Shown in pieces: positions 1-32,000 of a DNA stretch of 32,000 nucleotides. A program made the translations under genes and the position numbers. The DNA is taken from the NCBI RefSeq assembly GCF_000400465.1, contig NW_008806274.1, positions 90,244 to 122,243 of the forward strand, in the 5' to 3' direction. The notes below the pieces were generated by a model that saw only the letters and a program-made list of their open reading frames with translations, did no database searches and had not been told where the DNA came from. Positions within the stretch are counted from its first letter, which is position 1. Every line of letters begins with the position of its first letter. The stretch is from Wallemia ichthyophaga EXF-994 (lineage: Eukaryota > Fungi > Basidiomycota).

Positions 1-129
1 AGACACGGCGGTAAGGGCAGCAAAGGCGGCCACGGTGGATACGGTGGACTCATTCTCGAGAAAGAAGTTCCAATTAACAAGTACTCTATCGGCCAGATCT
101 TCTCTATCAGATGCTCTGACTGGTCTTAG
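1..129 (+). CDS. Probable 3' end of a gene entering from upstream; Gly-rich tail (RHGGKGSKGGHGGYGGLILEKEVPINKYSIGQIFSIRCSDWS*)
   Basis: Frame 1 is open from base 1 to TAG at 127-129, with Gly-rich GGx repeats followed by AT-rich 3'-like sequence. Too short to identify. Confidence 0.3.
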   Translation, partial: RHGGKGSKGGHGGYGGLILEKEVPINKYSIGQIFSIRCSDWS

Positions 130-600
130 AGTGGTGCATCCTGATCTTCTACAAAATTGCATGCACGGACATACAGTTTCAGTGTTATGCATCTGTGAAT
201 ATTTCTCATCTTCAAAAAGACTTAAAGATAACATATCTCAACCATAATACAAAACGCATCAAACATCGAAAAAAGTTTCAGATTAAGATACACGCATTTA
301 CCATTATAAACGCCTTCTTATGTAAGATATTTTATAAAATCTTATTCAAATAGCAAGACAATTTGAATATTGACGTGCTTTACCGCGACTCGTGAAACTC
401 AACTAGGACTGATCTCCCCTGATCGAGTTGATATGAGATATCATGAAGATTTTCTTCACTCACTAAGTCACCATGTATGTGATTAAATCAAAACTAAGAG
501 TATCATAACTGCAGCTGAGCATGGATTAATTGTTATTATATTATCATGTAGATCGTGTAGTACATTAGTCATTCTTAATCAACGTTTTTCGTTACAAGTA

Positions 601-1296
601 TTAAACTGGAACACGCTTGAATCCACTACGCTTGGTGTATCCTGCTTGACGTTTATAATGATCATTTTCGTCACGCTTTGAAGCACCTCCTGCGAGATCA
701 CTGACGATTGGAATCTGACGCTTCATTGAGCCACCGCCGAGGAGCCTGTCTTCGTCAGCCTTCTGATTGGGTTTTGCGTCACGCTTTGAAGCACCTCCTG
801 CGAGATCACTGACGATTGGAATCTGACGCTTCATTAAGCTACCGCCGAGGAGCTTGTCTTCGTCAGCCTTCCCATCTGGTGTATTTGAAGTTGGCTTCGG
901 TGCTTCTGCAGCTTCAGCTGGTTTAGCGGAAGATGGGGAGGCCTTCTTGTCATCCATGTCAACTTCAGCTGACTTGGCAGGAGATGGAGAGTCACTAGAA
1001 GTCTTCTCGTCATCCTTGGCAGCTTCTTCCTCCATGGCTTGCTTGATTTGCTTCTTAGCCTCATCTGGAATGCCAGTCTCGACTGGGCGTGCACCCGTTG
1101 AGGAAGTTTCAGCTGGAGTCTCAGCCTTGGAAGTAGCCCATGCTGGTGGTTCGCTGAGAGTTTGATTTTTTAATGATCCTTCTGGTACCTCTAGCGTCTT
1201 GTCGAGACCTTGGAGTAAATCTCCGCCTTCTCCGCTTGGCATTTGCGCTAAGACTGCAGATATGAGTGCGAGTGCGGCGTATAACTTGAGATGCAT
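601..1296 (-). CDS. Secreted Kex2-processed repeat protein (KEP-like peptide precursor), 231 aa
   Basis: Intronless ORF. Hydrophobic signal peptide MHLKLYAALALISAVLA, acidic/Pro-Ser linker, then seven KR dibasic sites delimiting two identical QIPIVSDLAGGAS peptides plus short C-terminal peptides. Confidence 0.85.
   Translation of the reverse strand: MHLKLYAALALISAVLAQMPSGEGGDLLQGLDKTLEVPEGSLKNQTLSEPPAWATSKAETPAETSSTGARPVETGIPDEAKKQIKQAMEEEAAKDDEKTSSDSPSPAKSAEVDMDDKKASPSSAKPAEAAEAPKPTSNTPDGKADEDKLLGGSLMKRQIPIVSDLAGGASKRDAKPNQKADEDRLLGGGSMKRQIPIVSDLAGGASKRDENDHYKRQAGYTKRSGFKRVPV
669..871. repeat. Coding tandem duplication with a 108-nt period (669-763 and 777-871)
   Basis: Near-identical copies of cgtcacgctttgaagcacctcctgcgagatcactgacgattggaatctgacgcttcatt...cttcgtcagccttc, offset by exactly 108 nt (36 codons). 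Confidence 0.95.
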
Positions 1297-1668
1297 CTTG
1301 AGTATGGTGTTTAAGGATGAGATACTTTATTTCAAGGAGTAATTTAATTGCTTATATTTAATCGAAAAATTTAGTTTCACCTTTTCGAGGTATGAATGTG
1401 ATCGAACGCGCACTAAATCGACAAAGGAATGCTGCTCAAATGCGAGTCAATTGTAAGCAATAAGTTGCAGCCTTAGAACAGTATAAAAGGCTAGTACGTT
1501 GTCATTAACTTGACTAACATGTTCATTTGTGAAGATGTGAGAATTTGTTGTTTTATTGATTTTTCGCATACTATTAGCAAAGCTTGTATGCACTCATAAA
1601 CAGAAATCAGATAATAGTAATCGCGTTTGTAAATTCATAAACGTCATTTACATGCAGTGTTAAATATT

Positions 1669-2448
1669 TTAGACCTTTCTGTATCCTGGTGGACTTCTCT
1701 TAACAGATGGGTTGCGTCTTTGGGCTTGCTGACTATCCTCTTGAGAGTCCATTTCTTGTTGTTGCTCCATCATTGGAGCTTCGGTTTGCTCTTGTTGATC
1801 TTCCTCTTGTGGTTGCTCCATCATTTGCTGTTCCTCAGCCTGTTCTTGAGATTGATCCATTTGTTGTTGTTCCTCAGCTGGCATCATTGATCCTTGCTCT
1901 TCTTGTGACTGTTCCTCACCTTCTTCTTGTTCTTGCTCTTGTGGCTGTTCCATCATTGGTTGCTCATCTTGTGATTGTTCCATCATTTGTGGTTGCTCAT
2001 CTTGTGCCATCTCTTGTTCTTCAGGTTGCATTTCCTCTTGTTGCATCTCCTGTTCTTCAGGCTGCATCACTTCTTCTTGCTCTTCCTGCTGCTGCATATC
2101 TTGCTCTGGATTCATTTCAGCAGTCGTAACATCGCTGCCTTCTTCATCCTTGGTGACATCAGGCTCAGCCTTTTTAGCTTCTTGAGCAGCAGCTTGAGCA
2201 GATGGCGATGCCATAGCAGAGCTGCTCGAAGATGCGGACGAGGATGTGGAAGTAGCGGTGGATGAAGGTGAAGTCATTGAGCTGGTTGATGTTGGTGTTG
2301 GTGTAACTGCAGGTGCAGCTGGGGATGCTGAGTCCATACCTGGGACCAATCCACCAAGTGCATCAGTAAGAGCGCCTAATGGACCCAATTGGGCGCTGGC
2401 TTGTGCTGCTAAAGCTGCAATGACACCGAGAGCTACGCTGAGACGCAT
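1669..2448 (-). CDS. Secreted, highly acidic Gln/Glu/Met-rich low-complexity protein (about 259 aa)
   Basis: ATG at 2448 gives signal peptide MRLSVALGVIAALAAQASA. It is followed by a Ser/Thr-rich segment (possible O-glycosylation) and a long Q/E-rich region with repeated QPEEQEM and MMEQ units. Confidence 0.8.
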   Translation of the reverse strand: MRLSVALGVIAALAAQASAQLGPLGALTDALGGLVPGMDSASPAAPAVTPTPTSTSSMTSPSSTATSTSSSASSSSSAMASPSAQAAAQEAKKAEPDVTKDEEGSDVTTAEMNPEQDMQQQEEQEEVMQPEEQEMQQEEMQPEEQEMAQDEQPQMMEQSQDEQPMMEQPQEQEQEEGEEQSQEEQGSMMPAEEQQQMDQSQEQAEEQQMMEQPQEEDQQEQTEAPMMEQQQEMDSQEDSQQAQRRNPSVKRSPPGYRKV

Positions 2449-2806
2449 CTGTGTCAACACAATATCAGTCGCGCTCTTTTATATCTTCTTTTTCACTCAC
2501 TGTTGATTAAGAGAGTTGGGTTGAAGAGATGAAGAGATAATCCCTCACTAAGCTTAATATTTGTATCTTTTTCATCTTTGGAATGTGTTAGTTTGTCTAT
2601 GAAGATAAAGCACGCAGTGGGGCATGCACTAAATTGATCGCAACCAGTCTTCTAGAAGCGTATTACTAATTATAGATTCCTTGAGAGTTATTTAGATTCG
2701 AGCCCGCTGATCACATCTCTAGACCGGGTCGTTTCAAATTTTTGCAGATCAAAGATGTAAATAAGACAAATGCAGTGCGATTCTAATGAATGAGATTCTA
2801 TGCTTT

Positions 2807-5045
2807 TTATAAGTGTTTGTAACTCCTTCCTGAAGTATTCGTGTGCCTTAAAAGTGTGATGATGGCTGATGGTGTAATGCCCTCGATACGCTTAGCAGCA
2901 CCCTTGAGCAAAGGTTAGAGATGAATATGAGCGATATCTCCACCTACTATCGACAATGGCTGCACCTTCTTCAATCTTTCGCGCACCTCGTTGGACAGTG
3001 TTGGCACGGCGTCATAATCTAACGCTGGCGATAGTGGCAATGTTTCTTCCGACATAAAAGCTCTAAGATCTGCATTTTGACGTTTGAGGTGTGGCTTGTA
3101 CATAGCTGTTGTATGGGATGTTAGTTTATTGTCGAGGGTGAGAATGAGGGAAAGTGAGACACCTACCCTCAATATTGACACGCTCGCGTAGACGTGGATC
3201 AATCTTTGCTAATGCAGGCAAATGTTGAATCATGTCGTCAACAGTAGCTCTAACATCTGTGCCTATTTTCTTGAAAGTGAGTATATCATACGCGCTCCTC
3301 GACTTTCCATCTAGATTAACCAGAATGCCTCTGTCTCTCCATTTTTCGGGCGACATTCTGAGACTTTCGAGGGTCTCTGTGACGTGGTCCATCTCCTTTT
3401 TAGCAGAGTTGAACACACTCCAACGGGACTCAGACACGGCGCCGATATTGTAACCTTTCTGCGTCAGTCTCGTGTCAGCGTTATCGGCACGTAGCGTCAT
3501 TCTGTACTCGGATCTCGCAGTGAACATTCTGTAAGGCTCTTGGGCACCGCGGGTGATAAGATCATCGACCATGACGCCAATGTATCCATCAGCGCGTGTG
3601 AGGATGAGTGGAGATTTATGATGAGCTGCCAAAGCGGCATTTATACCTGCGAGAATACCTTGCGCACCAGCTTCTTCATACCCCGTTGTGCCGTTTATCT
3701 GACCAGCTAAGAAAAGACCTTGCACACGCTTCGTTTCTAGTGTGGCACTCAATTCACGCGCATCGATGTGGTCATACTCTACACCATAACCTGGCATTAT
3801 CATTTCTGCTTTCTCTAGTCCGGGAATCGACCTTATCATTAGATTTTGCTCCTCTTCGGGAAGTGTTGTAGATATCCCGTTTGGATAGATGACATCGCTG
3901 TCGAAACCTTCAGGCTCGAGCCAAATGTTGTGTGAGTCTTTAGTGTGGAAACGAATGATTTTAGCTTCTATCGATGGACAGTAGCGGGGACCATTAATAG
4001 TCTCTCTGATGTGAAATGTTTTGTGGAGATTGTTTCTGATAATGTTGTGCGTTGTGGGGATGGTATGTGTTTGGTAGCATTGGATTTGGTTATTCTTCGT
4101 CATGTGAGATGTGTGATAGAGTGTCTTGACCAACCTACCTCCAAATGGACATTCTTGTTAAGGAAGCTGAATGGTTGGGGTGAATCGTCACCCTCCTGAA
4201 CAATCATACTTGTAAAGTCTATTGTGTGTTTTTTTAGACGCGCAGGAGTACCCGTTTTGAGTCTGCCTAAAGCAAAACCAGCTAGGCGGAGTGATTTAGA
4301 TAGACCAGAGGGGGGACTTGCGGGATCACCTTTGCGGCCAGCTTTGAAGGATTTCATACCGATATGAATTTCACCATCTAAAAAGGTGCCTGTACATAGA
4401 ACAACTTGAGAACATGGAATGACGTGACCGTTATCGAGACGAACGCCACGGACAGTACCCCAAATTTGAGAGTTTTGAGTGTTGTGAGCGTTGCGATGAT
4501 CAAAGACCAAATCATGGACAGAAGCAGCGTGTATATCTAAGTTTTCGATGGAATTGAGAGTGTTCTGCATGTTTGATTTGTAAAGGGAGCGATCAATTTG
4601 AGCACGAGGACCCTGTAAAGTGGGGGAATAAGGTTAGATAGCCGAAGATGCCGAGAATACGCCTAACTAACATAAACAGCAGGACCTTTTGACTTGTTGA
4701 GCATTTTGTACATACAACCTGAAACATCTAGGAAATTGAAGAGTTTTAGGGGTGTTGAAATGTAAAAGTGAATCACTCACCACCAATCCTACCCATTAAA
4801 CCATCTAAAGCGTCAATTTCACGTACTAAAGTGCCCTTTCCAATACCACCTAAGCTTGGATTACATGACATTACACCGATAGTATCGGGATTTTGAGTGA
4901 GTAGAGCAGTTCTAGCACCTGCCCTTGCACTTGCTGCAGCGGCTTCAGAACCGGCATGGCCACCGCCAATAACGCAGACGTCGTAAGCGGGGGGAGTGGG
5001 GAGTGTGGATAGACGTCTATATCCCACTTTCAAAAATGATTTCAT
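2807..5045 (-). CDS. MTO1: Mitochondrial tRNA U34 5-carboxymethylaminomethyl modification enzyme (GidA/MnmG family), multi-exon
   Basis: Motifs [70 protein letters not shown] and [11 protein letters not shown] across spliced exons. The last exon [15 protein letters not shown] ends at TAA 2807-2809. Confidence 0.97.
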
Positions 5046-5136
5046 AAGGAGAATAATTGAAATTTAAATTTTGATGTTTGTAGATCGTCGTCGATTAACA
5101 GGCGATTTCTTTGTTGAGCTGCAACGACCAAGAGAG

Positions 5137-8100
5137 ATGAAAGTGGGTGAATGATACAAGCGATGGAAATAAAACTTACAAAATAATTCAGATCGAGTTA
5201 CAAAGCTGGGTAGAGGCGTTGGAGAAGTACGATGCAGGCGACTATATCCACGCACTGCGCCAATTTTCAACGATGCAGAGCCGTGGACAGTCATCTAAGA
5301 TAGAGTTCAATAGGGCAGTTATACACGCTAGCCTTGGTGATCAAAAGGGTGCAACTGAGTTGTACAATTCATCACTACGCATTGACCCATACTTTGCAAT
5401 CGCCCACTTCCAATCAGGCGTTTGTAACTTTATGCGGGGCAGATATGAGCACGCGAGAAACGACTATGAAGCTAGCCAGGCGCAGCTTAGAGGGAATCCC
5501 CACATCGACTACAGTCAACTCGGCTTGGCTTACAAGTTAGAATCCGCAAATATAAACTTCAATATTGCTTTGACCTTTTACTACTCAGGCAGGCCTGATG
5601 ATGGTATAAGTCATATTCAATTAGCTAGAAATGGCGCGTCCCTCGACCAAAACAGCGTCATCGATGACTGCTTGCGTGATGAAGCTAAGGTACGCTCAAT
5701 CTCAGGCACGCGGTCTAGAACAACTAACAAATATTCATCCAGGGTTATATGCCTTACTCTGTTCAACCAGGCGTGGTTTTTAGACCTTCAGACTCTCAAA
5801 TAAAGAATCTTGAAAAGAAAGACTTCATTGGTCAGGCAAAAGTGGTTTACACTGACGATGACGGTACCAGTCCTGATATACCCCTCACTCAATCCAACAA
5901 TGACAACAAAGATGATGTTCCTCTCACTCGTAGATTACCCGGTGGTGGTGGTACTCTAAAGCGCAATCCAACTCATTGGCAGCCAAAACTACTCCGTCGT
6001 CCCACCCTTGGCTCTCGTAAACAAAGCAGCGCCGAAACAACTCCTGTGTCTTCTGGCGCTACAACTCCTGTCAATGAAAAGGGTGGCTTCTTCGGTCTCG
6101 TTAGACAGAAAACTGAACGCAGAAAGGCTCCAACTGAAGAAATGCGCACAAAGGCTGGTTTGACCCCTGATGAAGCTGCCACTGGTCCCAAGCAAGCTGC
6201 TATGCTTTCACGAGCACGCACCCTCGGTTCGGCTACTCTTGCAGAGAAGCGCTCCAAATCTGAACAAGATGTACCTTCTCAGGCCAATCAACAATCCCTT
6301 ACTGCCGCTGCTACTGCTACCACTGCTGATACTCACCCAAACAAGGGCTACACTCTGACAGATAATGGTAATAGTGATACTCCCTTTGCATCAGATACAG
6401 ACGAATCGCGTACTCCTTCACGTGCTCCTTCCCCTCCTCCTTACAATCATACACCTCAACCACATCAACCATCGAATTTGCATCACTCCCCTTCACAACC
6501 CCAGCTTGCACCTAGTAGAGCACGATTCCCAACTCGTAAAACATCACTGAGATATGTCAGTAGTAAATTCACTAAGAACGGTTCTTCAAATATACCTCGA
6601 CAGGAGATACGTAGATCGCGCTCGTTTAATGAGGGTGACGATTTTTCATTAGCTTATAATGTCTCAGATGGCAGTGAGATGCAGGCGACGAAGGCTACTC
6701 AATCGAATCAAGCTCCAACCAGGAGCAATACTCTTCTAAGCAAACTATCTGGCCGTTCAGGAGTCAATGACAGCAACATGAACATGAATCATGAACACCG
6801 TAAGGGCAAGCCACCTGCTATCAATACACTGTCCAATGTGCCAGCTGGTTGGCCACGCTCAGCTGACACAAGTCCACTCTCATTATTCCAGCAAACTCAA
6901 TCGCATAGAGCTCCCCAAATCCCTGCTCTCAGTATTGGCGATGCACTGATGCAAGCAGCAGAGCAAAAAGAAGAGCAGACAGCGGATGATGTGGTAGAGA
7001 AACCTGACCAAACAATGGAAAAAACTAGTCAGATAGAAGAATCAGAGGAATTGGAGCAAACACCAAAGCCTACTGAAAACATTGAATTGACTGTCACGCC
7101 ATCAACCCCATCACAAATGCCAGATAAGGACTTTTCAATTAAGTTTGATGAAAGGACTGACACTATGTACGATACGCAGAATGACACGTCGGTTCCATCT
7201 TCAGTGTCTGACAATTCCATGACCAATCCATCCAACGACTCTGGTGACAACAATGAGAGAGGATCACCGGTAGACGCGTTGACTACGTTGAGTGGTGGCA
7301 GTCCAAGTGCCCAAGGTGCCACAGGTGTCCATAGTGCTGCCAACGCTGGACCCTTCAAACAACCAGCACCACTTCAGGTCCAAGAAAAGCCAGCGCTGAG
7401 TCGCCAGGCTTCTGCATTGCGTAGACGCGGCACGTATGGCAAAGTACAAGAGCAGCATCAACAACAACATCAAACCCAACCAAAGCAAGGGATAGCTATC
7501 GACGTTTCTGACAAGATGCGCAAGATGGGCATAGAAGAGGGCAATGAGGAGAATGACGGGGGATTTGACTCGGCAATGATCAAGGGGATGTCGCCCGTAG
7601 AGCAGAGTTCACTGAATGCTGAGAGATTGCTTGAAAAGGGAGTGCGAGTGACGCCAGGTTCTTTGCATGCACAGACAGTGCTCGAGAGTTTGCAAGGTGT
7701 GAACGGTGCACCAATACTAACATCAATGCAACCAGCACAAGAAGTACACGGAATACCATCACCTACACCCCTACCTGCATCCACACCACCGAATGCCGCT
7801 TCTGCACCTCCACCACGGTCGCCGGAAAGCAAGTCGAGTAGATCAAATGGTTCTAGTCCACAATTGAAAGTGCGTTTTAAGATACATTACGGAGATGATG
7901 TGAGAGGGATGCTGGTTAGCAATGAGACTTCGTATGATGCCTTCTTGAATCACGTAAGTGGAGGTTAATTGATAGATAGCTGAATCTAACACTACCAAGA
8001 TACTCCGTAAGTTTGACAAAAGCGCTGGTAGCTTTAGAGTTCGATTCAAGGACGAAGATGGCGTTAAAATCACCGTTCAGGATCACTCTGATTTGGAACT

Positions 8101-8176
8101 TGCTATTGATACTGCGAGATTGCACGGTAATGGACGCAGTGACGGAAAATTAGATATTTGGTGCGAGGATTTGTAG
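5137..8176 (+). CDS. noxR: NADPH oxidase regulator NoxR/p67phox-like, copy 1 (TPR domain, long disordered linker, C-terminal PB1; about 963 aa)
   Basis: Exons 5137-5142, 5192-5689, 5743-7953, 8000-8176. IELQSWVEALEKYD...DPYFAIAHFQSGV...LRGNPHIDYSQLGL, activation-like motif DFIGQAKVV, PB1 VRFKIHYGDDVRGM...FKDEDGVKITVQDHSDLELAI. Confidence 0.9.
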
Positions 8177-8349
8177 GGCTTACACTGGACACTGGCTGTA
8201 CAGGTACTGGACTTATAAATTTTCATTCTTTTATAACATGACAATATTTTTAAAACAAGTCGATCGGATGTCGCCACATTCGAGGGTCGCTATCGCGTGA
8301 GGAAGGGGTGTTCCTGGGATAGGCCTAGACAGGTTTAAATTAAACGACG

Positions 8350-10790
8350 ATGAGCTTGAAGGTGTGAAAGACGTGTTTGTAGACTAGTAATCTAATGAGT
8401 TCAGCAGGATGAGCTTACAATTTGGTCGCGGGCTCTGGAAGCATACGACCGAGAAGATGTAGCTCAAGCGGTGAAGAGCTTTAAGACAATCGCACATACC
8501 TCAAAGATACAGTTTGTGGGTAGATAAAAGAATACAGAAACCTTTTTCCTAATCTAATCTAACCAAATCAGAATCTGGGCATGATTTATGATGCACTTGT
8601 TATGAGCACAGAGGCGTTGAAATGCTTCAACCGCGCCAGTGAGCTCGATCAGTATTTGGCTGTATCCCACTTCCAAGCTGGTGTTTCGTACTTTGTAGAT
8701 ACGATGACTTGATATATTGAAACACGCGGACTAACATAAAAAAAACAGAAGCAAAACGAATTCAATGCAGCTATTCACAGCTTTTCTCTCTGCTTAGAGT
8801 GCTTGCACGATAATATAACCATGTACGCACTGTCCGCACTGTCCGCCACTTGTCGGCACTCACTGACGCCGGATGTTTTCAGCACTTACACCCAGCTTGG
8901 TCTCAAGTACAGTCTTCATTACGCTGAGGTTCAATTCAACCTTGGTCTCTGCCTCATTGCCGCCGGTCGCAGAGATCACGGTCTTAATAAACTTCGCTTG
9001 GCACTGATCAAATCTGAGAAACCAGAGCACGCGGTCATTAGTAAGGTGTTAAACAATGGCGGGATTGTGTGTGTGTCGTGTTTTGTCGTTTAGTGTTAAC
9101 TTTATTACGCTCAGGCCACTTCTCTCTTCGCAGTTCCTATTGGTACGCTGTTCCAACCACCAGAGGATAAGATAAAGAATATGGATGTCAAAGTGGGTGA
9201 TGATAACGTATAAACTTACTCAACTGATCAAAACCTAGGATTATCTCGGCCGAAGTCAACTTATCAGCACCTCCCACTCGTACGACCTCTCCGTAAGCTT
9301 TCAAACATTTCTCGCTAACAAATTAACCTGACGTTATCCCTCCGCATTCTTTACATCTTGATATGCTTTAGACTGACTTTGCCGGTGTCAAACTCGTCGA
9401 TCACAAGGAAAGTATCAGCAATCGCATCGGGAATTTGGAAAGATCAAAAACAGCTCCATCTGCGAAAACTGAATCAACATCTATACCAATTTTACGCTCT
9501 AAAACATCATTCAGAGCCAACCTCGAAAGCAGCATATATCCCAAGTCAGCCGTTTTCACAGAAGATATTTTAACCGACGAGACTACTGATAGAACTTCAA
9601 TTTCTGAATCTATTTCAAATCCTACTCAAAGTCATATTCTTGGTCGAGCATGTAAGTGATGCAATGTGGCGCCTTCATTTTAGTCCATCTTCAGGCGCGT
9701 TTGGTAATTAATGAAACTGATGAAAATCTAGACTCTGAAGATAACAACCATTTCCAAAACCATAATAGTGAAATGTACTTTACGCGTAGGCAATTCGAGC
9801 AACCAGCCGCTGAGCTTGAGACAAACATGTTAAACGTGAGTGTTTTGATAAGTGGGTTTGGAGATGGAGGTAGCTGATTACTCTAATACAGGGCCAAGTT
9901 AGTGATTTACACATTGCGCTCGACATGAAGCGTTCTTCACCAATTCTCACTCTCCCACTACACAAATCCAGATCACCGCCACTACCAACACCATCAACGT
10001 CGGCATCTTCGGAGGATAGCGAAAGGAGCTTTAAGAACGCGATGGATGAGAAGCTTAATCTTAAGCCAAAGTCTACGCGCCCAACGTTCATCAATCGTTC
10101 ATTCGGCACACTCAGAACAAAGTCATCGAATCTTATAAACACTAAACGCAGCTCAACATCAATACCAAAGGGTTGGCCATCTACATCTGAGAACGGTACT
10201 GGGACTCCAATGGCCGTGTCACCAATTGGACCCATCTCATCGCCCTTGCCAGGCTCATTCGTTAGCACGGGACCAGGTACTGCCCGCGGCACACCTTCTG
10301 AATCCGATACACCAACGTCGACTTTCCTCGAGTACAAACGTAGTGTACCTTCATTCAACATAAGGATTAAGGTGGGTGTGGGCTTTTGTTCCAACTCGCA
10401 CACATACTGACTTGGATTGTAGATTTTCTTGAATGAGGATGTTAGAGGTATGATTCTTTCCGCCTATGAAACGTCGTATGAGAAGGTAAGTAAGTTTACA
10501 TGGAATTTTTACTTCATCTCAACTCGCACACCAGTTCAGAAGCAATGTACATGCCAAGTTTCCCCACATCGAAGCAGACAGACTGGCAATCAGGTTTAAG
10601 GATGAGAATGATCTGGTGTGAGTGGTTATGTGGGTGTTGATACTCTACTAACGCTCCCCTCAGTACTATCCTCGACGAATCCGATTGGGAAATGGCTATT
10701 GAGTGTGCACGCGTAGAGGCAGAGATGAGAGAACGATCTTATGGATCGTTGGAAGTTCACTGCGCGCAGAGAGTACGTGCACGTGGATGA
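8350..10790 (+). CDS. noxR: NADPH oxidase regulator NoxR/p67phox-like, copy 2 (about 12 introns; TPR + PB1)
   Basis: Manual splicing gives MSLK|QDELTIWSRALEAYD...DQYLAVSHFQAGVSYF...ITYTQLGLKYSLHYAEVQFNLGL...FAVPIGTLFQPPEDKIKNMDVK|DYLGRSQLI...IRIK|IFLNEDVRGM...FKDENDLV|TILDESDWEMAIE, ending at TGA 10788-10790. All junctions are GT-AG. Confidence 0.85.
8827..8864. repeat. Short degenerate 9-10 bp tandem repeat (gcactgtcc) inside an intron of noxR copy 2
   Basis: gcactgtcc gcactgtcc gccacttgtcg gcactcact is visible directly. Confidence 0.6.
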
Positions 10791-10975
10791 ATAAACTACT
10801 AGCAGCAGCACAACAGCACAGGATACCGATATGCAAGGCACAGTTTTACGCTTATTTATTACACATTTTACAGAAATACACTTACAAAGAATATTGTTGT
10901 ACCATTGCATTTAACACATGTTATCGATTCTTATCTTAAGCTTGATCTTGGTTCGTTACTGTGATCATCGACATC

Positions 10976-12570
10976 ATGACAAAAGAATTGAATCCAAAGA
11001 CAAAGGAGTACAGCTTCTTTGGTCCGATTGGTACTGGCGCGATAACGATTCTCACGCCAGTTATCACCTACTTGCTCTACTACGCCTGTCCAAACTCGTA
11101 TGATGATGGTACGTGCAAGCTACTCCAGAAACCAGCGCTTGGTAGACTGGCTGGAAGCGATTTCTGGTATTCTCTCTTCACGCTTGAGGCTTTTGCTGTA
11201 TATCTCGCTTGGTACGCTTTCACTGTCTTCGCATGGGCTATTATACCTGCACAATGGGTACGCGGTACACAGCTGCGTGATGGATCGTACAAGTACTACA
11301 AGATGAATGCGCTAGCCACTCTTCTCATGGCTACTGGTTTGGCTGCTGGACAGATTCTGCGCGCAGGTCCAGAAGGATTCACGTATTTTGCCGATAATTG
11401 GATACCTCTGCTCACTGCATCCCTCGTCATGTCTATCGCTCAGTCTGTGTTCTGCTACGTGTCCTCCTTTACGCAAGGAAAACTACTTGCTTTGGGCGGC
11501 AACACGGGCAACTGTGTGCATGATGTGAGTGGGGATATTTGATTCTGAGGTAACCTGTGCTCACTAGCTATAGTTCTTCATCGGTCGCGAATTAAACCCT
11601 TCGATTGGATCATTCGATATCAAGACTTTCAACGAACTCAGACCAGGTCTTATCCTCTGGTGGATACTCGATATCTCTCTGGCATGCAGACAGTTGGCCA
11701 CCTTTGGCCAGCTGACCGACTCGATGATTCTTGTCGTCGCGTTCCACGGCTGGTATGTGTTTGATGCACTGTACAATGAGGTGTGTGCGATGTTTGTTAC
11801 TCAGTGCATCCACTCACAGCAACTCACACTCCGGACAGTCAATCATTCTCACCCAAATGGATATTGTTCATGACGGGTTTGGTTACATGTTGGGTGGGTA
11901 AAGTGCTTTGGTTGTATTTGACTCACTGACCACTTTTGTCTCAACAGCCTTCGGCGATCTCACCTGGGTGCCTTTCACATACTCCCTGCAAGCCCGCTTT
12001 CTTGCATACCATCCAAATATTTTAGGTCCATCTGGAAGTGCTGCAATTGCCGCTTTGCAGCTGTTAGGTTATTACATCTTCCGCACATCCAACGCCGAGA
12101 AGAACGAGTTCAGGAATGGCAAGAATCCAAAGAGTGAGTAGGGTGATTTGTTGGCTGTGTTTCTAATCACATAAAACGCACGATAGACCTCCAGTACATG
12201 CAAACCAAGAGGGGTACTAAGCTACTCACGTCTGGATGGTGGGGTACACTGAGACACCCCAACTACCTCGGTGAGTAGGGTGCGTAAATGACACTCCCAG
12301 TCCACTTACATCCTTCAAGGCGATCTCATAATGGCGTTGGCGTGGAGTCTCCCAACTGGTTCACTCACACCATTGACCTATTTCTACCCAGCTTACTTCA
12401 CCGTCTTGCTCATCCATAGAGCTCTTCGTGATGATGCACACTGTCGAGAGAAGTAGGTGGCGCACAGTGATTATAAGTGAGCCAGCTAATTTGGTTGTTC
12501 TAGGTATGGCGATGATTGGAATGCGTACGTTGAGAAAGTGCCGTACTGCATATTCCCGTATGTGTTCTGA
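10976..12570 (+). CDS. ERG24: Delta14-sterol (C-14 sterol) reductase, ERG4/ERG24 family, multi-exon
   Basis: N-terminus [15 protein letters not shown] resembles Erg24. Also [64 protein letters not shown], and end [22 protein letters not shown]. Confidence 0.92.
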
Positions 12571-12666
12571 GATGACTTGAGAGTATTTGCAAGGGTTTTT
12601 TATATAAATATTATTATTTACATTTTTCAATCACCTATCACATATTGCGCGCCTGTCTTGTGTGCG

Positions 12667-13288
12667 ATGACAAAACGCGACATTGAAGCAACTCAACCGG
12701 ACGGAACGACAGAAAAAGAAAGCAAAATGACCAAAGCCACTCAAGTAACATCACTTCTCGTTAAAAAGCTCTGTCCACAAGCGCAGCTCCCAGCGCGAGG
12801 AAGTGCATATGCAGCTGGATATGATTTGTTCTCAGTCGAGAAGAAGGTAATTGGTGCTGGTGACAAAGCTCTGATTGATTTGGGTATTTCTATCTCAGTG
12901 CCTGCTGGTACATACGGTCGTGTTGCACCTCGTAGTGGATTAGCAGCTAAACATCACATTCATACTGGCGCTGGTGTCATCGATGCTGATTACCGCGGAC
13001 GAGTGTTTGTTTTGTTGTTCAACTTGTCACAGAAAGACTTTGAAAGTGGGTTGGTGTTGGCTTATGGCTGATGGCTGCTAGAAGCTAGCGTGACGCGTAA
13101 ACGCACCCTCTAACATACTCTCAACAGTCAATCAAGGCGATAGAGTTGCTCAGCTTATTCTCGAAAAGATCGAGACTTTCCCCGTAGAAGAGGTGGAGGA
13201 ATTGAGCGAGACTGTGCGCGGTGCAGGTGGATTTGGAAGTACGGGTGGATATGGTGAGGACAATGCACAAGAAAAAGCGCAAGGGTAG
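12667..13288 (+). CDS. DUT1: dUTP pyrophosphatase (trimeric dUTPase), one intron
   Basis: Motifs [35 protein letters not shown] and [10 protein letters not shown]; stop TAG 13286-13288. Confidence 0.97.
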
Positions 13289-13352
13289 GCTGTGTTGTGT
13301 GTTGTAGCATCATTATACCATGCATAAGCATTGTGTAAAAATTACAGATAAA

Positions 13353-14503
13353 TTACTTGTCTACTTGCATATCGCCGTCTTCTTCATCCTGGTCATCACT
13401 CACCCACTCCTCACCTTCATCCTCCTCCTCATCTTCATCCGCATCCCCGAATGGCTTTGTTGGAATATTGGAGGATTTCAGCGTGGATAGCAGTTCAGTG
13501 ACATGCTCTAGCAGCGGCTGGTCGTCGTATTCTACCTCTAGATATATCTGCGTTATTTGTTTTTGTCAATGTGGGTGTGATTGTGCTATTCTTTACCCAC
13601 CTTGGCACAACTCTCTAAAGCGAATTTAGACTCGGGCCAAGCAACTTCTTTTGGTCTTGGTGGGGTGTTATTGCTGCCGATGCCATCTAATGGAGTGACA
13701 TTTCCATCGCCTTCGAGGAATAGTATCCAGCCAGCGATATACCACGTCTCAGGGTCATGGTCATCTACGGCGAGTGCGGTTTTTGCGATGTCGAGGGCAT
13801 TTGTGAGATCGCCAAGCTCAACAAACACCTTGGCTAACGACCGCATGGATTCGGTTGTAGGAAACATGCTATCTGAAATGGGAAGCTCTTTCCAGCAGTT
13901 GTAGGCATTGAGGGCGTGTTGAAGGGATTGTTGGGCTGGCTGCTGTGAGGATATGGAGTGTGAAGCGAGGTTTGTATGTATATCGCAGTCTGTGCTGTCT
14001 ATAGAGAGTGCCTGGTTGAGGTAATCGAAGCTGGCTTGTTGAGCGTCTGGAGAGAAGCATAAATCAGTCATGTACAGCTCTGCTAAACTGACGAGAGTTG
14101 CTGTCGCCTTTCTCTTGAGATCAGTGGTCTGTTCGCCGGCGTCACTCTGCTGTCGCTCAAGCAGTCCAAGTATACTCTCAAACGCACTACGGAAACACTC
14201 CAACGAATTCTCACCGCCGTCTGCCATTTGCCCAAGATATAATTTAGCATCGACTTCTCTCTCCAAATCACCACAATTGGCCAGCCTAAAGAAATCTTCG
14301 TAGGCTGCTTCTGGGTTGCCTAGTTCTAGATTACACAGTGAACGAAATTGTAAGCCATCTGCGTTATCTGCGTCTTTTTCGAGAATTTGTTCCGAGTGCT
14401 GAAGTGCCTGCTCATACTCCTGCTGCGAGATGTGTATTAATGTTTTCTGTAGTAATTCTGCGAGTATTTCTGATGGCTGCGACGTTGGCGCTGTGTCGGC
14501 CAT
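13353..14503 (-). CDS. ACL4: TPR-repeat protein with acidic tail, probably the Rpl4 assembly chaperone Acl4
   Basis: TPR-like helices (LYLGQMADGGENSLECF, LVSLAELYMTDLC, ETWYIAGW). After one intron, the last exon has EYDDQPLLEHVTELL and a D/E-rich tail ending at TAA 13353-13355. Family assignment is from recalled architecture. Confidence 0.75.
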
Positions 14504-14865
14504 TTTTGCTGCTGTTGGTGGAAGACGAGAGTGAGTAGAAATTGAAGGAAAATCATGTGATAATTGAAGTGGTCAGAGTGTGGCCGTGGAGCTGTCTGTT
14601 TAGACTTATTCAATGCTGAGATCGGCACACGCCTCCAAATACAATCAACAACATTCAGACGTCATCGCCACCGGACTGATAGCAACAGAGTTTATAATGT
14701 AATATAAGAATCCCATCACTGTAGCATATGGCGCTTTTAAAAGCCTTTTATCGGCCTAAAGCCGTTCGGTTAGCATCCGGCACATGATATCGGGGAATGT
14801 GTCTAGAGTATTGCGTGCTGCGTCTTTCCAAACAACAGCCAGCATCTATAAACTAGTTGAACACT

Positions 14866-15734
14866 ATGGAACACTGCTGCAAATACATCGCAAGCTTCTC
14901 CTCCCAAGCACCAAAAGGGATCGAATCTACCATCGCCGAGCATAAGGTGTACATAACATCCCCAGATCACTCACAGAACGATATCGTAGTTGTAATCATC
15001 CCTGATATTTTTGTAGGTGGTTGCTAGCTGCAGGGAATCCCTTTGACACTCCCACTCCGACTGCCAGGGATGGTCACTCACAAACACCCGCGTTCTCGCT
15101 GACGCTTACGCTGCACAAGCAGGCGTGCGTGTATACGTCCCAGACTTCTACGCCGGCGACCATGCACCATTCGACAAGACCGCACTGAAGAATTTGTGGG
15201 TGAGACACATTCTCATGCGCAAAAAATACTCAGACAAACTCCCCTTACAGCGACCTCAATCAGTTCATCAGCAAGCACCCCCCACGCGAGAAGCGCGACG
15301 AGGTGGAGCACGTAGCTAAAGCCATCAAAGAGTCCTCGAAAGCACACCGCTTGGCAGCTATCGGGTTCTGCTGGGGTGCCCCCTCTGCCCTCTACATGGG
15401 TCGTCAAGGAGGAGTGGCTGATGGCGTGTCTTTCGCCCACCCTTCGCTCGTTCAAGATGATGATTTTAGCGCTCTCGCCAAGCCTGCCATGTTCATCTGC
15501 GCGGAGCATGACCCCATTTTCACAAAGGAGATGGAAAACAAGGCGAGAAGTATCATGGCAGACAAGGCAAATACACAGGGTGATAACAGAGTTTACTCCA
15601 CTTGGCACACCTTCCTCGGTACTCAGCACCACTTTGCCACTCGTGGCGATGAAGACGATCCTTACACCGCTCGCGCTATGAAAGACGCCCAATGCCTCGC
15701 TAGCAACTTCTTCAAGAGCTTTCGCGGGGATTAG
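14866..15734 (+). CDS. Dienelactone hydrolase family alpha/beta-hydrolase, copy 1 (two introns)
   Basis: MEHCCKY...IPDIF|GWSLTNTRVLADAYA...VYVPDF, nucleophile GFCWG, AEHDPIF (Asp) and GTQHHF (His). Confidence 0.9.
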
Positions 15735-16017
15735 CGGGGTGTTTTGATGAGACTACATCAATGAAACAATATGAATGAAGAATTAACAAGAAATAAATAA
15801 ATCAACGACCACATAGTCATTCAAATGTATCAATCTAAGATAACTAAAATTTTCTTTGTCTCGGGTGTTAGAAAGTCACATTCATCAGCTTAAATATCCA
15901 CGCATACATTCGCAGCCGAGACAGCCGACACACGGGACAATTGAGACTAACTCAAAATGACGTAGTGATTACCTAATCGCGGTTACCTTACAACGACCAA
16001 CATCAAAATCAATCAAA

Positions 16018-16825
16018 ATGGGAGACTGCTGCAAATACATCGGATCATTTTCCAAAGGCACGCCTAAGGGTATCGAGTCCACGATCGGCGGCTTGAAGAC
16101 TTATATCGCTTCACCAAGCCACGAGCAAGGCGATGTAGCTGTGCTGATGATTAGTGACATCTACGGCTGGGAGTTTGTGAACTCGCGTGTACTCGCCGAC
16201 ACATATGCCCAAGAATCGGGTGCGCGTGTTTATCTCCCCGATTTCCTGGACGGTGAATATGCACCAACGAGCGAAGACGGCAAGAAGAATTTGTGGGTGT
16301 AGCGTGCTTCACTCTAAGCAGATGATCTAACCAGCCTCACAATTACACAGCGATCTCGGTGCATTCATCGGCCGCCACCACCCACGTCAGCAGAAGGAGA
16401 AGGCGGAGCGTGTTGCACGCGATATTAAGGCGACGAGCAAGGCGAGAGTGTTGGTTGCAGGTGGTTATTGCTGGGGCGCACCAGCTGCCCTCTCTCTCTG
16501 CCAGAAGGATGGCGTGGCAGACGCTCTCCTCCTCGCTCACCCTACTCTCACTGAAGATGAGGACTTCGAAAACCTCACCAAGCCTGCTATGTTCATTTGC
16601 GCTGAACACGATCCTATATTTACCCCAGAGAAGGAGGACGCTGCGAGAAAGATCACCGCGAAGAAGGCTAATGCTAACGGCGACGACAGAGTTTACTCCA
16701 CTTGGCTCTCTTTCTTAGGAACCGGTCACGGCTTTAGCGTTAGAGGCGATGAGAACGACCCCTTCACTGCGAGAGCGATGCGTGATGCTCAGAAATTAGC
16801 TTGTAGTTTTTTCAAGACGATCTGA
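16018..16825 (+). CDS. Dienelactone hydrolase family alpha/beta-hydrolase, copy 2 (one intron)
   Basis: MGDCCKY...ISDIYGWEFVNSRVLADTYA...GYCWG...AEHDPIF...GTGHGFSVRG; colinear paralogue of copy 1. Confidence 0.9.
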
Positions 16826-16920
16826 ATGTGAATATAAATGAATAGATTGCTTTTTACGTAGTAGAGCAGACATAGTAAAAGCATGTAATCATTGATAAGT
16901 ATTATGTCAAAGATGAAACA

Positions 16921-18666
16921 TCAGACCGATTTAGTCAACACCAGCCTGCGTGTCCTTCCAAGCCATTCAATCTACAATGTGTTAGCTAATTCACCCACTA
17001 AACACCCTCACTCACATCCGAAACACGGTTCATAGTCGCCTCCAAATCCTTATCAAAGTTTGGTAAGCTGACAAATTCCCTTGCAGCCGTAAGTAATACG
17101 TGTGAATCCATCCTGACGTTGTGGTTCACCTAGTAGTAGTGTGTCAGAGAGGTTAAGTAAAACATCCAGACATACATCCATGCTGAGTATATTCAATCTA
17201 TCAAGTGGTTCGAGGAAATCAGTGCGCGTCATGAGTTGGCGTGCTTTATAGAAGCTGACGTGAGGGCTTGCCGCGGGATCCATGTTGTCTGGTACAGTGC
17301 TCTCGTCATCCTCATCTTCACTCCCCACCGTTTTCTGCCTCGCCAAATAAGCCAACAGAGCCCAGCTGCAGCTCGACCACTTCTGCTCATCCATCACGTC
17401 ATCATCCATATCTGGAATCAAGCCAATCTGCGATAACAGCCACGCTTTCTCAGTCTGGATGAGCTGGCGAGCAGCGCCGAGAATATCCACCTCGCGGGAA
17501 ATATGGGAGATATGAGACATGCGTCCTCCTATAAGACTGTACACCTGCTCATACACGTCATCGGTGAGATCTGGCAGGCTGCGAACGAGTTTAGTGTCAA
17601 TGTTGTAGTTGTATGCTGTCTTGCGCATGCGACGCATAGCGCGAATGGCATCGTCGCGCTGCAAATCGTGCACAGAGAGTATTTTCATCCGGTTAGCGTT
17701 CTTCTTGAGCTTGTCGAGCACCCAGTAGTCATCACTCGTGAAAACAAAGGTAGCTATGCCGCTCTCGGCCCACGATTCAGCGCGTTGTTGAAGCTGGTGT
17801 ATCACTCCCACGCCCGTCTCGTCATTCTGAAGGAGATGGAGGTTGTTAAAGATGAAAACTATCGGTTTGCCGTGTTTTGAGCGGATTCGCATCGCTACCT
17901 TTTCGAGTTTGGACAGAGCACGCTCTATGTCGAGTAGAGGACCAGCGTCACGAGGCTCGCGGCGCTGGAAAAGCGCGCCGTAGAAGTCCTCAAGGAATTC
18001 GTAATTCAGCGCTTTGCCTACGCGTAGACGAAACACTTCTAAATCAGGGTGTGTTTCGCAATACGCGATACGATCGCTATTTGTCTCGAACATTGAATCT
18101 AAAATCATTGTAGCCTTGCCTGTACCCTTAGGACCGAGGAGGAGATAATACTTGCCCGGTGCACTACCCTCGATGATAGTCTTGATTATGGGTTTCTCGG
18201 GTCTATTAATGTGTATTGCATCGTCTGATAACCCACTCTCATCTGACATCTTGGCTAGCTCCGTCGCTGGATCGTAGCCAGGCGCGAATGCATCTTCCAT
18301 TTTGTTGAGTACACTCCACTTGTACCACATTAAGTATACACCACCTGAGGCAAATATTACTGATAGCCCTAAAATCGTTGAGAGTACAGCTGCGAATGCT
18401 GGATTGCTGCTGAGTACATCTGCTAAAGACTTTTCCGAAGTTTCGCCCGATTTCTTTGAAGAATTATCCCCTTTAACCTCTACCTCACTCACGCCTGTCA
18501 CCTCCGGACCTGGTGAGGGCTGTTGGTTGAATGGGTTTTCGCGGCGTAGGGGAGTATGTGAGAATGTGCGTGTAGACATGCGTGTAGAAGTGCGTGATTG
18601 TCGAGAAATAGAGATTGATTTACATCCGCGGATGAATTGGCTTGAAAAATTGAATCTTGTCAACAT
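16921..18666 (-). CDS. Predicted mitochondrial single-pass membrane protein with an AAA/P-loop-like domain (degenerate Walker motifs)
   Basis: ATG 18666 (MLTRFNFSSQFIRGCK..., Arg/Ser-rich presequence-like), hydrophobic helix FAAVLSTILGLSVIFASGGVYLMWY, P-loop GPKGTGKA. Two 3' introns; ends ...LVLTKSV* at 16921-16923. Confidence 0.75.
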
Positions 18667-18778
18667 GATGAACGTGCAGATCAGATAAAGAAAGAAAGAC
18701 AAAGTAAAACGTGGAAAACAAAGATGAAAATAATATTAAAGAGTGCAAAATAAAATATAAATATATTAATTGGCTGTT

Positions 18779-19635
18779 TTACGCGTTATCCTGCACATCT
18801 GCCAGCCTTTGTTTGATGATCTCTCTGAGTTTGACACCTTCCGACTTTTTCAAACCGTGGCCAGCTTTAATACCCTTTGCAGCTTTAAATAGACCCTTGG
18901 GATGGCTGTTGTTGTTGTTGCCGCTATCGCCACCCTTATCTTCCTTATAAATGGCGTCACCAAGCGTGTCTAGTTGCTGGGCTAGCTCGCGAGATTCTTC
19001 GGGGAGGTGGATATAAAACTCAGCTCGTTTAATTAGATACTCCTCGAACATATTTGCATTTCGACTGTTCGCCTTCCAAGCAGCAAGAACAACGTCACCT
19101 GCGAGTGGAACCAAACCAAAAGCCACAGATACGATATTGTTAAACCAAGCATGATTTATAATACCAGCAGGTAGATCAAGGTTTTTTTCAGCTACTCGGA
19201 GCACTAAAAAGTAGTTAAGGAGAGCGTCCTGTAGGTTGAGGTGTGAGTAATGACGTCATATAAGGATAAGTGGTGTGTTCGCTGTGCTGGATGTGCTGTA
19301 AAGCAGAAAACACGCTCAACACACTCGAAAATTTCAGAACCCACCAGAACATCACCAAATCCAGGAATGAGACCGAAAATAAAAGTGTATCCGAATTGTA
19401 AACCACACAAATTGAATCCCTTATCGAGGCGATAAGCTCTCTTTCTAATTTTGGCAAGAGTGGCTTGGTCTTTCTTCGATAAGCCGAGAGGGATTTCCCG
19501 CTTCTTGGTCTGTGCGTTGCCGCTGTCATCCGTGTACTCCTCGTATAGCGGATTCCTAGGCCCCAAAGCCGCAACCTTATCGAAAACGTACTTTCCAGTG
19601 ACCTCGGCAACAACCTTTTTAACAATTGCAGACAT
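18779..19635 (-). CDS. DUF4112 family membrane protein (one intron)
   Basis: MSAIVKKVVAEV...PRNPLYEEY...KIRKRAYRLDKGFNLCGLQFGYTFIFGLIPGFGDV|...VAFGLVPLAGDVVLAAWKANSRNANMFEEYL, typical of the family as recalled. Confidence 0.85.
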
Positions 19636-19710
19636 TTGAATAAATTTGAGCTTATTTGGCCGTGATAGGAGTGGACCAACGAATAAAGACATCTTCTCTC
19701 CGCTGACATC

Positions 19711-20293
19711 ATGAGCGAGTCGATAAATATAAATATTCCAGAGCGTGGCAGGCAGCGTAGCAGCAGCGAGAGTGAGGCGGGTAGCAGCAACAGCTACAGC
19801 GCCAGCAACAGCAACAGCCACAGCACCAGCGTCAAGGCAGCATTACCCACAAGATCACCATTCAGTGCGCAGCCATTCAGGGAGTCAGCCACACATCAAA
19901 CATCCCCAACATCCCCAAAATCTACACCACCGCAGGCTCTGGCTATCCCACCGCCCAGGAGATTGTCTGGTAGCTTCGAGTTTAGTGGACAGCCATCGCC
20001 AGCAGCGAGCACAGGAAACACCAATGCAGCTGGAATATCGAACATGTTTAGACGCTTCTCATTTAAGGTGTGTCCTAGGATTATTACTGGTTTTTTTAAC
20101 GCGTTTATAGGGTACAAATCAGCCAGTAGCGAATAATACACTGAACACCATCCCCGCAAAACAGCCACTGCAGACGGAGATAACACCCACTCGCCCGCAA
20201 TCTCATAACAGAAGAAAGTCGGAGCAGAAGAGACCCGTATCTCCAATGGGTGAGCGTATCCTCCGCGGCAGCTTCGACGGCTCTGGATTTTGA
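19711..20293 (+). CDS. Ser-rich, probably disordered hypothetical protein with C-terminal motif RPVSPMGERILRGSFD (one intron, about 20068-20111)
   Basis: ORF 19711 ends at a donor after RRFSFK. The second exon reads GTNQPVANN...KRPVSPMGERILRGSFDGSGF* to TGA 20291-20293. Confidence 0.7.
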
Positions 20294-20457
20294 CGAGATG
20301 ACAACGGAAACGACATCAAAGATAACGACGACATTAACGATAACAATAACGTACTCCATTTCTCCAAATACCCCTTGTATCTCTTGAGATGTCTTTACAT
20401 CTCCCATTTCTTCTTGCATCCTAACCACCATCATCTTGTGTTGATCGTTTGCCCAAT

Positions 20458-23244
20458 ATGTCCCACAGGCGTGGCCATCTCTCACGCAAGATCCCAAACG
20501 TGAAACTCAAGCCACGGCCCGCTGTGAGCCTCAAGGATAGCCAGGCAGTTGTAGATGATGATCTACGCGATGAGGACGACGCGCAGCACACCTATCCAAC
20601 TCCTGCCTCAGAAAAGCCGCTCACCAACTTTGTATTCTGCTCCACTGGAATTCTCAATCGCAGCGAACTCCAAAAGAAAGTAATCGAAATGGGCGCGTCG
20701 TTTGAGTCCTCGTTTACAGACAACGTCACTCATCTGATAGCAATCGATTTCGGCAGTCCCAAGTACAACTGCGCAGTGAGGCTCGGTGCTGTCGTGATAA
20801 CACCGGCATTCATCGACCAATGCTATCTGGAATGGCTAGACGGTGAGAATGTCGACACACGTTCTCTTGCCCAGAAACACGCTCTCAAACCATTCGCCAA
20901 CCTCACCGTATCTATGAGTGGTATCGGTGCTGGTCCCACTCGCCAACAGTTCGAGCGGTCGCTCATCAGCAACGGCGCAAATGTCTCGCGTGACCTCCAC
21001 AAACAATGCACACACCTTGTCACTGAAAATACTACCTCTGCTAAAGTGAAATGGGCCAAGAATTACAACGCGGCTAATGCAAATACGCATAATATTCATA
21101 TCGTTTGGACTGAGTGGATTTCTGCTTGTCAAAATATCAACGGGAGGCTGCCAGAAAGTGATTTTTCGGTTGATGGACAGAGACCGAATGCAGACGCATT
21201 CAGACTATCGCAAATACCTCAGCCACTCCTTCCTCACGACACACACGTCGCTAAGAAACGCAGCTTCGTCGAACAGCCCGGCAACGAGGATCTCGAGAGG
21301 GCCGTTGTAAAGAAGAGTCGCGTAGCGAAAGAGTCGCTTGTCGAGGGTATTCTATCCCAAGCGACGCGCGAGAATGAGGTCGATAAAAGCGTCAATGACG
21401 CTCCTCCTCCTGTCAAAGGTGCTCATGAGATACAGAGAGTACCGACAGCACAATCTGCTTCATTCCTCACCAACTCGCGTTCATTCAATGCCCCACAAAG
21501 CTCTTCCACTCACACACACTCCCACCAACCAGCCTCATCAGCTGAGCAGAAGAAAGTTTTTACCAACTACACATTCTCCCATCGCGGATTCGAAAAAAGC
21601 AAGTCACACAGACTGGACCTGGAGCTAGAGAAGTATGGGGCGAGTGTAACGAACAGTGTCAATCTCGCCGACCTCACCATAGTACCATTCAACAGCGGCA
21701 CGACGTTTACGGCGCAGATGTCTTCACTCGCCGTAACGGAGTGTTGGGTGGAGCGATGCATGTATGAGGGTGTAATAGTACCCTACAACCGCAACCCTCT
21801 CTACCGACCCATAGATATGCCAGTAATAGCGCGTAAGTGGGGCTAACAAATCTAAGGAGCTTCCTACTAATAGCACTCAAAGCCGATTTAGCTTCCTCCA
21901 TCTGCCTCACATTTAGTGGACTAGATGAATGCGAGCGCACGCACGTCGTTCGTCTCTTCAAGTCGTTGGGTGGGTGTGGGTTTTTTTGCGATATACACAC
22001 TACTGACTCGCTACGTCTATCTAGGCATCCATACTAGGACTAGCTACCCGCGCGAAGTCACCCACCTTGTCTCCGTCATTCCGCCGCGCGGTAAGAGGTA
22101 CGATCGCGCCGTCGAGTGGCGCAACCCTGTCATCGACGTGCGCTGGGTGTGGGAAATGGCTTCGAGTGGACACATGCCACCCCTCGCAGACTTTACGTGG
22201 GGGAAAGGCGAAAGGAGTGTTGCGGGTGAGAATAAGAAGGCAGAGGAGACTAACTTCCTTGCATCTGATGATGAGGATAGTGATGCCAAGATGAATGTTG
22301 GTGGGAATATTGGTTCTAATGACAGTGCAAATGTTAGTAATTTCAGTGGTCCACCGCCGAAGCAGATGGAGATGGAGATGGAGATGGAGGATAAGCAGCA
22401 ACAGCAACAGTCGCAGCCAAAACCACACCACTCACAACACTCACCCTCCTCACATACCAACATCCCACTGCGCAAAACTCACTCGACAAATCCGTTCAAA
22501 ATACGTGACAGCGGCGCTGGTCTCCACGACAGCATCCTCCAGCTGCTCAAACAGGAAGGCGAGAAGATCTACCCAGCTCTTGGCAAGACGAAGAAGCGGC
22601 CACGACTAAAACGTACCTCGACGGGTGACTCACGCGGGGGAAGTGAGACGCCAGCGCCTGTGGAGCAGCAGACGGATGAAGCGGGTAGTAGTAATAGTAG
22701 CAGGAGGGGTGGGGATATGGGCGATCATCAGAATTCAACTGTAGTCGCTAAACCAAAGCCAAAATCAACAACGTTGACATCCTCCCCTCTTTCCAGCCCC
22801 TCACCCCCACCATCCCTGTCGCAGCCACCGACACAGTCTCAGTCTCAGTCGAACGGAGTCGTCAACGAGTCGCTGCGCATTATGTACGATGATCCCAAGG
22901 CACGCAATGAGCGCAAACGCATTCTTCAGGCTCTCACCAATACAAACAGCAGCGATCCCCATAGTAGCAACAGTAATGGAAAGAGTAATAGCAATGGCAT
23001 TAGCAGCGGTGGTAATGGAAACGGTGTTGAGGGCATCAACAGCCAAAGTAACAGCCAAAGCCACCCTAATGTCATCACAGGCGTGAGCAGGAGTGACGAG
23101 AACGAGGGCGACGTCATGTACAGATTTGCTAGAGAAGACTTCGAGAAACCAATTGCGGAAACTAGACCAAGAAGGGGCGCTGCGAAAGAGGGTATCGATA
23201 AAATTAATCAGCAATATGACCCCACGCAGCTGGATGAGTTTTGA
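20458..23244 (+). CDS. Multi-BRCT replication/checkpoint scaffold, Dpb11/Rad4(Cut5)/TopBP1-like (two introns)
   Basis: Four BRCT-like repeats (FVFCSTG...FTDNVTHLIA, LTVSMSG...LHKQCTHLV...VWTEWI, YTFSHRG...VTECWVERC, LTFSGL...VTHLV...DVRWVW) and a long disordered C-terminus containing IMYDDPKARNERKRI. Confidence 0.8.
22367..22388 (+). repeat. (ATGGAG)n coding microsatellite encoding MEMEMEME
   Basis: atggagatggagatggagatggag is visible inside the BRCT gene. Confidence 0.85.
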
Positions 23245-23532
23245 GGAGCGTTTTAAAAGACGTTTGAGAGAGTTAAATGGCATTCTTTTGCATCTACCAC
23301 AATATTAAGCTAAGATCCAAATAATCCGAGCACTATTTATCATTTGTTGTAATTCATATATGCATCCCTCTATCATCTCACCGATTATTACGCCAAGTTA
23401 CATTTTCCTTATGCGCTCGCAGATCTGAAAATTTTATTGTTTCGGCTGCGTAACGGATGCGTATGCAATGTGTGGATAAGTCACAGCTCGCTTATCTACT
23501 CCACTTTTGCATAACCTCGCACCCTCGCACCC

Positions 23533-24147
23533 ATGATTATCAATCCAAGACAGCATCTCCACCTGCATCGCATGGACGAGCAGAATGAGCACTTTGCCGT
23601 CCACACCCACCTCACGACGCTGATGCAGTGCTGGGAATGGCAAGCAGACTCCAAAGTGAAAGAAGAGGTTCAGAACATGAGGCTCAGGTTGGCGATAGTA
23701 AACCATAGGGCACAGCGTCACATTGCGAGCCACTCCTTGTTCTTCTCAAAGTGGAAACGTCTCGGTATTTGCTGCAACCTGCGCAAGAAATTGGTTGAAC
23801 TCTTCCAGATGACTTCGTGGATTAACAGGACGAAATTCGAAAATCTCATCCGTCTCCTCGCTGAACGTCTCGTCACCGATTATTGCAGACGCCATTTTAG
23901 ATATATGCCACACGCTCACCACTGCAATCTTATGCAAAAAGCTACCATGAAATCCCTCCTTCTGCGAGCTAAGCAGATAGCAAAAAGAAAATCGCGCGCT
24001 AGAGACCCGAGGTTGGAACTTAAAAAAGGAACCAAGATCAAGGGCGCTCTGATGAGGTCTATTATGTTTAAAAATGTTCCTCAGTACTTTGCCGCCGTTG
24101 GTAGCGCAGCTCCCATCATCCGCATTACAGGCCAGATCCCTTTTTAG
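23533..24147 (+). CDS. Hypothetical basic protein, 204 aa, no recognisable domain
   Basis: A 615-nt uninterrupted ORF fills the gap between the BRCT gene and the convergent HSP20, and the other frames are broken. No homology recognised. Confidence 0.5.
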   Translation: MIINPRQHLHLHRMDEQNEHFAVHTHLTTLMQCWEWQADSKVKEEVQNMRLRLAIVNHRAQRHIASHSLFFSKWKRLGICCNLRKKLVELFQMTSWINRTKFENLIRLLAERLVTDYCRRHFRYMPHAHHCNLMQKATMKSLLLRAKQIAKRKSRARDPRLELKKGTKIKGALMRSIMFKNVPQYFAAVGSAAPIIRITGQIPF

Positions 24148-24202
24148 ACGTTCTAATGAGCATTATATTGTGTGTTTTTGCATATGTATTGTACACCTCT
24201 TT

Positions 24203-24693
24203 CTAATGTATTGTTATCCTCTTTGGCTCGGATTCTGGTGGGTGTCTTGAATATCTGAGCGTAAGCAGCCCATTCTCGTACGCAGCGTGGATATTATCTT
24301 CTGTAATGTGCTCGGGTAGCTTCCACGTCCTGCTCAGTGGTGTAGAAGGGCTGCGTTCGTTGATGACGCAATGTGACTTCTCGGACTTGTTTTCCTCGGA
24401 CTTCTGCTCTACTGGTTTGGTAGCTTTTACTGTAATGCCGTGGTCGTGGATCGATATGTCAACCTCCTCCTTCTTGCACCCAGCTAGATCGACTCTCGCT
24501 TCGTATGAGTTGCCGTATTGGATCAAATCGAGTCTTCGTATAGCATGTCAGCAGAGATACAACCCGTACAGACTACCACTTACCTCGCTCTAGATGTAGA
24601 AGGAGTGCTGTTACGCTTCACTGGCGCATTCTCAGTAAAAAAGAAGTCAAGTGGGAAATTGCGTTCGCTTGGTTGATTGTAAAATATGGTCAT
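24203..24693 (-). CDS. Small heat shock protein (HSP20/alpha-crystallin domain), one intron at 24534-24583
   Basis: MTIFYNQPSERNFPLDFFF...R|LDLIQYGNSYEARVDLAGCKKEEVDISI...INERS...LSRTWKLPE...IHAAYENGLLTL...PKRITIH*. Confidence 0.92.
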
Positions 24694-24747
24694 TACGGTT
24701 TAATTTGATTTGTTGCTGATTACAAGCAGTCAACAGTGCGCTCCACC

Positions 24748-24756
24748 TTTTATATA
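24748..24756 (-). promoter_or_regulatory. TATA box of the HSP20 gene (TATATAAAA)
   Basis: Consensus TATA about 55 nt upstream of the ATG at 24693. Confidence 0.6.
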
Positions 24757-24766
24757 CGACCACAAC

Positions 24767-24784
24767 ATCTAGGACTTTCTAGCA
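24767..24784. promoter_or_regulatory. Degenerate heat shock element-like array upstream of HSP20
   Basis: ATC-ta-GGA-ct-TTC-ta-GCA has correctly spaced TTC/GAA pentamers, but three of the four carry one mismatch. Confidence 0.3.
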
Positions 24785-25102
24785 GCTTCAGCGAGATAAG
24801 CAGGTGACTAAGCTCTGATGAGTAATTTAAAGCCAGCGTGAGCCATTCAGCAGTATCCTTTCAACTACTCAAACGCATGGCGGTCGTATACGAAGAGAGA
24901 AGTCAGGGATATTTTCACAAACGCATCACAAACGCAAAAGATAGAGAGAGCGATGCAATGTATTTTATAGTGACGTAGTGTCACTTATTGAATGCAGTAG
25001 CGGTATATATTGTAGTTTGATGTATTAGATTGATGTTGATGATGGACGTGTCTTTGCTTTTGCTTGCATCGGATAGCTGTTGGACGGCCCTTGTCTGTTA
25101 TT

Positions 25103-25297
25103 TCATTCTCGATTCCGAGGCGGTTGCGGGTAGCTGCAATACGGGCACTGCTTGAAGAACGTTTCATTCCATTGGAGACAGCCGGTATTGCTGCAGCGCC
25201 ATTGCGAGCAGTTTGAATTCCACTTGCTGATAGGGATAGGCTGGATTGTTAGCTATTGTTCTCTGTAATCGTTGCCAATAACACCCACTTGAGTCAT
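25103..25297 (-). CDS. 48-aa RanBP2-type zinc-finger microprotein (exons 25297-25289 and 25240-25103)
   Basis: A canonical 48-nt intron (gtgggt...gctaacaatccag) joins MTQ to PIPISKWNSNCSQWRCSNTGCLQWNETFFKQCPYCSYPQPPRNRE*, which matches W-x-C-x4-C-x3-N-x6-C-x2-C exactly. A TATAAAA lies upstream at about 25420-25426. Confidence 0.75.
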
Positions 25298-26037
25298 CTT
25301 TTTCAGTTTCACTTGCTCGAGCACTTGTTCGATTTGTTTCTGGTGCGCTTGCGCTTGAAATGTACAAATTGTCTTTATGGTGGTCACGACCAAGAACTAC
25401 CACTCAGTATCGCCCTGATTTTATAACCGCCCTGATTGATATTTTGATGGCCGAAGTACGTCCACGTCACAAAGCGTGACCGGTGTGATTATGTGGGGGT
25501 GTAAGCTGCTGAGCAGTGTTGTGCAGATGTCCTTTTCGAGCAATGTGCAAACTAGCTTTCATGCTTCTCTTGGCGCCTTTCTCTTATCAGATGACTCAAT
25601 GCGATGACACAGGTCGTTGTCAATGCTGTGATTCTGACGCCATCAACTTTACTGAAAGAGCCCTTTTTGATGACTTTTACTCTGTTCCATTGCTTGATTA
25701 CGCTCATCCTCAATTAACTTCAGGCACCCTCCCAAATAATCGGGCGGCATCATCAAAGATGCTCGGAGTTGAACTTGGTATACCGGGACCGAAATTAACT
25801 AAAAAGCTACACTAAATCTATAGCGCACTCCTCAATTTACTCCGGACCGAATCCGCAAACAAAGATGGTGCCATCAGATAGCTGATATCTGATCTTTAAT
25901 AAATTGAAAGTAATTCAGTGACATTGGATGGACTTTGGAGATCAAGGGATCTATGAACTGGTAGAAGACCTTTGATAATGACGATCTTTGCCTCACTAGA
26001 TGTAGCTATTGACTCAACACCCAAGTCTTGCTCACTC

Positions 26038-26444
26038 ATGTGGATTGATGTATTATTTTACTGTTTAGTCTTAATTGCGACTAAAGCGAGTCAATCCTCT
26101 CACCAGAAAGACGCACAAGTCAGCACAAGCGATTAGAGTCAACTTTATATTAACATCTATACAAAGAATGGTATGATACATTCAATTACTCTAAACTCTA
26201 AGCTGTGAAAAAGCAAATAGAGATAAGACAAAGTGTTTTGCCTTGGGTTTTAGCTAATAGAACGGGACTCACAAACGTCGATAATGATGTATTTAATCTT
26301 GGTATTTCCGAGGCTGTTGACAGGGTGGCAAGATTGCCAAACCTTGAAGAGATCTCTCAGTATCAAGAAGTTACTTCCGAAACGCATGCAAGACATGCTC
26401 GAGCTTCTTTGGATATAGTTTTAGATGTTCTCAAGAAAATGTAA
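26038..26444 (+). CDS. Probable small secreted protein (about 102-108 aa) with a 4-nt microexon
   Basis: Exon 1 MWIDVLFYCLVLIATKASQSSHQKDAQ (signal-like), intron 26119-26166, microexon AATG 26167-26170, then an intron to the acceptor at 26202 or 26220. Either acceptor joins in frame to ORF 26205-26444. Confidence 0.5.
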
Positions 26445-26852
26445 AACTCCTAGTGACTTGCTCATTTGATTTTGTAATGCTGCATTTTGGTTTTACGTGT
26501 TTGGTTTTTAATTTTTTGTTAAAGTATATTGAATTGATTTCTGTACATATAGTGAAAAATATTATAATTATACATAACTATACATGGCTATAAATGGCTA
26601 CAAACAGCTATACAAATACCTTTTTATCGATAAGCTTCTGAGAGCGCGTGACGGGATGTCACTTCGGGAATGGTTAGCTTAGGTTAGTCATGCACAATGC
26701 CGCGCATGTGCACTCCCTTTCAATTGGGATGATAGAAGATTCGCTATTTACACCTAATTGGCTTAGCTGCGTTTCATTACTATGTATTTGAAATGACTAT
26801 AATCTTCACTACTACTACATCAAGCGCCTAAAGCAACTAATAACCCTTTTCA

Positions 26853-28363
26853 TTAACGATCAACCTCACCAAAGACTAAATCGCTCGTCCCTATGATCGC
26901 GCTGAAAATTTTCAATAAGCTATATGTGGCTATGGAAGACAGTTACTTACACCATGTCAGGGAGGAAATGGTGGCGCGACATAAAGTCAGCACCAGCCAA
27001 ATGTGCAAAGCCAGGCGCGCGGATCTTGCACTTGTAAGGTCTGTTGGTGCCGTCGCTGATGAGATGCACCGCCATTTCGCCCTTTGGCGCCTCGATAGCA
27101 GAGTAAGTCTCACCCGCAGGCACTGCATAACCCTCCGAGAAAAGCTTGAAGTGGTGTATCAAGCTCTCCATCGACTCCTTCATCGACGCGCGTGGTGGAG
27201 GGACAATCTTGTGGTCGTCGATCTTGTACGGTCCAGGCGGCATCTTGTTGCAACACTGCCCGATGATTCTGATGGCCTCTCTCATCTCCTGGATACGGCA
27301 GATGTAGCGGTCGTAGCAGTCGCCGTTCTCCCCGACCGGTATGTCAAAGTCGACCTCGTCGTACTTCTCGTATGGCTGCGTCTTGCGCAGATCCCATGGG
27401 ATACCGGAGCCACGCAGCATCGGGCCTGAGAAACAGTAGTCGAGGGCCTCGTCCGCTGTCACTCTACCGACACCGATGGTACGCTCTTTCCAGATACGGT
27501 TGCCGGTGACAATCTCTTCAATCTCGTCAATGCGCGAGCTGAACTGGGTCGCCCACTTGTGAATGTCCTCGAGGAGGCCGTGGGGAAGGTCGAACGCTAC
27601 ACCACCCGGGCGGATGTATGCGGCATGGAGACGCGCGCCGGAGACTCTCTCGTAGAACTCCATCAGCTTCTCTCTCTCTTCGAAACCGTAAAGGAAGGGA
27701 GTGAGTGCACCGACATCCATGGCGTGTGAGAGGACAGCCATGATGTGGTTAAGAATGCGGGTGATTTCGGAGAAGAGAGTGCGAATCCACTTTGCGCGCT
27801 CTGGGACATCAATGTTGAGCAGCTTCTCGACGGCTTTGGTGTACGAGAGTTCGTTGGTCATGGCGGAGGAGTAGTCGAGACGGTCCATGTAGGGGAGCGC
27901 CTGGACGTAGTTCTTGTACTCCATCAGCTTCTCAGTACCGCGGTGGAGAAGACCAATGTGTGGATCGGCTCTGAGGATTTCTTCACCGTTAAGCTCGAGG
28001 ATGAGACGGAGGACACCGTGGGCAGCTGGGTGCTGGGGACTGTGTGGTGGATGTGTTAGCGTGTGTGTGTGCGTGTGTGCGTGTGTAGCCACCGCAACTC
28101 CAAACGCACCCAAAGTTAACTGCACAACTAGTGAGCTATTTGAACACAAAATGAACATTATACGCACCCGTAAAATGACGTAAATCTGCGTCTTTTCTGT
28201 CGCCGCTCTCTTTGAGAATATCCTCTGCACTTAAATCGTGCATATCCTCAACAGTGGCAGAGCTCGAGGCTCTGCTCGATGTACTGAATCTACTGAGATT
28301 GCTGGTAGCAGCCACTGGCTTTGGAAATTTCAAGCAATTCCTTATTGAGTTGAAACGAAGCAT
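26853..28363 (-). CDS. NDUFS2: Mitochondrial complex I 49 kDa subunit (NDUFS2/NuoD homologue)
   Basis: [76 protein letters not shown] and terminal DLVFGEVDR* at 26853-26855. Confidence 0.97.
28058..28086. repeat. Imperfect (GT/CA)n microsatellite in an NDUFS2 intron
   Basis: gcgtgtgtgtgtgcgtgtgtgcgtgtgtag. The ORF track translates it spuriously as THAHTHTHT. Confidence 0.85.
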
Positions 28364-28465
28364 TTGGTGGTGTTGACGGTGCACAAGTGTGCTAGCCGCG
28401 GATAGCACAAGATCATAAATTTTTTTGAAATATTAAATACATTTATTACAATAGCTATAATTAAA

Positions 28466-30003
28466 TCAATTGCCTTGCTTAGCTTGACTCAATTGGCTCT
28501 TTTTTTCTGCGAATAACTTCGATTCTGCGACGATGATAGCTGCGAGTGGCGTGTTAGCTGCGAGTATTTCTCTTAAAACATCAATCTCACCCTCTTGCAC
28601 CCAGTCGCGCCTATAAAAATCTGCTCTGCGCATCTCTTCCACCGGCACATTGGCATGCTCTGACCCCAGTATCAAATCGAGATCTCTTGATTGGCTATTG
28701 ATCCAATTCTTGACAAATGCTGCTGAATCGTTACTAAACTCATCCAAAAAGTCCCTCTTAACGATAGCATTCCTCACTGCTATCGCTGTCTGAGAAATCT
28801 CCTCATCCAGCTGTGCAATCCTTTGAGACAAATCGTGGTTTGGCATGTAAGCTGTGATTGTATTTGCCATCTTCTGCTTGATTGCATCTTCAACGTCGAT
28901 ATTGATATCGAATGCATGCTCTGACTGTGTTAGCTCTTTATCCACCCTACCATCGCTGACGTCAGTCAACCCTACCACACAAATAGTCCACTCACATGAC
29001 CGTATACTCCAGTACAACTGGCTCAACTGGAATCAAATACTTTTGTACGACATCAGGCAGTTCATGGTAGTAGATGGAATCAGCATGGAATATCTGCCAC
29101 TGTGTGTCAGCGTTCTTCACTCACATCCACCTCACCCACCTCCTTCAAATTGGAATCGGCTTTGATAACCCTTCTATCCTCTTTATCGAGTAAGTTATTT
29201 TGCTTCACGTATGCCCACATGTGAGTGATAATACCAGCCCTGGAATCCTCTTTGATCCCGAGCAATTGTGAAAGTGGTTCACTTATACCATACTTTTCAG
29301 GCATATGATCGAGGTGGAGGATTATTTTGGCCTTTGTTGCCTGATCGCCCCTCCTTTTGATCTCAAAACCATCCTTGTCACTCTCACCGGGCTGCTTATG
29401 CCATTCAACAATCGATGACTCTGGGTAAATTGAAGAGTCACGATCAAATTCCACAATCATTGATTTCAAGAGGGATGAAAATTTCTTCGGGGCGCCTCTG
29501 TTTGCTTTAGTTGTAGTCCCATCGAGCAATCTTCCCTCAATTTTAAACGTCCAAGCTGGAATACCAGCGCCTGTTTCGAAATTGACCATCTCTCCAAACT
29601 GCTGCTGTTCCCGCTGCTGCCATGGTTGACCGGAGGCTGTATTTGAAAGGAAAACGCGTAGCTGCCTGGTAGTTTTCGCAGGTCTTTGCAGACTATCATG
29701 AATCTGTGCACGCTTATGAGCAGCAATCATATCCAGTCTCTTTTCAAAACGAGTGAGATCGTCGTACATCTTTGATTGCTCTCTGACTGATTCGATGGCT
29801 TGGACGGAAGGAGGAAGTGATCTGTCTGTTGGTTTCTTCTTCTTGTACTGCTTCAGAGCTTCCTCCAAATCTGATTGACGCTTCTTCGATTGGCTGTGAT
29901 TCGTTGGAGTTGTGGTAGCCGTGTACATATTCGCATGTTGCGGCTGTGGCTGTGGCTGCTGCTGGGGCGAGCCAGTAAAAGCCATTTGCTGATAAGGATT
30001 CAT
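28466..30003 (-). CDS. SWI/SNF-RSC SWIB-domain subunit (Swp73/Rsc6/BAF60 family), three introns
   Basis: KKPTDRSLP, FEKRLDMIAAHKR, LRVFLSNTA, WTFKIEGRLLD, DGFEIKRRGD, SWIB motif SRAGIITHMWAYVKQNNLLD, RDFLDEFSND...WINSQSRDL. Confidence 0.93.
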
Positions 30004-30088
30004 TTTTGAATTACGTCGATGCGTCGTTGATGGTGGTACAAGTGGAAGCTGCGTTGACCCGAACAGCCAACGCGGTGGAGACAAAGAA

Positions 30089-31176
30089 ATGTCCACATTG
30101 ACGCTCAGTTCAGATTTGATGGTTAGAGCGCCTTTAGTGTACACCAACCACCGACTCACATCCCCCAGAAATCATTCAAGCCTTGCAAGGCTTTCACCGG
30201 GTATTGCCAGGAAGACAAGGACATTACTGCTCTGTCTTTCGATGACACTGGCAGCACCTGCGTTACGGCTTCCTCAGACGATACCATACATCTCTTTGAC
30301 ACAAAGCTGGGAAAACACCAGAAGTACTTCAGAAGCGGTAAATATGGCGTGGATTTGCCTTGCTTCACCCATTCAAGCTCAACGATTATATATGCATCCA
30401 CCAAGCAAGACAACTCTATAAAATACCACAGCTTGCATGATAATAGCTACCTACAATACTACAGAGGCCACCAAGGTAAAGTTAACTCCCTCGAAATGAG
30501 TCCGACAGACGATATGTTCTTATCGGCATCGAGTGATGATACTGTGAGGCTTTGGGACTTACGCACCCCTCAATGTCAAGGGTTGCTTCACATTAAGGGC
30601 AACTCTATAGCCGCGTGGGATCCTAGTGGTCTTTGTTTTGCTGTCTCCCTTTACTCAGAATCCATGATCCTCCTCTACGATAAGGGTAGGTATGACCAGG
30701 CTCCTTTCGCCACTTTTGCTCTCAGGGACAGAGACCACAGAGGCAGGGATATCCGTCCTCACCCTACTTGCATCAAATTTTCATCAAACGGCAATTACAT
30801 CCTCGTCGGTACAAACTCCCCCTATCATTACATTTTGGATTCTTTTTCTGGCCAGATTTATTACAGACTAACCGGACACGAAACCTTTACGAGCGTAAAT
30901 ATCCAGCGAGACATGCTGAGTTGGTCGCCTGATGGAAAATTCGTCGTCGGCGGTTCTAAAAATGGTAAGATTCACGTTTGGGAGGTACCACCGACTGAAC
31001 CGAGAGATGCTGCCATCAAGACACTCTCCCCAATACACACCACTGATAATCATAAAAACACTCCAAGTAAAATTGTCGCTTTCAATCCTCGCGTTGTTAT
31101 GCTCGCGACTGCTGCTTCATCTGAGTTAGCCTTTTGGCTGCCAATGCAGGACAGTCGCCGTAGCAGCCATAATTAG
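30089..31176 (+). CDS. SWD2: WD40 protein Swd2/WDR82 (COMPASS and CPF subunit), one intron near the 5' end
   Basis: LSFDDTG, SGKYGVDLPCFTH, YHSLHDNSYLQYYRGH, SASSDDTVRLWDLR, IKFSSNGNYILVGT, SPDGKFVVGGS, VAFNPR. Confidence 0.93.
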
Positions 31177-31247
31177 CGTCTGTCAATCGCATTCTTTATT
31201 TATGTACAGTTAATTCAATCATTCATAATAAACGTAATAGTCATAAC

Positions 31248-32000
31248 CTAAACTCTACCGCTTTGGATAAGATCTTGGACGAGTTTGGGGAGATCAGCGT
31301 AGAAGTCTTTTGTTCCTCTCTGAGGCTTCCAGCCGAGCGAACGAGCTCTAGTTGCACGACCTCTGCAATTACTACCAAAGTACCACAAAGCATCAAAACG
31401 ATCAAAGTCTGCGCTACTGAAAGACTCTACATTCGCAGAAGAGATGCGACCGTGCTTCGAGAGTGCGTTTGCCATCACGCCAACAGCCTCCGAATAGTAG
31501 TAGTGATCAGTAACACCGAAAAAGTACGATCCGCTCTTATCCGATGAGATCTTCCCCTCAATTGCATTTCTCAGTATGAGCTGGAACAGATCGACAACTA
31601 AACCTGTCAGCGAGGTCACATCATACCTAGTTCCAACTTACGCTCGTATATATGTACATTGGGCCAGATATTCTTTCCATCTCCAACAACTTTTGCTTGC
31701 TTCAACTCAACAAAAATCGCAGCGAGAGATGGCATCTGCACAGAGAAGCAATTGCTTATCCCAGCTTTATAGAGGGCATGGTCGACTGCTTGGCCCCACA
31801 CAGTCGAAGGATAGACTATATGTAGCTGCATTTTATCGCTGTGCTCGAGGAGAAACTCATCCACATCGCGATGGACTTGAGAGGTGGGGAGAGTGTTGAT
31901 ATGTTGAGAGTCGCTGTCGTCGTACGTGGTATGCTGGTCGTGGAGTCCGCGTGCATCGTCGACGAGTGCACCCGTACCAGATACGTGTATATAGATAGCG
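31248..32000 (-). CDS. 3' part of an NAD(P)-binding Rossmann-fold (epimerase/NmrA-like SDR) protein; start lies beyond the window
   Basis: YIHVSGTGALVDDARG...LPTSQVHRDVDEF...IVYPSTVWG...VGDGKNIWPNVHIYE|...YFGSNCRGRATRARSLGWKP; one intron near 31621-31660. Confidence 0.8.

Follow-up and report, generated by a model that had tools for sequence, protein, structure and literature searches.

A gene of the obligate halophile Wallemia ichthyophaga encodes a protein in which one 13-residue peptide stands twice between Lys-Arg (KR) pairs, which raises the question of whether the protein is a precursor cut at these pairs by a Kex2-type protease and, if so, whether the released peptides or another part of the protein are the functional product. 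The locus was analyzed within a 32,000-nt stretch of strain EXF-994 (contig NW_008806274.1, positions 90,244 to 122,243), referred to here as the window, whose numbering is used for all nucleotide positions unless another locus is named.

GME51_g is a transcribed, salt-induced gene

Positions 601 to 1296 of the window (minus strand) hold an intronless open reading frame (ORF) of 231 codons that begins with ATG and is closed by a stop codon at 601 to 603. An identical 231-aa, single-exon gene is called on scaffold KE007224.1 of assembly GCA_000400465.1, listed as W. ichthyophaga EXF-994 in the strain table of Umemura (PMC7329392), and two further assemblies encode the identical protein. In Table S6 of Zajc et al. 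2013 (PMC3849046), this protein is GME51_g, with a gene length of 696 nt and RPKM values of 9.9 at 10% NaCl and 23.2 at 30% NaCl (log2 ratio, 1.23; FDR, 1e-17), corresponding to an induction of about 2.3-fold at 30% NaCl. Although modest (RPKM 10 to 23), this expression, together with the annotated single exon, identifies GME51_g as a real, transcribed gene, and the objection of a missing transcript, which the preliminary description had named as grounds for abandoning its proposal, therefore fails. The predicted signal peptide, the two MKR-QIPIVSDLAGGAS-KR units, the 108-nt duplication, and the KR-bearing tail are likewise present in the sequence exactly as first described.

GME51_g encodes a putative secretory protein with a KR-rich tail

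The predicted signal peptide, MHLKLYAALALISAVLA (aa 1 to 17; 1246 to 1296, minus strand), was called by manual, heuristic criteria (charge, hydropathy, and the residues before Q18) and comprises a basic n-region (K4), an uncharged h-region (L5 to A17) with a mean Kyte-Doolittle hydropathy of up to 2.7, and V-L-A before Q18, where the cut is predicted. AVLAQ at this junction is invariant across all aligned orthologues. All further elements are encoded on the same strand. The conserved N-terminal region (aa 18 to 93; 1018 to 1245), delimited by alignment, dN/dS, and a helix in the AlphaFold2 model, holds the invariant stretches PEGSLKNQTLSEPPAWATSK, GARPVETG, and AKKQIKQA (predicted helix, 78 to 92), as well as an invariant N-glycosylation sequon, N44-Q-T (1159 to 1167). 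It is followed by an acidic, disordered linker rich in Ser, Pro, Ala, and Lys (aa 94 to 143; 868 to 1017), the length of which differs among species, and by the conserved pre-cleavage segment ADEDKLLGGSLMKR (aa 144 to 157; 826 to 867), which ends with the first KR. The first copy of the core, QIPIVSDLAGGAS (aa 158 to 170; 787 to 825), then precedes a KR at 781 to 786, a spacer, DAKPNQKADEDRLLGGGSMKR (aa 173 to 193; 718 to 780), with the third KR site at its end, and the second core copy (aa 194 to 206; 679 to 717), which precedes a KR at 673 to 678. Three more KR sites lie in the C-terminal tail DENDHY-KR-QAGYT-KR-SGF-KR-VPV (aa 209 to 231; 604 to 672).

Without the signal peptide, GME51_g has 214 residues, among them 24 Lys and 9 Arg, a composition from which 1.0 KR dipeptide is expected. 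The protein contains seven, a number not attained in any of 100,000 shuffles (P < 1e-5). All seven sites fall within residues 156 to 228, i.e., in the last 76 aa, and seven of the nine Arg residues of the protein stand in KR. Gln occupies P1' at three of the seven sites, and the predicted mature N terminus (Q18) is a Gln as well, while the first KR site has Leu at P4 (L-M-K-R, with L-L-K-R in relatives). Hydrophobic stretches, with a 9-residue mean hydropathy above 0.8, occur only in the signal peptide and in the two cores. The core peptide had initially been called amphipathic, a property that was not established, since QIPIVSDLAGGAS is simply hydrophobic (GRAVY, 0.74). In the AlphaFold2 model, the mean pLDDT is 50.5 and helices occur only in the signal peptide, at 31 to 34 (short), and at 78 to 92, which suggests a disordered protein, although the input alignment held four sequences and a poor model was to be expected anyway. 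Disorder of the KR region would leave its sites accessible. The predicted N-terminal fragment, of 138 aa, has a net charge of -12 and a pI of 4.4.

The family is restricted to Wallemia, and its N-terminal part is the most conserved

Every relative of GME51_g that a word-indexed search of 5.8 billion proteins returned came from Wallemia (W. hederae, W. mellicola, and one related species found in Logan read assemblies). When 1.84 billion representatives were searched exhaustively with an HMMER profile, Wallemia proteins again turned up, plus one outside match. The latter (E = 3.7e-5), a 3082-aa bacterial RTX-repeat protein, was rejected as spurious, with a GxGxDLIQG-like motif overlapping the GME51_g signal peptide. 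Neither a Pfam scan nor a PDB profile search with GME51_g gave a match, and a scan of metagenome contigs added no orthologues. The orthologues have the same neighbors in each species: MTO1/GidA, together with another secreted acidic protein, flanks the gene at one end, and protein disulfide isomerase and trehalose-6-phosphate synthase flank it at the other. The family is restricted to the genus Wallemia and keeps the same syntenic position.

The orthologue alignment revealed conservation of the signal peptide, the N-terminal region, the NQT sequon, and the motif D-x-K-L-L-G-G-x-L-(L/M)-K-R, with K156 and R157 of the first KR site and KR215-216 invariant across species. Between species, dN/dS is 0.10 to 0.17 in the N-terminal region (aa 18 to 93) and about 0.15 to 0.19 in the segment before the first KR (aa 144 to 157). 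Past this site (aa 158 to 231), the three lineages are effectively unalignable and dN/dS is meaningless (pN, about 0.55), and in the close pair formed by W. mellicola and a Logan species, it is 0.095. By alignment and dN/dS, the most conserved part of GME51_g is its N-terminal region and not the peptides, the reverse of classical peptide-hormone precursors, where conservation falls on the peptides.

When the core itself, QIPIVSDLAGGAS, was compared with the orthologues and scored against shuffles, no significant match emerged in W. hederae (P = 0.45) or W. mellicola (P = 0.79), and a by-eye likeness between IPIVSDL and NPVSNLL in the orthologous tails was discarded, as it was not significant against shuffles. 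Divergence of the core in orthologues was an outcome that the preliminary description had itself named as speaking against its proposal, and the notion of a conserved bioactive core therefore had to be given up: what the orthologues share is the N-terminal region and DxKLLGGxL(L/M)KR. Since the core is unrecognizable in the orthologues, conservation of exactly this sequence as a bioactive peptide is excluded outside W. ichthyophaga, and the 13-mer is specific to this species. In W. hederae and W. mellicola, the terminal peptide also begins with Gln; the two peptides are alike (shuffle P = 0.017), and that of W. mellicola, QGGGSGSNANPLGGLGKLLGQRGYVV, is invariant in six alleles. KR number and tail positions vary between species. 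Judging from the sequences, the conserved architecture consists of a signal peptide, a sequon-bearing pro-region, L-x-K-R, a KR-rich tail, and a Gln-initiated peptide rich in Gly, Ala, Ser, Leu, and Pro.

The W. mellicola gene models (locus L010, 6001 to 6752) carry a 16-aa N-terminal extension, MFNCLATTYNFTLSSE, joined via a predicted intron, while the uninterrupted ORF begins with MQLKQLALL (L010, 6108). This extension buries the W. mellicola signal peptide, so that secretome and KEP (Kex2-processed repeat protein) pipelines would miss such entries.

The core peptide lies on a 108-nt tandem duplication

The two copies of the tandem duplication lie at 773 to 880 (copy 1, upstream in the coding sense) and 665 to 772 (copy 2), both on the minus strand, with a period of 108 nt and 93% identity (TRF score, 384; 96% matches). 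Each copy encodes ...ADED(K/R)LLGG(SL/GS)MKR-QIPIVSDLAGGAS-KR-D. The copies differ at 8 nt, all of them outside a 59-nt identical run that corresponds to MKR-QIPIVSDLAGGAS-KR-D, and a run of this length has a probability of 0.012 given eight random differences. Seven of the eight differences are at codon positions 1 or 2, and six alter the amino acid. Since the identical core is free of synonymous differences too, its identity can be attributed to gene conversion or to a recent event just as well as to selection on the peptide. The duplication is specific to W. ichthyophaga.

The repeat number is two in the reference and in two other assemblies. In at least five short-read assemblies of W. ichthyophaga, contigs break at the identical base inside the duplication (position 6580, about 717 in the window), and because five contigs end at the same base, this is an assembly artifact rather than copy-number variation among strains. 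A 193-aa database protein is GME51_g cut off by such a contig break inside the duplication. With short-read assemblies breaking in the repeat, the true copy number in W. ichthyophaga could conceivably exceed two. All eight W. ichthyophaga strain loci, five of which cover only the first 580 nt, are identical in the coding sequence and thus carry no population signal.

Proposed processing of GME51_g

We consider it fairly likely that the Wallemia-specific GME51_g is a disordered secretory pre-pro-protein that works like a KEP. Signal peptidase would cut after A17, and the protein would pass through the endoplasmic reticulum, with N-glycosylation at the invariant N44-Q-T. In the late Golgi, the single kexin would act on all seven KR pairs of the C-terminal part, cutting behind each of them, a Kex1-type carboxypeptidase would remove the trailing Lys and Arg, and each N-terminal Gln would be converted to pyroglutamate (pGlu). 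We infer this route, from signal peptidase through Kex2 and Kex1 to Gln cyclization, from the KR sites, the presence of a kexin, and the KR-Q pyroglutamyl precedents in Coprinopsis cinerea. PF01483, the kexin/furin P-domain, occurs in a single W. ichthyophaga protein (Table S1 of Zajc et al., PMC3849046). In C. cinerea, KR-Q junctions of KEPs give fully pyroglutamylated peptides, verified with synthetic standards, and the basidiomycete KEP peptides verified by mass spectrometry include pyro-QVPVDEPA and pyro-QIPAELPTKSINGNIEPY; knockouts of C. cinerea kep genes had no phenotype (PMC9769878).

By analogy with these peptides, GME51_g probably yields pGlu-IPIVSDLAGGAS. Each precursor would give rise to an acidic, glycosylated N-terminal fragment of 138 aa, pGlu-IPIVSDLAGGAS in two copies (monoisotopic mass, 1209.62), an acidic spacer of 19 aa, and a few very short peptides (3 to 6 residues); DAKPNQKADEDRLLGGGSM is another peptide predicted from GME51_g. 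The two-copy state would have arisen by duplication within a rapidly evolving tail, whose KR sites and peptides would turn over between species. As a guess, the hydrophobic 13-mer, the conserved N-terminal fragment, or both may have an extracellular role, in signaling or at the cell surface. A bolder reading, conceivable but in our estimate very unlikely, makes the salt-induced pGlu-IPIVSDLAGGAS an extracellular effector peculiar to this lineage. The peptide would have emerged in W. ichthyophaga, an obligate halophile, and been duplicated there; active at surfaces, associated with the wall, or serving as an autocrine signal, it would play a part in the unusual growth of the species as thick-walled multicellular clumps near NaCl saturation. 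In that case, GME51_g would exemplify a bioactive peptide born de novo within a conserved cassette for Kex2 processing.

GME51_g compared with known Kex2-processed precursors

KEPs are very common in fungi, with 7878 in 1345 strains (Umemura 2020, PMC7329392). For W. ichthyophaga EXF-994, the two surveys give 6 (Le Marquer 2019, PMC6339444) or 7 (Umemura, PMC7329392), and in relation to the size of its secretome, Wallemia/W. ichthyophaga was noted as rich in KEPs (PMC6339444). QIPIVSDLAGGAS was not found in the supplement text of the two surveys, as far as that text was accessible (PMC6339444, PMC7329392). Like KEPs, GME51_g has a predicted signal peptide and repeats a short KR-flanked peptide without change in an apparently disordered precursor; moreover, most KEP types are unique at the genus level and the majority lack neighboring tailoring enzymes, and the same holds for GME51_g. 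It differs by its long, well-conserved N-terminal region of ~140 aa and by several nonrepeated KR-bounded fragments. Both surveys require at least three repeats (in that of Umemura, at least three tandem repeats of at least 8 aa; PMC6339444, PMC7329392), whereas GME51_g has only two and thus falls outside the operational definition of a KEP. Considering that this threshold is a filter against false positives and not a biological boundary, we class GME51_g as KEP-like, and it is best read as a lineage-specific, low-copy precursor, new to a class that is already known.

The closest precedent for the proposed peptide ends is C. cinerea KEP 497993 with its agaricomycete homologues, in which KR-Q junctions give pGlu-(V/I)-Pro peptides (Vogt et al. 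2022, PMC9769878), the corresponding junction of GME51_g being KR-Q-I-P-I-V. The profile search, in which only Wallemia proteins were accepted as relatives, detected no homology between the two. The prepro-alpha-factor of Saccharomyces cerevisiae (MFalpha1) likewise combines a signal peptide, an N-glycosylated pro-region (in GME51_g, the sequon only), an aliphatic P4 (L-x-K-R), and peptides separated by KR, but its Ste13 spacers (Glu/Asp-Ala) and its link to mating are absent in GME51_g, the sequences are not similar, and the pro-region of GME51_g is more conserved than its peptides. Rep1 of Ustilago maydis is also a secreted basidiomycete protein cut at KR, with peptides that act at the cell surface; it differs in giving many peptides (about 10 or more, of roughly 35 to 55 aa; given as 37 aa long in PMC6339444), against two 13-mers in GME51_g, and shows no similarity to it. 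Candida albicans Ece1 resembles GME51_g in having a signal peptide and a string of KR-terminated, mostly nonidentical fragments, one of which is known to be active, but it is not homologous, and the GME51_g fragments are much shorter, with no evident amphipathic helical peptide among them.

If GME51_g is processed as proposed, a Wallemiomycetes-specific family would join the catalogue of fungal Kex2-derived linear peptides, and the filters of at least three repeats used in KEP surveys would miss low-copy precursors. The family would combine a conserved scaffold (signal peptide, glycosylated pro-region, and first L-x-K-R) with released peptides that are replaced and duplicated between species. 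To our knowledge, pheromones, repellents, and one toxin are the only KEP-derived linear peptides with a demonstrated function; this and the modest expression of GME51_g limit the practical value of the finding.

Alternative explanations

The strong constraint on the N-terminal region makes this region a serious candidate for the functional product. The conserved fragment of ~140 aa (acidic, N-glycosylated, and disordered) might be what the gene provides, with the KR tail as a disposable pro-region or a fast-evolving appendage and the peptides without function, which we regard as possible but doubtful. Such an explanation would fit the location of the strongest constraint (dN/dS, 0.10 to 0.17) and of the long invariant stretches with the NQT sequon, the lack of conservation of the core peptide among species, and the shifting number and positions of KR in the tail. 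However, the tail is constrained at short range (dN/dS, 0.095) and does not vary within W. mellicola, whose terminal Q-peptide is still similar to that of W. hederae (P = 0.017), the core and its flanking KR are identical in both copies while the spacers have diverged (P = 0.012), and the N-terminal region has no fold predicted by AlphaFold2. A KR pair alone is no guarantee of cleavage, and GME51_g could also remain a full-length secreted or wall-associated disordered protein whose KR cluster, for example, binds anionic wall polymers. The AlphaFold2 model, of low confidence throughout, would fit a charged disordered protein, but the concentration of seven of nine Arg residues in KR where about one KR is expected, the aliphatic or small residues at P4/P3 of the conserved first site (L-M/L-K-R), the recurrence of Gln at P1', the accessibility of a disordered region, and the presence of a kexin all make uncleaved pairs improbable.

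A signal peptide and repeats bounded by KR are also common to precursors of the UstA and alpha-factor types (PMC7329392, PMC6339444), so that GME51_g might encode the precursor of a modified cyclic RiPP of the dikaritin type or a mating pheromone. Genes for DUF3328/UstYa, tyrosinase, methyltransferase, and P450 are absent from the window and its flanks, and QIPIVSDLAGGAS has no aromatic residue and hence no Tyr for an ether cross-link. Pfam scans of 37 window ORFs (at least 60 to 110 aa) and of the flanking called genes thus bore out the earlier statement that neither DUF3328/UstYa (PF11807) nor tyrosinase is encoded in the window, and because no tailoring enzyme was found in these ORFs and flanking genes, a linear peptide is more likely than a dikaritin, as had been proposed. 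With regard to a pheromone, KR is followed by Q-I, D-A(K), D-E, S-G, or V-P, with no repeated XA/XP runs for Ste13, no pheromone-receptor or homeodomain ORF occurs in the window, and basidiomycete pheromones are not derived from KEPs (PMC6339444). W. ichthyophaga has been reported to have no discernible MAT locus. Both versions are largely refuted, and we give them next to no credence.

Gene neighborhood of GME51_g

The window genes encode housekeeping functions only, namely, MTO1, a TPR/PB1 protein, ERG24, dUTPase, dienelactone hydrolases, an AAA protein, a DUF4112 protein, a BRCT protein, HSP20, the 49-kDa subunit of NADH dehydrogenase, and SWIB and WD40 proteins. GME51_g is adjoined by GME52_g (1669 to 2448, minus strand), which encodes a 259-aa acidic protein with a signal-peptide-like start, an extremely Gln/Glu/Met-rich composition, internal repeats of 30 to 36 nt (TRF, 1937 to 2088), a tail reading RR-NPSV-KR-SPPGY-RK-V, and no Pfam match. 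GME52_g keeps its syntenic position in other Wallemia species. In contrast to GME51_g, it is expressed less at high salt, with the RPKM falling from 239 to 59 at 30% NaCl. A paralogous relationship of the two genes was considered and rejected (BLASTP, E = 18).

At the other side of GME51_g, positions 1 to 129 (plus strand) hold the 3' end of a large convergent ORF where no gene is called in the reference. In the reference scaffold, this ORF occupies the syntenic position of the W. mellicola metallophosphatase (PF00149) gene, and it (locus L006, 7168 to 10599, minus strand) runs into many tandem His/Gly/Asp-rich DGYPGRPGRPGHGGNGGHGGHGHDGEDGDDGR units, with an assembly gap between. Farther along the window, ORFs at 15303 to 15731 and 16448 to 16822 (both plus strand) each match the C-terminal half of PF01738 (dienelactone hydrolase) and look like a tandem pair. 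The small heat shock protein of the HSP20/alpha-crystallin family (24206 to 24526, minus strand; E = 6e-18) lies in ORF-poor surroundings of lower GC content (0.375 at 26001 to 27000), and a CAGCAA hexanucleotide microsatellite of the poly-Gln type (19785 to 19830) marks the upstream end of the ORF that matches DUF4112 (19207 to 19821, minus strand).

Follow-up and report, generated by a model that had tools for sequence, protein, structure and literature searches.

A conserved tandem pair of NoxR-family genes in a basidiomycete, with a private Arg-to-His variant in the hairpin of the second copy

Introduction

The closest described systems to the locus reported here are human p67phox (NCF2), its paralogue NOXA1 and the fungal NoxR proteins. 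The TPR domain of p67phox contacts Rac through S37, D67, H69, R102, N104 and D108 (PMC3314626, citing Lapouge 2000); Gly103, which lies within the same hairpin, is absent from the contacts listed there. The critical pair D67 and R102 is retained by both p67phox and NOXA1, and the arginine is required in p67phox, where the change tested was R102E (PMC2121648). Similarly, an R101E mutation in Epichloe NoxR abolishes RacA binding (PMC8146680), and a human D108G change has been proposed to be pathogenic (PMC11539424). Epichloe NoxR tells RacA from Cdc42 by two residues of the GTPase, Ala32/Gly35 as against Lys/Ser (PMC5785021). In the activation region, the position of p67phox Val204 is occupied by Leu in the NoxR proteins of Magnaporthe and Fusarium (PMC2121648). 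A literature search on NoxR paralogues, or on NoxR1/NoxR2, found nothing relevant.

Here we describe two NoxR genes, copy 1 and copy 2, encoded in a 32,000-nucleotide stretch of DNA from Wallemia ichthyophaga EXF-994 (the whole of which is called the window), and assess the changes in the hairpin of copy 2 that an initial annotation of the window had pointed out.

Results

The two genes adjoin on the same strand (Table 1). Copy 1 combines a TPR domain and an activation motif with a long, disordered middle part and a PB1 domain at the C-terminus. Its N-terminal region aligns to residues 8-207 of the p67phox TPR domain (1HH8/1E96) with an E value of 1.3e-23, and its PB1 domain scores 38.1 bits in Pfam, over the cut-off, with TFG, Bem1, PKC zeta and Cdc24 as matches in the PDB. 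Copy 2 aligns to residues 1-207 of p67phox (1HH8, E 5e-26), and both copies give Pfam TPR_1 and TPR_2 matches. All twelve copy 2 introns are of the GT-AG type, 46-80 nt in length, and most have a CTAAC/CTGAC-type branch site. The Pfam score of the copy 2 PB1 domain, 20.8 bits, lies under the 23.6-bit cut-off; the domain is 38% identical to the PB1 domain of copy 1 (E 5e-17) and matches that of TFG in the PDB. In both PB1 domains the first strand contains a Lys (F-K-I-H-Y and I-K-I-F-L), and both have an R-F-K-D-E motif, the match to p67phox K355/K382 being judged by eye. Pfam found no SH3 domain in either protein.

Table 1. Coordinates of the NoxR genes and their features in the window
Feature	Position	Strand	Basis or remark
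NoxR paralogue 1 (copy 1), 963 aa	5137-8176	+	gene model, GT-AG introns
Copy 1 exons	5137-5142, 5192-5689, 5743-7953, 8000-8176	+	gene model
Copy 1 beta-hairpin, L-R-G-N-P-H-I-D-Y	5486-5512	+	translation; alignment to p67phox
Copy 1 activation motif, D-F-I-G-Q-A-K-V-V	5821-5847	+	Val kept at p67phox Val204 position
Copy 1 PB1 domain	7864-8173	+	spliced over intron 7954-7999; Pfam PB1, residues 878-961, E 1.5e-9
Intergenic spacer, copy 1/copy 2	8177-8349	.	173 nt, copy 1 stop codon to copy 2 start codon
NoxR paralogue 2 (copy 2), 582 aa, 13 exons	8350-10790	+	gene model; p67phox TPR alignment
Copy 2 exons 1-7	8350-8361, 8408-8515, 8572-8694, 8749-8822, 8883-9045, 9115-9192, 9239-9292	+	gene model
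Copy 2 exons 8-13	9372-9651, 9732-9835, 9892-10371, 10423-10485, 10535-10617, 10664-10790	+	gene model
Copy 2 beta-hairpin, L-H-D-N-I-T-I-T-Y	8803-8889	+	intron-split; translation of 8803-8822 + 8883-8889
Single-base variant	8807	+	A in window (CAC, His101); G in three other samples (CGC, Arg101)
Phase-2 intron in copy 2 Ile106 codon (p67phox Ile107)	8823-8882	+	60 nt, GT..AG, CACTGAC branch site
Copy 2 activation motif, D-Y-L-G-R-S-Q-L-I	9239-9265	+	Leu at p67phox Val204 position
Copy 2 PB1 domain	10354-10769	+	spliced over three introns; similarity to copy 1 PB1 and TFG

In both copies the hairpin, inserted between TPR3 and TPR4, has the same length as in p67phox. Arg101, Asn103 and Asp107 of copy 1 align with p67phox R102, N104 and D108, and H101, D102, N103 and T107 of copy 2 align with R102, G103, N104 and D108; p67phox numbering is used for positions 102 to 108 below. 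The translations agree with the initial annotation, which had read L-R-G-N-P-H-I-D-Y in copy 1 and L-H-D-N-I-T-I-T-Y in copy 2, with CAC at 8806-8808 and an Ile codon split AT|C over the intron. The letters that it gave for the activation motifs also stand; from K196 onward copy 2 reads K-D-Y-L-G-R-S-Q-L-I and copy 1 K-D-F-I-G-Q-A-K-V-V. Under the loss of Rac-binding residues it had named R>H, G>D and D>T; R102 and D108 belong to the listed contacts, Gly103 does not (PMC3314626). Elsewhere in the contact surface, the equivalents of Ser37 and Asn104 are intact in both copies, and that of Asp67, in the TPR2-TPR3 loop, is Asp in both copies and in all orthologues.

The intron that divides the copy 2 hairpin is in frame and contains no stop codon. 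Its position and phase (AT|N in an Ile codon) are identical in the copy 1 genes at loci L003, L004 and L005 and in the copy 2 genes at L009 and L010, and this sharing by paralogues and orthologues argues for the 8822/8883 junction. Alternative splicing as a way to regain Arg or Asp was considered and rejected: the His codon sits within the exon, 15 nt from its edge, and the position of the intron is conserved.

Orthologues of copy 1 were located at L003, L004, L005, L009 and L010, and all keep the R-G-N..D-Y pattern of the hairpin. Orthologues of copy 2 were found at the syntenic loci L009 and L010, both of which hold both paralogues. The gene order MTO1/GidA (on the minus strand), copy 1, copy 2, ERG24 and dUTPase is common to these two loci and to L007, another sample of the window species, and the tandem arrangement is present in at least three species. 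The Rac, Cdc42 and Nox genes of the organism are located elsewhere than in the window. The two NoxR genes are old, diverged paralogues that stem from an old duplication, with TPR domains only about 33% identical between the copies. A neighbour-joining analysis of 118 TPR domains placed neither copy: both lie on long branches grouped with further long branches, and none of 100 bootstrap replicates made them sisters. The only bound on how old the duplication is comes from its presence in three species.

Both copies are under purifying selection, which is strong for copy 2. Between the window and L009 the dN/dS ratio is approximately 0.07 in copy 2 as against 0.09 in copy 1, with dS saturated, and over the TPR domain dN is 0.062 for copy 1 and copy 2 alike. 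At greater depth copy 2 diverges faster than copy 1, the TPR identity between the window and L010 being 58% in copy 2 as compared with 79% in copy 1. The possibility that copy 2 is a pseudogene was ruled out by its open frame, sound splice sites and low dN/dS. A word-indexed protein search with the spliced N-terminus of copy 2 returned no annotated orthologue; its sole match, P0001, is an ORF of a sister sample that reads through an intron. Neither of two window ORFs that were looked up had an exact match among the records, and one JGI metagenome scan gave a single match (L006), an unrelated generic TPR protein.

Residue frequencies were surveyed over 116 cluster representatives of the NoxR family. 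Asp occupies position 67 in all 116, and Arg occupies position 102 in 113. At position 103, 92 representatives have Gly and 24 another residue, among them three with Asp and seven with Glu; these ten acidic clusters belong to a number of other lineages (Orbilia, Ceratobasidium, Rhodotorula). At position 108 Asn (56 of 116) and Asp (53 of 116) prevail, and Thr occurs once. Of the six positions that contact Rac and the residues next to them in the hairpin, only Asp67, Arg102 and Asn104 are strongly conserved. The copy 2 hairpin of the window is unusual for the family. His is found at the Arg102 position in Rhodotorula toruloides (H-H-N) and R. dairenensis (H-D-N); the same three positions, 102-104, are R-E-N in R. 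babjevae and R. taiwanensis.

The His at position 102 comes down to one base. Three other samples of the window species, L001 (SRR25393958), L002 (SRR25394048) and L007 (SRR25394091, a 58-kb contig), are approximately 99.4% identical to the window and all read CGC at 8806-8808; the corresponding codon in the copy 2 orthologues is CGC at L009 and CGT at L010. The Arg allele is carried by at least two haplotypes, with K179 and R179 respectively. R101H (CGC>CAC, G>A) is thus derived and private to the window isolate, and the usual copy 2 allele of the species reads L-R-D-N-I-T-I-T-Y; the allele sample consists of four haplotypes only. The G>A change at 8807 is a transition at a CpG, a type of mutation that arises commonly. 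The proposal that copy 2 has lost its Rac-binding Arg is contradicted by the Arg of the three conspecific samples and of both orthologues, the L010 hairpin in addition presenting a normal fungal contact set. As the substitution is private, a functional split based on the Arg residue should not be carried forward.

We consider it very unlikely that the A at 8807 arose through faulty sequencing or assembly and that the isolate in truth has Arg. A single base is concerned, and it is G in every other available sequence; however, about 90 further differences separate the window from L007 over 15 kb. They mark the window as a genuinely distinct haplotype, where a real variant is nothing out of the ordinary. 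If the variant is real, the window allele might be a loss-of-function or strongly weakened one, with R101H abolishing Rac binding, copy 1 covering for it, and the change representing a first step towards losing copy 2. Such a reading would fit a derived, private change of a commonly arising kind at an Arg that is required in both p67phox and Epichloe NoxR, although the changes tested there were R102E and R101E (PMC2121648, PMC8146680) and R-to-H is much milder than R-to-E. We nevertheless regard it as doubtful, since the rest of copy 2 is intact, with no frameshifts, stops or lost splice sites; the copy 2 genes of the window and L007 differ by five synonymous and two nonsynonymous changes, so that K179R is the only amino-acid difference besides R101H; and two Rhodotorula species, in which His is fixed at this position, have retained their NoxR homologues.

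The other two substitutions have different histories. The copy 2 hairpins of the orthologues read L-R-D-N-I-S-I-T-Y at L009 and L-R-E-N-S-I-I-N-Y at L010. Unlike R>H, which is not conserved, G>D is thus lineage-wide in the form of Asp or Glu, an acidic residue occupying position 103 in all four copy 2 sequences as against Gly in all copy 1 sequences. D>T is confined to the two closest species of the copy 2 lineage, the window species and that of L009. It is a recent change: the most distant copy 2 orthologue, L010, has Asn at this position, a residue about as common there as Asp in fungal NoxRs. The notion of strain-private decay therefore applies in part: the key R>H change is private, but there is no decay, copy 2 being under strong purifying selection.

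An acidic residue beside the key Arg in all copy 2 orthologues could mean that the partner has changed. The hairpin of the copy 2 lineage would then bind Cdc42 or another Rho GTPase, or act without Rac, and the paralogues would be split by their GTPase input. The acidic residue that sets copy 2 apart from copy 1, the faster evolution of its TPR domain at depth and the long retention of the pair are all consistent with this, and a new acidic residue in the hairpin could in principle accept the Cdc42 lysine, one of the discriminating residues known from Epichloe (PMC5785021). We think a change of partner unlikely, however, as Arg102, Asp67, Asn104 and Ser37 are all retained in the copy 2 lineage and acidic residues at 103 recur in the family, in ten of the 116 NoxR clusters and in several lineages other than this one. 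A more specific form, which we rate as slightly less probable again, would have the copy 2 lineage re-tuned to a different Rho GTPase, with Asp/Glu 103 accepting the Lys that distinguishes Cdc42; the pair would couple two polarity GTPases separately to the NADPH oxidase, and R101H would be a natural variant of the second input.

Discussion

The reading that we favour, with moderate confidence, is that copy 2 is a second functional NoxR-family (p67phox-like) Nox regulator that is maintained and probably still Rac-responsive, and of which the window isolate carries a possibly weakening R101H allele. As in other NoxR proteins, the TPR hairpin and loops of copy 2 would bind Rac-GTP, the D-Y-L-G-R-S-Q-L-I motif would activate a Nox catalytic subunit and the PB1 domain would dock on a partner of the Bem1 or Cdc24 type. 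For the lineage-wide acidic residue at 103 and the recent Thr at 108, both at positions that vary among NoxRs, a tuning of affinity or partner preference seems likelier than a loss of binding. In the window isolate R101H would probably weaken Rac binding, not necessarily abolish it. The rarity of Thr at 108 (1 of 116) is a point against this explanation; for this reason, and because human D108G has been proposed to be pathogenic, the copy 2 proteins of the window species and of L009 may already bind Rac less well.

As to the division of labour that the initial annotation had put forward, two old paralogues maintained in at least three species fit some kind of split, but the argument from loss of the key Arg fails. 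It had also cast copy 2 as a Rac-independent activator, a decoy or a protein switched to another GTPase, and nothing in the analysis shows any of these. A genuine loss of Rac binding would have made copy 2 a natural example of a Nox activator that acts as a decoy or independently of Rac. What is modestly new is instead the conserved tandem NoxR pair itself, about 33% identical. A basidiomycete pair under constraint offers a natural system for how duplicated Nox activators divide their work, comparable with p67phox and NOXA1. The natural Arg and His alleles of copy 2, together with the Arg/His differences among Rhodotorula species, provide ready material on how strict the need for Arg is, and the survey supplies residue frequencies, over 116 NoxR clusters, for the six positions in contact with Rac and the adjoining residues of the hairpin.

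Comparison with known systems

Both copies share with fungal NoxR, for example that of Epichloe festucae, a four-TPR N-terminus with a beta-hairpin insertion, a D-Y-L-G-type motif, a disordered linker and a C-terminal PB1 domain without SH3 domains. TPR identity with canonical NoxR is 40-47%, and copy 2 has the M-S-L-K start and the L-D-Q-Y-L-A-V sequence seen in fungal NoxR. They differ in that two diverged tandem paralogues take the place of a single gene, and copy 1, at 963 aa, is unusually long. In comparison with Epichloe NoxR, copy 2 carries Asp/Glu at 103 and Thr at 108 of the hairpin, and its window allele shows His in place of the Arg whose R101E mutation costs the Epichloe protein its RacA binding.

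Against human p67phox (TPR-Rac-GTP; PDB 1E96, 1HH8), the TPR domain aligns over its full length with a hairpin of equal length, and both copies retain counterparts of Ser37, Asp67 and Asn104. Identity is only about 31%, the position of His69 is taken by Tyr (the usual state in fungal NoxRs), SH3 domains are absent, and the window copy 2 has H/D/T at 102/103/108. The Rhodotorula homologues (R. toruloides GEM06286.1 and R. dairenensis GAA5866303.1), with hairpins H-H-N-H-T-I-D-Y and H-D-N-H-T-I-D-Y, also have His at the Arg102 position, and the H-D-N of R. dairenensis is that of the window copy 2. They differ from it in that His is apparently the species' own residue, with Arg in congeners, and in keeping Asp108.

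Vertebrate p67phox and NOXA1 are likewise duplicated Nox activators that split their labour between oxidases while both keep Asp67 and Arg102 (PMC2121648), as do the copy 1 and copy 2 lineages. Theirs is, however, an independent animal duplication, in which the genes are not in tandem and the C-terminal domains of NOXA1 are unlike those of p67phox.

The NoxR pair and its neighbourhood

The two NoxR genes lie head to tail with a gap of 173 nt. Both begin with a TPR domain alignable over its full length to that of p67phox (1HH8/1E96; E 1e-23 to 5e-26) and carry an activation motif and a PB1 domain at the C-terminus; an SH3 domain is absent from either copy. This architecture is that of fungal NoxR (TPR, activation motif and PB1, without SH3). 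At the sequence level both genes have the features of NoxR/p67phox members, with one exception: the window allele of copy 2 lacks the hairpin Arg, which is present in the same gene of other isolates. The disordered middles of the paralogues, otherwise unalignable, share a motif, V-P-A-G-W-P or I-P-K-G-W-P (I-P-K-A-W-P in copy 2 of the related species on contig L009), which may be a conserved docking motif.

When both copies were combined in a profile, the search matched orthologues of the long copy-1 exon on contigs of two related species (L009, 12.3 kb, 47% G+C; L010, 21.9 kb, 32% G+C), each with GidA(-), copy 1, copy 2 and ERG24 in the order seen in the window. The longer order MTO1/GidA(-), copy 1, copy 2, ERG24-type sterol reductase, dUTPase is common to three species (window 842-15801 against L009, L010 and L007, a contig of the window's species), whose G+C spans 32% to 47%. 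Identity between the copies is ~33% in the window and in L010 alike, so the duplication is older than these species. A neighbour-joining tree gave no reliable placement for either copy.

The window DNA is fungal, with ~45% G+C, short GT-AG introns and housekeeping genes (MTO1/GidA, ERG4/ERG24-family sterol reductase, dUTPase, a BRCT protein, complex I 49-kDa subunit, a SWIB protein and a WD40 protein). Its complex I subunit shares 83-86% identity with Tremellomycetes and Agaricomycetes counterparts, and the source is therefore a basidiomycete without a close annotated relative. This nuclear gene is the G+C peak (56% at 27-28 kb). One of its two best matches is labelled Medioppia subpectinata, a mite; it is probably fungal DNA within the mite assembly, and may hint at the habitat of the fungal lineage. 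Elsewhere, a 231-aa ORF with no Pfam match contains a 108-bp repeat unit.

Features of the NoxR region and its surroundings (window positions unless stated; a slash marks the intron)
Feature	Position	Strand	Details
231-aa ORF	601-1296	-
108-bp repeat	665-871		1.9 copies, 96% identity
Copy 1	5137-8176	+	4 exons, 963 aa
Copy 1 hairpin	5486-5512	+	L-R-G-N-P-H-I-D-Y
Copy 1 middle motif	6841-6855		V-P-A-G-W-P
Copy 2	8350-10790	+	13 exons, 582 aa
Copy 2 hairpin, window	8806-8808 (CAC)	+	L-H-D-N-I-T-I-T-Y
Copy 2 hairpin, L001, L002, L007	8806-8808 equivalent (CGC)		L-R-D-N-I-T-I-T-Y
Copy 2 hairpin, L009			L-R-D-N-I-S-I-T-Y (CGC GAC AAT ATC TCA AT/C ACC TAC)
Copy 2 hairpin, L010			L-R-E-N-S-I-I-N-Y (CGT GAA AAT TCT ATA AT/A AAT TAT)
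Copy 2 hairpin intron, window	8823-8882		60 nt
Copy 2 hairpin intron, L009	L009 about 6672-6728		57 nt
Copy 2 middle motif	10165-10179		I-P-K-G-W-P
Complex I 49-kDa subunit	26947-28230	-

Hairpin sequences and splice junction

Re-reading the sequence confirmed both hairpins, letter and coordinate, as initially annotated. The copy-2 intron divides the Ile codon (AT/C); the same position and phase (after base 2 of the Ile107 codon) recur in copy-1 orthologues on three related environmental contigs (L003, L004, L005) and in the copy-2 orthologues of L009 and L010, and its removal leaves a hairpin equal in length to that of p67phox. The predicted junction is thus well supported. An alternative splice altering the His codon was ruled out, as this codon sits 15 nt inside the exon.

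The intron is itself in frame and stop-free, and its retention would add 20 residues to the Rac-binding hairpin; the L009 intron is likewise open, and that of L010 contains a stop. Copy 1 of the window species (5192-5689) is without three TPR-region introns of its orthologues (L003, L009 and L010 compared), after R-Q-F-S, after S-S-K-I-E and inside the hairpin; copy 2 (8408-8515) is without one, after S-F-K, that is present in L009 and L010. Simultaneous loss of several adjacent introns suggests conversion by a spliced transcript.

The Arg-to-His change

Only P0001 matched the N-terminus of spliced copy 2 in the database; it was called as an ORF because the hairpin intron is open, and it runs through that intron. 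P0001 reads L-E-C-L-R-D-N-I-T, and its contigs, L001 (SRR25393958) and L002 (SRR25394048), are ~99.4% identical to the window. A third sample of the species, L007 (SRR25394091, a 58-kb contig), is 99.4% identical over 842-15801 and also carries CGC. The Arg allele occurs with K179 and with R179, and therefore on at least two haplotypes. The window His derives from a G>A transition at a CpG (8807); a mistake at this base in the source record is very improbable.

The Arg-to-His change is private to the window isolate. Parsimony across L009 and L010 would make Arg ancestral, with His arising inside the window's species; the whole copy-2 lineage would share the acidic residue at p67phox position 103, and Thr at 108 would have appeared once the L010 lineage, which carries the Asn common in the family, had diverged. 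The hairpin of every copy-1 orthologue is L-R-G-N-x-[FH]-I-D-Y. The initial annotation held that copy 2 had lost Rac-binding residues and inferred a division of labour. The lost Arg holds for the window allele and fails in the other three samples and both orthologues; D/E at 103 recurs in both species, and Thr 108 in L009 only. By the initial annotation's own test for refutation, the privacy of the His removes its key argument, and the interpretation as a whole is only partly supported.

Decay of copy 2 was rejected, the gene being under purifying selection: it differs from L007 by 5 synonymous and 2 nonsynonymous changes (H101R, K179R), and against L009 its overall dN/dS is low, ~0.07 compared with ~0.09 for copy 1, both approximate because dS is saturated. 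In the TPR-plus-activation region dN is 0.062 for both copies, with synonymous sites saturated. Copy 1 differs from L007 by 8 synonymous and 10 nonsynonymous changes, mainly in the disordered middle; H74Y (5405), in the A-I-A-H-F-Q helix, and S110N (5514), directly after the hairpin Tyr, lie near functional sites. Over the longer distance to L010 copy 2 has evolved faster, its TPR domain being 58% identical (copy 1, 79%).

Conservation of hairpin residues

The copy-1 TPR exon served as query in an exhaustive search; the resulting set of 116 representatives of the NoxR family, each standing for one 50%-identity cluster, was aligned to p67phox. Asp67 is invariant (116) and Asn104 nearly so (111); position 102 is Arg in 113, His in 2 and Leu in 1. 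Position 103 varies freely (Gly 92, Ser 8, Glu 7, Asp 3, others 6) and lies outside the reported Rac contacts, S37, D67, H69, R102, N104 and D108 (PMC3314626, citing Lapouge 2000), of which D67 and R102 are critical (PMC2121648). Position 108 accepts Asn (56) or Asp (53) equally (Thr 1, others 6), which makes Thr genuinely, though mildly, odd; human D108G has been proposed as pathogenic (PMC11539424), so the position is not irrelevant.

A shift of the copy-2 lineage to another GTPase is suggested by the conserved acidic residue adjoining Arg, and NoxR chooses RacA over Cdc42 through two GTPase residues (Ala32/Gly35 versus Lys/Ser; PMC5785021). However, an acidic 103 recurs in 10 of the 116 clusters, in several other lineages, and we consider such a shift unlikely.

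Both His cases at 102 are from Rhodotorula, R. toruloides (H-H-N-H-T-I-D-Y) and R. dairenensis (H-D-N-H-T-I-D-Y), so His has been fixed elsewhere in NoxR genes still kept. In R. babjevae and R. taiwanensis the corresponding residues are R-E-N, and the genus (P0034, P0080, P0019, P0064) offers natural material for testing how stringent the need for the Rac-binding Arg is.

Discussion

Most likely, copy 2 is a NoxR paralogue that has been maintained. The normal form keeps each strongly conserved Rac-contact residue (Ser36, Asp66, Arg101 and Asn103 in copy-2 numbering), and it is predicted to bind Rac-GTP, to activate a Nox subunit and to be scaffolded through PB1, as are other NoxR proteins. The lineage-specific acidic 103 and recent Thr 108 would tune binding, not abolish it. 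The R101H allele probably has lowered Rac affinity. That it is null or strongly weakened, and tolerated because copy 1 remains, seems improbable; the mutants tested so far, R101E in NoxR (PMC8146680) and R102E in p67phox, reverse the charge, a far more severe change than one to His.

A literature search found no description of a conserved, diverged NoxR tandem pair. Having two NoxR-like genes is not peculiar to this fungus: Mycena amicta also has two such proteins. The copy-2 activation motif has Leu at the Val204 position, as reported for Magnaporthe and Fusarium NoxR (PMC2121648), and vertebrate p67phox and NOXA1 offer a precedent for duplicated activators that share out work, with Asp67 and Arg102 retained in both (PMC2121648).

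Follow-up and report, generated by a model that had tools for sequence, protein, structure and literature searches.

The RanBP2/NZF fingers (PF00641, PS01358), such as those of FUS (6g99), ZRANB2, Npl4, and TAB2, are Cys4 modules of approximately 30 residues that are almost always embedded in larger proteins. Fingers of this family are recognized by a structural Trp and a structural Asn, and those of the ubiquitin-binding NZF subgroup by a Thr-Phe/Tyr (TF) motif after Cys2 that is accompanied by a hydrophobic position within the second CxxC (PMC11372445), while the ZRANB2/FUS/EWS/RBM-type fingers contact GGU ssRNA by means of D4, N14, an aromatic residue at position 17, R19/R20, and N24 (PMC6384913). 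Zinc finger micro-proteins that consist of one domain are known from haloarchaea, namely the C(P)XCG proteins of Haloferax volcanii (PMC6562870, PMC11241148), for which stress phenotypes have been reported (PMC6562870), and Brz of Halobacterium, which is encoded directly upstream of bop in the same orientation and regulates bop (PMC2253796). Herein we describe a locus that shares features with both groups. It lies on the minus strand of the window, by which we mean the entire 32,000-nt stretch of Wallemia ichthyophaga EXF-994 DNA that was analyzed, and it was compared across three species of one genus, W. ichthyophaga, W. mellicola, and W. hederae. We propose that it is probably an independent two-exon Wallemia gene that has been missed by genome annotations, and that it encodes a free Cys4-finger microprotein that may act as a binding module in a stress context. 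Its products would form a new family of small proteins, although free Cys4 fingers as such are a kind already known.

In our gene model (all coordinates are those of the window), the coding part of exon 1 (25289-25297, minus strand; ATGACTCAA) comprises the three codons ATG ACT CAA (Met-Thr-Gln), with an A at –3 and the start codon in the context AAGATGA. This is followed by a spliceosomal intron of 48 nt in phase 0 (25241-25288, minus strand; GTGGGTGTTATTGGCAACGATTACAGAGAACAATAGCTAACAATCCAG) of the form GTGGGT...GCTAAC...CAG, in which a CTAAC branch point-like box is situated 8 nt ahead of the 3' CAG, and by exon 2 (25103-25240, minus strand), which carries codons 4-48 and the TGA stop (25105-25103). 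The introns of W. ichthyophaga average 61 bp (PMC3849046). Splicing would join Met-Thr-Gln to the 45-codon exon (predicted mRNA junction ACTCAA/CCTATC) and yield a CDS of 147 nt with the 48-residue product MTQPIPISKWNSNCSQWRCSNTGCLQWNETFFKQCPYCSYPQPPRNRE followed by the stop; were the intron retained, translation would end after 14 codons and only the truncated peptide MTQVGVIGNDYREQ would be made. The first-pass annotation of the window had put forward precisely such a two-exon product, absent from the list of open reading frames, and both its gene model and its translation were reproduced exactly. The microprotein is missing from that mechanically made list because exon 2 contains no in-frame ATG, GTG, or TTG, and ORF finders miss the gene because its ATG exon has only three codons. 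Two further statements of the same annotation also held, that the frame is closed upstream by a TAG with no other ATG and that a TATAAAA is located about 125 nt upstream. The TAG was found 37 codons 5' of the ATG with no further ATG between them, and the TATAAAA is at 25419-25425 (minus strand), 128 nt 5' of the ATG, where it may serve as a core promoter. The 48-residue peptide has neither a signal peptide nor a CAAX box and is predicted to be cytosolic, and its predicted tryptic peptides include WNSNCSQWR, CSNTGCLQWNETFFK, and QCPYCSYPQPPR. The window is nuclear DNA of this halophilic basidiomycete, and an ORF of 231 codons at 601-1296 has an identical counterpart on scaffold KE007224.1 of GCA_000400465.1, the assembly of the type strain EXF-994 (Zajc et al., 2013), as well as on two further assemblies. 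Judging from collinearity, the gene would be located at approximately 115.3 kb on KE007224.1.

The two sister species carry orthologues that were detected by tblastn, at L007:5382-5513 in W. mellicola and at L006:5469-5609 in W. hederae, and it is their structure that supports the splicing proposed for W. ichthyophaga. The W. mellicola gene has its ATG at position 5312 of L007, a first coding exon of 21 nt (MSFVPSK), and a product of 50 residues, and its 49-nt intron (GTGAGT...CTAAC...TAG) is at the same phase 0 site and ends exactly before the Pro-Ile codons. In W. hederae the orthologue is a contiguous intronless ORF for 46 residues in which ATG ACA AAG (Met-Thr-Lys) is joined in frame to CCA ATT, such that its MTK/PIGIPRW is equivalent to the predicted W. 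ichthyophaga junction MTQ/PIPISKW. The intron loss in W. hederae is precise and preserves the frame, and it can thus be read as a natural cDNA for the splice predicted in W. ichthyophaga. With the W. hederae gene standing in for a cDNA, the in silico support for the 48-residue product is unusually strong. The intron at 25241-25288 claimed by the first-pass annotation is in agreement with both the W. mellicola intron and the W. hederae fusion.

The same comparison shows that the conservation is that of a coding sequence. By blastn the intervals of 1.7-2.3 kb in which the orthologues reside cannot be aligned, and the sole match with E<0.1 is a stretch of 20 nt within the microprotein ORF. In tblastx searches significance is reached by this ORF and by no other segment of the intervals in each of the three species pairs (E 2e-15, 2e-15, and 6e-18), and the next matches are other frames of the same DNA (E>=1e-4). 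The three-species alignment is gapless over 41 codons with 19 residues invariant, and the positions of exon 2 that are the same in the three species are P4, I5, I7, W10, S12, W17, R18, C19, N21, C24, L25, W27, F32, C35, P36, C38, S39, Y40, P41, and P43. Synonymous differences within the ORF are saturated (pS 0.85-0.95) while non-synonymous differences are restrained (pN 0.33-0.38; Fisher p 1e-5 to 2e-7), and the four Cys (TGC/TGT) and three Trp are retained where Cys, Ile, Leu, Pro, and Ser codons vary without a change of residue. With the adjoining HSP20 alpha-crystallin region as the yardstick (pS 0.67-0.86, pN 0.17-0.18), the microprotein appears clearly constrained, although less so than HSP20. 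Hence, the orthologues under purifying selection that the first-pass annotation had suggested looking for by tBLASTn do exist, in two sister species and with pN well below a saturated pS. Among the three W. ichthyophaga strains there are no variants in 25080-25333, compared to six in the 403-nt downstream spacer; as support for coding this is only suggestive, since, according to the reference rate used, no variants would be seen with a probability of between 0.05 and 0.26.

Two other explanations of this open frame bear directly on these data. One is that it arose by chance or represents an untranslated conserved element, such as an enhancer of HSP20 or a structured RNA, as the lack of an annotated gene at the locus in any of the assemblies might suggest. 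Such an element is hard to reconcile with conservation that is specific to one frame, with synonymous change at saturation and non-synonymous change held back, with Cys and Trp residues that persist through codon changes, and with an intron position that is conserved and has been lost once, precisely and in frame; in addition, scanning the window detected no Rfam family and no tRNA. We consider it highly improbable. The other is that the finger exon forms the 3' end of a gene for a larger protein, the upstream exons of which have gone unrecognized. The coding part of exon 1 has only 9 nt, and in W. ichthyophaga the frame is open for 37 codons 5' of the ATG, both of which are in accord with that proposal. 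However, the 1.7-2.3 kb intervals contain no second conserved coding segment in any frame, each of the three species has an in-frame stop 5' of the ATG (only 14 codons away in the intronless W. hederae ORF), the upstream genes differ among the species (NDUFS2 or another HSP20), and the peptide occurs in none of 5.8 billion protein clusters. A larger protein is very unlikely because the microprotein is the sole conserved segment, stops lie in frame upstream of it, and the upstream neighbor in W. hederae is a different one. The locus fits the generic comparative criteria used for protein-coding genes, with frame-specific conservation, pN below pS, an alignment free of indels, and a conserved splice structure, and a real and independent protein-coding gene is strongly supported in silico. 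As the first-pass annotation proposed, the gene is hidden, spliced, and stand-alone: the orthologues confirm the splice and the frame, and there is no conserved upstream coding exon in the interval.

The locus is not called as a gene in the annotations of two W. ichthyophaga assemblies or in those of W. mellicola and W. hederae, and when the 5.8 billion protein clusters were searched by word index, neither the peptide nor the alignment of the three species retrieved anything that shares even three 5-mers. In the metagenome scan one locus (L013) proved to be a bacterial contig with a chance occurrence of the word CSNTGCLQW and without the second Cys pair, and it was rejected. A previous study of W. 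ichthyophaga reported approximately 200 "novel transcripts" per condition, and its supplements give no coordinates for them (Zajc et al., 2013). The case is one of a conserved microprotein gene in a eukaryote that neither ORF finders nor three independent annotations have picked up. W. ichthyophaga is known for its low number of predicted genes, just 4,884, a count that is affected by small spliced genes that are overlooked.

What kind of finger does the gene encode? The core, from W17 to C38 (25136-25201, minus strand), has the spacing C-x4-C-x10-C-x2-C, which is invariant in the three species, and the four invariant Cys, C19 (25195-25193), C24 (25180-25178), C35 (25147-25145), and C38 (25138-25136), are putative zinc ligands. 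The first-pass annotation described the peptide as a perfect match to W-x-C-x4-C-x3-N-x6-C-x2-C, and the W. ichthyophaga sequence indeed fits exactly, with residues 17-38 (WRCSNTGCLQWNETFFKQCPYC) matched by the expression W.C.{2,4}C.{3}N.{6}C.{2}C. A six-frame translation of the window contains this strict pattern a single time, compared to an analytic expectation of 8.6e-5 occurrences and none in 300 shuffles. It was on this basis that the product had been labeled a RanBP2-type finger, from which it would follow that it binds GGU ssRNA, ubiquitin, or Ran, and acts as a competitive microProtein against larger proteins with RanBP2 fingers. There is more to favor such an assignment. All three orthologues have four Cys that conform to the family spacing C-x(2,4)-C-x(10)-C-x(2)-C (as x4/x10/x2, the spacing of the FUS/ZRANB2-F1-type fingers) and an invariant structural Trp (W17) two residues before Cys1, and the first knuckle is of the C-x-N-x-x-C type seen in FUS, while the Pro-rich tail after Cys4 is like that of RanBP2/NZF fingers in general. 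Moreover, the best PDB match is the RanBP2 finger of FUS (6g99; gapless, E=0.045).

The label nevertheless did not survive comparison with the orthologues. Only W. ichthyophaga has the Asn between Cys2 and Cys3, whose place is taken by Ile in W. hederae and by Val in W. mellicola, which means that these two orthologues do not conform to the PROSITE-type pattern and that the "perfect" match is specific to W. ichthyophaga. A caution that follows is that a perfect match of this type in a single species can be partly accidental. The PF00641 scan that the first-pass annotation had proposed gave no match at E<=10 for the peptide or its orthologues (HMMER filters may hide very weak ones), while the FUS finger used as a positive control scored 43.2 bits (E 2.3e-11) against a gathering threshold of 27 bits, and with the three-species profile the weak FUS match was lost and no RanBP2 finger was retrieved from the PDB. 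The residues that would confer the functions implied by the label are also absent. Instead of the TF motif used by NZF fingers to bind ubiquitin (PMC11372445), the three orthologues have L-Q, L-R, and L-C at the two positions after Cys2, and the positions that contact GGU RNA (PMC6384913), which we mapped by the Cys register, are occupied by Q/N/Q, Q/R/C, E/E/P, F/D/E, F/F/F, and P/P/P, so that the D4, aromatic-17, R19/R20, and N14/N24 contacts are not present. A competitive microProtein is defined in part by a related domain in larger proteins of the same organism; a phmmer search of 1.84 billion representatives gave only 12 weak matches, none of them named or traceable to Wallemia. Two of these matches were discarded as noise, one (P0001) being a wrong-frame repeat and the other (P0003) an N/S/T-rich protein of low complexity. 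We regard a true RanBP2/NZF finger, with the binding or competitive role that it would entail, as rather unlikely.

What is conserved in place of the family residues is PIxIxxW...WRCxNxxCLxW....FxxCPxCSYPxP, of which the invariant W27 and F32 and the flanking PIxIxxW and CSYPxP are found in the Wallemia finger and are not features of the RanBP2/NZF family. The Wallemia finger differs from that family in standing alone rather than within a larger protein, in failing the Pfam model, and in not conserving the structural Asn. Several marginal Pfam matches (RUBY_RBDX, TSGP1, DUF7130, WRC, YdjO, and Neprosin) were rejected, as they were far below threshold, inconsistent among the orthologues, and reflect generic Cys-knuckle similarity only. 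The RanBP2 fold is a zinc ribbon in which two beta-hairpins enclose a single Zn, and a single-sequence AlphaFold2 model of the peptide was too poor for a comparison with it (pLDDT 59.9, pTM 0.27). From its sequence, the product is best described as a genus-restricted microprotein of the Cys4 zinc-ribbon-like type, RanBP2-like but unclassified.

Three other groups of proteins merit comparison. The haloarchaeal micro-proteins are alike in size (<70 residues), in having a single Cys4 finger, and in the CPxC of the second knuckle, and several of them are linked to stress adaptation. They differ in being archaeal, and they have no detectable sequence homology to the Wallemia finger. Furthermore, they are characterized by two C(P)XCG motifs while the Wallemia knuckles are CSNTGC and CPYCS, and the likeness is one of analogy, not homology. 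The second group consists of five repeat proteins (P0002, P0004, P0005, P0007, and P0011), the best matches in the library of 1.84 billion representatives, with E-values of 3e-6 to 6e-4 that owe their significance to summed repeats. They have W-x-C-x-N-x-x-C-[LIV] and C-P-x-C knuckles in common with the Wallemia finger and differ in having 3-9 tandem fingers in 200-500 residues and a Cys2-Cys3 spacer of 13 rather than 10 residues. The repeat in these proteins is GDWxCPNxxCxNHxKxVFAKxxxCPxCG (C-x4-C-x13-C-x2-C). They match no Pfam family above its cut-off, PF00641 included, and may constitute an undescribed subtype of RanBP2-like finger. The third group is that of the rubredoxin-like zinc ribbons, for example the C-terminal domain of rubrerythrin (PF21349), which share the arrangement W-x-C-x-N-x-G...C-P-x-C-x-x-P. 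Their scores are close to that of the FUS match and all are below threshold (PF21349, 16 bits; PDB 9fj2 and 1ryt, E 0.3-0.8), and they differ in having C-x2-C knuckles that are located inside larger bacterial or archaeal enzymes. This similarity is a matter of generic two-knuckle Cys4 character only.

The genomic setting of the finger is a further conserved property. The order on the minus strand of the window is a SWIB-domain gene, NDUFS2 (ending at 26947), 1.65 kb without a called gene, the microprotein, a spacer of 409 nt, and HSP20. The HSP20/alpha-crystallin gene (24203-24693, minus strand; 146 residues; intron 24583-24534) has its own TATA 63 nt 5' of the ATG and is considered here as context only. 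Its product is 99% identical to E3P92_01069, a "hypothetical protein" of W. ichthyophaga, and the unspliced HSP20 ORF has no database record. In all three species the finger is head-to-tail upstream of HSP20 at a distance of about 400-490 nt. The pair is syntenic in W. mellicola and occupies a rearranged locus in W. hederae (L006:3525-6485), where two tandem HSP20 genes have the finger smORF between them, such that its upstream neighbor is a second HSP20 instead of the NDUFS2 found elsewhere, and where the surrounding genes (kinase, Exo_endo_phos, and PX) are unrelated to the NDUFS2...BRCT synteny of the other two species. The finger and HSP20 have moved or been retained as a unit in W. hederae.

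This arrangement brings up the question of whether there is a separate gene at all, as the finger could be a conserved-peptide uORF of HSP20 or could share a bicistronic mRNA with HSP20 as its leading cistron. Messages with several cistrons are on record for other basidiomycetes (PMC4503453), and the finger is on the same strand, 391-487 nt 5' of the HSP20 ATG in the three species, the rearranged locus included. It is the retention of the finger-then-HSP20 order even in W. hederae that makes this explanation harder to dismiss. However, the spacers contain 5-7 non-conserved AUGs with short ORFs that would prevent scanning or reinitiation, a separate TATA box is present 61-106 nt from the ATG of each HSP20, with a GAAnnTTC-type element 5' of HSP20 in two species out of three, and the finger ORF has a TATA-like element of its own and a shared upstream block. 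In addition, the other HSP20 paralogues (L008-L012 and L014) have no such finger ORF upstream, although for most of them there is too little upstream sequence, L008 with 2.1 kb being the exception. The non-conserved AUGs in the spacer, the separate TATA of HSP20, and the TATA-like element and upstream block of the finger argue for two transcription units, and we consider a uORF or a bicistronic message to be unlikely.

The upstream region of the independent gene that we favor contains several short elements that recur in the genus. TATA-like elements are found at comparable positions in W. mellicola and W. hederae. Further upstream is a block (25434-25469, minus strand) in which a CRE-like element, TGACGT / GACGTACTTCGG, is followed by AAATATCAATC; it is partly common to the three species in the same order, and its orthologous counterparts are at approximately 5345-5385 of L006 and 5195-5235 of L007. 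Between the TATA and the ATG, the pentamer TCAAG (25354-25358, minus strand) is present in all three upstream regions and may mark an initiator or transcription start region. The order shared 5' of the finger ORF is thus TGAC(G/T)T-like, AAATC(A/T)ATC, TATA-like, and TCAAG. ATF/CREB-type sites are typical targets of fungal stress-MAPK pathways. The CRE-like block consists of short motifs of low statistical weight and we take it as a lead only.

Sequence variation in this region among the three W. ichthyophaga strains is uneven. The 523 nt directly 5' of the finger promoter (25381-25903) have no variants, and the adjacent AT-rich 947 nt (25904-26850) have 26 (2.7%). Neither segment shows coding conservation between the species.

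Based on these data we put forward a hypothetical scheme for the product. We propose that residues 17-38 fold as one Cys4 zinc-ribbon or zinc-knuckle in which C19, C24, C35, and C38 would surround a single Zn2+. The predicted domain would be packed by the invariant aromatics W10, W17, W27, F32, and Y40 and flanked by PIxIxxW and CSYPxP, and its aromatic-rich surface could form a binding module. We infer both zinc binding and the fold from the sequence. In the context of a stress response, the free finger may then bind a protein or nucleic acid partner as a small module that depends on zinc. A stress context is suggested because the finger is head-to-tail upstream of HSP20 in all three species and a CRE-like TGACGT is located upstream of it. 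A functional tie between the finger and HSP20 is suggested by adjacency, and the CRE-like element by short motifs, and we view both with low confidence; the same is true of a stress-linked role coupled to the adjacent sHSP gene, which is suggested by analogy to Brz and to the stress phenotypes of the Haloferax micro-proteins. In Wallemia the parallel to Brz and bop is one of gene arrangement. One could go further and suppose that the peptide founds a Wallemiomycetes-restricted family of free Cys4 microproteins whose function is tied to the sHSP gene next to it, either as a zinc- or redox-sensitive regulator of its expression, as Brz is for bop, or as a sHSP co-factor, an extension that we view as doubtful. 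If it were true, the family would be a part of the adaptation to stress and low water activity in the most halophilic fungi known, and if the sHSP pairing is functional it would offer a tractable way into the stress regulation of fungi that are extremely xerophilic and halophilic.

Several observations were made on the neighboring genes. Deposited annotations fuse the SWIB-domain gene and NDUFS2 (Complex1_49kDa) into one product of 849-874 residues (L004:1-2840, L005:1-2842, and L007:964-4285). In the window (26947-30159, minus strand) the two are separate ORFs with a stop between them, which indicates that the fusion is probably a pipeline artefact. Just 3' of HSP20 on the plus strand (23533-24147) there is an ORF of 204 codons without a Pfam domain, whose composition looks weakly coding and which is a called gene in the strain annotations (191 and 204 residues). 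Finally, UniRef Q86NK3 (P0014), entered as a "putative small heat shock protein" of Bemisia tabaci, is 70% identical to Wallemia HSP20 over its full length. It is closer to the W. ichthyophaga HSP20 than is the W. mellicola orthologue, and its probable source is a Wallemia-like fungus that contaminated the whitefly cDNA library.
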